The notes beneath the pieces were generated by a model. The model was not told where the DNA came from. It worked only from the letters and a program-made list of their open reading frames with translations, and did no database searches. A program made the translations under genes and the position numbers. A stretch of 64,000 nt of DNA. Source: Mytilus californianus (Eukaryota). The stretch spans positions 47,802,001-47,866,000 of the forward strand of contig NW_026262745.1 of NCBI RefSeq assembly GCF_021869535.1. The letters run 5' to 3'. How positions within the stretch are numbered: the stretch's first letter is position 1; the number at the start of each line of letters is the position of its first letter. Positions 1 to 64,000 of this stretch are shown in pieces.

Positions 1-2171
1 AATATTATTACTTACAAGCAGACGTTTATAGATTCTAGGTTCTGACCTTGTTTATCATCTTAATTACGTGCTATAGTGTTCTTTTGTTTGTCTTTGTATA
101 TTATTAACAATAACTGTTTAATCCATTTTTTGGAAATATCCTTATGGCTTGGCTCGGTATTTTTATATCCCGCCATTGTGTTATTGTACTATTGTCATTT
201 TTTTTCTTCTTGTCTTTCACTTTTGCTTATGTGCTTTGTCTATATGCCATTTTGTTTTTCGTTGTTGACATAGTTGTTTGGTTTTATAGATATTAAGATT
301 ATAAAACAATGTTGACTGCTGTACCCCTAACTTTTGACATTTTACCTATCATATCTATTTGTTTTGCTCACACATTATTGGCAATATGATTGAATTTTAT
401 GCAACTTTCATACAAGTAAAAGGTTTAGCTAGCAATAAAACCAGGTTTAATCCACCATTTTCTGCATAAGGAAACGCCAGTACCAAGTCAGGAATATGAC
501 AGTTGTTTTCCATTCGTTTGATGTGTTTGACCTTTTGATTTTGCCATTTTACATTATAAGGGAATTTTCGTTTTGAATTTTCCTTTGAGTTCGGTATTTT
601 TATTATTTTGCTTTTTATAACTGCTTTGATATTAAAAAATAAAATCCAGTTAACTAATTTATTTGTAATGCATCAGGCAATTTAGTTCAACAGAATCATC
701 TGTTTTTTGAAGGCATCAAGTTTAAAGTATCTCTGTTTTTGGAAAAAGAAAAAAAATAGCTTTCATCAAATCAGTCATTTATTTGGTTGTTTTTTACAAA
801 TCGTTTTGTTATCTCGTATGTTTGAATGTTAAACTGGACAACCGCGGAACAATTCTAATTACATAAGAATCGGCGTATAAGAATAAAGCCTTGATTTTGT
901 AATTGGCAGTAACTATTGATTATACGAAAAACAATAGGATTCGGAAGGGTTATTTTTCAAACTCAACAACGTTCACACACATTTTGATCCGTCTTTGCAT
1001 CCAAGTTCCCAATACCCGTAACAAATATTTGTGAGACCAAGCATTATAGAATTTCAATTGCCTGGAAAATTTGAACTTCAAATGTGCATACAAAAAAGTC
1101 AAATATCAAAAATACTGAACTCCAAGGAAAATTCAAAACGGAAAGACCCTGATCAAATGGCAAAATCAAAAGCTAAAGCTCATCAAACGAATGGAAAACA
1201 ACTGTCATATTTCTGACTTGGTACAGGCATACAAAATTAATACAAGAAAGTGTTTGTCTTGAAGCTAAAGCGAGAATATCAAGCACAATCATACCCTATA
1301 TTGTTCCATTATTAGCCACACGTTTTCCTGAAAATCCAACTAATTCGTTTTGCCCCTTATACCACGATTCCTATATAATTTAATTTTATTTCAATTCAAA
1401 GTATACTTGGTATATATGAGTAACACCTAAATACTTCTAAATAAAAAAGGACAGTGATGAGTGTTATTAAACCAGGTCGTATGAATGTGGTTAATGTTGA
1501 AGAAATACTTTTAATAGTAAAAATGTCATATAAAGTATGTAATTTTACCAACACATTTTATAGTTAATAATATGAAAGAGGAATAGTAACAACAATAATT
1601 TTAAAATAATGTCACACATTTGAACATTTCCCGGATTTTTTAGTAATTGTGACTACTTAAATTAGTAATTTGTAAAACCAAAGCCTTTCTATACACAATG
1701 TAGATATCAACGTAAATTCTGAAATTTCATGCTTAGAGTACTAGTAGAATAACATTTTATTGATATGAATATTAACAAATTTGTTTTAAGGTCAAGAAAT
1801 TGAATAATAAACATGAAATGATAATGACAAGAATTTGATTAATTCAATAAAATATACTTACATTTAGTACACAATTAAAAATTCCATAAAATATCACTGC
1901 TTTTTTTTATTATTCAAATATGATTGAAAACATCAAAGCTTAAAATAGGTATCAACCCGGAATAACCAATAGATGATCATCTTTTTTCATTGGAACACAA
2001 ACAACAAAAAACGCAATAATGTAATTGTATTCGTTAATGAAAACAATACTTGCCATTACAGCGTATAAACACCTTTGTTTTAAAACATTTTTAGTTTAAA
2101 TATATATACTGGTTGTTAAAAGAAGTTTAATCGGTCCTTCAAATGCAAACAAACCTTTTTTAAAAGTCGTT

Positions 2172-2211
2172 TGTCCGAAGCGCTTTTCACGATTTACCTT
2201 CATCAGGGACA
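2172..2211 (-). ncRNA. Minimal type I hammerhead-ribozyme-like motif
   Basis: UGUCC-CUGAUGA-aggtaaatcgt-GAA-AAGCGCUU-C-GGACA: intact core, palindromic stem III, weak stem II. Confidence 0.55.
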
Positions 2212-4327
2212 TCAAACATTTGAAAGCCACGAATTATAAACATGTAGACACGTTGAGAGCTATAGGACCACATTCTAATAATACGTTTTTCTTGAGGGAG
2301 TTATAACCTTAGTTTCCTAGTAATTTCGTAATTCATCAATTCATATAAACTTCCAAATAATATAATTCTCAATGACAATAATAGTGTAATGACAATGTTG
2401 GCAATATTGCAAAAGTTTAAAAAAAAACCTATAAATTCTGTACAGACTAATGGATACAGATACCCGGTTGTACCAAAGTGTCGATGTGAGCATGGTTATA
2501 GTGATTTCTTCTATTTGACAGTGAAATTTATGCTAGAGAAGTAGCAGTTGGCTGTTCGGGATGTAAAATTACGCAGCTACGTTAGGTCTGAAACATGTGT
2601 TAAATTCGTTGTTTCGTGTAGGGTGAATGCCACGCTCTCTGCACCTAGAATAATAAATACCACAACTTTCTGTTGAGTCCGTACGTGGTTTGTTGAAAGG
2701 CAAACTTTGGCTTCTGTATATTTTACATACCCTCTGTGCTAGTGGTGTTATGCCACAATTGTTTCCCTTATTAGTCTTTGATAAAGGCATTTTTCAAAAG
2801 GTTTTGTAGAATTTAAATTTGTTTCAAACAATTGAATTACATGGCATGCATAATGTTTTATCCTGTCCAGTATTACAATGAACATTTCACACACCATTTC
2901 ATTGCATATCAGAACATTACCATCACCAGTAGTAACCCAAGCAACTTCTCATCCTTCTTTTCTGAAAGTCTCCAAAATATTGTAAAGGAACACCAGATAA
3001 AGACCAGAAGTGTGTTAGAAATACCCAAGATATATGTTTATGACTTTCAGGATTAGTTTTCTACAACTGTCAAATTCAAGGGATTAATATTTTTTCGTAC
3101 TTTTTTCAACATGAAACCGGATGTGCCGTACTATGTTTTGGTAGTAAAACACTTACAGGTTGTCATGTTTCCCACCCTTTATCCCTTGGGTTTTACTTTG
3201 CAGGAGAAACTTCTTTAATTTATTTATTAATAATTTGTTCTCGTCATGAATAAGCATGAATACAATGCCACTGGACAATTAGCAAAAACAAAATCATTTT
3301 ATTGCGTACAGCGCTCACTGCATGTTGAAGAGTCTTTGAAACAATTATATGAGGATAACGCGTGTGACCAGTTGCAAGACAAAATTACCTATCACCATTT
3401 GTAGAGTCAAATCATTCTTTTTCGAAGTAACATTGCATAAAACTTCCTAAAATTCTAGAGAAATAAAAAAAGATAGTCCAAATATTATCGATGTTTATCT
3501 TATATAAATAAAAAAAGATGTGGGTATATGCAATAAAGACTGAATCCCTACGATAAAAAAAAATATAAATCATTTACTTAATACACATTTGTATATTATG
3601 TTCATTTGAAATGGATTTACTTTAATATACCTTGTATAGTATTTCACAGTTGATTAATACAACTTGAACTCTGGAGATTCTTTATCTTGGACATCCTGGA
3701 ACTTTTGACAATTGGGTCAGATTATCTACACATTCCTTACATGGTATATATTGTTTGAAGTCTATCTTGTAGTTATTTTCTGGACAGAAGTACGGCCTAT
3801 ATCCCCAGATGTTGCTTTACACAAAAAAACAAGTTTTTTTTTCAGTCTTTACTTTGATTCACAGTACATGCAGTCCACTTTTAGAACCCGTAAGAAGTCA
3901 AGCCAGGAATACTTAGGGCTATGATGCAATGGTTACCCCCGTCCCTATGCTGGCAGACTCGAATGGGTCTAAGGTATCTGTTCTACGATGGATACTAGAG
4001 GTTATGTCTATCTCTACCTCTGGTAAAATGACAATGTTTATAAGCACTCAAGAGCATACGATACGGTTGTGATCACATGGTGATTGTATGTCGAAAATTT
4101 GAGTTCAAACTATTTTCAAAAGATAAACACAAGCGGATTTATGTAAAAACAATTTGGAATATCTTTTCTCCTGTCCATAAGTTTGCATTTAATTTTTTTG
4201 TAGAAATGATCCATTTCTTTTAAATATTCATGCTTTTAGAAAAAAAGTTGCCGTTTTATGCCTTATATTAATCCAATTTAAAAATAAAACCAACGGTGAT
4301 TTGTTCATAGAAATTAGTAGAAACAAT

Positions 4328-4375
4328 CTTCTTCTTCTTCTTCTTCTTCTTCTTCTTCTTCTTCTTCTTCTTCTT
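4328..4375. repeat. (CTT)n microsatellite, about 16 units
   Basis: Seen directly. Confidence 0.97.
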
Positions 4376-4559
4376 TTTACAGGTAAGGAACCGATTCAAA
4401 ACTTGAATTTAAAAATTTTGTGCAGTGTCGAGCAACACAGAAAGTTCTCTCTTGGCTATTAACATTTAAAACTTCGCAATATGTTTACTATTAAACTATG
4501 TACATCTTGGTGTTGCCTAGTTCATTACAGATTAAACCTTCAAGGCAGTTCTGAATCCT

Positions 4560-5900
4560 TTAACAATGTTGGCCGACGAAATATGATGTTGGTAGACTTT
4601 TCCAATCACTGATGGTCCTTGGGAAGAAAGATTGGCCATATGCATCGGTACTTGTTCTTTCTTGGTAGAAGCGTGTTTTACCTCAGGTCCGGTTATCGTT
4701 TGGGTTCAGATATTTTTGACGATCTGTGTCGATTAGATCATGTTTGAACAGCATGCATAATCTGTTTGTTTCCTGTATTCTTTAATGCTTTCCCAATTTT
4801 ACGGTTTCTGTAAATAAATCGATGCGTTTATCCCAGGTTAGTTACTGATTGTTACTCCTAGGTATTTGCAGGCTTTATCTGTCTCTAATGCATGACCGTA
4901 TATTTTGTAAAATGTTTGTATTACCGGTCGATTGTTCTTTAAAATTCTTATAACAAGTCATTTTTGGCGTTGAAACTCGTATGCCATTTGTTTTACCAAT
5001 CTTTCAATGAATGTCACTTCTGCTTGGTTTATGATGGTTCGAAGAATAGACAGCCGTCGGAAAATAATTTGGTCTCTGATGTATTTGCTATTTCTGACAT
5101 GTCTTTGATGCAAACCAGGAACAGTAACCTTGGTAATAGTCCTATAACTGTGCCTTGACGTACGCAAGAGAGTAATGGTACTTAAATGGAGACAGTTCCC
5201 TCTAGTATAATGCTCTGCTTTCTGTTATTTTGGAAGGAGCGAATTAATATGATGGTGTTAGGATTGACGCTGTAATATTCCAATTTAGTCCGTGTAGCAG
5301 GCGGTGATGTGGCACCATGTCAGACGCTTTTGCAAATTCAGAAGGATGATATCTACTTGAAAGTTTCTTTTTAATGTTGATGCAATGTCGTTGATTGTTG
5401 CGAGTTGGGATTCGCAAGATCGTCTTTTGCGGAATCCGTGTTGTGCATTAGTAATAATTTTATTTCTATCGAAATGGTCCATAATGTTGATGTGTACAAT
5501 GCGTTAAAAGACCATGCATGCAATTGATGTAATAGATACTGATCTGTAATTATATGCAAAGTGCCTTTCGTCTTTTTTGAAGACTTTTGACATGGTCATC
5601 TCTCCAATCTTGTGAGACGTCGCCAGTGTTCAGTGATGTTTGATACAGGTCTGTTAGAATTGGAGCAAGCCGGTCTGCTGCTGCGGTCAGTATAAAAGAT
5701 TGACCGGTTGCTTATGTCGTTTAAGATTTTTTAACAATTTGTGGACTCCATTAATGCTAATCTTAATATCCTTCATGGTAGAATATGGACTTCTCCCTTT
5801 ATTAGGGAAGTTATTATGGTTTTCTTTAGTAAATATTGACTGAAATTGATAATTTAGAATGTCGGTTTTGCTCTTGTTACAATAGCTTACTTGAAACCTT
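4560..5900 (-). mobile_element. Truncated, decayed CR1/L2-clade-like LINE (RT and C-terminus)
   Basis: Minus-strand fragments KTDILNYQFQSIFTKE, GVHKLLKNL, LAPILTDLYQTSL, NYRSVSITS, AQHGFRKRRSCESQL, QGTVIGPLLFL, YGQSFFPRTISDW. Confidence 0.88.
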
Positions 5901-8900
5901 TACTAATTTATTTCATAGATACAAAGATATGGTTTTCAAAGTTTAGTTGTATCCGTAGAATTTCTATGACATCCTTATTTTGGATACGACTCATGTAAAA
6001 ACATTGATCATTTGAATAAATGTATACTTAAATAAAGGATATCATTTAAGCACCGTAGTAAGATCTTTGAAAATTATGTTATCAGTATTTACATTAATTT
6101 TGTTTTGACAAATCTAAACTAAACAATAGTTAATGTTATATATATGAAACAACTTAGGATTATTTATATATGCATCCCGTCGATGTTATGTACCTACAGT
6201 TGGAAATTGCCCAAAGTCAAGCATTTCTTAGACTTTTTTGTTAAATCGAAATCCTCTAGTGTTGTACTGATTGATACTTTTTGAGATAACATGGTTTATT
6301 TATTGATTGTAATTGGCTTTGAACTAAATTTCATTACCTCCAAGTCCTCTAAAATCAGTATTTTGTGTCTTTTGTCCTTATCTTAGTTGGGGGTTTTTTG
6401 TGCTTCGTGACAATCTGATTAGTCAATCCATTCCCATTTACATGTTCTGTTTTGCTGTTCTACATCTGTTACGGGTTAAGAAGTGTTGAACGCTCACAAA
6501 GACGTCTGACTCTGCCACATTCTTTATGCTATTGTACTAAGTCAGGAATCTGTTTTTCAGTTGTTGTCGTTGGTTGCTGTCTGTCTCATTTGTTTTTCCT
6601 TAATTGTATTATTATGATCACGCAACCCTCCCCTAGCTTTGGACAATCGTAATGTACCACAATTTTAGACCAAACTATAAAAAGCGGATAGAAAATGCTT
6701 TTTCCATCAGACCTGCACTTACCCCACAAGAAATCCTATAAAAAAACATATACTAAAGAGTACAAACAAATACTGAAAGCTACTTCAAAGCCAATGCCAA
6801 CTAATATAAACCATATTCTCCAATAATAAAATTTCAATCGGTATACACCCAATACACTTAGAGAAAAAAACTGTTTGAGATTATCAAATGTATTTGTATC
6901 TTTATTTGTCAACAAAGTACATTTCCTTATAGAACTATCTGATTTATAACAACAGCAATAGAGTTTATTGAAGACATTTTATTTGACTATACAGTGAAAT
7001 ATGGGTATTTGTTTAGAAAATATCTCATAACTCTACATTATTTGTTAAATCATAGTTCCGGAAGAAATGTATATTAACAATAATGATATAAAATATAGAA
7101 AATTTTTAAGCGATTTTTATATATATTTTTAATATTGTATCTTTTCAACCGATAATAATATAACAGTGGCCTTTGAATAAAGCAAAAATCTTCAACACTA
7201 CAACACCTTTTCCCAATCATTAACTGCATATACATAAAGGAATTGAATCAATTATATTTTGCAGAAAAAAAGGATGAGTGAAAACTCTTTTGGACTGTTA
7301 TGTACTATGGGACATAGGAAAACAACGTAACACTACAATTTCTGTTAAACAGTATAACAAGAATTATAAAAATGTAGTATTTTATGACCAAAATAGGCGG
7401 ATGATACCAAGAAGACATTCAAAAGTCATAATTCGAAGAGAAACCGTCAATACCATTGTAGAAAAAATGGAAGACGAGGAAAAGACAACCTATATAAACA
7501 TAAGAATATGTGGTTTAACTGCAAATGCGACAAGTATCCACAAGAAACCAAATGGCGTAAAACTTATCATCAATATGTCAACGTCAACAATGACCACCAC
7601 AAATATTGCACAGCAAGCTATAAACGGTCCAGAAATGAAAAAAATCTAAACAGTTCAAACGAGTAAATTACCGGCTCATTTAGGTACAACAAAATAAACG
7701 AAAAACAAATAGGACAGACAGTAATAAATGACAACCACTGAATCTTAGACTCCTGAATTGTGACTGGTACACACATAAGGTGACTGGTTAAACATATTTG
7801 CGAGCGCTCAACCCTACCAAACCATATACAGTAGTGTAACTGGACACCAAAAGAACATATACAAAACTATAAAACTCAGTTGAAACGGGCTAACCAATTC
7901 CTTAAAACACCATTAATAACACAAAAAATTAGCAACAAAAATGCCAAAATATATACAACATCACAAGAACCTTTAGTTGCAGTAGGAAAAAAGTATAACA
8001 AAAATTACAAATTCAAAGCAAATTCTAAAAGGGGAAGTCCATTAAAACTGACAAAATCAAACGTTATCAATCAAGGGAACAAGTGAAAAAAAAAACGACT
8101 GACATATTCCTGATTTGGTAAACTGATCAGTAGCATTTTATGCTATTGTGATTACACTGCTAGGAAATATACTGACGATTCTGTTATTGATTATGAATAA
8201 TTGGTTACATGATTGATTCAGTCAATATTTACATTCTAAATTTAGCCTTACTTATTCAATGTTCGAAAATATATGCATTTGCCTGAAATTAAAACAAAAG
8301 ATGCAGAACCAGAAGAAGACGAGTGAGGTGGGAGAACAGCCATGGATTATATCAAATTGTACATAACTTGTAAATCAAATGTGTTTAGTAACAATATAAA
8401 AAGGTTATCATTTGCATGTCATGCAAAAAAAAGGAACGGTCGTGAAACCACTAAATCATTTATAAATTGATTTAACATGCTGCGTAGTTTGTAGACTTGG
8501 TGTCAATTTACTGTGACAGTTATAATAAAGCATAAGTTCCATGTGTGAACTCATCAATCTCTGAATAGTAGCGGGTTTCTTCAACTGCATTGAGACATAT
8601 TCCTTAACATGACATTTGACAATGCAATGTATTCTGTTTTCAATATAATATAACGAATATGATAAATTATTATAATATAAGTACCCAATTCATGACAACT
8701 GCATGTGTAAGTCGTATATCTGTAACATGTAAGTTATAAATATTACATTTTAATTGTTCACAAAAGTATAAATATGATACAAAATTTGTACAATGTGTTT
8801 ACATTATCTACAATCATGTTCAATTATCATATGTTACACTATAATTAAAATTTGACATTTGCTCATTCGATGATATTAATAACTTTACAGTATGTGTATA

Positions 8901-8957
8901 AGAAATTATACACCGGTCAACATGCTTAAATAAATTTATTTATTGTAAATTCTTTGG

Positions 8958-9279
8958 TTATTCAGGGTTATCTAGTGGCACTGAGTCACTAAGAGGTTTT
9001 TGGAGATATAGCTTATTTTCCTCTACGATCTGATTTAAAGCTGGAATTGTAGCAAAGTTTTGAAGGTACAGTTTATTATCCTGCACAGTCTGATTTTTTT
9101 CATATGGAATCTCATCGTAGCCTTCATTGTAATTGTTGTCATTTATACAAGAATAATGACTGGTATCCTCGATTTGTGCGTACGGATTAGTTATGTTTTC
9201 AGTCTTCACCGTTTCTTCGTAGGTTGGAGGGGATGTACTCTTTGTGTCCTTTAGACAGTTAGGTTTTCGTCTAAAAATT
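8958..9279 (-). CDS. Gene 1 exon 7, cytoplasmic tail
   Basis: ttacag acceptor, in frame with ORF 8958-9209; IFRRKP..PPTYEE..NPYAQI..SHYSCI..GYDEI. Confidence 0.75.
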
Positions 9280-12200
9280 CTGTAATAAATAGTTGAAGCA
9301 GGCTATATCCATGAATTTAGAATGCGTTTAAAAGTAAAATAAATAATAAGCTTACAAAATGATGTAAAGTTAACCTCAGCATAAGGTAAGGAGAACAATT
9401 ACTATTCCTTAATAATACTATACTGTTGATACATTGTTATTTGAGGGGTTCTAATTTTCATGGATTTCGTGAAAATATGTGGACCAAACAAATAGGTTTT
9501 CAACGAAACACAGATTTTCAATTAAATTATATGCAGGTTTTATTTCAGTCTGCAAAATCAGTTATACACGAACAAACAATGTTAGTCAATCTGTGAAAAG
9601 TACTCAATCCATCTTCAATTATTTGAATATTACTGGTTGTACCTCATCTTTTCAGTCTGTTTTTTTTACACAGTAAACCAAATTAGGAAACTATTTTCAT
9701 CCAATTTGAGCATGTATAGCGTATGACATTCAGCAGTAAAACTTAAAATCATCATCCCTGTGTTGCTGCTTTAACATGGTATACCTGAATTTTATACTTC
9801 TGAACATAATTACTTCTAACCTCAATTTGAAACAGTTCGTCCATCGTTGCCGAGTTGTGTTAACTGCATTATTTATATAATTTTAGGTGAACATACTTAC
9901 ACAACAAATACAGCTATAACAATCAGCAAGAAAACAACAAGTACAGTCAGACCAACAACAGTCATACTTGTTGCCTTTTCATCTAAAATTGACAAAATGA
10001 ATTGCACAAATTAAATATGTTAAAAAAAATGCTTGCATGTCAACATAGTGTTGAGATTTACAACATGTGCTATAAAAAATATATATTTTGATATCGCCAT
10101 TTCAATTATCCTCCATATGCTAGCCATCTTTTATAATGTTTTATTGTAGAAGCCATTTGTACGAAAACAAAAAAATAATGGCAGTTGATATTAAATTTAA
10201 AATTATGTTGTCTTTAATAACTATGATAAAACGTATAATTACGTGCTTTATTTGAATTGAAACACCATGTTAACACTTTTGCTACTCGTAATAATTCACG
10301 AATGTGAATATCATTCACATTCTTTACAAAATTTTCATTCTTAACAAGTCATTATTCATACACAATTTGAGCATTGATAGAATACAGAACTTTTGTTTCC
10401 GTACCTTTTTGTGGTAGATGTGTTGTTGTATGTTTAGTCACTAGTGAAGTAGTCGATATCTCCACTGAATGTGTTGTAGTCATGGATGAATCGATTGCAG
10501 CTCTGGATGTCTTTATTGTTTCCAAGGTTGTAGATATTTCATAAGGTATTACTGTGGAAATTGTTGTTGATCTTGATGTTGTTGTCGTTTGTTTTGCTAT
10601 TGTCGCTGATCTTGACGGTATTGTTGTGAAGATTGTTGCTATTGTCGCTGATCTTGACGGTATTGTTGTGAAGATTGTTGCTATTGTCGCTGATCTTGAC
10701 GGTATTGTTGTGAAGATTGTTGTATTTGATTTTGCTTTTGTCGTCGATCTTGATGTTATTGTCGTTAATGTTGTTGGTTTTGGTACTTGCAACGTACATG
10801 GGAGTAGAAATTGTATAATTAAACATTAATTTTGGTTATGTTATATCACTGTTTGTTTCTAATTTTGTTATAATTACTGTATAGCTTATTCTATATTAAT
10901 GCACTTGGCGTTTCTGTAAACAGCTCTAATTTGGTGCTCAGGCTACACTGATTAATAACTGGCATGTTTACATTAATACATTTTAGTTTTAACAATTTAC
11001 AATGTAGTTTATATATAATTTTATTATAATCAGAGTTTCCGTCGCAATTTTCGAATTTGGCGAAAAATAATAAAACTGTGTTGAGAAAAAAAATTATTTG
11101 CGAAAAACTTTGGCTAAAGAATTAACAAACAAGATAAAAAACATTGCTTATTTTATTCAGAAAAAAGTTATATCACAAAAACACTGAACTCCGAGGAAAA
11201 TTCAAAACGGAAAGTCCCTAATCAAATGTCAATATCAAAAGCACAAACACATCAAACGAATGGACAACAACTGTCATATTCTTGACTTGGTACAGGCATT
11301 TTCTTATGCAGAAAATGGTGGATTGAACCTGGTTTTATAGCGCTAAACCTCTCACACTCAGAACACTCAACTAGATAGTACGTATCCGATAAATAGATCG
11401 AGGATGGATCACGACCTGATGATGTTTCGGATACAAACTAAATTATAACTATAATTTGATGTTCATTCATTAAAATATTGATTATAGAATAGAGATGTGG
11501 GAATAATGTTCAATGTAATTTCACGTTACATGTTATATTAGATTACAGATTTACATGAGACGATAACGCTGCGTAAAGCAATTAAGGTAGTTTGCAACAA
11601 GGAAAATAAGTTGGCGAAAAAGTGGTGGCAAAATTATCTTTTGGCGAAAGAGGGCTATAAAGGAAATGAACTCAGGTATAAATTCTACTATACTCCGTGT
11701 TTTTCGATGCTCAAAAGGACAACTCACTAAGAGAGTTTTAACTGCTATACTCATTCCGTATTTTGGTCGATGATGTAAAACATGTTACATAGTTTGTAAC
11801 AGACAATTTTGTCTTGATCGTCCTATTTACACTAAGACAAAAAATACAAGACCGGTTCAAAAGAATCTATATCATTCGTTTATCTAAATTATTTCGTCTT
11901 TGTTTAGTTTTAAGATGATACATTTTTAGTTTCGACGTTCGATTTATATCATAGATTTTTCGATTACAAAAATATTGTAGTATTTTAACAAATGATTATC
12001 TATGTTTAATTATTGTAAAGAAGTGAGACAAAACTATGGATAATAAATTGAATATATTTTTCAAATAAGAAAATACAATAACAAAGGTTGATCCTTAATA
12101 CGTACGTTCACACCCAGGACTGAAACCATTATCAGAAGTTTCTCCAGTCGGACAAGGAAGCTCTGATCCTGAAATATATATACAACTTATACATGTGCAT

Positions 12201-15200
12201 TCTTATGTTAAGAGAATCCTTTTTCAATGTATTGTACAATAACAGTTTAAAACCTATCAATCTATTACATAATTACATGAGTGTATGATTCAACGGTGTC
12301 CTATTGTGAAAAGGGCAAACATCTGTCACGCTCAAAACCCAAGTCTGTGTGTCTGTAAAACAGCACTAGATATTACTTGAATATTGCAGAGAACATGCTA
12401 TTATCCCGTTTTTGCGTGTTATATTCGTTGCTGTTGTAATTAGCCACGTGTTCTTAAAGTTAATTTTCCATTTAAAGATTGGGAGATTTGGTACGATTGC
12501 TTCATATACATGTAGTATTTAAAAAAAATAATGTTTAGGAGAGGGAGGCATGGACAACCTTGAAAGTTTACTAGTGGTGTATTGTTTCAGTACTACAACT
12601 ATGCTATTTGCGCCATATATTCATATAATAAAGGGAAAGAAAGAAAAGGAAATCCGACATCGTTTGTTCGCGTCACTTTCCATCGTGGTTTATCTGCAAG
12701 GTGTACATTCTACACAACACAGGAAAGAACAACTTGACAATCCTTTGATGTCTACTTGTTTCTTAGCCTCGTAATGATATCGTTTATTCCAATATAATCA
12801 TAATAATGAAGGATGATTCCTTATTTAATTTACAATAAAGAGAAGATATATGTTTATTATCTTATGTGCACCCTTTGATTGAAAATTACTGCATCTTGCT
12901 GTTCATTGTGCTTGTTTAATTGATTCATATTTAGGGTACTCATATTTGAAGCAAGGAAAACAGGAGACGGTAGCAAATGTGGTCAATGGAAATTAAGAAA
13001 TAGAAAACAATACATGTGTAAAAAGAATCCAAAGATTAATAATTAATAAAAAAGTTATATGCAATAGTTGATGTAAATATATAGATTGAAAGAACTACAC
13101 ATTGGCAAATTACAACCATTTCCAATTTATTTGATATTCCAATACTGAAATGACTACTGTTTCTAGTTGCACACTAAATTACTATTTATATGTGTTTTTC
13201 TGTAACGACACAATTTGTTATACAAATGTACCTTTGAAATTAAAATAATCTTATATCAGTTGAAAATTAATTCAATACTTGTATTAAAATGAAATTTTAA
13301 ATTCCTAAGCCTTTTTCATCAAACCCATAATTCGTTAACCTCTGTGTTCTGAATGGTCAGCATTGTTATTTATGAAAGGACTGTTAAACAAGAAACAGTA
13401 ATAAAAAAAACAATATTTTATGATTATATCCAAACACTTACATGACTTTATGTTGACATAAGGCACACCGTTATAGCTAGCTTTTATCACTGGAGTATTA
13501 GATCTTAGCCTAGTTCTATGATATCGTATGGAAAGAAAATCGAAATGAAGATCAAACATAATAACCAAAAGAATGAAAAACGACAGAACGACGAACAAAA
13601 GTGCCTTAATTGAAAACTTTTGTTTGTCTTTGAATATATGATTTTTAGAATTTTGTAGAGGTATATATTAAAATGTCGTCTTTGTGGAACGAATGTTTTA
13701 CTTACCAAAGCAATAAGCCTGAGAGCATGGGGCTACAGGAACCAAACTGTAGACAAGGTAATTGGTGCAGTTTTTCACTTTTATCTGATGAGAATTGGCA
13801 CAGCAATTTCCATTGTAGTTTGCTGTACATGCTGTAACTGATTTTATCTCATTTGTAATTGGGTAGGTTCCTATAACATTAATGAAAACTTTAAAAGCAC
13901 TTCGATTTGCGTGCACTAATAAATATATATAAGCAGACTACGTATGATATTGTACCTTTTTCACTATAAAGATGTAAATCTTATGAGGTTTCCCGTTTTC
14001 TACCCCGAATATTAGGTTATTGTTTTGAAAGAGGTTCAAGCTGATAGAAAGATATTTAAGAAAATGAAAATGAAATAATTTCCATAAAGAGTTGGCATTT
14101 ACACCCGATGTAGGCCAAAAATAATGATTTTTGGTAAATGTTGACAAACAAGTATAGACGTTTAGCTCCTTTAGGTCGAGGAAACATAGAGCGCAGGGTT
14201 CGATAAACTAAATATTCATGTCAAATATATTGTTTGTTCTAACAAACAAGATGTTAAACGATCCTTTGTTTCGACTTATGTGTTTGGTCCAAAAAATTAC
14301 TGTTCCATGCATTTCCGAAAAAGAGACTTTTTACTATCTAGTTATTGTTTAAGCTTTTGTTTTATTAATTTTCTGAAAATAGTGAGAAAATGAAATTATT
14401 GATAAAGTTTTGAAATAATTATTTTCACAAGATAATATATATTACTGAAATGGGGAAGATTAAAATGTCTCAGAAAACAATTTGATTGAATATATTTTTT
14501 TCATTAAGCAAGCTGTTTAAAAACAATGTGCATTTCTTAATGCTTTCGAGTGAAACGTCTAGATTTCTAATGTTCCCCTCGTCCTACTACATTAACCGTA
14601 CAATCTCGAGTTTAAAGTTTTATTTTTACCATTCATCCATATAGAGGACATTGTCCCACAACGGAAACCGCCAACTATACATTCTGTTGGCATTCTTTCC
14701 CCAGCTTTGCTGATAATTCTATACCATCCAGACTCCAGGGTATTATCACATAATTGTCCGTAGCCATTTGCAGCAGACCGTCTGGAGTCGTCCGCTGAAT
14801 CCAAAACTTTATAATCAATACACGGATCACCTGTAAAATCAAAGAAATGAAGTAAATGATCCAGATTAATTGAAAACTACAAATTTGAGTTTTTTTGTAA
14901 AATTTTAAGGAGATTCAAAAGGGGGAAATATATGCATGTAAGTCGAAAAAAAAGACAGACAACTTCATGACAGAACAAAAATTGAAAACAACGAACATGT
15001 CAACAAACAATTTAAGAGTGGGTAAAGTGAAAAATACAAAACATTGGACTGGTCTCTAATCCCCTCTAAAAGTAGCACTAATCATTTTCGTCGTGACAAA
15101 TGAAAATCAGGGTAATAGTCATAAACGATGACAATTAAATGAAAGAAGGACGAAAGTAGGCAAATGAAACATATATAGACATCATTTCCGAAATTGTCCA

Positions 15201-15673
15201 TACAGCAGTGAAAAAGTACGTAGATCTTCCAAAGAGAACTCAATTTCAATTCACATTAATTTTATCCCAGTTCGTATGAAAATACAGAGATACCCTTTTC
15301 TTACGAAAAAACGGTGCGATATTTAAAAAAAACACTTTAGTTTCATACAGATTGTACAAAAATTCAGAAAGAGTTGTGAATTCATAGAGCTTGTGGCATG
15401 GTACAGATATGAAGGCTCAATGATATTTTTATAACTTTTTTAGGATTTAGTGTTTTACTGAACATTTTTTTATATTTAAGTCTAGTGATTATTGAAAAGT
15501 GTGTTATTACTTTTATTAAGGTCGATTAATCATTGTTTATAAAGAATTCTATTAGGTATACTTTATTAATAAATATTAATATGTTGTTATATATTCACAA
15601 ACCACATTCAGTTCTTACCTTGAGTAATAATCGTCAGTATACCAAAGAATAAAATCCATAATATTGTTTCCAT
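8958..15673 (-). CDS. Gene 1: type I membrane protein with signal peptide, one UMOD/GP2/OIT3-like D8C(D10C) module, Thr-rich mucin stalk, TM helix and Tyr-rich tail (about 422 aa). Exons 15673-15619, 14830-14630, 13870-13706, 12168-12106, 10785-10405, 9982-9901, 9279-8958
   Basis: Manual splicing: every intron is GT-AG, phases are consistent, and the total is 1269 nt = 423 codons including the stop. Motifs: METILWILFFGILTIITQG; DPC..LCDNTLESGWYR..MPTEC..RCGT..IWMNG; GTYP..AC..NCC..VKNC..YCFG; GSELPCP..GFSPGC; TM VVGLTVLVVFLLIVIAVFVVIF followed by RRK. Confidence 0.85.
9901..9982 (-). CDS. Gene 1 exon 6, transmembrane helix
   Basis: tttag|ATGAAAAG..GTTGT|gtaag; DEKATSMTVVGLTVLVVFLLIVIAVFVV. 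Confidence 0.85.
10405..10785 (-). CDS. Gene 1 exon 5, Thr/Ser-rich mucin-like stalk
   Basis: ORF 10352-10792; gcaag acceptor and AAAAG|gtacgg donor give 381 nt in phase 1. Confidence 0.7.
10596..10721. repeat. Coding minisatellite, 3 x 42 nt (TIFTTIPSRSATIA)
   Basis: Three identical units gctattgtcgctgatcttgacggtattgttgtgaagattgtt. Confidence 0.95.
12106..12168 (-). CDS. Gene 1 exon 4, two-Cys linker GSELPCPTGETSDNGFSPGCE
   Basis: ttcag|GATCAGAG..TGAAC|gtacg; 63 nt; homologous to gene 2 exons 29247-29309 and 32310-32375. Confidence 0.85.
13706..13870 (-). CDS. Gene 1 exon 3, D8C/D10C C-half
   Basis: tatag|GAACCTAC..TTTG|gtaag; 165 nt. Confidence 0.9.
14630..14830 (-). CDS. Gene 1 exon 2, D8C/D10C N-half
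   Basis: ttacag|GTGATCCG..ATGAATG|gtaaaa; 201 nt; overlaps ORF 14592-14804. Confidence 0.9.
15619..15673 (-). CDS. Gene 1 exon 1, signal peptide
   Basis: ATG GAA ACA ATA TTA TGG..CAA G|gtaag; hydrophobic 18 aa; phase 1. Confidence 0.75.
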
Positions 15674-16199
15674 CGTCTAATTGATTACGAACGAAATACT
15701 TAATTTAAAAAAAACTAAATATGCATGAACACTTTCAACTTCCTTGCTAATTTTGATCAGCTGACTTATGTTTTAACTTATATATATATAACCACACTAA
15801 AACAAGTATTGTCTTTGTGAATATCGTTTGTTCAGCAAATGAATGTAAACATACAATTCTTTCTTTTGTTGTATTTTATATATGACTTTATTTAACACAT
15901 TTAGATGAAAGCATGTTGTATTTCTAAACAATTCATGTCCTAATTCTACTTAAAATATGGAACTGCGGTATAATAAATATAAGCGACATCATATAACACG
16001 GCGGTAGATGATAAGAAAAGAACGTGAACGTCAGAACAGAAATCCTGTAGAATTTAGGACATCTTGTATCATACAAGAGCATGCCCAGGTTTTACATTTC
16101 CGTGCCAATTAATACTCGTGTTATTTTTCTACTGGCAAAATCGCGACGATAAATTGCTTACGAATTTAAGTTGGTTTACAGTATATTATATAATAAAAA

Positions 16200-16670
16200 G
16201 TAAAAAAAACAAAAATACCGAACTCCACGGAAAATTCAAAACGGAAAGTCCCTTATCAAATGGCAAAATCAAAAGCTCAAACACACCAAACGAATGGAAA
16301 TCAACTGTCATATTCCTGACTTCGTACAGACATTTCCTTATGTAGAAAATGGTGTATTAAACCTGGTTTTATAGCTAGCTAAACCTCGCACTTGTATGAC
16401 AGTCACATAAAATTACATTATTGACAACAATGTTTGAACAGATATAAACAGATATAATAGGTAAACATATCAATAATAGGGGTACATCAGTACACATTGT
16501 TTTATAACCTTAATCACTATAAAAACAAACAAATATGTCAACAAAGAAAAACAAAATAGCATATAAACAAAGCACATATTAGGCAAAAATATAAGACAAG
16601 AATACAAGAAATGACCATATCACAATAACACAATGGCGGGATGTATATGTACCGAGCCACGCCAAAAGAA
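16200..16670. mobile_element. Abundant dispersed repeat; other copies near 140-620 (inverted), 1105-1230, 11180-11360 and 38370-38680 (inverted)
   Basis: aataccgaactcc..ggaaaattcaaaacggaaagtccct..caactgtcatattcctgacttggtacaggcatt..gaaaatggtgg recurs. Confidence 0.85.
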
Positions 16671-17420
16671 AATAGACTGTTTACCAAGGATATATTACTT
16701 CTAACAGAAGTATTTTCATATGATTGAATATTACTATTTTAGAGAGCCATGAATAAGCAGTTCAAATGCAATCCACATGTCCAACCCTTCATCCCAGTAG
16801 AACCCTATGACAAACTCTACTTATAGTATGTATTGTTTAATTGTTTTTGTCCTGAACATGCAAACAACAATCAATCAATCTTATCTTTGAAAAAAAAAAC
16901 GCCCACATCTACATGTATTAATTGAATGTTTGTTTCTTTTAAAACTATACTATGGTAAACGAAAACATTAATAGTTTCTTGTAGTATTTTACCAAAAGCT
17001 GCACAAGTCAAAACGAACATATTACGTTACAGTCGAATTTATCGACGTGATTGACAACGTATGTGCTGAGTTTGATGGCTTAATATTCTAACCTATACAA
17101 TTGCTAACATGTATCACATTGAGCCGACTCATGTTTTGTACTTATAAAGACATGACAGAAAAACACATTGCATCAAGATTCAATTGCGCTTTTTATTCAA
17201 TGTTGATGATGTCCTATCATTCAAAAAACATTACACGAGTTAATGCGTATATCGCATATAGTGCTTTGAATGTGAAATTAAGAATTCTATGTAGGTATAT
17301 GGTATATTGCGTAAACCAATATTTTTATTGGGATCATATTTTACAAACGTTTTTAACTGTTAATTGTTGGACAGTCACACACATCATAGTTGCGACTTTT
17401 TTATATCTCATTTAAACATA

Positions 17421-17770
17421 GGTTAAATTTTAGCCCCAAAAGCATAGAATGACAAACAGAATAGTCCTTTATGAAGAGTTCTTATTTTTCAAAGGTTTGA
17501 TTGATCCTTCATGTATACTGTTTATCGCTTGATGTCTGGTGTCATTTTGGCTCAGTCATACATTCCACAAGTACAATGTCAATCTATCACTTGTACATAG
17601 GTCAACTCTTAGCCCCAAAAACATAGTTATGAGGGAGAATGACAAAGATAGTACGTTATGATGTGTTCTTCTATTTAAGTATTTGATTGATCCTTCGTGT
17701 ATAATCGCTTGATGTTTGGTGTTATTTTGACTCAGTCATACATCCCAGACGTGCAAAGTCAACCTGACAT
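17421..17770. repeat. Two diverged tandem units of about 175 bp
   Basis: ttagccccaaaa..ttgattgatccttc..atcgcttgatgt..ctcagtcatacat occurs twice. Confidence 0.85.
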
Positions 17771-18794
17771 TGAGACCAGTTTTTTTCATGATCCTGGCTG
17801 TATCTATGATTAGTTTATAAATGTTTTTAAAGGTTTTATTAGACAATTTTAATCTCTATACGCCAAAATTGATTTTCAAATGAAATGTTCCTTAGATAAA
17901 AATAACATTTACTACATTTCGTGCGTTCAAGATCAAATGTTTTGAAAGCAAACTGAATATCCGACACATATAATTATACCAGGAAGAGACTCTCTTTATA
18001 AAATGAAATTAGTTCATCGTCCTTATCTTTCTTTTTAGTACTTTGTGATTCAAATTGTAATATAAATACAAGTCAAGTTTCTTAATATTTATTGAAGTAG
18101 ACTAATTTTAATTGTTTTTCACCAACTTTTATAAATTAGTCCTTAGGGAAATTATTCCCTGATATTGACAAGGAGAAATATATATGTGGACATATATAAT
18201 TTACACTATATTTCGAAGTTCAGTACTTAACCCGAACTTTTTTTACATAAACATAGCATTTTTCCCCTAATTGCAATTCTTCAACTCGATTACAAAAGAA
18301 ATCCACTTTATATTCTCTAATTTAGCTATGGTGTAAAAATAAAGACAAGTATTTCCCAGATAAAACATAAAGATTACTTTATATACCTTTATTTATATTT
18401 TATTTTATATGACATCAAAAGCATTTTTAAAAAAAAAACATTCAACGCCAACCGGAAAACTAGTGTTCGTTTAATTTCTTTCACGCGTGTGTCCTTAGAT
18501 TTTGTGTACTGTTTTTTTTTTGGACTTGTTTGTCTTTTCGTCGATTTTCAGTGGTGGGGATTGTCAAGACGTTGCCAGTCCTTACACGTATGAGTTTTTA
18601 ATGTCCCTTTGTATATTCAGCCTCCATTTAAGATTTATCTTTGTTTATGGAACAAAAAGCATACACATCACAATTGCTACTCAACATTTATTTCTAATAA
18701 CAATATAATGTTGTATAATAAAAAAATCAAACCAATATTGATGCGTTAACTAATCGTGTAACCAATATACTTTTCATTATTTCACATTTAAACA

Positions 18795-19260
18795 GTGAGG
18801 CGAAAGATACCAAAGGGACATTAAAACTCATAAATCGAAAATAAACTGACAACACCACGGCAAGGAAAAAACAAAAAAAAACAAACGAAAGACAAACAAC
18901 AGTTCACAAAACATAACATAAAAAACTAAAGACTGTGCAACAAGTACCCCACAAAAAAACGGAGGTAATTGCAGGTGCTCCGGAAGGGTAAGCAGATCCT
19001 GCTCCACATGTGGTACCTGTCGTGTTGCGCATGTAAGTACAAACCCGGTCATTAGTCTAATTCGGTAGATAACATTCGGGGAAAAGGGGCGAGATTGAAG
19101 TTTCGACAATTGGGACATATACGTTGTCATCTGTGAAACAGATATTCTAGAATGGTCAACCAACTCATGATGGCGTCCTTAAAATTTATGAAGGGATGAT
19201 TTCAACTTCACCACTTGGAATAGTTTATGTAAGCAGCAACCCTCTATCAAGGAAGTATAT
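18795..19260 (-). mobile_element. Second copy of the same Penelope-like 3' fragment
   Basis: Shares caggtgctccggaagggtaagcagatcct..catgtgg and agcagcaaccctctatcaaggaa with 32555-33150. Confidence 0.8.
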
Positions 19261-20604
19261 GTAACAGCATAATAAGGGACGCATAAAACTTGTATTGATC
19301 GATGTTATGTCATTTACCTATATTGTGGTTTAAAAAACAGACAAAAAACATTTGTAATAACCGTACTATTTATATCCCAAAACTGTTAAAGAAAATAAAT
19401 TCAACTTATATATCTTATTGGATATAAATGAAAGACAAATCGCAACAAATTAAATTTAATCATTCAAATATGTCTAATTATAAACGCATTCTTTAGGTTT
19501 TCATATTGTTAAATGAACGAGAGTTGTTATAAGTGCGACAGTCAATGAAAAGATAAACCACTTGTCATTATCATAGGGATTCAATGGAAAACAATATAGC
19601 ATAGCGAATGTGTCAAGCACCACAAAAGAAACATTTGAAGTTTGGATAGGTTTATTCTTCTAGAATAATGATATCGTATTAGGGTTGTTCCCCTAAACGT
19701 AAAAATCAACCGATTGTAATCATATCATTGGCAGACAACATGAAATTCATATATAAACACCATTAAACCCGGAAGATACCTTGAACCAAGTAATATTTCT
19801 ATTTACGCTTGAAACGATTAAAATGAAATTATATTTTGAAAAAAAAACTTTGGCTGAAAGATAATACGATTAATTCATAAACCATAACATTTGCAATATA
19901 AATTTGTTACAATTATAACGTTTAGAAAAGTTGAAATAAGATTGCGCACTTAACCGTTTGATGGACAGAATAACTAACAACAATGGGCTCATACGAAAGG
20001 AAGATAATAGAAAAGGAACAAAATCGTTTCTTACAAAAATTTACAAAAAGTTATTTGAACATCAGCCGTTCACAATTTGGTATAACAGAAATGCACTTAA
20101 GATTTACAGGTACCAATTTTCGATTTGACGACATAAAACTCAAACTGTATTCTCCAGTCTGATGCAATCAAGGAAAAACAATTATTCATTCATTTTTAAA
20201 TCAGTCAAACTAAGTCTGCGCTTGATCACAAAATATCAAAGCACCAATCGTTGAATTATTGCCCTAATGTTTTTTTTTTAATTATGCTCCGGAAGGAAAT
20301 ATTTGTATTTTTAAAATAAAAAAAAAACTTAGTTGTTCCGGTAAGGAAAATAACAGATTGTTAAGTTGATGCGTTCGAATGGCTTTTATTGCGTTATTCA
20401 CCAAGATCTGTTATCAGCGGTATACATTCTTTTCATAAACAGAACGACAACTAGTTAACACTATATCTAACAACAGTGTGTTACATAACACATGCCTGTT
20501 CTTGGAATGCTCTGAAATAAGCTTTTATTTTAGATAAAACAATATTGCTTTATGTAAACCAGTACAAATACAGTCCATTAAAATTCAGAAAATTTGTATA
20601 ATAT

Positions 20605-21200
20605 AAAAATAGGGAGATATGGTATGATTGCCAATGAGACAACTATCCACCAAAGTTCAAATGAAATGGATGTAAGCACTTATAGGCAAACTTACGGCCT
20701 TTTACAATGAGAAAAACTGATACCGTATGGTCGGCAATAAAAGGCCCCGACATTAAAAATATGAAACAATTCAATTGAGAAAACTAACGGCCTAATTTAT
20801 AACAAAACAATTTACGAAAAAACAAATGAAAGACATGAACCAACCAGCTACTGAACTACAGCGACTCATTTCACAAAAATTCTTACGAGTAAAAACACTC
20901 GTAAGTCATGAACATTTCAGTATAACTTACGATCAATTTTAGTCGTAAGATTTTTTGTGAAAAGAGCCCCAGGCTCCTGACTTTGGACAGGCACAAAGAA
21001 AATGTGGCGGGGTTAAACATGTTTGTGAGTGCTCAATTCTACCCCTACCCTGGGACAGTGTTGTAACAGTACAACATAAGAACAAACTATACAAATCAGT
21101 TGAAAAATGCTTAACTCATCAGATTGATACAAATAGAAATACATGTAACAAAAACACAGAGTGGACGTTGACGGGTACTTATACATACTTACATAACCTT
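20605..21200. mobile_element. Short dispersed repeat related to the Naiad 3' end; other copies near 7620-7900, 28140-28560, 38210-38340, 57060-57225 and 59890-60500
   Basis: Shared gatgtggtatgattgccaatgagacaac..ggtcaccgtacggccttcaac..ggcccc and ggctcctgacttgggacaggc..ggggttaaacatg. Confidence 0.75.
20862..20969. mobile_element. 108-bp MITE (Harbinger-like, CAG TSD) nested in a repeat
   Basis: TIR ctcatttcacaaaaattcttacga / tcgtaagattttttgtgaaaagag; cag duplicated; interrupts the host motif actgaa.tacag-gctcctgac. Confidence 0.7.
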
Positions 21201-22634
21201 ACTATAAAACAAATTTGGCTGCTGAACGCTAAGTTGATTCTTTTAACGGAACGAACGTAGAAAATTGCAGAAAAATTTTGTTTCGTAATCAAAGGAATGA
21301 TGTTTTTGATGTTGCAGCACCTGTTTTGATTATTTTTAAATTTTAAAACAAAATTGCTATGTGAAGATCGAATGTTTTGATAGAAAATTAATATTACACA
21401 TACATAGTTATACTAGGTAATATTAATCCATCTTCCGTGGTATTGTGTGTAGTTTATTATAATTCACCTCGTCATATTAATATACAGAATAAATGTCCAT
21501 CTATTTCGTCATTTCACATTTGTTATACTATCAAAATGGACAAATCATACTTGAATAGATCAATGTTATGTCATTTATCTATTTTTTTGCTAAAATTAGA
21601 AAAAAAGAATGCATAAGACAAAACATCTACCTTACATACATAATTGGTATTAATAAAAAGGTATGTCATCGGTAATCATACCACATCTCTCTTTTTTGTA
21701 TATCTAAACGAATTGTATTGTATTCATTCAAAATGGTGTTATCATAATAGCATACTTTAGGTTTTCATATTGTTAAATGAACGTCTACTGTCACATGTGT
21801 CATAAACTTGTCAGTCAATGAACAGATAAACGACCTGTTATTATTATAGGGTTTCAATAGAAAGCAATATAACGAATGTTTCAATTAACATTAAAGAAAC
21901 ATTTGAAATTTAAATAGCCTTTTTCTTCAAGAATAATGATATCTTATTAAGATTGTTCCGCTTGTCGTTAAAATTATTCTCTGGTTTATACATCTTTGGC
22001 ATACAACATGTAATTTGATATACAAACATGTTAAACACGGAAGATACCTTGACCTAAGCGATATATTGTTATATAGGCTTTAACTGATCTACATAAATAT
22101 ACAAAAATTTGATTGCAAGCTAAACAAAAAAGAAGCACATAACTGTATATATCGTAACATTGCCAGTATTGAATTCTTTCAATTATCACATGGCCATAAA
22201 TAAAAGTTGAAATGAGATAACGCTCTTAAACGTAAGATGCACAAACAAATTCACCACATTTAATGTCGTCTAAATATTTCACTTAACGTTTATAGCAGAA
22301 AGATAATTGAGAAGGAATTCAATCGTCTCTTGAAACATTTTGAAATCGTTATAACATGTATAGGATATATAAAGGTTACTTAAAAATGTTGTTCATATTT
22401 AGGAGATAACAGAAACGTATTTAAGATTAACGGGTCTCAATTTGCCATATCATTGTCTGATATTGAATCTTTAAATTCAAGACTGTTATGAGTTTGACTG
22501 TCCCTCTGGTATCTTTTGTCCCTCTTTTATCTCCAGTCTGATGCAGCTAAGAACATAATAGCTAATCATACATTTAAAATAAGTCATACGACGTCTGTGT
22601 TTGAGTGCAAAATGTCAAGCATTAATCAGGTTTT

Positions 22635-24240
22635 GAAGTCTAGCGCCGTAGAAATAAAGTAAAGCACTGTGGATGTAAAGTCCAGTGATGTATATGTATA
22701 GTTAAGCGCAGAAGATGTATACTCATGCGCTAGGAATGTAAAGTCTAGCGATGTGGATATAATAAAATTTGAGCGCTGCAGATGTAGTCTAGCGTACGAG
22801 ATGTAAAGACGAGATCTGATGATATAAAACCAAACATTATAGATATAAAATAAAGCGCTATATATATTTAGGCGAATTATATATATGTATAAGTACGTCT
22901 GAACCAGTGACGACTCTACAACAGATTCAGACGTACTTATAATATAATTATTTCTGTGACTGCATCTTACATTAATTTGTAGGATCCTTTACAATAGATA
23001 ATTCAGCTGATCTGTAACAATTCCATCTTCATGCCTTATATATCATATACTGTGTTACGACGCTAGATAAAAACTGACGAGGAAAGGTAATACACGGCCA
23101 CCGAAAGCTTTATTATTTTAGAGCCTAGGTGGTCGAGTGGTCTAGCGCGTCGGGCATAGTGCAAGGCGATTTGGTGCCACGATATCTCAGTAGCATGAGT
23201 TCGAATACCAGCCAGGGAAGAAAACAAATTTGCTTCCGCAAATTTACAGATCTAACATTGTTGGGCTGTTTTTTAGACGAATTATATATATATATATATA
23301 GACAAAGTATAGCGCTTGTTATATAAAGTTCAGCGTTTGATATGTAAAGTCCGATGCTGTTCATATAAGACAAAACAGCGCAGTAGTTGCAAAGTCCAGC
23401 ACTGTTTATACAAATTTCAGCGCTTGAGGACCAAAGTCAAGCGCTGTGTGTATGTAGGACTCAAAGGTGCTATAGGGACACTAAAATGCGATGATCACGC
23501 TGATGTGCGATGGTCCGTTTGCTGATGTGCGATGGTTTACATTACGGGTGATGACTAGTTTAAAATCTGATCTGTTCAATAATTAGGCCTATGACAAATA
23601 GATTATTTTAATAGTTAGTATATACATTTGCATTCTCTATTGTCTATGTATATCCTTAGTATCAGTAACTCTGATTTTCTGCATGTGAACATAATTCTGC
23701 TTTAACATTTATCTTTACTTGGTTCCTCTTGCTGTAATATTATAATACGGATAGTATGTCTGCGGACACGTATGTATTTAAAGAATACCACGCTCTGTCG
23801 TACGTATAGAAGAATCGTTTGTAGATTTCTAAAAATAATCCGCTACAGAAGGTTAGCTTTTCCCTCTCCACGAATTATTTCTTGTTTACCGTAGTATTAA
23901 AAGGTCATAAGCAACTTTAAAACCCAATTTTAACAAATATTAGAGCATTGAACATAGAGTGTATGTAATCTATCGCACTCCAGCGTTACCATCAACGTAC
24001 TTCAGCGTAGTTATAAACAAGATAGCATCACAATGCCACCATCGCATTTCAGTGTGATCAAAAACGCACATCAGCGTCCAACCATAGAACTTAAGTGTCG
24101 TATCATCGCTGTTCAGCGTAATCATTGTGGTTCGGAGTACAATCGCCGTACACAGTCCTACATATATACCGTTGAGTTTACATCCCAAGTGCTGAACTTT
24201 ATACAAACAGCACTGGGACTTTTTGTGTTATATATATAGT
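22635..24240. repeat. Foldback-like structure of degenerate approximately 21-nt repeat arrays in inverted orientation
   Basis: Left arm (22635-22865 and 23300-23550) is inverse-complementary to the right arm (23990-24240), e.g. aaagtccagcactgtttatacaaatttcagcgct vs agtgctgaactttatacaaacagcactgggacttt. Confidence 0.7.
22872..23295 (+). mobile_element. Composite repeat with a hairpin and a tRNA-like Pol III head, bounded by cgaattatatatat direct repeats
   Basis: Hairpin ataagtacgtctgaa..ttcagacgtacttat (about 22888-22940); A box ggtggtcgagtggtct (about 23128) and B box gagttcgaatacc (23197-23209). Confidence 0.6.
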
Positions 24241-25555
24241 GTTTTGTATTATAGTTGCGGTGTTGTTTTTTTTGTTTTCGTTGTTTTTTTCTTGTGGTCA
24301 ATGAATATTCCTTTTTGGTCATACAGACAGGAGAGAATTATGCACATGCTTAAACATTTTTTAAAGATTTGACACTTGCATGACAATACGGATATTATTA
24401 ATGTATGAGATTTTGAAGTTTCAAAAAATGGTACCGTTTAATACTATATTTATCTTTTTATATGAATTCGAACACACAATAATTAGTTTTAAGATACACA
24501 GTGTTTTATAGATGTTCTGGATTGTGCAATTTAAGTATTATATAAAGAAACACGTTAATTATCTTAAAGGAAGATTAACTAACTATTAATCATTAAATAC
24601 TTTTATAATGATTATTCTGAAACACATTGCGTAGAAAGTTACAGGTATGTGAAAAAGCATACAACACGCCTATATAGTCATAACAAAAACTGAAAAGAAC
24701 AAAATATTTGCTTTATAGATTAAAAATATTGCTACAAATACGTTTTCATTTCTGATAATAAAATAACAAAAGATATATTTATTGGTAGATTCGTTGGATT
24801 TAGATTAAAAAAGTGATACTAATGATATAATCCAAAAGCAAAGGTTCAGAGAAAAGAGTCAATATTATGCTTTAACATGTTTAAAAGAAAAACGACGAAA
24901 ATAAAAACAATAATTACAAATGTGTTTATTTTTATTTTTTTGGCTCAGATTTCAATTTAATAATCAATACTGTTTTGTTTTGAGGTTTAAACCAATCACG
25001 TGTCACAAATTATTGAAAAAGTATAGAAGTATTGTAAAAAAAATGGCCGGGTGAAAGGCAATGGCCGTTACCTGACGTAACAACAAAAGAACTTTATGGA
25101 TACAATGGGGAAGATTTTAGCATTGTTTTTATTACTTTTCATCCATATTTTAACGACTAAATGTGAGTATCTAATGATACTTTCTTTGTGTAATATGATA
25201 ACAGATTCCATAAATGACGAAAAGATATATGTCAACAATTGTATATGAAGATACATATTATTCTAAAGACAGAAACACTATATCATATCACCCCCATATA
25301 TATATATATATCTAGCTTAATACGTTTTTATTTTTAAATTAACTACTTTAGAAACCTTATTTTGAACGGGGTTTTATTTCTATATGGGTCTAAATTGAAT
25401 ATTAAATTTGGATAGCACAACACAATCCATGACAAAAAATGTATCAAAACATGCATTTCCCCGTTATGAAATAAACTATACAGAGACATGAGAGATATAT
25501 ACAGTTTAAACGGCGAATTGCACCTTAATGAACTTGCGGAATAAATTTAACTTAA

Positions 25556-26186
25556 GGGCATACGATACAGTTACAGGGAAGGTAATGACGTTGCTAACGT
25601 AAAATATTATTTTCGCGACGTCAAACTGTGACATATCGGGAAAAGATGCATTTTTCGGTTGATTTTTATCATTCAGACTGATTTAACTTGAAAACAAATT
25701 CGTGGACCTCTCTTTTTTAAAATGACTTTAAAAATAATTAGATTTAATTACGTATGAAGATTATTTGTACCAACTTTTATAAAAAAAATCACCGATGATT
25801 TTTTTTAAATCAGATAAATATACAGCAAAAAATGCCGTTTCTTTTCTAAAATCATGAAACTTTGATAAAAATTTATTATTTCCAAAGAATTGTTATACAA
25901 ATTTAAAACATTCATATGTGAAGAAGATATTCCATATACTTTTACAAAAATCCGCTTGTGTTTATCTTTTGAAACAAAACAGATAGGTATGTCTATCCAA
26001 AGGATAGAAATGTCCAAAAAACCAAAATTTTGAGAAAATGTCTAAAATTTCGACCGCATTTATCTCTTAAAGTAGCACATGAAGGTATATTTTTTATTAC
26101 ATATTTGAATTGACTAGGTGAAAAATAGGTTGTATGGAAATTTTCGTAAAAAAATCACCGTGGGATCAAAACTGTATCGTATGCCC
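25556..26186. mobile_element. Non-autonomous DNA transposon (MITE) with TTAA TSD, Kolobok-like
   Basis: Perfect 17-bp TIR gggcatacgatacagtt / aactgtatcgtatgccc flanked by TTAA on both sides. Confidence 0.88.
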
Positions 26187-26472
26187 TTAAATGTAGCGTT
26201 ATACCTTTTGAAGTTGAAAAAAAGAAGAAAGTCGAAAAATAATAAACAGTAATTCAATAAATCAATGCAATTCCGAAATAAGAATTTACTATAATAAACT
26301 TAGTCATTTAGTGAATACAATTAACTAAGAATCAAAAAATATAACACAACTCCTTGCGAAATAGATCATGAATTTATGATACTAAAACAATAAAAACCTA
26401 GGAGAATTTACTATAACATTGCTCGCTTTAGTTTGTCATTTTTGTAATGCTATTTTCCTCAACATCTGTATT

Positions 26473-26518
26473 ATGTTTTGGGTTTGTTCATTATTTTGCC
26501 AAATTAGCATCTTGTGCA
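26473..26518 (+). CDS. Candidate signal-peptide exon of gene 2 (MFWVCSLFCQISILC)
   Basis: ATG, hydrophobic 15 aa, phase-1 donor A|gtaaaa compatible with exon 26910. The donor is weak and the call is tentative. Confidence 0.35.
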
Positions 26519-26909
26519 GTAAAATTAATACTTTTAACATTATTATTATTATATGAATACCCAGCAATAATATTAGGCCACTGATGTTTAAACTTTAAAA
26601 AACATAAAAAATAAAACTAGTACTAAATGTCCCCAAACTTTACTGAAAGGGGTTTGCTCATTGTTGAAAGCCGTACAGTTACTTAAAATTGTTTTCATTA
26701 TCATCATGTGGTCACTGGCGAAAAGTCGTAACATTAGTAGTCATACCACATCTACATTTTGTTATGATATGATTGCAAAACGACATACACTGCTACAACA
26801 TTGTACAACAACCAAATTTATAATATTAATGATGATGATGATGATAATAATAATTAAAAAAACACGTTGTCAGCGGCCGTATATTTGTTGACTTACAACG
26901 TTTTTCAAG

Positions 26910-29309
26910 GTGATCCATGTGATACTTACACAGTTCTGGATTCGCTCGAGGAGTACGTTCGATCCGTAGCTAATGCTGCCTCTTCTCCTACACTATGTGA
27001 CAATACCTTAGAAGCTGGTTGGTACCGTGTCACTAGCTATGCTGGGGAACGGATGCCAACAGAATGTGTTTTTGGTGGAATGAGGTGTGGAACAACACTT
27101 TCAATATGGATGAACGGTATTTATTATTTTCTTGATATAACTTTTAAGCAATAACTTATAAGGTAATAGCTCATAAAAGGTTAAACATTATATCAACATG
27201 TGTTTATTATTGATGAACGTACTTTGATGACTTCAAGTAAAAGAAACATTGACCAAAATAAAGAAACATTCGACTCTTTTCATGTCAGTCTGACAAGTGA
27301 AAATGAATTTCGCATGTTATAAACATTACAGTGTAATCTAATTCCAACATTAAGATTTTCTATAAAACATCATTAACGATACATGCTCTTAGGGGTATCA
27401 TACAAACGCTATACGCGGGTTTTGTCTATGCAAGACTTATCAGTAGAGTTCAAATAAAAGGCTTCGTTAGGCCAAATCAATAACATAGGTGAACATTGAA
27501 AATTAAAAGCAAATAGAAAATGTACACAATATGGCTACAGCTGTATTTGCCTTGGTTGAAGATGTTATTATGGTTTGGTGTTTTAAGTATTTTATTTCAC
27601 AAAAGACATTATGAATGAAATAAAAATATAACTTGTTTCTCAGGTACAATAAAAATGTTTTCTGAAATAACCGTAACAACTTTGAGTTTGCATTATAAAT
27701 AAAGAAGGAACAGGAAATCACCCAAATTCTAACCAATTTCTTATCCTAGATAATTTTGTGTCATGTCTCTGAGAATAAGAATTTCTCATGCATAATTGAG
27801 CACATTTGTAGCTTTTGATTTGCAAATGTTATGATTTTTTTGTAAAAAAGATGATGTTTTATATGTTTCAAATAATAAGACATATGCGTGTATGTAAATA
27901 CATGGACTTTCTTTGTTTTAGATGATTATAGAGAGGTCATTTAAATTTGATTAATATCAAACTAATTCAAGCTTGCACATACAATCATGCGGCTTTATTG
28001 AAATTCCTTTCTTTCAAGTAAGCGAATTAAAAAAAAAACCAAAACAATGGATCATGTAAATCATATATTGAAGATAACCTATATAAATATTGTAAAAGTA
28101 ATAATATAGTCAACTGTTGATTTGATTAATACACGATAAAGATATCTGGGATGATTGCCTATTAGACAACTATCGACTCCAAACAGACGTGTATGTAAGC
28201 AATTAAGGGGAACCATATGACCCTCAACAATGAAGAAAACCAATATCGTATAGTCAGTCATAAAATGCCTTACCATGACAATGTAATGCAAACGATGAAA
28301 ACAGCCAACGACCATTTATGACAGAATAATGAACGAAACAAAAATGATGACAAACAAAAATAAACGACGACCACTGAATTACAAGTCTATCTTAGAAGAA
28401 TATCGTGGTGATAAGTAATTTTTGTATGCTTAAACCTCCCCTAATCTTGTAATAGCACGACATATATTGTGTAGTAACAAACTGTACAAAATAGTTTGAA
28501 ATGGCTTAACTCATCAGATTGACATGACGCACAAACACAACTAACATAAAACCACAATACATATTTAGTGGAATCACGTGTGAAATTAAAGCATCGTAAC
28601 TGAATAATTTGGGCGATTTCTTTCCTTAATTAAGCACTTTCTTCTTAGATGTATTAATGTGGTATGAAAACGTTATGTTGATCACTTTATGATTTTGTGC
28701 TAGGAACGTATCCAGACACCGGTGTTGTTGCGACTGTTCAAGCATGCGCGGCACATTATGATGGAGATTGTTGTAAATACTCTTATGACATAGAGGTCAA
28801 GAACTGTACAAACTATTTAGTGTACAATTTGCTTCCGGTGTCATCATGCTATCAGGCTTATTGCTTTGGTATGTTATAAACGTTTAGTAGTTTTCAAGTA
28901 AAAAATTGATTTGTAAAAGGATAAGGAAAAATTATTTTGAAACAGATACTTCCATTACTAGGTTTTTTAACAGAGTTCAGTTGCTCCATGTGTTACCAAT
29001 TATTTATTAAAGAAACATATGTTTCCCATAATTAAACTACTTAAACGTCCTGTTATATCTAACTTAGTATTGTGAACAATCAATTTCTTAGTTGTATCGT
29101 AAATGTCATTTCATTTTTAATCAAAATGTTGATCCTGACATATATATAACAAAATCTCAGTAAAATCCGTATGCTGGTAACACAAATGCAAAGTTTATTA
29201 ATGGTAATATCGGTTAATCATAAGAACGTTTAATTTATTATCTTAGGTTCGGAAATGCCATGTTCTGCTGGTGAAACATCTAATAATGGATTTACACCTG
29301 GATGTAAAT
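26910..29309 (+). CDS. Gene 2 module 1 (exons of 207, 165 and 63 nt)
   Basis: ORFs 26867-27154 and 28697-28879, plus GSEMPCSAGETSNNGFTPGCK. Confidence 0.88.
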
Positions 29310-32300
29310 GTAAGTGATGAAACATATTTGAAATCTTAGTTGCATCATTATATTATTTGATTATAAACTATAGTGGTCACTTTGTATAATTCTTTTTAAG
29401 GACCCTTGTAATATATACATGTATATATATTCAAAATTGCAACAAGCTTGATAAAAACAATTATTTTACTACTTTGACTTTTTAATAGAATGTATTCTTT
29501 TTGACAACTTAAAAGAATTTTAAAAGGGAAATATTCAGTTCCATCATTTCGGTTTATTTCTATATGAAATATCTTTTTATGTACTGTTTATGTACTTTAA
29601 TAATGTCAAAGAGAGCATAATCAGTTTGCGGAGTAAAATTCCCTTTACATGTTCAGCATATTGTCCCATAAATCAATTTTGCGTTTTGCAAATCGTTTAG
29701 GCATTTTTATTGATGCATCTTAAGAAGTCTTTCTCTTGGGATTCGTTTCTCCTTAGCCAATATATTAGTTAACAAGGACGATTTTTGCATCTTCATACTT
29801 TTTCCCTTACATGTTAATCAAGATTTCAAAACAGACTGTTCAAATTCGGTTGTTGTCTATGACTGTTAATTATTGTTGTTTCCTGGATAGATTGATACAA
29901 AATAAAAAGATATTGTTCATCCTTGATGAGTTTTGCAGTTATGTGTAAATTATTGCGTTTACGATGATTATTTCTTACGACAAGTTTTATGTCGTTTTCA
30001 TTCGTAGTAGGTAATTTGCGATGTCTCGTCCTCAAGATACGAATGTTGAATGATTCGACATTAAAAGCTAGCGATCGCATGATCCATTTAAAGTAAAATT
30101 TACTTATATTGTGTACGGTATTGAATGTTCTTCCTATAGACCTATATATGTTGGTGAAACTAGACAAAGCCTAAACGAAAGAATGAATGATTAAAAGTAT
30201 AATGTGCATGATTCTGCTTACAATACTTTCTATATAACTATTTTAACTAGCCTTAATGTCTCTATTTCTGACAGGTTTTTGTTGCCTGAGACAAAAAATG
30301 TAGCTCTTAACATATCACGAAAGTCGTCAGATCTGCTAATTTAGCAAATTTTTCCTTTTCCCGATTGTGATATCATGACAGAGTGAATTCGCATTGTACA
30401 TGATGCTTATGCATGTACTTGTCTGACAGTTTATAGTTTGGTTCCTGTGAATAGTTGGCATATCAGTAATATTAAAACATTTCTTTTTGTAAAACATGTA
30501 TACATTTGTAGCAGGAGACGCTTATCCTTTCGAGACATATGGTCCCGCTCCTTTTAGAAGTCACTCAATTGCCTGCGATTTGTTGTTTCACTTAAGTGTG
30601 TATGTCCTTAAATTATAAGAATTGAAAATATGGTAACTACTGCTGTCACTAATGTTTTTCAATGTTACCGTCAGAATCCACTATATCACTATAAATTATC
30701 TTGTAGTTGATCCTTGCTTGGAAGAAAACTATCAAACTTTAGATGATTGGCAACGATCAGTTAATAATACAATCATTGGCAATTTGTGTGACAATCGGCT
30801 GACTCCAGGATGGTACCGTCCAATTAGTCTCGTAGGAAATACAATGCCAACAGAATGTACACAAAACGGATTCAGATGCGGAACTACTTATCCAATATGG
30901 ATGAATGGTAGGAAATATTATAAAAAAAAAACAAGAAAACATAATAGCGTATTTACCTGATTTAGGAATCTATTATGCTATTTATTGTTTTCGTCAAAAG
31001 ACTTCTACAACTCCATTTTGCTGCACATAATTATATTCATGAAATTTCGTAAGCGATCATGCAAATCCTGGCTATTGCATTAAAAACACGTTTCGTTAAT
31101 GATTCTCTATTTTGCCAACCGACTTTACATTAAAAATGAATAGTTGTCAACTATTTCGTAATGTATTAAACGCCAGTTTGATTTGGGGAATATTTCGGGA
31201 AAACTTTTTAAAACCCTTACTGTAATTTCATTTATAATACCAAATACAAGAACGTCTATTAACACGAAAACACGATCACAAATGCAAATATTAATATCCT
31301 GTTATACACAACACAAAACCCTAAAAGTATGAATAGTTTATGAACCGCCCTGTTACCAGTTTCGGCCTAACCATATGGAAACAGTCTACAGTCAGTTTAT
31401 TAGAGCTGTTGAAATCCTGCTGTGAAATTTAATAGACAAGTTGTGCAACATCGTTATGTGCCAGTTATTAAGTAACAGTTCGTACCAAAATATGCTACTA
31501 CCATGTAAGTAATGAGAGAAAACATTAATATATGCACCATCCATGGAAATATTTCTGTAAAGGCTTATTAAAATTTTTTAAAAGCAAAATTGCTATATCA
31601 GTTGTTGAATATGTGATAAGAGTCAAAAGGGAAACAAAGTAAATGTAAGATGATTGTTGATATAAGATATAAGTTATATAAATGTTAAGTTTTGCTTTAC
31701 ATTTCAGTCTTTTTTTTTTTTTTTGTAACAGGATCGTACCCTTTGTCTGGCAAAATTGCAGATGTTACGGCCTGTGTAGCAAACTTCAACGGAGGCTGCT
31801 GTACCAGTTCATATGACATCCGGGTTAAAAATTGTGACAGTTTTTACATATATAACTTACAAGCTACAAGTGGATGCTACCAATCCTATTGTTTCGGTGA
31901 GATATTACATTTGTTAGATTACTTCCTTATATATTCTTTTTATATGTGTTTTGTTCATGAATGTATAGTAGAAACTTCTTGTTGATAGAAGCACTGGATA
32001 GAAAGTTACAAAAATGATTAATCATAAACAGTCACATGTTACAAAAAACTGGAACTTATATATACAGTGCAAAGATGCGGCATAGGAAATCAAAGACATA
32101 CAAGAATGTTGAACCCAATTATTGATCATATGAAAATGACTTGTATTTCTAAATGCCTTTACCATTGAACGAGACGACACAATATTATTACTGTCCGTAT
32201 CCAGTTATTACTTTATGTGTTAACATATTTGATCTTTCAATGGTTATTTTGAATAAAATTTTTGATTCGACAGAAGTCTAAATAGTTACATAATATATAT

Positions 32301-35300
32301 ACGTTTTAGGTACTGAAGTTAAATGTCCAGTGGGAGAAACCTCGGATAACGGAGGGTTTACACCAGGATGTGAATGTGCGTATTCAGTCGATTTAGGAAT
32401 ACATATATCATATTTACTTCTATTTAAAAAGAATAACAAATTAAAAGCAACAATGCTGTATTCCCTAGTCATAACTGTATGTTCACGTCTGGCTAATAAG
32501 TAGGCAATACACTTACAAAGAAACAGAAATACCGATTGGAATGAATATGAAAAAGAAGAAGAAATAAGGGACAATCAAACTCATAAGTGGCAAATAAACT
32601 AACAACGCCATGGCAAAATGGAAAAAGACCAAAAGACAAACAACTGTACACAAAACACATCACAGAAAACTAAAGACTGAGCAAAACGAACCCCACCAAA
32701 ACCCGGGGTTGATCTCAGGTGCTCCGGAAGGGTAAGCAGATCCTAATCCACACGTGGCACCCGTCTTATTGCTCATGTGAGTATAAACCCGGTGATCAGT
32801 CTTATTTGGTATGTCACATTCGCGGAAAAAAGAACAAGATTGTGGTAACGATAATTCGAACCTATCCGTCGTCATCTGTAAAACAGATATTCCATAACGG
32901 TCAACCAACTCGTGATGGCGTCCAAAAAAATTTCGAAGAATGATTTCAAATTTACCACTTGGAACTCTTGTTTTAATAGCTTCCTTGTGAGCAGCAACCC
33001 TCTATCAAGGAAATCATGATAGAAAATACAAGCCCTTGAATATCGTATCAACTGGGACATATAAACGCTATATGCAGGCGCTACTGGAATGTTGCTACAT
33101 AGAAATAGAAATAGAAAGTTCACAATTGGGAGACTGAAATCATCTCTTAAAGTAAAGTTTTGTTTTCAACCGACCTTCATTGTCAATTTCGAGAATGTAA
33201 GTCAAGATATGAGGCATCTGTATCTGGTATATCGTTTATTTCAAGTTCGATCAGATAATTGCGTTCAACATAGTCACCAAACTTTGAGTTATTTAGCGAG
33301 AGAACATCATTTATAAATGGGAGAGTGAAGTTGAAGGATAACACTAACCTTTTTCCTGTATGAAGTCTGCCTCAAATGAGTAAAGGAACAAGTCGACAAA
33401 AAGAAGAGAACAGTTGGTTTCCATGAGAATGTCGATTGTTGTTTTTTTTTTGAAGTCTTCGAAACGTAACAAATATGTTGTCAACCAAGAAATCCATCAT
33501 CTTGATAATGTCAGTTTCAGAAAATCTGTTGTTCTTTATTTATTAAACAAAGCAGGACCAACTCTTTATGTGTTTTAGTTTCGAATGGGGAATGTGTAAA
33601 GTGTGAAAAAGTTAAATGTTTCAATACTATTGCAAGATCTACGAGTCTTAGATTGTATATACTCTTAAGATTTTGAATTTTTAAGTATCCACATCTAATT
33701 CACGCCACCTCTAGAATAGGTAGTTTCGTAAAAACTTTGAAGACCGGCTTTGATTGCTGATAATATTGATGTTAATAATTTAGAAGGTTTCAAAAAAACT
33801 TGTGGTAAAAGAGGAACTGTACCTCTGGTATCTTTCGTCCCTCTTTTACCACAGTGGATAAGTCTGAATATATACCGAAAGACTGAAAAAGACTGACTAA
33901 TTTATTCTCCCGTCGTTTAGGGGCTGTGCAGATCGAAATGACCGTTTCAGATCAAAATTGGTTTGCTTATGCAAACATTTTGTTATCAAAAATTAGAATT
34001 GAAAATCCTTTTACAAGTCATTTTACTCCTCCTCATAGTGCATTTCTAACTATGTACTAAATACAATTGTCTTTCTTTAAAAAATATGTAAAACTAAGAC
34101 CTGCATCAATGTCAACGTTTGTCTGAAAACCAACAAGTTTAAACATTTCCTAATTACCTTTTCAACAGAACTTTTTAATATTCTTTTACACACGACGCTA
34201 TTTAAGCTATAAAGAAATTTATCATATCAAAGATGTCTAATCATTATTTTTAAAAGGTCTCAATTCTGTGTTCCTATTTCATAGCATATAGGTCAACAAA
34301 TATAATGTTATCAAGCTATAAAATTTAAAAATGTAATCGTTTGTATTTGATATTTACATAACATATTAAGAACGACGAGATATATTCGACCATATGTTTT
34401 TTTCAAATAAATATTGTCCGATACTTACAAAAAAGAGGACCAATATAAAACTAGCTATGAGACAGTACCATATTAAAGCAGCCAATATTTAAAGGGACCT
34501 TTTTGAGAAATTCTGTTTTTGTTTTTGATTGTTTAGTTTATTAGGAGTTTTGTTTCCATAATTGAAAACAAATTCCTAAAATTATATAAAGCAAGCCAAT
34601 ATTGATATATATGTGAATAAATAAATATCCAGAAAGTGGACAAAAACATATTATATAAATTCTTTAGTCGACCCATGTCATAGCATCAACTACGAGGTAC
34701 TCATAGAAGAAATGAAACGATCATCAAACTATACACTGCAATCCGATGATGTGGCCATAGAGGACAGTCGATTAACAGCGGGATGGTATAGAATCGATAG
34801 TGCAACCGGAAATGACATAGTCAATGAGAGCGTTTATATGATGCAGTGTGGTACTTTATATCCACTGTGGATGGACGGTTAGTACTGTTTTATTTATAAA
34901 TTGAATATACAACATGTAGATGGTCTTTTGTTTGATTTTGGTGTTTGATAGCTGTCTGATTGAGGTTACTTCATTTTGACGTTGTAACATGTCGTATTGA
35001 TAATTATTTAAAATTAATCAATGCTATTTTTCACGGCTAACATGTAAAATATTAAGTACCGTTACATTAACTTAGAATTTAAACCATTTGATTTAATAAT
35101 AAAGTTAAGGGCATTTTTACAATAGTACTGCATACTTATCTATCCAAGTCCCAACTTTAAAGCATTAATACTTTAGGAAACTTACCAGATGTTTCTGATA
35201 AGACAGTTGACAGAAAAGTATGTAAATCAGGAGTATCAAGTATATGTGACCAGACGTATGACATAAAAGTTCGCAATTGTGGTAGCTACAGAACCTATTA

Positions 35301-37667
35301 CTTGACACAGCTGAATGCTGACAAATCTGCCTATTGCTTTGGTAAGATAACATTTTGTAGACAATTTAGATATTAATTTTTGTTTGCTCTAGTTTGAATT
35401 TCCGTTTGATGTTAAATGACAGAAAGCACATCCCGAGAAACATATAGTAACGTACTTGTCATTATTATCAAAATAAACCAATAAATTCCTTAAACATCAA
35501 CAGTCGCAGATCTGTGAGAACAAGTAACACGTTTTGTTTCTTTTCTCTTGTTGTTTTTAAATGCTTTTGAAAAGAAATTATACAAGACTACTATTCTATA
35601 ACAGTCGCCATATGCTGGTGTACTGTCCCTCTAAATCCCTACCATGGTTACCACTTTAATCCGCACAATCTCAAATGATATTATCGTCCGTGTGTATATA
35701 TTTATGGATGTAGTAGAAGAAGAGAGGCGAAATATACCAAAGGAGTATTCGAAATTACCAGTCGAAAACAAACTAACAATGCACCTTCAATATGCTTAGG
35801 CACACTTTTTGTTTTCACATATACATGCATTATACTTTATTTTCTTTCAAATTGGTGTTATTTCTAAATCAGTGGAAAATTAATTTAATTTTGTAACGTT
35901 ATATTATGATAGATCATTTCCCAGTACTACCGTTGTTTTCATTGAATTTAGTTGGGTCTGTTCAACATGCATAGTTATTTCTATTAATAATTCATTAATT
36001 TAAATTAAAGGAAGACAGGACATTTGCTTGTAATTTTGTGTCCTTAATTTTCAATATGTTATTAAAACTTTCTAGGTACTCTACCCGTTCCTGATACTAC
36101 AACTACAACCACAGGAAATCCTCCAGGAAAACCTCGACCAAAAGAAGGTATGTTACATTTATCAATCCAAATTGTATCATGGAATGTACGTTAATGCCAT
36201 GCGAGGTTGAAATAACTTGAAACTGGGTTGGATCGACCACTTTACATCCAAAACTATAAAGCATCTGCCTTGTTCAATTCACCATTCAAAACAATTATTT
36301 AAGCAATTTATGTATATATACATTTTATGATCATTTGAACAACAAATGCCATAACAAGAAAAACGAAGTACAACTGCAGTACAAGGGATCGTTAATATTA
36401 CAAAATTAACGATGCTTTGAATTATAATTGTAGTCGGCTTTAAAGATAACTGAATCTTACCAAAATCGGATATAGTTATTGTTGTGCGAGTGACACAAAT
36501 TTTCTTCTACATTTTATCAGGATAATTGAGGGGGAATCTTTGAAAATATTCTAAGTCTTTTTCGAGTATGTTTACTTTCAAGTACCTCTCTGTGCTTCAA
36601 TAGGTGATGAAAATGACAAAGGAGATAAACCGTACATATGGGTAATTGTGGCTATGCTTGCAGTGCTTTCAACAATATTGTTAACTATACTCCTTTTAAG
36701 GTAAGTTTAATGCAGCAAAATTATTTTAGTTCATGTATTTCTTTATAATTTTAGACACTATTTGTTAGTTTAAACAGGTTTTTTTCAACAAAAGATATAA
36801 ACAAACTACGGAAATGTTATTCCAAAGTCGAAATTTATTTGAAATTTATTGATACTATAACCTTTAACAAAATGTTACAATTATATACCATAGATTAGTA
36901 ATGTTTAAATATCATTATATGAAAATAATTCGAAAGTATTTTTATTTTGTCTAAAAGACATCTTATTTATTTTCCTATTAAAATCGGTTTATAACAACAT
37001 ATCGTTTTTTTAGCATTCTTATATGGACTTAAACTTAAATCAATATGGTAACTCCTACTATAACCCGTTTGAATATACGGTTTTTGCTGATTTGGAATTC
37101 TGCTCACAGATCATTTGATTTGTTTCCCAACAACAATCCCTGTTTTATTGGTACAGGTTACTCGAGTAACACGTGTCGTATGTACTGGCATACGTTAGTT
37201 TCTTTTAAGTTTGTTTTTTTTTAGGGGGGAAAGGGGGGGGGGGTAATTAACCACGAGGAGGACACTGGACAGTATACTAATGCATGACGAACTGAATCTA
37301 CAAGATTTTGTTTCAGGCATTTGTTTCTGGATTGGTTTCTGGTTAAACCACTTTCAATTATGTTTGTATTCCAAAGTTTAAAATCCGTCCTCACAAAAAA
37401 GACAAGTTTATGTGTTTTTTTTAAATATTGAACTCACGGAAATAAAAAGTGAACATTGTTATTTTGTTATTTTGTGACACAACAGTAAAAACAATTAAAG
37501 CTTTAAACATGTTTGCTTTTTCTATTTTTATTTAAAGATTGCTTGTACCAAAATCTTTACCAAAGCGCTCCAGTAGCATTTACATGTCTGAAAAGCTTCC
37601 GCCTTCTAATGGAGAAGCAAAAATAGTTTCATCACCACCTAGAAGTACAAGTTTTTTGGAGTCTTAA
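26910..37667 (+). CDS. Gene 2: type I membrane protein with three tandem D8C/D10C modules, short Thr/Pro stalk, TM and short tail. Exons 26910-27116, 28704-28868, 29247-29309, 30707-30907, 31732-31896, 32310-32375, 34668-34877, 35177-35341, 36076-36147, 36604-36700, 37538-37667
   Basis: All introns GT-AG with consistent phase and no internal stops in the spliced frame. The modules repeat DPC..GWYR..CGT..WM(N/D)G and G.YP..C..VKNC..YCFG. TM YIWVIVAMLAVLSTILLTILLL followed by R; stop TAA at 37665-37667. Confidence 0.85.
27405..27447 (-). ncRNA. Degenerate hammerhead-like relic
   Basis: CUGAUAA-GUCU ugcau AGAC-AAAA-CCCGCG-UA; two core mutations. Confidence 0.35.
30104..30193 (+). pseudogene. 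GIY-YIG endonuclease relic
   Basis: YIVYGIECSSYRPIYVGETRQSLNERMND. Confidence 0.6.
30707..32375 (+). CDS. Gene 2 module 2 (exons of 201, 165 and 66 nt)
   Basis: ORFs 30652-30960 and 31692-31985, plus GTEVKCPVGETSDNGGFTPGCE. Confidence 0.88.
32555..33150 (-). mobile_element. 3' fragment of a second Penelope-like family (RT C-terminus plus 3' end)
   Basis: ORF 32872-33123 FLCSNIPVAPAYSVYMSQLIRYSRAC..GLLLTRKLL resembles FLDGDVPLSPSYGVYISQLVRFAHIC of the Naiad; intronic, antisense to gene 2. Confidence 0.8.
34668..35341 (+). CDS. Gene 2 module 3, divergent 6-Cys version (exons of 210 and 165 nt)
   Basis: DPCHSINYEVL..AIEDSRLTAGWYRIDS..QCGTLYPLWMDG / GNLPDV..VC..SSIC..VRNC..SAYCFG; not in the ORF track. 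Confidence 0.85.
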
Positions 37668-39780
37668 AGATACGACTACTAATTAATTCTTTGAGAAAGA
37701 TATTGATGAAGGATTCAAAACAATGCGACATAATAATTTGTAGTAAGAAGAAACTTTTGTTTATTATTAAGTTAACTGGTATGTATATTTTTCAAGTTGA
37801 TATTATATACATAGTTCCACTTTCAATAATGTTTAGAAACTATCGTGATGTGATTATCATATAGACATGCGTGCAATTTACAAGTGTAAATTGATTTGAA
37901 TGTATTTGATTTATAAATAGTTGCAAGCAATAATTTGTCAAATCGAAAACAATTTCTTAAAAAAATTATCATATGAAAAACGTTAAGGTGGTCTTCGGTT
38001 CGGATTATTACCTTGTTTTTTTAGAATTTGTAATTTTTTATTTGTCTTAACATTGATTGGGTATTCATGGTAGTGAAAACTAATGCTTTTCCTCTCAGAA
38101 AAAAAGCTTCTTTTAATTCAGATATCATTGTGCGTGCTTGAATCTCATATATCCTAGGCAACTTAAGATGAAGGATACTTCCAATCTTCTCTGACTATAT
38201 CCGGTATTGGCTTTTCTCATTGTTGAAGGCCGTACGGTGACCTATAGTTGTTAATTTCTGTGTCATTTGGTCTCTCGTGGAGAGTTGTCTCATTGGCAAT
38301 CATACCACATCTTCTTATTTTTATAATTATCCTCGATATTGACACAAATGGATGACTTCAATGTTTCTGTTTTCTCATTACAATGTTGACTGCTGTATCC
38401 CAGTTTTTGGCATTTCTACCTATTATGTCTGTTTGTTTTGCTTACACATTGTTGTCAATATAATGTAATTCTATGCGATTGTCATACAAAGGAGATGTTA
38501 GCTAGCTGAAAACCTAGTTTAATTCACCATTTTCTACATAAGGAAATGCCTGTACCAAGTCAGGAATCTGACAGTTCTTTTCCATTCGTTTGATGTGTTT
38601 GAGCTTTTGAATTTGCCATTTTATAAAAGACTTTCGGTTTTGAATTTCCTTTGGAGTTCGGTATTTTTGTTATTTTACTTTTTTGTCAAACTAGAACCAA
38701 TAACAAACATGATGATTTTGAATTTACAATCGCCAATTTCCCATTTCTCTTCAGTAAGGTACCATATGTCCTAACGTTTGTCGTTTGATCGAGTATGGAG
38801 TTGCATGGCGGGTGATGAATGCATAGTAGGAGACGCTTACTCTGTCAACGCACCAGGTTGCTCTCTTTTTGGAGTTTATGCAATATTAACAGTTTTGTTT
38901 GTTAGTTTGGTATGTCTTCTTAATTGATTTGTATGATTTTATAATCAATAAACTTCTTTAGCCTTACATGACACTTTTTATGGTTACTCTTTTTGAGTTT
39001 TCAGGTTTATCCTCATTCTAGAGTTCAAGCTTTTGCTTTGCACATGTTCGACGTATCAACCGACGCAATAATAATAAAAATAATAATAATTATAAAAATA
39101 CGACATCGTATACGAACACGATTATTATTATAATGTTAATAATAATGACTATACTAGTAACAATGAGAAATCGTTTCTATTTTTTTAAAACGTAGAATAT
39201 TCATAGAAACCAACTTTGAACAAAGAAATTAAGTGCATTTTCAATGGATGCTTTAAAGATGTGTTGCGCAAAAAAATTTCACAACTTGTTTACACATGTT
39301 ACATGTATTTTACTTGTAAAATGATAAGATAAATAATTATCTTTTTTAAAAGATTGAGGAACGTTGTCTGTTTCAATTTTTATTTGTCAAATCAAACCTG
39401 TTTTTGGTTATGTTAAAAAACAAATGTTATGTGTTTAGGTTCCGTCATCATTGGCCTAAGCTAAAATATATATGCACTAAAACTACTATTATATGTATGT
39501 AGATGTCGTTTGACTCATATTATTGTCACTTTAGATGAAGATTAACAGAAACGATTATGCATTTTGCAATTTCTGTATCTGTATTTTTATTGTATTGTGT
39601 TGTTTATTATTCATTATCTTGTTTATGTAACACAATTGTTAACAAAATTCCAGCTAAACATAAAAAAGTTTTAATTTTTGAAAGTTCGAAAATTGCATGA
39701 CGTTCTTGCATGAAACCGTTATTAGCAAAAGCGAGGGCTTCTTGGATACAAAACAAAAATAATTAAGATCAATAGATTAA

Positions 39781-40054
39781 GGTAGTACATAACACTACAG
39801 GGAGATAACTCTGTAAAAATCAGCTAATCGTTTTAATCACTTTCTTTTGTTAAGGAAATATTAAGCTTCTCAATGATCAAAATTAGTGTTTGTCTAACTG
39901 CTATATATCCAATGAAATTTTTCCGATAAAGTGTGTGGTTCAAGTTTTTTGAATTTTTATAAATTTTGTCAAAGGGTCAAAGTAAATATTTTGTCAAACT
40001 TTTATGAAAATTAAACGAGCCAAATTAATGTTTGTAAAGATGTTTGGTTCCACC
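39781..40054. mobile_element. Short MITE with TTAA TSD and degenerate TIRs
   Basis: ttaa-ggtagtacataacac ... gatgtttggttccacc-ttaa. Confidence 0.6.
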
Positions 40055-42439
40055 TTAAATTGTAGTGATATCTTGATCTTGATATTGGTGAATGATCCTT
40101 TTTTTAGGATTCAGAAAAGTGCGTTCGTCGCACGCAATTTAGAAAAGAATTATTATATTTAACTGCAACTTCCTAAATTAAATAAGCTTCGATGAAAAGA
40201 TCCATGCATTTATATTTGTGCTAGCAAGGCGCCTTCCATTTCTGTTTCGGTGGGTGAAAAATCATTTTAAATACATTGTTTGGTTCTAAATGTCTTAACA
40301 CAAATTCTTTCAGAATAGAGGAGACAAAATGTTTGTTTTGAAACAAAAGTATTATAAAAAAAGAAAAAAATCAAAAAAGAGATGTCCATAAAACCTGACC
40401 AAACAGAACGCTGAACTTCATCAACGAACGAAACGACTGGAAAACAACTGTCATATTTCTGACTTGGCACTGATATTTTCCAATATTCCAAACCTGTTCG
40501 TGCATTTTTCATTGTTATTCAACGCAAAATAATTATCTTAGATACCTGGGACGATCTCAATTCATGATGGGTCTCTTTTGTTTACTTATTGTACCTCGAA
40601 CTTATTAACCCGGTGTAGGTCTTTAAGTTGAGGTTCAATTTACTGAAAGTGAATCGAGCATGAATAATTAGACACGCCCTTATAGAATCAGGGGGTTCCA
40701 AAATAGGATCGGAAAAAACAGCCAGCGAAAAACCATAATTTACAATTTCAGAAAATCAAAGTGCTTTTGGTTGATTTAATATCTCAGGTCAATAATCAGA
40801 CGGTATTTGAGTGGAAATACAAACCTGTCCGAAACCGGGAAATGTTGGCTGCAATCGGAATTTATTTACAAAATAAGTTCTTATCTCATTTACTTATAGT
40901 GGCCGCTATTGATTGTAAATTCATGTCGTTTTGTTTTTGGCATTCGTCTACCGTGGAGCAAAAAGAGGGGGTGGGGCTAATAGCTTAACTTACGATTTTA
41001 ATCATGGTTCAACTTTATTATAGTACGGCATACGTTTTACATCTAGCCAACGCTCTATCTTATTAAAATGTCACTCTAAAATTGTTATCATTTGCTTCAG
41101 GTCGATCTACTTGGCATCTCTTTGTGAATATGCATGACATATTTGCCACTCGACATTAAGGGAGCAATCAATTAATCAGCTCCATTTAGTGATGTATAAT
41201 CATTAGTCTTCAGTTGATAATTGTCTCAAACAGTTTTCTAATTTTTTTTTTTGAATTTTGATTTATATTTGATTTTTTAAGCGTAAATTTTAGCATTTCT
41301 TTCCTAATTTGTTCTTTGCATTTATTTGTTTAATATTAAATAACGTAGTCCACATCAGGGGTTACATTTAATCATATCCAGCCAAACTAGGAGGAGGGGA
41401 GTAGAACAGAATAAACATCTTCATTGAGAGACATAAACTCATATATTAAAGCGTACAACGACGGCAGTCTCGTCTAGGTGACAAAATTTGTTGTGTCAAG
41501 TTTTTTTTTATATCTGCTATAGTTGTCATAAAAGCAAAAACGGATAAAAAATGTTGGCAACAATTTATATAAGGATTCAACTTATTTTGACCGTTTCATC
41601 TATTTTTTAGATATTGTTTTACTGATCGGTTTTGTTATCTAAAGTTTTTTTTCATCTACAATTGTCCTTACAAAAGGCGCAAAAATGTGTTAAAATCAGC
41701 CATGCGACTTATTTGAAGATTTAGCTTACCTTTGTTGTTGTTTAGAGATTTCACTCATTTAACTTGTGCGTAGACCGTAATTCCCCCCTCAAAGAATTCT
41801 TCAAATGGTTCTTTAACGTATAGATAGCTTGAAACTCTCACTACACCAGGCATCGGATATACGACATTTCTATTTCGACCACACGAAGCTGCATATTCAT
41901 ACATCCGAACAGCCAAAAGGACTCACCCCTTTAGCAAGGGTATACTGTCGGACGGGAGAAGTCCAGAAATATTTCTATACCCAAGTCAATCCTTTGGTTT
42001 TTAATGAAAGGAGATAAAGGTATACATTAATGCGACAGCAAACCAACGACACAGACAAATCAAAACATTAAGAGTCAACATACAGTATTTTGTAATAGAA
42101 AGATGCCTATACAGAATAATAAGCTCAAAACCGCCACATGACAAAAAAAAACGAGTTAATTTATTAATATTTACCTTCAAAGATATCCCAACAGGCAATT
42201 TGATTTATCAATATTTACCGTCAAAGATATTCCAACAGGCACAAGTGTTTGGTTGAAAAATATCACCTGCTCTTTTTTAATTTCGATCGGTGGAAATAAA
42301 GAAGGTGTAATATAAACCAGTAGAAGAAAAACACTTCCTTGTACAGTAACGGTAAAATGAATGATGATAATGGATGACGTCCAGCGGCACATAAAATGCA
42401 TATTCAGGACAAAACATGTCAATATAATATGAATATTTA

Positions 42440-42705
42440 TCCTGTTTTGTACTAGACCGACACGCTGAGCCGGATTTTAAACGTGTAAGTTCACAAGGTA
42501 ACAGTTCGCAGGAAGAAAAGTCACCCTACCCGGACACATTTTCGACTCCGAGCCGACCAATCAGTGCTCTTACTCGCGTGTTTAGCGTTGAAACAGCAAA
42601 TGCTAATTAATTGTAACGTCTTTGTTTGACCCGGTCGGGATTCGAACCAACGACCTCCCGCTCTCGAAACAAACACACTCCCAGGAGACCAACCAGGAGA
42701 GCGGT
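42440..42705 (-). mobile_element. tRNA-derived SINE
   Basis: B box ggttcgaatccc on the minus strand, followed by a central domain (gtaagagcactgattggtcggctcgg..aatgtgtcc..gtgtcggtctagtac) typical of abundant mollusc SINEs. Confidence 0.75.
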
Positions 42706-43545
42706 AGTAAAGAATATCTTACAATAAAATCAAGTACAATAAAAAAAAGACAGTTTCACAGAATTCTCACAGTTACTAAAGCGAGCTGAAAGTATCTAAC
42801 CTAAATTAGATGCGTTAAATGATATTGGAAACTACACGTAAATGTCGATGGCCGACTTCAGAGTAGATTTCATGGATCAACGCTCTCTGCAAAGTAAAAA
42901 CTCTTGCACCAATTATTTGAAGGGTTCGGATGTGGCCAGCTGCCTTTATTCAATATACCCTCATTTTCCAGTGGTATTCCCAGTTTCACGTGCAACCTCA
43001 CTGTCGACTTCCTATTGTAAGACCTACCTATGGTATTCAAAATTTATGTGTTCTCGTCATGAACGCGCATGGAATATTTGCCACTGGACGTATAGCAAAC
43101 AAAAATCAATCAACTTCATAAATTATTCCATGTACATAGTACACGAAGACGAGATCTTGTAAAATGCTATAATGTAAAATTTCCATTTAAATCACTCAAT
43201 AATAGTGCAAAATTTTTTATGTTTCTTTTTGTTATTTTTTTGGCAATTTACTACATAACTGAACACTTAAAGTTTCATTTTTAAATATTTCTTTACTATG
43301 GTTTTTATCTGCTGTTTTATGGCGATTTATGATTATGTAAAGAAAGGTAAAGGTTTTTTAAGGTATTTATGCTTCATTTAGACGTGAAAAGGGAATGACG
43401 GACGACTAAAATAAAAGTGTTTTCATATAATTCATTTTATTTCAATTTAAGAATGATGATCGACCTTGCGAAAATATCTCATCTATACACGTTTTGATCG
43501 AGCCACTCAAACCTACATAACATGATGCTAAAGATGTTACATTAA

Positions 43546-44231
43546 AGGGGCACTAGCTGTCAAATTCATGTTCACTGATTTGACTCAAATTCTAATATTT
43601 GATTTATAACCATGTAAAACATTTATTCAAATTATAAAAAGTCTACAACAAACAATTTACAGGGCATGGGCTAGATAATATGTAGCTTCGTTTCGTGTCT
43701 ATTTAAGTCTTGACGCCATCTAATTAACTATCGAGTTGACCTCCGAAGACCTCCGATGGTCATATAAGCGATATAAACATAAATATAGATATAAATAGAA
43801 AAGGAACTCGTGCAATTGGATTTTTCTATGTCTGTTTAATTTCATATTATAGATTAAAAATATATGTTAATCATCGTTTTACCTGTATAAAAATGATTTT
43901 TGTGGATCGAATCAGTCAATCAAATGATTTACCTTTGTTTCACTTTCAATGTTGACATTCTTTTCCTTTAAATAACCGAACACGCACAGTTCATGCGTTA
44001 TCCATGTCTAGGGGTTAAACCGAAGTTCACATGAATACGGATTCAATGAGGTCGAATTATTCTCTTGCAAGTGAATAATTCATCATCAATGTTTCTTAGG
44101 TTAATTTGACAAAATTAAACCAAAATGGCTGCTAAAGGCGAATTATTATATCACTATTTCACTTTCACTAATGATTGAACAAAAAAAAATCAAACTTTAG
44201 ATTTTTTATATATCTCGTAGCTAGTGCCCCT
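43546..44231. mobile_element. MITE with TTAA TSD, Kolobok-like
   Basis: TIR aggggcactagct / agctagtgcccct, TTAA flanks. Confidence 0.88.
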
Positions 44232-45959
44232 TTAAGGCTATTTAATACGATTTTATTCATTGAAGTTTACAGGCATAGTTTTTTTATATAAAAAACACAA
44301 ACAAAACAAGATTTATTAATTAATTGGACTGAACAGACAACACTAATCATGTTGCATTTGCATTTAACGTACTGTAGGAAAATTACAGAATCAAAAACAA
44401 AATGAACAATAACCTGAATATTGTGAAGAACCTTATGCGTCTAGGTCTGTTCGATTAGAAGTAATGCAACAAGCTGTTTAAAAAACAAATTTTTGGAAGA
44501 GTTCACTTACTGTTTTCATATGGTCTGGTCTTTACGGATCTATTTCACGATTACTGACAGATTAAAAACATCAAATATATATAACAAGAAGTTTTTGTGC
44601 AGAACATTCATCGCTCAGTTGTAAATAAGGTCTGTATAGGGTTTTGATTCACTCATTTATAAAATAAAAAATCTTTATTTTGAAAAGTTTAATTTTATAA
44701 AACTATCCTATAATGTTATTTTAATGCTAAAAAATATAATAAATAAATAATTAAATGATATACTGCCATTTAATCGGTCCGTTCCCAATGCAATAAGGTA
44801 ACTGTATATATCAGTTTGAGTACTGTTTAACTATCATTAAGTTGAATATATTTAGACTCGTCCAATTCAGGGGAATAAGGCTTCTGTATGTGGTTTTTTG
44901 TGTACTTTTCTTATATTTTTGACGGTTTGTAAGTCAGTTAAAGTTCAATGATTAAGTTAATATAGACATTAAAAGACCTCCTCACAAAAAGGACTGTTCA
45001 AATCCTATCATTAAACTTTTACTATTACAAAATGGTGGAATAAATCTGGTTTAAAAGCTTGCTTAAGATTCCACCTGTATGACGGTTGTTTATACATCTG
45101 TGATGAAAATAAGAAGAAAAATATAATAGTTAAACTAAACTATCTAGTATATTTCGTTAAAACAAAAGAAAGACTTAACAAACGGATTTGCGGTCAAAGG
45201 TCAGACATAAACAACAGTGAAAATGACATTCATTTGGTTGATGTTTTACACATCTATCCAATTGAAATTGAAATACATTAGGTAAAGCTGAAGCTGCCTC
45301 ATATCTACACGTCACATCTAGAAATTGACAATGATTGTCGATTTAGAACAAAATTTACTTAAAAATTAGTTCAACATTCCAATTGTAAACTTTCGATTTC
45401 TATGTAGCAACATTCATGCAGCAATTGCATTTTCAATCCAGAAAAGCGCTTCGGACGCATGGAAAAAAGTAAAATATATCTTGAAAAGAATTTGAGGTCT
45501 GCTAAAGCATTGATCATGTATGGTTTTAACGTACGGTCATATGTAAGTCCTTGAGTTTCCAAGCAGCTAAATTATATGACGAAAAATTTAGAAAGATAAG
45601 GAAAATTTTAGGGTTGAGGGTGGATGAAATCAATAATGACCCTTGGAGATCTGCAGCTTTATTTGACAGACAAACTGAATTATCAGGTCAAAATAAGACG
45701 TCATTTGCAAAAACATCAAACTCAGGTCCAAATTATTTTCAAAGGAAGGCCCAGCATCAGTGTCAATTCCCAAACGGATATTGCTGGGCCTTATGTAAAT
45801 CAGGGGAATGTACAGCAAAGTTTTGTAAACTTAAACACCAATGTGTACCTTGCAGCAAAAAAACACTGTACCCTTACATACCCAGAAGAAAAAGGAAAAC
45901 AAGCAATTTTTGTCAAAACTTCCAACACCAATAAAAGTTGAAAATCTTAAACATTTTCA

Positions 45960-47400
45960 GCAGGTTATGATACCCAGTTGACAGATAAATTGATTCATGG
46001 TTTTTCTTTTGGATTTTCAATCAATTCTTGTTTTTCTACATCAATAAATAAAGGCATTGTTCCTCCAAATCATATAAGTGCAAGGGATTATCATGTTGTG
46101 CAATCAAAACTGAATAAAGAGATTGAAGCAGGTAGAGTTAAGTGTCCTTTTACAACCCCCCTTTCCCTCTTTTTGTATGCTCCCCTTTGGGTTTAGTTCC
46201 AAAAAAAGAACCCAATTCTAATCGATTCATACATGATTTGTCGTATCCTAAGGGTAACTCTGTAAACTCTGGTATTTCCCCAGAATTTTCGGCTGTACAA
46301 TACCAAACCATTGAGACAGTTATAGATTTGGTCCAATCTTATGTCTCAAAATGTCTGATGTCCAAAACAGATATTGAGCATGCTTTTCGCTTAATTCCAA
46401 CTGCTAAAAAAGATCATCATCTATTAGGTTTTCATTGGGACAAACAATTTTTTTATGATGCCTCCTTTCCAATTGAGGCTTCTTCCTCGTGTCAGCTGTT
46501 TGAGTCTTTTTCTACAGCCCTCCACTGGATTTTAAACGCTAAATTTCAAATGTATGGGGTATCACACTTGTAAGTTGATTTGTTCTTTGTCGGCAAAGCT
46601 GGCTCTAATGAATGCTATAGAGCATTACAAACTTTTCTTTGTCTTGCCGATAAATTGGGGGTACCCATCAAATCAGACAAAACACAACGTCCTACTACTT
46701 GCATTACTATCTACGGTGTTGAAATTGATTCTACACAGATGGCTGCTCATTTATCTATGGAAAGAATTGAAAAAAATGTTGCTATTACTAAGTAAATACA
46801 AATGTAAACGCAGTATCTCAGTTAGAGAAATACAATACCTATTGGGTCTTTTAAATTTTGCATGCGGAGTAATCAAACCTGAAAGAGCCTTTTTACGGAG
46901 GCTTTTTGACCTGACTATAGGCCATACATCTCCTCATTAAAGACTCAATCTTAATTCTGATGCAAGATTAGATCTGAAGTTATGGTACAATTTTATTGAA
47001 AATTACAATGGTAAACAAAGAATGGGTTTCATCAGGTTTTTATAAAACTTTTTTCTGATGCTGCAGGTACATATGGTGGTTTTGCTGCCAGTTTTTGGCA
47101 GCAAATGGTTTTCAGGTGAATGGCCACCGGAGTTAGTCGATTTACACATTACAGTGAAAGAACTTCCCGATTGTTTTTGCTATTGGCAAATCATAAAATA
47201 CTATTTTTAACAGATAATTCAGCTGTTGCTGAAATTATAAATAAAACATCATCTCGTTGAAAAGAGTATAATGAAATTGATTCGAAGATTAGTGCTAGCT
47301 GCATTAAAGTACAACATCTATTTTAGAGCCAAACATATTCCTGGGAAAACAAACGTTATTTGTGACTTGTTGTCTCGTTTTTCGTTTTAGGAAGCTCATC
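45960..47400 (+). pseudogene. RT-RNase H of the YR retrotransposon
   Basis: ORF fragments 45978, 46142, 46580 and 46554 in shifting frames; the YLDD region is mutated. Confidence 0.85.
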
Positions 47401-47455
47401 AGATTGCTCCTTGGTTAAGTTCAACTCCTGTGGCCATTCCACCTCACTTTTTGCA

Positions 47456-48368
47456 TCTATGACTGATAGGCTTGTTACGGCATCATTATCTGACGCTTCT
47501 GTGTCATCATATAAAAGAATGTTAAGTGTGTATTCAAATTTCTGTCAGCAATTTTTTCCAGGAGTTATTCTACTTCCATCTTCTCATGTCATGGTTGCTC
47601 AGTTTATTTCACATTTGTTTATTCAAAATTATCAACCATCTACAATTGCATCATACATATCAGTCATCAGTTTTATACATACAATTAATTTTTACAGGAT
47701 CCAACAGACACATTTTTTATTAAAAAGATGTTGAAAGGTACAAAACAGTTGAGACATTCTGTTGATACACGGTTGCCAATAACCTATGATATTCTTGTAA
47801 AATTAGTTTAGGCTTTACCAAAAGTAATAGTTGGCATTTATAATCAAGTTTTGTTAAAGGCTATGATGTTTATAGCTTATTTTTGTTTCTTACGTATTGG
47901 AGAAATTGCAGTTAAAACTAAGTCTGAATTCTATAGAGTAATTCAAAGGGAAGATATAAAGTTTGAAAGAGTAAATGGTCATGTGAGCAATATGACAATA
48001 ACTATGAAGTTTTACAAACATAGTAATCTGCAAAGTGAGACATTATCAATAGCTAGACGCCCTGAACATTATCTCTGTCCTGTTAAAGCTATTGAGGAAT
48101 AAAAAGTTTACATAATTGTCCACACGGTCTTTTATTTCGATTTAAATATGGAAAACCTGTTTCAGGTTTTTATTTCAATTCTTCATTAAAAAGTTTGTTA
48201 AATTTCGTAGGTGTAGACACCAATTTGTATAAAGGTCACAGTTTCAGAATTGGAGCTGCAACATTTTCAGCTGCCAGAGGTGTGCCTTTAGCCTTGATCC
48301 AAAACATGGGTAGATGGAAGGCAAAGGCTTTTCAACATTATATACGACTTGATAATTTTCACACTTAA
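47456..48368 (+). pseudogene. Tyrosine recombinase of the YR retrotransposon
   Basis: Catalytic R (FLRIGE), HSFR, GRW and YIR motifs; broken by stops and frameshifts. Confidence 0.88.
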
Positions 48369-48401
48369 ATTTAATAATCACAGTAGTTTACTCAGTGCAT
48401 T

Positions 48402-48790
48402 GGTAGAGGTCAACATGGCTTGTTTTACCTTAATGTGATTCATTTTTGTAAGGATTAATAAGGCTGTTTTATATATGTTAGAATTAGTTTGCTATTGTAG
48501 AGGTCAACATAATTTGCTCTGCAAATAAAAGTTGTTTCTGTCAGCCATTTACTGTATGTAATGGTTTTTATTTGGTTGGTAGAGGTCAACATGGCTTGCT
48601 CACCTTTCATTAACAAGATTAATTATACTAGTATATATTATTTTTTGTTTTGTTTATAATCTTTGTTATTATTTTTGTAGGGTCAACATGGTTTGCTCTA
48701 CACTTTTAATTGGAATGCAAAACATGCAAAAGGTGTATATTTTATTCCATTTTTGGTGTATTTTGTTGAGGTCAACATGGTTTGCTCAAT
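48402..48790. repeat. Five copies of an approximately 20-nt motif (gtagaggtcaacatggyttg) with variable spacers, downstream of YR
   Basis: Copies near 48402, 48497, 48578, 48677 and 48765. Confidence 0.85.
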
Positions 48791-50860
48791 TTTTTCTAGA
48801 GTTTCTTAAGTTGACTTCAAAGTCCTCGGATGGGGATCCCTCTGGGGTTTTTTTTTTTTACCCTTTTTCAACCCCACATTTGCTTATTAAAGTCATTGTC
48901 ATTTATGCAGAACTATTATAATAGTTAAGATGTAAGTTGCATCTTAAATTAATTTCTGAATAAATGACATTTTACTCAACTTGTGTTTTATTAACAGCAA
49001 ACATAGCTCAGACTCTTTGATCTAGGTCATTTATACTTAGTTTGCTAGTTGTTGTCTGTGTCTAGGAACATTAGCTGACAAAAAGAAGAAATGCTCACGT
49101 TAAATGTCAGTGATGCAAATATTGTGCTTTAGTAATCATGAAAACTTCATTACGTAGGATCAAAGCTGTTTCTTCTGTTTTTTCGGGTTTTTGTTTTTGT
49201 TTTTATCTTTTTAATTTAGAAAAAGTTTATCATAAGAACATGAAGAATGCAAACGTATGACATTGATTTCAATGCGCAACATAAAATATAGTTAACGATT
49301 CCAGAGTAGTATCTTAACTAGATGTTGGGCAACAACATACATAATGATCAGTTTTTAGACGGCAGATTTACCCATGTTCTAATCATTTGATTATTACTGA
49401 AGAATGCTTTTAAAAGAGTAATTGCTCATACTGTATTAATCAACAAAATAAGGCAGGAATATATAACGTCACTTTACTGGTACACTGTACATTCGTATAA
49501 AAAGAATTAACCTTTTTATAAACTTAATTTAAAGAAGAAAATTTACAATCGTTGCAATGGAAAGTCAATGAAATTAACCTTTATGTTAACAATAATTACA
49601 TTTCAGCCTAAACAACATACTGAAGTACAGAATAATGTCGCTTGTGTTTTTGAAGAAACAAAATTTTATTCAGCAATTCAAATCTGTCACCAAGTTCTGA
49701 ATACAGATATGTGAACATCTATATCGTTAATCCGACTTGCGTAAATAGAAATACTTAACTTAAAAAAAAAATACAGATTAATAAAACAACTCATTTCGAA
49801 TATTGATTCGTGCAACCCTCTCGTGGCCTTACCTTATTCTCATAAGATTACCAGTTTTCAACAAATATAGCAAATTATTGCTAAATTCCTTGACGATAGT
49901 AATATCTTAAACGTTAGCTTTGTCTATGATCAGAAACATTCAAAACCGCTGTCATTTGGGTCTTAGAAACATTTCCTGCAATACTTGGTCAATTTAACTG
50001 TGCACATGATTTTTCGTCAAATGTCAACATATCCAGTGTTTATTACCACTTACCAACATGAAAAGGTTTGAGCGTATACCCGGGCATGTCCATTTAGCTA
50101 AACTATGAGTGCAGGATAGAATGCGTTCTGCATTTGGAAAACTTTTGAAGAATTTCTGAAAAAAAGGTGGCAGGAGTATGCAACATAGGTTCACCAACTA
50201 GACGTTACATCAAATAAAGTCTAACCAATATAGAAATGAATGGCGGCTGCTTGTACAACAGTATATATTCAAATTAAAGTTCAGGTTGCATGATCAAGTA
50301 ACAAATATATCTACATATATATATATATATAAATACTAGTATACATTTTTACTTATTTAATTTGATCTATGAATTCCTTATGGAAAGTAATAAATTAAAC
50401 TCAATAAGTATTCAAAGAAGGAAAACCGAGTGCTTTAACAGATTCTTTAGAAAAACATTTTGAACACATATAATGATATAAACAAATAGCTGATTATCGA
50501 GTTGATAAAACTTTATTATTCGATTCAAGTAATAAGACGTTAAAATTATTAGTCCATGCAACATAAATGTAAAGTTAGCCACTAGAAGTGTGTAAAGAAC
50601 TGACAACGCGAAGAAACCTTTCTAATGTTTTAGATACATTAAAATATCAAATTTAAAACTTACAACACGCTTTATTTGAGATCATTTAAAAGCTATTGAC
50701 AGTTTTTATAATTTGTGGTAACGATCAACTTTTATCTGATTAACATAACTTCCTTGTTTAGTACAGGCCAAACACCCGATTGATTCTTTTTATTTGAAAA
50801 TTAATACAAGAGTCACATTACTACTTACTTAACAACGACGATACTGAAATGCACGTCGTC

Positions 50861-52846
50861 ATAATAGACGTGTTACGAAAGGGTATACACTCGACGCTGA
50901 GGTTGACAAATTAGACTTTAAATGTAGGTATCGTATCAAAACATAAAAGTGATTTAAAGATTTAAATTATCTGTTTATCAATTGAACCTTGTATTTAAAC
51001 TGCATAGTGAGGTGTTAACGTACAATTCTCTCTTATAACAGATATTCGTTTGGAAACCTTATTATAGACAATTTCTTTATAAATATTCCTTATGGGACGG
51101 GTATTCCATAAAATGTATTCCGTGAGAAATTAACATTATCGATTCCATAATATTTCTTTCATTTGGAACACTAACAGGGGACAAGGGGATAGCAGAAAGG
51201 AAATGGATCCCACAAAAAAGGGAAACGGGATCCGCAAAAAAAAGATTCGGGGATGAGTAAAAAAAATCCCCTGCCCTCCCTAATAAATTAAAATTACATA
51301 AACTTGATATTTTCAATTTTTGCGAATTCAAAATCAATAGAGACAAACCTTTTAACATAAAGAGGGTTTACTCAAAGTCAGAATATATGAATGCGTTGCG
51401 AAAATGGAAATATTTCTAATTATATAATGTGATGAAAGTACGACTTGTGGCAAGTCGATGGACATGTTGACGTACAAGCGGGTGGTAAATAAAGGTATCC
51501 ACTTCGTGTAATAAACTCCTCTTACATTGTTTAACCTAAGAGCTATAAAATTTGCATAATATATATACATATACACAGGACATGTGCATTTCCTCCTATA
51601 GATTTATTTTGGAAATATTTTGCAGATTTTCCAGAGGTTGACGCTTCGTCCCACGAGCCCTAATTAGACCTTGCAAAAGATGTATAATTATTTGTTTAAT
51701 ACCTTCTCGTGAATATATCTGCAATGTTTGTTTCCTTTCATCTGTTATGACTAACAAGAAATAATTCATTGTTCTCTCCTATAATCAATTTTTTTTTTCA
51801 ACCGGGACTGTTTCAAGGACCTACTACACATATATATTTATCCAGTTTGAATTTGTTGCATTTTAGTTTTTGAATAGATCCAACTTGAAGCATGTTAACG
51901 TTGCGATGTAGTTTCAGAGAAGATCTAAGAAAGACTACTGCATTTTTTACAAAGCCCTCGGTGTTTCTCATTGGCATTTGTTTCAGTGTGGAGTTGTAGA
52001 TTGTTTGGTTTTGTTTTTTTTTTACCCGGGTTTGTATTGTCTCTTAATTTCCTCTCTTCTTGACCATGGCTTTCACTTTTTTATATCGTTTTCTTTGATT
52101 TGTTTGACCCGGTTAGGCCATCACGAACCTTTACGGGGGCGTTAAAAAATCCAAGAAGCCATACTCTTTTCTTCCTTTTTTTGTTTGCCTTAAACTTCGT
52201 TTTTTCTTTTAAAAAAATTGTTGAAGGCAAATCGTAACTTCCCATTTATTCCATATGTAGAATTAAAAACTTTGAGCTTAACCATGAACACAAAGAAGAA
52301 AATTTAAACTAAAATATTAGCCAAATCGAGGTGTCGTGTGTATGAGGAACACGCTATAATGTGCTAAAAACTTTCAAAATCATCGGAAGCTTATGGAGAC
52401 ATCCGAGAAAATAAAATTAACGACCAAATAGCTTTGTGTGGGTTTAGGGTAATGACAGATTGATCTGCTCCAAGAACTGTAATAGAAGATACTAAATTGG
52501 CTTACTATGTAAATTTCATCACTTTGGAAGTGACGGATGATATTTTCACAACTAATAATCCCCATTCCCTTTCCCAATTCCCCCGCACACCTTTCTCGTT
52601 GTGTTATACTCACACTCAATGGAATCAGAAAATGATTAACATGTTTGATGTTACAATAAGACGACGTTTCAAATAAACGAACTTTAATGACAGTAGACGT
52701 GTGTACGTTAGCTAGTCAACATCATCCATGAGATTTTAATTTTACCGGTTTGAATGTTTTGACAGAGTCCCCGCATTTAAAGTCTAATTTGTCAACCTCA
52801 GCGTCGAGTATATACCTTTTCGTAAATGCGTAACATGTCTAATATG
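50861..52846. repeat. Inverted-repeat pair enclosing about 1.85 kb
   Basis: Perfect 36-bp inverted match, 50889-50924 vs 52774-52809, extended by imperfect matches. Confidence 0.8.
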
Positions 52847-53550
52847 ATATGTAAAACATTTTTAAATATCATAATCAAAATGTGTGTGATCTGTAAATGT
52901 AAGCATCGTCTTAGTCATACATCCATAATATATATATATTTATAAATAGAAGTCTGAATAGCCTTCGTCAGTATCAATAATTTTAACAATACAGTATTGT
53001 TTAAATTATTTACACTGTCGAAGACTAAAATTGAGAATGGAAATGGGGAATGTGTCAAAGAGACAACAACCCGACCATAGAACAGACAACAGCAGAAGGT
53101 CACCAACAGGTCTTCAATGCAGCGAGAAATTCCCGCACCCGGAGGCGTCCTTCAGCTGGCCCCTAAACAAATATATATACTAGTTCAGTGATAATGAACG
53201 CCATACTAAACTCCAAATTGTACACAAGAAACTAAAATTAAAAATAATACAAGACTAACAAAGGCTAGAGGCTCCTGACTTGGGACAGGCGCAAAAATGC
53301 GGCGGGGTTAAACATGTTTATGAGATCTCAACCCTCCCCCTATACCTCTAGCCGATGTAGAAAAGTAAACGCATTACAATACGCACATTAAAATTCAGTT
53401 CAAGAGAAGTCCGAGTCTGATGTCAGAAGATGTAACCGTAGAAAATAAACAAAATGACAATAATACATAAATAACAACAGACTACTAGCAGTTAACTGAC
53501 ATGCCAGCTCCAGACTTCAATTAAACTGATTGAAAGATTATGTCTTCATC

Positions 53551-53611
53551 ATATGAATATCAGGCACAATCCTTCCCGTTAGGGGTTGAGTATCATACCA
53601 TCATAACATAT
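53551..53611 (-). promoter_or_regulatory. Type II SECIS element (selenocysteine insertion sequence)
   Basis: RNA AUAUG-UU-AUGAU-GGUAUGAUACU-CAA-CCCC-UAAC-GGG-A-AGGAUUGUGCC-UGAU-AUU-CAUAU: helix I, AUGA/GA core, 11-bp helix II with one mismatch, apical AA and mini-stem; about 55 nt after the ORF end. Confidence 0.82.
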
Positions 53612-53665
53612 ATGAGAAGAACATAACCCGTGTCATGCCAACAACTGGTTTTTAAATAAATGTGT

Positions 53666-56638
53666 TTAGTGCCGATGCAAAGACCCGAATCAATATTAAC
53701 GCCAAAATATGCAATCTTTAATGACCTGACAACAGTATCGTAACTATATCCCTTCTTAATAAGTGTATTTAAAGGTTTTGTTAGCTTCAGAGGTGAATAC
53801 TGACATTTTTGTGCTTTATAAAGAATATTTCCATAAAAAATTGGATGTGAAATACCTGAACGTATAAGAAGTCTGCATGTTGAGCTATATTTACGAATGA
53901 TGTCCTTATACCGATGATAAAATTTAGTAAATGTTTTGACTAGTTTGAGATATCGAAAACCCTGGTGTAATAATTTTTCAGTAATACATTGTTACATATA
54001 TGAGCGAATCGTACAAGTTGAGATATATAAACACCGTAAGATGGTGACAAGGGAACGTCACCATCTAAAAATGGATAATTAACGATAGGAAATGAAAAAT
54101 CATCTCTTTTATCATATATTTTAGTATTAAGCTTTCCATTAATGATATAGATATCAAGATCGAGGAAAGGGCAGTGGTCATTGTTAGTATTAGCTTTATT
54201 TAAAGTAAGTTCAACAGGATAAATTTCTTTAGTATACATACTGAAGTCGTCATTATTGGGAGCCAAAATATCATCCAAATATCTAAAAGTATTATTAAAT
54301 TTGTGTATCAGATGTTGTTTCGATGGGTCTTTGCTGATTTTTGTCATAAATTGTTACTCATAGCAAAACAAAAAAAGGTCCGCAATACGTGGTGCACAGT
54401 TAGTCCCCGTTGGAATTCCGATAACCTGACGATATACGGAATCTCCAAAGCGAACAAAAATGTTATCTAGTAAAAATTCAAAGGCATATATAGTATCAAA
54501 GCATGTCCAATTGACATAGTTTTTTTGTTTATTGCTACTAAAAAATGACCTAAAAGAGTTTGAACATATATATTCACATTCTGACTTTTTAAATGCCCAT
54601 TTAATTAGGTGTGTGAATTATTTCTTAATGAGAATGTAAGGCAATGTGGTATATAGGGTAGAAAAATCAAAACTTTGAACAGATTCAAAATCACCAATAT
54701 ATGCATGTAATTTATCAAGTACTTCCAACGAGTACTTGACACTCCAAAAGTAATTAATTCCACTATTTTCGAAGGCCTTATTTGAACAATTTATTATCAG
54801 GTTTTTGATTGTACCAAGTGTACTGGTAAGAAGAATAGACAATTTAGTAGTGGAACAATGGCTTGAAGACGAAATGAATCTATATTTGTAAGGTGTTTTG
54901 TGTAGCTTCGGAAGCCAATACATAGTTGGGACTTTCATTGTATTTGGTTCTGCTTGTAAAGCGGTAGCTAAAAGTTTATGTTTCTAACAGATGTCGTTTT
55001 CTGAAAATGGAGTCAGTTGGAATGTTGGTGAATTGGTGATTTCTTTTTTCAGAACCTCAATGTAAAATTTACGTAAAACAATAATAATATTATTAGCAGC
55101 TTTATCGGCCGGGACAAAAACAAATTCCTTGGCTAGTTCTTTTAGTTTATGTTTGATACGAGAAATAGGTTTATTGTGGTTATTGTTAAGAGTAAAATGT
55201 CCTTTAAAATGTTGAATACGTATCAACTATGTTCATTACTGAATTAAAAAAAGAGTCCAAAGATTTTTTGTCAGCTTTTTCCCGATTTATCCATTTCAAA
55301 CAGTAAGTATGGAGTGATTCGTGGATGATATTACGACACTCATTCCAATTAAAAATTGACGGGGGACGATATTTAGGTCCTTTACTGAGGAATAATTTTA
55401 ACTCTCGGTCTTGAACGATGTTAAGATCTCCTGTTATAACATGGGAAATGGGTCCATAAATGTATTCGGAATTACTGCAATTACATGAAGTAGGTGTATT
55501 TTCACTGATATTAACATCTTTACACAATTGGCTATAATTAAACACAAATTTCCGGGTAGGTTTCTTGTAAATATAACAAATAAGAGGGAGCTCAGTATTA
55601 TCAAAATATCCCGGAATTTGTTCTTTAACAGAATGGTCGTTAAAAATACCGGCAATATTTACAAAATCAAAAACCTTTATTGACATACTTTATTTTAATA
55701 AACTGTTTTTTATGATCTTCAGGGCGATCAATTTTGGGAAACAGTTTAGAATAACAATATGCCATTATAATTTGAACGATTTCATACTTAGGACTGCTAT
55801 ATGAAATTGTGTTGCAATCCTCTAAAATTTTATTTAACTTATTAACCGGTAATGAACAGAGCTTTGTTAACAGATAATGTCTGCCGTTGTTTTTTGAAAT
55901 AGAAATTAGGTCCGAAATATTGGTATTATTGCTCCGAAATTTTCTTTGATTGCGATTTTTTCTACGACCATGAGAACGGTTTTTACGAACAGTTTGAGAA
56001 ACTATATCCAAAATGTTAACAGAATCGGTTCTTGATATATTACCAATTCCCATGATATTATCATTAAGACCGAGAGGGTAGACTGTCTGTAATTTTTTAA
56101 TCCAATTTAATTCAATTATTATCCGTGATCGTACAAACTTTGAATGAGATTCACCAGGCTGCTTATTTACTACTTCTAAAGGTTGAACTGCTAAATATTT
56201 AATAGGATGATTGTGCTTCTTAAGGTGTTGATAAATGATACTTTTGAATTTATTGGGTCTTTTAAAACGATACAGATGTTCTTGAGTGCGTTTAGATAAA
56301 TATCGTCCAGTTTCACCTACGTACTGAATACCGCATCCCGGTTTGTTTCATGTGAGTAAATAAATAATACTGTTTGTTTTTCAAGTTATATCAGTTTCAA
56401 AATTTAAATAAAATGTGCGACCATTAAACGTGGACCTTTCCGTATTGTTGGTGGAAAGACGGGGACATGTAAGTCATTTTTTGGCATGACACTTATCGAT
56501 AGAAGGGTAACCACGATTTTTATTGTTAAAAATGTTAGCGATGGTAGTATTTTTAGATAAGCGATTTTGAAGATTGAGACGTGTAGATACCCTTTGAACG
56601 AGTTTAGTATTTAATATTTTTCCATTTCTAAGCTTCAT
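53666..56638 (-). pseudogene. EN-RT polyprotein ORF of the Naiad element; three probable Sec (UGA) codons plus true lesions
   Basis: Starts at MKLRNGK (56638). In-frame TGA at 56476-74, 56383-81 and 56350-48. Frameshifts near 55670, 55220 and 53985; TAG at 54986-84; TAA near 54620 and 54355. Confidence 0.88.
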
Positions 56639-59600
56639 ATTTGTTTTTTGTTTGTGAATTATATTAGAAAGGAGCAAAGACTGGCGTCCAGAATATGAAC
56701 CAGCATACAATGAATTAAATTATGTAAAACTGATAAATCTGTTAACTATTTGTTAAGCCAATATATTTGTCAACACGATTTTATAACATCATCTTCGTAT
56801 ATAACCATCTTATATTAGTACCGTTGTGCAAATCTTTAGACTTATATATTTATAAATATATATAAATGATGTGTGTATATATCCCATAGTTTGTCAATTT
56901 ATGACAACTGCAACTAAAGTTGTTTAATTTCACATCATTCATATATATTGATGATGTTATGTCACTCAATAACCCACTTTTCAGTGAGTGCTTGCATCTC
57001 ACATATCATATAGAACTTGTAAGACGTTAGTTTTATCAATTGAATTGTTTCACATTCTTCACATGTTTTCATGTCGGGGCCTTTTATAGCCGACTTTACG
57101 GTATGGATTTTTCTCATTATTAAAGGCCGTATGGTTGCCTATAATTGCTTGCATCCACTTCTTTTGAACTTTGGTAGAAAGCTGTCGCATTGTAAATCAT
57201 ACTACATCTCCTTATTTTTATATTGAGATGAGAGATACTATTGACACTAAAAAGTCTGCTTTATCTTAATCTTTTCCTCGAAATTGACACGGAAGGATGA
57301 CTTCAAAATAGAATCTATAACAAACGTGTTGATTTCAATTTTCCATGGTTCATCTTCTAAACTCTCCTCAGTAGCCTACCCATTGCCCCGTAATAGGGCG
57401 TTTACTTATCTCAAGGTGTGCTCCTTATACCCAAAAAACAGATCCAACAGAGTGAGGAGGACGAACGACTGGAACCGACACTAAACAAGATTTACGGTCA
57501 CCATTATTAATTTGTTGATCACTAAGATATGTCTATGTTTCAACTGACTAGAGACATGTTTTTGCAGTATACCAGAATAGTCCTCTGATCAGTTATTTAA
57601 CCGACTGCGTCTTATTACCGATGGTGACTTTTTGACTAATTGTGGATAAGCATGGTGGTTGATATATGTATATCAGGAAGCACTTATCCTGTCGACGCAC
57701 CTGGTCTTGCTCCTGTTGGATACCATGCGATCTCTCAGATTTTATTTGTTACCTTTAGTTGCATTGTCTTGTTTGTGATTGATGAGATTTGAACATTCGT
57801 AAACCAATGTTACCTACATCATTGTACATTAAGTAGTCACGGATTGGATTTTTTCTTGAGTCCCTGTATATTCATTGCATATTGGCTATGTCAGTTTGCA
57901 TCAAGAAGTTTGCGTAACATTGTAAACATCTTTTTGGAGGGGTGCGATTAATTTATTTGTTGCTTTTAGTTATTGCAGATCTGTGTGTAAATCACTGTAT
58001 GATGTCTTACCGTCTTGTTAGACTCGGGCGGATTAAGACCTTATCACATTGTAGAATTCACGTTTACCGATTATAATGTGACCTTTAGATGTGTATTGTT
58101 ATTTGTGTCGTTGGAATGCTCTCTCATCTGACGCTTACCTTGCATCTATTTTGTTCCAACAATTGTCCCCAAACTCGTTTAAATAAGGAAACAGCAACAG
58201 GTACCGCACTCAACTCTTCAGAAGTTGTATGTACGTTGAGGCTATAACCAGATGATAGATAATTTGTGAGAAAGTAGAATTATTGTTGCCACGAAATAAT
58301 TTGTTACTAATGTTTGCATAAAACAAAGCACCAATATGCTTGTCCAAATATACAATAATAACTTAATATGTGGTGCCTACAATAAGTTTTTATCTTTAAA
58401 CAATAAAAAGAAGCAATTAAAAGTATTTTTGAAGACAATAACTATTCCTACATAATTTGCATATATACAAATACTTAAATGTGATTTCTCCGTTACATTT
58501 ATTTCCCTTGGTTTAGACTTCGAATGAAAATACTTCCAGACCTACTGTAAACGCTACGTTGATTTTATCATGTTATATTCATGAACAATATATATGATAG
58601 AAATCCTCGCTTTCCAAGATAATTGGAATTGACAAGAAATAATTCAAATGTTTCTAAAGGTTATTGGTATGAGAACTTGGCTGCCGACTTACAAACCTTA
58701 CACAAAATATTTTCGGACTGGTATTCGGTTTTAGAGTTAATCGGTCAGTATACACATCAATAACCTCTATAAAAATGTGTTCACTCCTTTTATCTTTTTG
58801 TTTCTAAAAAGATGTGCACAGCAGTGGTGCCTCAAATTAACGGAATATATCTAATCAAATGGAAAAAAACGTCAAATATGTTCCATACTGGCAAAACTGA
58901 CATCTCCTCTTATTGATGACTACAGAAAAATAAACGGTTCATTTCAGATGAAATAACAATGCCTGGTCAGGGATGTGTAATACTTTGATGATTGCGGGAT
59001 ATTAACGACTGAAAACCTTTCCAACGGGTAAAGCATTGTTACAATGAATTAACTTTGTAGACATAACATTTCAAGCTTGCAGATATACCGGTCAACTAAT
59101 ATCAAAATAAATGCCCATTTCATAATTTTCACTTCACTTATACTATGATTTTGATGTTCAAGACTCTATATATGTTGACCTCTAGATGTCTTTCTATTTT
59201 TGGGGTTTCTTTTAGTGTTTGTTTGCCAAAATCGTGCGATCATTCCCGATTTCGCCTTTTATTTAGATCATACCGATAGAGATGGCCTTGCAGATGCCTC
59301 AAGTTCAAGTTCCTATCCATGTATTTTTTGTTTCTATTATTAACTGTAAAACTGTCAAGTGAAGGCATTTAAATAATGGGACTTTCCCGATCAAAATGTA
59401 GATATGTTTTCGTTCGAATTAATTCTATTGGTTGTCTTTCATTGTGTCGATTTAATAGTTTCTATTTCAGAAACTAAAATGATTGAAGCATTTCACTTCA
59501 ATTATACATGCTATTATGAATTACGTATTGAATGAGTATGGGCTATTTAAAATATTGAAGTAATCGAAGCCTTACTCTTCAGATTTTACTATGAATTAGG

Positions 59601-62256
59601 AAATACAAACATGAGGAATATTTGTATAATTTTCGTTTTGGTTACAGCAATGATATTTTTACCACAACTTGAAGCAGGCAAGTTAATAATATGATAATTG
59701 TGTCACATTTATCTGTTAGCAAGCCCTATTTGTAATGGGTTTTGTACAACACCTTAGTTAAGAAGATTTTTATTTTACAGTGTATTGTGCCTTGGAAACA
59801 TGGACAAATCTAATTCATGATAAAACATTATTTTGGCATCTCAAAACAAATTTATAATGTTTTCCGTATTTTACTAATAGATAGAAGTATAAAAATAAGA
59901 AGTTGTCGTATAATTACCAAATTAGACAACTTTGCACCAAACACCGAATGACATAGAAGTTAACAACTATAGGTCACCGTACTGCCATCAACAATGAACA
60001 CAATCCATACCCCGTGGTAAGCTATAAAGGCCCCGAATTAGACAAATGTAAAGCAATTCAAACGAGAAAACTAAAGGTTCGATTTAAGAACAAAACAATA
60101 AACACAAACAAATATGATTTACAGCAACAAACGACAATAATTGAATTACAGGCTCTAGACTTGGGATAGGCAAATACAGAATGTTGCGTGGTAAAGCATG
60201 ATTTCTGGCGCCATACCCTCCCCAACCTTAGACAGTAGTGTAACAGTATCACATAAGAACAAACAATAAAAATCAACTGAAAAGTGCGTAACTCATCAGA
60301 TCGATACAAAGCAAATAAAAACCATAACGAAAACACAAACGACACAAAGTACAGATCAGAGAGTACTCACAATTACTGGAAGCTATTTCAAAACCAATGA
60401 CAACTAATTAAAAAAACATGTGTCTAAGACTTAAATACCAATCAGTACACATCCAACATCCACTGAATTTAGTTAAAAGACGTCATTAACAGTCAGAGTT
60501 GAACATGACCTTGTGTTTTTAACTTTTTTAATGAACATAAGACTTTTAGTGTGAACGCAGCAAACACTAACAAGACTAAGTCGGAAATTGAAATCCACAC
60601 TATTGACAAAGAGAAAAAACTCAGTCTCAGTGCACCAATCGCATATAACAAAATTAAAGATATATTTGTGAACTAAAGGAGATAAAGGATTCAGTTATGT
60701 ACAGTATTTTGATATAAGAAATGAATTATAATATCCAGCAAAAACATGTCTAGATATATCAACAGTGAATACTAGCAACATCATATCAAAACAAACACAT
60801 TCTTACCTCGAGAATAACTAGCAAACTAACAGACTGCCTGAAAGCAATAAAAACAAAAGAAGTAAAACAGAATACAAAACATAAATGTGTGAGGTAAACG
60901 ATCAAATAAACTTTACTTTATCACTAGCCATTTTACAGGTGTTAAAAAAACATTTGATGAAGATGTTTTCTTTTTCCTATCATATATTGGTCATTTAGGT
61001 AAACGAACGAAAAAACTTTTGCGATTTAGAGATATGTGTAATGACAATTTTATATTGTTGACAAAAGCATAGTGACATCTAGATGTTACCTTGTTATTTT
61101 GTATTGCATGGGGGGATGATTCTCTCATGAACATATACTATACATGTGTTCTTATTTTTTTCAATTCCAACATTATCTATAAATTATTTCCAAATATATT
61201 TGATTAATGCATAAGATTTGTCGACTCTAGTTAAACCTGTTGTGTTTAGTAGCGGTTCGCAGCTAAAGATAATTTTACAAGTATACCTTACCCAATTGCA
61301 CCAAAAGAGACTAAACAAGTCTTATTAAAACCACAAAACAACTTTGATTGTATTCTCAAACTGATCAAAACATTAAATATTAAACAACTTCTATATACTA
61401 TATACCAGACCTTCTGAATACAGGTTATAATTACATACAACCGATAAAAGAACACCGTTGTTGTGTTATTGAAATGGGTAAAAGAACTATTTTAATTCGA
61501 CGACTACGTTTATCCAACGCCACAAGACTTTAAAATTCATAACAAAAAAACTCCGTTCTAAGACAAGTTGAATATTGTGTGGGCATATTATAAGTTTATC
61601 ATTGTTTTTTAAAATGAAATAAAATGAAAGGCTTCTAAAGCACATAGCTGATATCAATTTCATTTTCATAGTCCAAAATAGCGACATCATCCATTTGTAG
61701 TTAGCAATATACTAAGAAATCTGAAAAACTCTGCGTATAGCCTGCGATTGTTGTTGTCAGTGTATAAGTACAATGTTGATTATCAAAACCTTTGTCCATT
61801 CATCTGTCCATATAGACATAAATACTTGCAAGAGCAGACTAAACATTTACAGGCATTATTTAAAAACGATAGATAAATATTTCTGGGAACAAAAAATATG
61901 TATGACTTGAAATAAAAAAGGTCAAAATATATGGTGTGTAAATAACTACCTTTAAAATATCTCTTTTTGAATCTCAGTCATGCAAAGCTCTGATCCCTTG
62001 TCCGAAACTTGCTATAGTCTAGGTTTTATTGGTTTGATCAGCTCGTCAATTGGATCGATACCTCTACTGGTGGGTTGTTTGTCACCCCTACTTCGGTACT
62101 GGCATGAAAATAGAATATAGTTTGAGTAAAATTTGCTAATATTCAATTTTGGAAATCATTTAAATGTATCTTCCTAATTCTTATACTAAAAGCTATACTT
62201 AAGGTCCTTGTTGTTGTGACTAGCTCATCAATATCTGTATTAGAACTTGGATTTTC

Positions 62257-62298
62257 CATCACTTACGAGACATTATTTGTCGAAATGCGCATCTGGTG
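62257..62298 (+). ncRNA. Minimal type I hammerhead-like motif with one core substitution
   Basis: CAUCA-CUUACGA-GACA uuauu UGUC-GAA-AUGCGCAU-C-UGGUG; the core differs from CUGANGA at G5. Confidence 0.55.
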
Positions 62299-64000
62299 TC
62301 GTGGATTGGGTACCGTTAGTGTTATTGTACTCGGCGAAAGAGTTTGCGTCTATAATTGGTAAATGCATCATTGTATAATTATCATTATCTCAAATATGCG
62401 GTGCAATAAAAACATGATTAAAAGAAGATATTCCCCTTTATTACAAGTTAGTATGTGTCACATTACCTTAATGTATTATATTTTATTACATCTGATACCT
62501 CATGAATGTCATATGGTAACCGTCAAATTTAAAGCAATTAAATTTCACAAAAAGACAACAAAAATAAAGGGTTGAAACAAATATTCCAATATAAATGCGT
62601 CAGACGTCTTTTTTTAAAGACAGTATTTGTAACGATAGCATGTAATGATTATAGACTTTTCAAATGTTTCATTATCAAGGAGCCTCCGTTAGGTCCGAAG
62701 AGTTTCAGTCAATGCTGCTGATAAAGTCAGTTAAAAATTGGTGTACACAGCAATTTCATCAATTTTCTTGTGATGTGGCTTCAATGTCTTAGATGTGATA
62801 GCTGGAACAAATACGATGAAATAAACTTATGTCCGCTTCATGAGTGCTAGAATCTCTTTACTGACTCATAACTTATGACTTGGATGTGACCTCGGAAACT
62901 TTTATTCAATTATGAATGAAATCATTGTCATGTATTTCCTTTTCTGGCTATCTCCTAATTCAATTAATCTGAAGTTGCTAGTTTCGATGTGAAAAAAAAT
63001 TGTTCCAACACAGAATTAAATGTATACTTACAAACTGTTACACATTTGGTATTTATCAAGATGAAAACACATAATAAAACTATTTGAAATCATTTTTTAT
63101 CTATAGTGTCATTATAATGAATACGGACTTATATTGTCCGGAAAGCTATTTCAAAGATAGATGCGAATCAAAAATTCATAATCGATCTTTAGCCTATCAA
63201 ATACAAACTTTGTAACCTTGGAATGATAATTGTATGAGTTTGGACTGAGATTATGCTCAAGATCATATATTAAATGGACCTAATATTACGATATCTTGTG
63301 AATACTCTTTACGTATGGAACGTCTTTTTAATTATTTTTAAAGAATTTGGCATTATCAGTTTTTCAAGGTGAAAATTTAAAAACAAATCAATGTCCATAT
63401 GTGTCACCTACCATGACATTTCCTGACTTATGGAGGTATAACGTCATTGATAGAAACACGCCGTTAACTATGAACATAACTTCACATTTTGTAAAATATA
63501 CTGTATTGAATTATTAGGAGTCCAGATATCCTCAAAATATACGTATATAAGTAAACAGAAAGATCAGAAACAATATTAGACATTTATCAAAGAAGTCCAA
63601 AGAAGTCGTTGTTATGTTAGCATGGTAGATTTTAAATATGTTTATAAGTTGAAGCCTGGTAAAAATAATATAGAAATTGAAGGTAAATCAAACGCTTGCA
63701 AATTAAAGATTTTTTTTCAGATAGTTCATTCAATTTCCTCTGGTATTTAATTGTCGTTTTGGGAGTATTTGTGGAGAAGGTAAACCACTTTACTATGGTT
63801 ACATAAATTTTAAGTTTTTGTTTGAATTTGACATTACTTTATTCTGCATAAATTGATAAACAAAAAAGCCTTCAAAGTGTTTGAAATCTATAAAATTATC
63901 TGCTCTGTAGAGTTTTCATAGATAAAATCATATTAAAATTGCATCATTATAATAGATGCACCGTCATTTGCAAAACTACGCCTTATATATACCGTTACGC

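Follow-up and report, generated by a model that had tools for sequence, protein, structure and literature searches.

In eukaryotes, UGA is recoded as selenocysteine (Sec) by a pathway in which a SECIS, SBP2 and eEFSec act. The closest described systems to the locus reported here are four Naiads, from two clams and two spiders, which carry three to four UGAs and one grade-A SECIS each, classed as type I (Craig et al. 2021, PMC8557442; here and below, our comparisons draw on the accessible parts of that paper). Thus, a single SECIS serving several UGAs is already known in this group. Naiads are Penelope-like retrotransposons whose diagnostic features are a finger, GIY-YIG, a KR-rich block, CxC, DKA and a reverse transcriptase (RT); a pseudo-LTR is common but not defining, several listed Naiads being without one, and the insertion-in-fingers domain is reduced in some (PMC8557442). 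The clade also includes Naiad_Mgal, Naiad_Mcor, Naiad_Mphi and Naiad_Bpla from mytilid hosts, but these are Cys-type, and the accessible text notes no SECIS for them (PMC8557442). The type 2 SECIS is represented by the Rfam family RF00031 (SECIS_1), with helix I, a UGAN/KGAW core, helix II, apical A's and a third helix (accessible parts of PMC3753652 and PMC2761289).

We analysed a stretch of 64,000 nucleotides of DNA (the window), which is AT-rich (GC 0.285–0.349) and has no long ORFs. On its minus strand lies a SECIS-like hairpin (53614→53550), and upstream of it on the same strand a broken ORF begins at an ATG at 56638 (Table 1). The ORF encodes, in this order, a CX4CxxC finger, an N-terminal GIY-YIG endonuclease, a KR-rich block, CxC, DKA and an RT, the YLDD of which lies at 54281–54270. 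The finger, C-HAKK-U-LT-C, precedes GIY-YIG and fits the CX2-5CxxC pattern of Naiads, whose KR-rich block, CxC and DKA are likewise present. The Naiad linkage of a GIY-YIG endonuclease to a C-terminal RT was recognized through the intact ORF of a related locus, L007, which is collinear with the element along its length (E 7e-138) and has the Pfam domains GIY-YIG and RVT_1. The element is tiled by the family proteins P0008 (93% identity, 9 members), P0018 (91%, 54 members) and P0057 (96%, 133 members). By eye, its endonuclease region is much closer to the clam elements Naiad_Mmer and Naiad_Scon than to Naiad_Mgal and Naiad_Mcor. Pfam gave nothing useful for the Naiad pieces among 11 window pieces and neither a GIY-YIG nor an RT match in P0057, P0008, P0018, P0065 and the L002 ORF; a PDB search with alignment A1 and an ESM Atlas search with P0018 gave no match and no usable match, respectively. 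Self-comparison revealed no upstream duplicate of 53300–56900 within the window, as a pseudo-LTR would provide.

Table 1 Features of the Naiad element and its putative SECIS, in window coordinates
Feature	Position	Strand	Evidence
Decayed Naiad ORF	53666..56638	-	tblastn of P0008, P0018 and P0057; L007 ORF match
In-frame TGA (U55), second Cys of CX4CxxC finger	56474..56476	-	W in P0008, P0009, P0012, P0035 and P0175
In-frame TGA (U86), first Cys of CCHH	56381..56383	-	TGA in L001–L003 DNA and both clam consensus elements
In-frame TGA (U97), Cys before GIY-YIG	56348..56350	-	TGA in L001–L004; UGA in four published Sec Naiads
DKA+8 codon, TTA here; probable fourth family UGA	55074..55076	-	P0018 ends one residue before; TGA in L001–L004
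Family stop codon TAA	53666..53668	-	C-terminus of P0057 (96% identity, 133 members), ...IDSLIGSLHRN
3′ UTR of element	53026..53665	-	Follows family stop; lower boundary by eye
Putative form-2 (type II) SECIS hairpin, whole	53550..53614	-	Rfam SECIS_1 positions 1–64/64, 27.8 bits; sole descriptor match in window
Helix I	AUAUG 53611–53607 with CAUAU 53555–53551	-	Sequence
5′ core AUGAU (putative kink-turn quartet strand)	53600..53604	-	Sequence; AUGA invariant in 5/5 aligned SECIS
3′ core UGAU (KGAW)	53559..53562	-	42 nt after A of AUGA to start, as in L001–L005
Helix II, enclosing apical region	53563..53599	-	9/10 counted pairs changed on both sides; 94% of cells paired
Apical CAA at relatives' AAA place	53586..53588	-	AAA 12 nt after AUGA in L001, L003, L005 and L006; aligns to Rfam consensus AAA
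Helix III mini-stem CCC-UAAC-GGG	53575..53584	-	15/15 cells paired; one C-G/U-A exchange

Four frameshifts (near 55672, 55222, 53985 and 53685) and three stops other than TGA (TAG 54986, TAA 54620 and TAA 54356) indicate that this genomic copy is dead, and its SECIS, being that of a pseudogene, serves no full-length protein here. The C-terminus of P0057 places the family stop at a TAA about 55 nt before the hairpin. The present copy lacks about 7 nt near 53685; the TAA is therefore out of frame, and the last frame enters the hairpin, stopping at a TGA at 53595–53593. An earlier note on this DNA had put the hairpin about 55 nt past the ORF end; this distance holds for the family stop, but not for the copy's own last frame, which ends inside the hairpin. 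The hairpin thus lies on the sense strand, 3′ of a family stop whose reading frame has since been lost; the published Naiad SECIS differ in lying 1–21 nt after the stop or overlapping it (PMC8557442). The family most likely belongs to Mytilus mussels. A protein from an NCBI gene model of Mytilus edulis, sulfotransferase 1A1-like (P0047), contains 55 residues that are 82% identical to the endonuclease (window 56033–56197, minus strand), which shows that this Naiad family, or a close one, is present in the M. edulis genome; the stretch in P0047 could be either an exonisation or an annotation error.

The letters of all the hairpin parts described in the earlier note (an AUAUG/CAUAU helix I, an AUGA..UGA core with tandem G-A potential, an 11-bp helix II with one mismatch, an apical CAA and a CCC-UAAC-GGG mini-stem) were found on the minus strand, which that note had left unstated. 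Helix I, of 6 bp in the descriptor match described below, closes the internal loop, and the core, UGAU opposite UGAU, follows the UGAN/KGAW rule with tandem G·A. The arms of helix II, GGUAUGAUACU (53599–53589) and AGGAUUGUGCC (53573–53563), pair at 10 of 11 positions, with three G-U pairs and one A·G mismatch, within the approximately 10–11 bp expected of a SECIS. In the apical triplet two A's are left, the first position being C; one further C, omitted earlier, separates the triplet from the arms of the mini-stem (CCC 53584–53582 and GGG 53577–53575, around UAAC). When compared with shuffled sequences, the minus-strand fold gave z-scores of −1.66 (61 nt), −1.86 (71 nt), −2.64 (81 nt) and −2.95 (101 nt). 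A reading on the plus strand was rejected, as its fold was no better than that of shuffles (z −0.96).

At the gathering level, Rfam returned no match in the 64-kb window. In E-value mode, SECIS_1 matched the hairpin over its full length at 27.8 bits, with an E-value of 0.021 on 4.5 kb and 0.3 on the whole window, which was the lowest among nine window matches and the only SECIS among them. Because the score lies under the 35-bit cut-off of RF00031, we regard the hairpin as an element that works like SECIS_1 rather than as an Rfam-grade member, from which it differs also in having CAA for AAA and a retrotransposon as its carrier. For the same reason, and with recoding a predicted function, the word "established" in the earlier note was too strong. 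A SECIS descriptor, written after the hairpin had been seen, matched once on both window strands, namely at this hairpin; it matched in 3 of 40 shuffled windows and in 1 of 3000 shuffled 3′ UTRs. A model built from four relatives alone placed the hairpin at the top of its matches in 98.5 kb, though with a weak score (15.4 bits, E 0.33; runner-up 11.3 bits). Another model, R1, matched only its own training families, so that its positives are circular and only its negatives count, and it found nothing in other loci. An exact 21-nt scan of genome contigs for sister copies returned none, none of 318 fetched proteins carries a translation through the hairpin, and two short hairpin motifs retrieved no paper in a full-text search.

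The sub-threshold score and the whole-window E-value would suit a hairpin formed by chance, with the upstream TGAs as ordinary nonsense decay of TGT or TGC in a dead element: the copy is indeed dead by its other stops and frameshifts, and a TGY codon needs one change to become TGA. The rarity of descriptor matches among shuffled UTRs speaks against this explanation, as do the related elements.

A scan of bacterial genome assemblies yielded 19 loci encoding relatives (L001–L019), which are apparently eukaryotic contamination; the assemblies with Penelope-like contigs include isolate genomes (L005, L006, L008 and L013). Sixteen of the loci, the most distant (L014, L015 and L017) being left out, were scanned with Rfam. 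SECIS_1 was found right after the RT ORF in L001–L004 (seven matches at 42.1–42.8 bits and one cut-off match at 32.5), L006 (39.3) and L005 (29.2); L001–L004 and L006 thus reach the 35-bit threshold. In L001–L004, tandem units recur every 3.5–3.8 kb; being copies of one family, these loci supply, together with L005 and L006, few independent positives. The other 10 scanned loci had no SECIS_1 match, a long 3′ flank being shown only in L007 (1099 nt), L009 (510 nt) and L011 (3805 nt); L007 and L009 have Cys at DKA+8. In an RT tree of 18 rows, which does not include the published clam and spider proteins, four SECIS-bearing rows lie on one side of a branch with support values of 95/96, and seven Cys-type or SECIS-less rows on the other. 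L007, 33% identical to P0001 and by eye resembling Naiad_Bpla, falls outside the SECIS-bearing branch. We relied on this tree rather than on one of 47 rows, which was made in quick mode, has long branches and labels P0057 as Sec-type only as a near-copy of the present element.

The SECIS of this copy, L001, L003, L005 and L006 could be aligned with no gaps between the cores. AAA stands exactly 12 nt after AUGA in the four others and, by eye, in the clam consensus elements; L006 has CGAC instead of KGAW on the 3′ core strand. Across the form-2 structure, 94.4% of 90 cells are paired and 14 of 18 pairs are changed on both sides, in a small set (five sequences, L001 and L003 near-identical) from which the structure itself was drawn, which favours it. 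None of 500 shuffles scored as high, and slid registers gave 40–57%. In helix I, 92% of cells are paired and four of five pairs are changed on both sides, and compensatory changes are present in helix II and in the apical mini-stem as well.

The mini-stem bears on the class of the element. SECISearch3 called all four published Naiad elements type I (PMC8557442), that is, without a third helix, and a mini-stem of only 3 bp would be compatible with that label here too. It pairs, however, in all five sequences, with one compensatory pair, and is also paired in the Rfam model. On visual inspection, a 3-bp stem in this register is available to the Naiad_Scon consensus, and one of 4 bp to Naiad_Mmer, so that calling these elements type I may reflect only how they were drawn; we consider it unlikely that type I is the right class for the mussel element.

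In eight of 10 SECIS sites examined in the relatives (L001:1500; L002:3105, 6943; L003:2546, 6384; L004:1797, 5338; L006:1068), the UGA of the core AUGA is the first in-frame TGA after the RT, which would place helix I within the coding sequence. The putative kink-turn UGA is probably the ORF stop in L001–L004 and L006, and the database proteins P0126 and P0143 end at the same residue as these ORFs.

Upstream, the 986 in-frame codons of this copy include three TGA, all at Cys sites, as well as 25 TGT/TGC and seven TGG. A fourth "U" in P0001 (U324) was discarded as an artefact, since it lies past a frameshift. Among 317 fetched relatives, 64 cover both the CCHH and the pre-GIY-YIG sites: 51 have C/C, 11 W/W and two other residues, with no mixed case. 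We read W as TGA translated under code 4, because the DNA of the L001 family, which P0183 and P0191 match, carries TGA at these sites. At the finger site, the 11 W/W relatives have W in five cases and C in three, three being unreadable. Relatives still have W/TGA at all three positions at identities as low as 52% (P0009), and L002 combines an otherwise open frame of more than 1070 codons, TGA at these sites and a 42.8-bit SECIS. On these grounds, a chance origin of the hairpin, with the TGAs as nonsense decay, is in our judgement hardly credible. With UGAs kept across the family, an Rfam-grade SECIS in the same place in relatives and covariation that extends to the mini-stem, the tie that the earlier note drew between a form-2 SECIS and the UGAs upstream is supported.

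Two further sites vary among relatives; the sequences of L005 and L006 do not reach the UGA sites. The DKA anchor is present in 18 of the first 173 proteins, of which five, P0018 among them, terminate precisely at +7, and the remaining 13 carry Cys at +8. Since the TTA of this copy is one change away from TGA and P0018 ends just before DKA+8, the family probably carries a UGA there and so four in all, the stop being judged by where a protein ends and not by DNA. At the CxC site, 32 proteins have both anchors (7 more were dropped for want of the second): 23 end exactly before the first Cys, seven read on and two end elsewhere. This Cys is TGA in L001–L004 (L001:3446; L002:1321, 5051; L003:654, 4492; L004:3446, 6845); it is TGT in the window (55485) and Cys in both clam consensus elements, and the accessible Naiad Sec-site list does not contain the CxC site (PMC8557442). 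Mutual exclusion of Sec at CxC and DKA+8 was considered and rejected, since both codons are TGA in L001–L004. In the L001/L002 family, a fifth in-frame TGA falls outside the Cys positions (L002:3722–6994, residue 345), at a place that by eye is Tyr in the window; an unconstrained UGA of this kind has been reported in Naiad_Scon (PMC8557442). Judging from these codons, two sites of the clade, CCHH and pre-GIY-YIG, look fixed, and the finger, CxC and DKA+8 sites switch between Cys and Sec. The pattern would be consistent with a true advantage at two of the sites or, equally, with a gate on dosage.

Alternatively, leaky read-through or an altered code might place Cys or Trp at the UGAs, with the hairpin acting in RT template recognition, RNA stability or termination. 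Gene callers do render these UGAs as W, families differ at several sites in having Cys or UGA, and the core UGA probably serves as ORF stop in L001–L004 and L006. The TGAs, however, stand at Cys positions, Trp being encoded by TGG. Moreover, the hairpin keeps SECIS-specific letters and spacing, not pairing alone, and no such hairpin was found in the Cys-type Naiads shown to have a 3′ flank, which depend on template recognition as well. We therefore consider such a reading very improbable. The hairpin is, very probably, a genuine form-2 SECIS of a selenoprotein-encoding Naiad family.

Whether the hairpin of this particular copy would still function is a separate matter, compatible with that conclusion. 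CAA, the A·G mismatch and a tight internal loop may have disabled it, as its 27.8 bits, against 39–43 in relatives, would suggest. The copy differs from the family proteins at 4–9% of residues, so one or two changes are expected within 65 nt; CAA and the A·G mismatch are probably such post-insertion decay. The earlier proposal that CAA is a decayed AAA fits with AAA in all four other aligned SECIS, which come from other families, and by eye in both clam elements. The AAA/G apical motif has been described as essential (PMC2761289, accessible part). On the other hand, the two unpaired A's, the core and the spacing are intact, and chimeras described in the accessible part of the same paper showed the apical region to have a minor influence on efficiency (PMC2761289). 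Loss of function in this copy thus stands at slightly less than an even chance.

An intact copy of the family would comprise a single ORF with UGA at three, probably four, conserved Cys positions. We propose that the SECIS, about 55 nt after the stop, forms a kink-turn. From established SECIS biology, it would be expected to recruit the host's SBP2 or SBP2L and the eEFSec–Sec-tRNA machinery, so that the UGAs 1.5–2.9 kb upstream would be recoded as selenocysteine, giving one multi-Sec protein. Because every UGA precedes the RT core, no RT would be made without recoding. The use of one SECIS for three UGAs, which the earlier note called unusual, is borne out as a single SECIS facing probably four UGAs in the family; as a peculiarity it had already been published for Naiads (PMC8557442).

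Like the published selenoprotein Naiads, this element has several UGAs at conserved Cys positions, among them that before GIY-YIG, and a SECIS after the ORF end. With Naiad_Mmer and Naiad_Scon it shares the arrangement of domains, UGA both at the first Cys of CCHH and at the pre-GIY-YIG Cys, a probable UGA or stop at DKA+8 in the family, and one post-ORF SECIS with the AAA position 12 nt after AUGA (PMC8557442). It differs from them in an extra UGA at the second finger Cys (Cys in both clams), in helix II letters that are unrelated, in support for form 2 where type I was published, in being a dead copy and in its probable mussel host. The spider elements Naiad_Sdum and Naiad_Smim likewise have UGA before GIY-YIG and, as is probable for the present family, at DKA+8, and one SECIS for three to four UGAs, and Naiad_Sdum has UGA at the second finger Cys; they differ in their reported independent origin, a reduced IFD and Cys at the first CCHH position (PMC8557442). 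Our literature search, with most subscription journals, Repbase and Dfam outside its scope, yielded Craig et al. 2021 as the one relevant paper and found no Sec Naiad family with a Mytilus-type host. This host group is probably unreported. Within the same scope and the accessible parts of the papers, we found no covariation support for a form-2 Naiad SECIS, no Sec site at CxC in relatives and no stop codon formed by the SECIS-core UGA.

The present locus therefore extends a known oddity, a retrotransposon borrowing the host selenocysteine machinery, rather than presenting a new one. Its contributions are a probable mussel family together with form-2 covariation, further Sec sites, indications of family-to-family variation in Sec positions and, in relatives, a stop inside the SECIS core. 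Annotation pipelines would take such ORFs for pseudogenes, and searches for selenoproteins can be misled by their SECIS. Mussels in which copies are numerous could serve to test directly whether selenium controls retrotransposition. They could also serve to test the donation of SECIS by transposons to host genes, a possibility that the accessible text of PMC8557442 brings up without testing it. A broader reading, which we regard as doubtful, is that selenoprotein Naiads, rather than being four isolated families, form a clade that is both old and large and has an abundant family in Mytilus. With Sec fixed at the CCHH and pre-GIY-YIG sites and switching at the finger, CxC and DKA+8 sites, the UGAs would act mainly as a selenium-dependent gate on RT synthesis. 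Under this reading, 5′-truncated copies keep the 3′ end, and the family would thus scatter ready-made form-2 SECIS through mussel genomes, some of them captured by host 3′ UTRs or competing for SBP2.

The window contains other decayed elements. Further Naiad pieces, of the Cys-type lineage, lie at 32630–33790 on the minus strand (71–74% DNA identity to L012 and L018) and at 56917–57018, 57268–57507 and 30072–30233 on the plus strand; the Rfam scan of the window found no SECIS near them. At 45530–48370 (plus strand), a decayed element, which we take to be DIRS-like, contains an RT-like ORF (46142–46573), a phage-integrase SAM-like domain (47366–47734; PF13495, E 3.7e-4) and a tyrosine-recombinase-like C-terminus near 48230–48370. 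A dispersed repeat family occupies 1106–1272, 11175–11341, 16209–16375, 38509–38689 and 386–616; as 11360–11154 matches the L007 3′ UTR at 69%, these repeats are probably 3′ ends of another Naiad family. Finally, a 42-nt tandem repeat (10579–10800) lies within an open frame of 157 codons (10352–10825, minus strand).

What the first reader, a model, noticed from the sequence alone, without database searches (positions are those of the whole stretch)
56348..56638. Retrotransposon endonuclease with three in-frame UGA codons at conserved Cys sites: a selenoprotein-encoding mobile element
Seen: read through from ATG 56638, the minus frame gives KCHAKK*LTCPRL..ETDIT*KTNSIIYLLT*NKPGCGIQYVGETGR..EH..QH. 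All three stops are TGA (56476-74, 56383-81, 56350-48), and the frame is otherwise open for about 320 codons. The ORF track splits this region and misses most of it. Established: PLE GIY-YIG domains carry Cys at these positions (a C-x-C-xx-C knuckle, a C just before the N-x-IY motif, and the first C of the CCHH motif); Sec-encoding Naiad PLEs were reported in spiders and clams (Craig et al. 2021). Inference: the UGAs are selenocysteine codons, since the genuine decay stops elsewhere in this copy are TAG/TAA. This would be a Se-ligated Zn-binding nuclease whose retrotransposition could depend on host selenium status. I cannot check whether it has been reported in this lineage.
Basis: partly seen in the sequence, partly recalled or inferred. 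Interest (0 to 1): 0.93.

Follow-up and report, generated by a model that had tools for sequence, protein, structure and literature searches.

The report
Dead copy of selenocysteine-coding retrotransposon
This is a broken copy of a mussel jumping gene whose many near-identical sister copies keep four UGA 'stop' codons exactly where relatives have cysteine, followed by the RNA hairpin that lets cells read UGA as selenocysteine; the trick was published in 2021 for clams and spiders and is here extended to mussels.

Summary
On the minus strand from ATG 56638, the only stops in the first 323 codons are TGA at 56476-74, 56383-81 and 56350-48.

They are family features, not decay. The window holds a dead, 5'-truncated copy (56743-53026) of a young 3,964-bp Naiad Penelope-like element.
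- All 30 sampled copies carry TGA at the three sites. In genome-wide samples, 90, 98 and 97 of 100 listed hits do.
- In 10 of 12 long copies, a 1,002-codon frame is broken only by these three TGAs plus a fourth at codon 522.
- All four sites align to Cys in homologues: 22 of 22 for the endonuclease sites, 42 of 42 for the fourth.
- Five diverged families from other samples keep TGA at sites 2-4. Two of them also keep it at site 1.
- A canonical SECIS-like hairpin lies 52 nt after the TAA stop (31.7 bits, just under Rfam's cutoff of 35).
- The host genome has two tRNA-Sec genes.
- Variants shared among copies are 7 synonymous to 1 nonsynonymous.

The phenomenon is published (Craig et al. 2021: two clams, two spiders). 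What I did not find reported is the mussel host and Sec at the second knuckle Cys in this bivalve-type lineage. The scan has flagged Sec-type Naiads on other DNA of this genome before. Translation to Sec is untested.

The parts
53026..56743 (-). Decayed, 5'-truncated copy of a Sec-type Naiad Penelope-like retrotransposon. It lacks about 208 bp of the 3,964-bp family unit and has no upstream pLTR.
   Evidence: 97.7% identity to the coordinate-reference copy L041:1898-5651; four indels, three nonsense substitutions and 48 mismatches.
56636..56638 (-). ATG start codon of the single EN-RT ORF
   Evidence: ATG in all 30 short and all 12 long sampled copies; an upstream in-frame stop precedes it.
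56474..56476 (-). TGA site 1 (codon 55), at the second Cys of the CX2-5CxxC knuckle (C-HAKK-U-LT-C)
   Evidence: Of 100 listed genome hits: 90 TGA, 7 TTA, 2 TAA, 1 TGC. Cys in 22 of 22 homologues.
56381..56383 (-). TGA site 2 (codon 86), at the Cys just before the GIY motif (U-KTNS-IIY)
   Evidence: 98 of 100 TGA. Cys in 22 of 22 homologues.
56348..56350 (-). TGA site 3 (codon 97), at the first Cys of the CCHH motif inside the GIY-YIG core (U-NKPG-C...H...H)
   Evidence: 97 of 100 TGA, 3 TAA. Cys in 22 of 22 homologues.
56057..56491 (-). GIY-YIG endonuclease domain: knuckle 56491-56465, IIYLLT 56368-56351, YVGETG 56323-56306, LGLNDN 56074-56057
   Evidence: for motif coordinates; the homologue's EN region folds with pLDDT 92, and its best PDB matches are GIY-YIG nucleases (I-TevI 1ln0, probability 1.00, TM 0.74 by target; then UvrC, T4 EndoII, Hpy188I).
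55934..55987 (-). KR-rich linker block (RKNRSHGRRKNRNQRKFR)
   Evidence: Listed as a Naiad diagnostic in PMC8557442.
55369..55488 (-). CxC motif (SCNCS, 55488-55474) and GxKF/Y motif (GPKY, 55380-55369), read in the frame reached after the +1 shift near 55673
55074..55112 (-). PADKA motif (55112-55098) and the family's fourth Sec codon at DKA+8 (codon 522). In this copy it has mutated to TTA (55076-55074).
   Evidence: TGA in the reference copy, TTA in the window; 1,422 genome hits, first 100 all TGA. Cys in 42 of 42 homologues.
54264..54281 (-). Reverse-transcriptase catalytic motif YLDDIL
53666..53668 (-). TAA that ends the 1,002-codon family ORF
53550..53614 (-). SECIS-like hairpin in the 3' UTR, 52 nt after the TAA. 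It has the AUGA / apical A-rich loop / UGAU core. In this copy the apical AAA reads CAA.
   Evidence: SECIS_1 27.8 bits, E 0.0047; 31.7 bits, E 0.0034 in the reference copy; folding z-score -3.8; exact in 11 of 12 long copies.
53026..53549 (-). 3' tail of the element, including a twister-like core string at 53290-53274
   Evidence: The string match is the only evidence; no Rfam twister match at E<=1 in this stretch.

Best explanation
The window holds a dead copy of a recently active Naiad-type Penelope-like retrotransposon of a mussel. The family's single ORF (N-terminal GIY-YIG endonuclease, KR-rich/CxC linker, reverse transcriptase; 1,002 codons) contains four UGA codons. They replace conserved cysteines: the second Cys of the CX2-5CxxC knuckle, the Cys before GIY, the first Cys of CCHH, and the Cys eight residues after DKA in the RT. 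The most likely mechanism is that a SECIS hairpin 52 nt after the TAA stop recruits the host selenocysteine machinery, so that all four UGAs are read as Sec. That would give a multi-Sec EN-RT protein. Shown here: the codons, their near-fixation across copies, their Cys alignment, their conservation in diverged families, the SECIS-like hairpin, host tRNA-Sec genes, and purifying selection downstream of the UGAs. Inferred: actual Sec insertion, metal ligation by Sec, and any dependence on selenium supply. In the window copy the three endonuclease TGAs are inherited relics. That copy is 5'-truncated and has four frame-breaking indels and three nonsense substitutions. Its fourth Sec codon has mutated to TTA, and its SECIS loop carries one change. 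It encodes nothing.
For: Copies in this genome:
- TGA at codons 55, 86 and 97 in 30 of 30 copies.
- 10 of 12 long copies have a 1,002-codon frame interrupted only by TGA at 55, 86, 97 and 522, ending in TAA.
- Genome-wide pattern counts give 90, 98, 97 and 100 TGA among the first 100 listed hits for sites 1-4.
- Long copies are 99.3-99.98% identical, and 7 of 12 have an upstream partial tandem (pLTR).

Homologues and related families:
- Cys stands at sites 1-3 in 22 of 22 homologues and at site 4 in 42 of 42.
- Five other families from independent samples (about 38-58% aa identity) keep TGA at sites 2-4 where their contigs cover them. L048 and L050 also keep it at site 1; L043, L045 and L049 have Cys there.
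- The five Sec-type families that could be placed form one group with 100% SH-aLRT support, and mussel plus L048 form a subgroup with 99%.

Sec decoding signals:
- SECIS_1 hit of 31.7 bits, E 0.0034, 52 nt after the stop, with the AUGA/AAA/UGAU core and folding z-score -3.8.
- SECIS-like hairpins with different helix sequences but the same core follow the ORF in L043/L044 and L050.
- Two tRNA-SeC(TCA) genes in the host.

Selection and fold:
- Variants shared by at least 3 of 30 copies are 7 synonymous to 1 nonsynonymous, against 53 to 112 for rare variants (Fisher p=0.0027). All lie downstream of UGA sites 1 and 2; six follow site 3 as well, and two follow site 4.
- The EN of a homologue has a GIY-YIG fold.

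The pattern matches the published clam-type Sec Naiads (PMC8557442).
Against: - There is no protein-level or ribosome-level evidence.
- The SECIS scores are below Rfam's gathering cutoff (31.7, 28.4, 27.8 and 26.5 against 35 bits).
- No SECIS was detected at E<=1 in the relatives L048 and L049; a laxer scan (E<=10) of L048's 3' part also found none.
- The RNA-seq reads cover the family on both strands, pile up at the 3' end, and mostly run on into unrelated flanks. They show presence in RNA libraries but not a dedicated sense transcript.
- About 7% of copies carry TTA at site 1. That is too many for independent hits, so a lineage with Leu there was still copied.
- Decoding four UGAs with a single SECIS up to 2.9 kb away could be inefficient.
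Confidence: 0.8

Rival explanations
1. The UGAs are recoded but not as selenocysteine. For example, near-cognate readthrough could insert Trp, Cys or Arg, or the Sec machinery could insert Cys. The element would then encode an ordinary or mixed protein.
For: Nothing here identifies the inserted residue. The SECIS hits are sub-threshold and absent in two relatives.
Against: A hairpin with the full AUGA/AAA/UGAU SECIS core sits right after the ORF in three diverged families, with different helix sequences. All four UGAs fall on Cys columns, which is the classic Cys/Sec exchange. The host has tRNA-Sec.
Confidence: 0.08
2. The TGAs are true stops. The family would be a non-autonomous or dead lineage that encodes only a 54-residue peptide and is copied in trans by other Naiads in the genome.
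For: A TTA variant at site 1 reached about 7% of copies, which hints at some trans-mobilisation. The RNA evidence is ambiguous.
Against: A dead ORF would not stay open for 1,002 codons apart from four Cys-aligned TGAs in 10 of 12 copies. It would not show a 7:1 synonymous excess in shared variants downstream of the TGAs. It would not keep the same TGA positions in families only 38-58% identical in protein.
Confidence: 0.07
3. The three TGAs are chance decay mutations, or assembly errors, private to this copy.
For: The copy is clearly decayed, and Cys codons are one step from TGA.
Against: The same codons occur in hundreds of copies on many contigs. The element is held by sequencing runs from at least five organism labels and 12 studies.
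Confidence: 0.01

Closest known systems
Naiad_Mmer and Naiad_Scon, selenoprotein-encoding Naiad PLEs of the clams Mercenaria mercenaria and Sinonovacula constricta (Craig et al. 2021, PMC8557442)
   Same: Single ORF with an N-terminal GIY-YIG EN followed by RT. UGA at the Cys before GIY-YIG, at the first Cys of CCHH, and at the Cys 8 aa after DKA. SECIS shortly after a UAA/UAG stop. Bivalve host. High copy number and 5' truncation.
   Different: The host is a mussel, which is not among the four reported Sec families. There is an extra UGA at the second Cys of the CX2-5CxxC knuckle. The fourth UGA of Naiad_Scon lies instead at a weakly constrained RT6(D) residue. The SECIS here matches the Rfam model with an apical mini-stem, whereas the paper calls its elements type I. 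I could not align to the published sequences, because the paper's supplements are not held.
Naiad_Sdum and Naiad_Smim, Sec-type Naiads of Stegodyphus spiders (same paper)
   Same: UGA in the CX2-5CxxC knuckle (Sdum: first and second Cys), before GIY, and at DKA+8. SECIS after the stop.
   Different: In spiders the first knuckle Cys is Sec and the first CCHH Cys stays Cys. Here the first knuckle Cys stays Cys and the first CCHH Cys is Sec. The paper infers independent origins for the spider and clam types. This family groups with the clam-type pattern.
Cys-type Naiads, including those reported for Mytilus galloprovincialis (same paper)
   Same: Architecture, diagnostic motifs (KR-rich block, CxC, GxKF/Y, DKA), pLTR tandems, no Rfam ribozyme match (hammerhead included) at E<=1, TA-rich targets.
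   Different: They have Cys at all four sites. The paper notes a 5-aa insert in the knuckle of mussel Naiads. This family has a short C-x4-U-xx-C knuckle, so it appears to be a different mussel family.
Selenoprotein P (a multi-Sec host protein; up to 132 UGAs in molluscs according to the title of Baclaocos et al. 2019, cited in PMC8557442)
   Same: Several UGAs in one ORF are decoded processively with 3' UTR SECIS help. Bivalves are rich in such decoding.
   Different: It is a host gene, not a mobile element, and its Sec residues are not in nuclease or RT metal-binding motifs. By general knowledge, not checked here, SelenoP mRNAs typically carry two SECIS elements; this element has one.

Membership tests
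Naiad clade of Penelope-like elements (N-terminal EN+) | Single ORF with the GIY-YIG endonuclease N-terminal to the reverse transcriptase | tested here: met
   the GIY...YVGETG motifs lie upstream of DKA and YLDDIL in one 1,002-codon frame; the homologue's EN model matches I-TevI, UvrC and EndoII GIY-YIG domains.
Naiad clade of Penelope-like elements (N-terminal EN+) | CX2-5CxxC knuckle upstream of GIY, and a CCHH motif inside the GIY-YIG core | tested here: met
   alignment: C-x4-U-xx-C and U-x4-C...H...H, with U (TGA) standing in conserved Cys columns.
Naiad clade of Penelope-like elements (N-terminal EN+) | KR-rich block, CxC motif and GxKF/Y motif between EN and RT; DKA instead of DKG | tested here: met
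   (55987-55934, SCNCS 55488-55474, GPKY 55380-55369, PADKA 55112-55098). Criteria taken from the paper.
Naiad clade of Penelope-like elements (N-terminal EN+) | IFD-like insertion of about 20 aa between RT3(A) and RT4(B) | not tested
   No alignment to canonical PLE RTs was made.
Naiad clade of Penelope-like elements (N-terminal EN+) | Partial tandem (pLTR) organisation, strong 5' truncation, unit of 3.4-4.4 kb | tested here: met
   3,964-bp unit, with an upstream 5'-truncated tandem copy in 7 of 12 long loci. Hit counts rise 5' to 3': about 450 (EN sites), 1,422 (site 4), 6,012 (SECIS). The window copy itself has no pLTR.
Naiad clade of Penelope-like elements (N-terminal EN+) | No canonical hammerhead ribozyme | tested here: met
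   the Rfam scan of the whole reference locus at E<=1 returned only SECIS_1 and one spurious sRNA hit.
Eukaryotic selenoprotein gene | In-frame UGA at positions where homologues have Cys, conserved across diverged relatives | tested here: met
   (Cys in 22/22 and 42/42). (TGA kept in five other families). (Sec-type families form one group).
Eukaryotic selenoprotein gene | SECIS element in the 3' UTR | tested here: inconclusive
   The canonical AUGA/AAA/UGAU hairpin lies 52 nt after the stop, at 31.7 bits (E 0.0034) against a cutoff of 35, and is stable. Analogous hairpins occur in L043/44 and L050, but none was found in L048/L049. SECISearch3 was not available.
Eukaryotic selenoprotein gene | Host has the Sec decoding machinery | tested here: met
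   Two tRNA-SeC(TCA) genes at 79.6 and 77 bits (cutoff 47), confirmed by ARAGORN. SBP2, eEFSec and the other protein factors were not searched.
Eukaryotic selenoprotein gene | Sec demonstrably incorporated into the protein | not testable with these tools
   Needs 75Se labelling, mass spectrometry or ribosome profiling.

The most novel reading that the evidence does not exclude
Sec-type Naiads may form one clade that spread across bivalve hosts, rather than arising host by host. Within it, Cys-to-Sec replacement would have proceeded stepwise through putative metal-ligand positions: three sites first, then the second knuckle Cys in the sublineage that includes this mussel family. The family appears to be currently active and has scattered about 6,000 SECIS-bearing 3' tails through the genome. 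That would be a ready source of SECIS elements for host 3' UTRs, and a natural system in which transposition rate could track selenium supply.
Probability: 0.3. Interest if true: 0.7.

Novelty: new member of a known kind. Interest (0 to 1): 0.45.

Why it matters
Selenoprotein-encoding transposons are known from only four families (two clams, two spiders). This adds a mussel family that looks very recently active: long copies 99.3-99.98% identical, several hundred copies that still contain the endonuclease, and many uninterrupted frames. It shows the same UGA positions conserved across at least six diverged families, which is stronger evolutionary evidence for recoding than any single consensus sequence. 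It also shows a nested pattern of three and then four Sec sites. Practically, genome annotators will keep splitting or discarding such ORFs, and the thousands of dispersed SECIS-bearing tails could confound selenoprotein prediction or seed new selenoproteins. It does not open a new category: Craig et al. predicted that further bivalve cases would be found.

Tried and rejected
- **Pfam:** scans of the window pieces and of uninterrupted pieces from a sister copy gave no GIY-YIG or RVT hit. I relied on motifs, homologue alignment and a fold search instead.
- **Rfam at gathering threshold:** nothing found on the window. The SECIS only appears with E-value reporting.
- **Paper supplements:** those with the published Naiad sequences are not held, so no direct alignment to Naiad_Mmer, Scon, Sdum or Smim was possible.
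- **Second batch of copies:** The subfamily analysis therefore rests on 30 short and 12 long loci.
- **Cluster look-up:** it gave no names or organisms for the related proteins. The accession GCA_014845165 was not found in the paper library, so the hosts of the related Sec-type families remain unknown.
- **My regex SECIS scan:** it found nothing in L048/L049.
- **RNA reads:** they cannot show a dedicated transcript, strand or translation. No variant at the four TGA positions was among the 40 best-supported differences listed, but 256 further differences were not shown, so this is weak evidence.
- **Foldseek:** E-values were only about 1e-3. The call rests on probability 1.00, TM 0.74 by target, and the run of GIY-YIG nucleases at the top of the list.
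- **Model coordinates:** they are not exposed, so I could not measure whether the Cys/Sec positions cluster into metal sites.
- **Chance decay or an assembly artefact:** considered and rejected on the copy census.
Full report
**1. The observation**

Reading the minus strand from ATG 56638 gives 323 codons. The mechanical ORF list splits the region.

**2. What the locus is**

The window is G000:C165:47802001-47866000 of a 1.65-Gb genome. Earlier notes of this scan call it a mussel. I did not verify the species myself. RNA runs labelled 'mollusc metagenome' do hold the element.

A 441-bp query from the site found 864 first-look candidates, and all 40 that were scored were at least 99% identical.

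Twelve 8.4-kb loci define a 3,964-bp unit. I use L041:1690-5653 as a coordinate reference only.
- The copies are 99.3-99.98% identical to that reference.
- In 7 of 12, the unit is preceded by a 5'-truncated tandem copy that ends at the same 3' boundary. This is the pseudo-LTR arrangement of Penelope-like elements.

The window copy spans 56743-53026 on the minus strand and is 97.7% identical to the reference. It lacks about 208 bp at the 5' end and has no pLTR. It is broken in these ways:
- +1 bp near 55673
- -2 bp near 55224
- -28 bp near 53990
- -7 bp near 53687
- nonsense substitutions TAG 54986-84, TAA 54620-18 and TAA 54356-54

The Naiad diagnostics listed by Craig et al. are present:
- CX2-5CxxC knuckle
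- GIY...YVGETG core with CCHH
- KR-rich block
- CxC motif
- GPKY motif
- PADKA motif
- YLDDIL motif

Pfam recognises none of these. A high-confidence model (pLDDT 92) of the EN region of a Cys-type homologue has GIY-YIG nucleases as its best PDB matches: I-TevI, then UvrC, T4 EndoII and Hpy188I.

**3. The TGAs belong to the family**

- All 30 sampled copies have TGA at codons 55, 86 and 97.
- In 10 of 12 long copies the frame is open for 1,002 codons, apart from those three TGAs plus a fourth at codon 522. It ends in TAA.

Genome-wide pattern searches left the codon free and allowed up to 2 flank mismatches. The reversed-pattern control gave no hits.

| Site | Total hits | Codon in the first 100 listed |
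|---|---|---|
| 1 | 451 | 90 TGA, 7 TTA, 2 TAA, 1 TGC |
| 2 | 407 | 98 TGA, 1 AGA, 1 GGA |
| 3 | 502 | 97 TGA, 3 TAA |
| 4 | 1,422 | 100 TGA |

The site-2 pattern contained a synonymous variant (ATT at codon 91) that marks the window's own subfamily. The TGAs therefore hold in at least two subfamilies.

**4. The TGAs sit on conserved cysteines**

A full HMMER search used the piece between sites 3 and 4 and found 2,757 relatives.
- In 22 of 22 full-length homologues, all three EN sites align to Cys. The sites are the second knuckle Cys, the Cys before GIY, and the first Cys of CCHH.
- In 42 of 42 homologues with a recognisable DKA motif, the residue at DKA+8 is Cys.

**5. Conservation in diverged families**

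The closest database relatives are protein fragments that start just after site 3 or end exactly at site 4. Their contigs explain why.

| Locus | Source | TGA at sites | Site 1 |
|---|---|---|---|
| L043/L044 | JGI 3300060447; SRR28362935 | 2, 3, 4 | Cys |
| L045 | ENA ERZ27290654 | 2, 3, 4 | Cys |
| L049 | ENA ERZ925368 | 2, 3, 4 | Cys |
| L048 | ENA ERZ27264957; 54% aa identity | 1, 2, 3, 4 | TGA |
| L050 | GCA_014845165.1; 58% aa identity | 1, 2, 3, 4 | TGA |

On a quick maximum-likelihood tree of the region between sites 3 and 4, with 37 rows, the five Sec-type families that could be placed form one group (SH-aLRT 100). Mussel plus L048 form a subgroup (99).

This nested pattern cannot be produced by decay: three sites are shared by all families, and the fourth only by the subgroup. 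It is also the three-site pattern published for clams.

Two caveats apply. The hosts of these contigs are unknown. The 'Cys' label of the other rows was checked directly for 22 and 42 of them only.

**6. The decoding signal**

Rfam's SECIS_1 model matches L041:5063-5127 at 31.7 bits (E 0.0034; cutoff 35).
- The match starts 52 nt after the TAA.
- It has a 5-bp lower helix, an AUGA/UGAU core, a 10-position upper helix and an apical AAA followed by a mini-stem.
- It folds better than all 200 shuffles (z = -3.8).
- It is letter-perfect in 11 of 12 long copies.

The window copy has it at 53614-53550 (27.8 bits), with the apical AAA reading CAA.

L043/L044 and L050 have SECIS-like hairpins with the same core but different helices at the end of their ORFs (26.5 and 28.4 bits). 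None was found in L048 or L049.

The host genome has two tRNA-SeC(TCA) genes.

**7. Selection**

| Variant class (30 copies) | Synonymous | Nonsynonymous |
|---|---|---|
| Shared by 3 or more copies (inherited from replicating masters) | 7 | 1 |
| Rare (post-insertion) | 53 | 112 |

Fisher's exact test gives p = 0.0027. All eight shared variants lie after UGA sites 1 and 2. Seven of the eight, including six of the seven synonymous ones, also follow site 3, and two follow site 4. The 13-copy full-length set gives 7:5 against 20:51 (p = 0.05), and four of its five shared nonsynonymous changes (codons 893, 991, 997, 1001) lie in the last 110 codons. The frame beyond the UGAs has therefore mattered to the replicating lineage.

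**8. RNA**

The element is held by runs from five organism labels and 12 studies. Raw RNA-seq reads from two of these organisms cover the whole unit. Coverage is on both strands and rises steeply toward the 3' end. Between 52% and 76% of laid reads run on into unrelated sequence. That fits thousands of truncated copies embedded in other transcripts. It shows presence in RNA libraries, not a dedicated mRNA, and says nothing about translation.

**9. Comparison with what is known**

Craig et al. 2021 (PMC8557442) described exactly this kind of element: Naiads with three or four UGAs at conserved Cys plus a SECIS. They found it in two clams and two spiders and predicted more in bivalves. They curated Mytilus galloprovincialis Naiads but reported no Sec family there. 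They noted a 5-aa knuckle insert in mussel Naiads, which this family lacks.

Three full-text searches found no later report.

This scan has already flagged Sec-type Naiads on other DNA of the same genome. One follow-up on a different, divergent family reached the same conclusion.

**10. Verdict**

The window copy is a fossil. The element is a new member of a published kind. The mussel host, and Sec at the second knuckle Cys within the bivalve-type lineage, are the parts I did not find reported. Sec insertion itself, metal ligation by Sec, and selenium-dependent transposition remain hypotheses.

Noticed in passing
window 53274-53290 (minus); L041:5386-5410; L048:4054-4087: The element's 3' tail contains a twister-ribozyme-like core string (GCCTGTCCCAAGTCAGG). 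The related family L048 gives a weak partial twister-P1 match (15.8 bits, E 5.2). Earlier notes of this scan describe twister motifs in Naiad tails. No Rfam twister hit at E<=1 was found in this window stretch.
   Followed up: partly
window 52959-53027: A near-perfect hairpin of about 69 nt (weak miRNA-precursor-like Rfam hits, all far below their cutoffs) starts at the element's 3' boundary. It is absent from the flanks of other copies.
   Followed up: no
window 52917-52948 and 56847-56878: TA-rich microsatellite-like stretches lie about 80-100 bp outside both ends of the copy and form an 88% complementary inverted pair. This is compatible with the reported (TA)n target preference of Naiads. 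The 80-100 bp between each stretch and the aligned element is unexplained.
   Followed up: no
G000:C154:27755505-27807263: A tandem array of at least 50 tRNA-like units, each 81 nt and spaced 728 bp apart. Each scores 42.8 bits against the tRNA-Sec model, below the cutoff of 47. It is probably an ordinary long-arm tRNA gene array.
   Followed up: no
genome-wide (one search list; e.g. contigs C2, C24, C57, C79, C86): 7 of 100 listed copies have TTA (Leu) instead of TGA at site 1, on different contigs. That is too frequent for independent hits, so a sublineage with Leu in the knuckle was still amplified. The window copy has the same TGA-to-TTA change at site 4.
   Followed up: no
genome-wide: Hit counts rise from about 450 (EN) to 1,422 (RT site 4) to 6,012 (SECIS core). 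So about 6,000 SECIS-bearing tails of this one family are dispersed in the genome.
   Followed up: partly
L043:6231-6298; L044:3235-3302: In this related Sec-type family the last in-frame TGA of the ORF (L043:6240) is itself the UGA of the SECIS AUGA core, and a TAA follows 9 codons later. This recalls the Naiad_Mmer arrangement described in the paper.
   Followed up: no
L041:2275 (codon 91, third base); window 56366: The synonymous ATA/ATT variant marks subfamilies. It is T in 9 of 30 sampled copies. All reads of one organism's RNA run, and the contigs of two mollusc RNA runs, carry the window-type T.
   Followed up: partly
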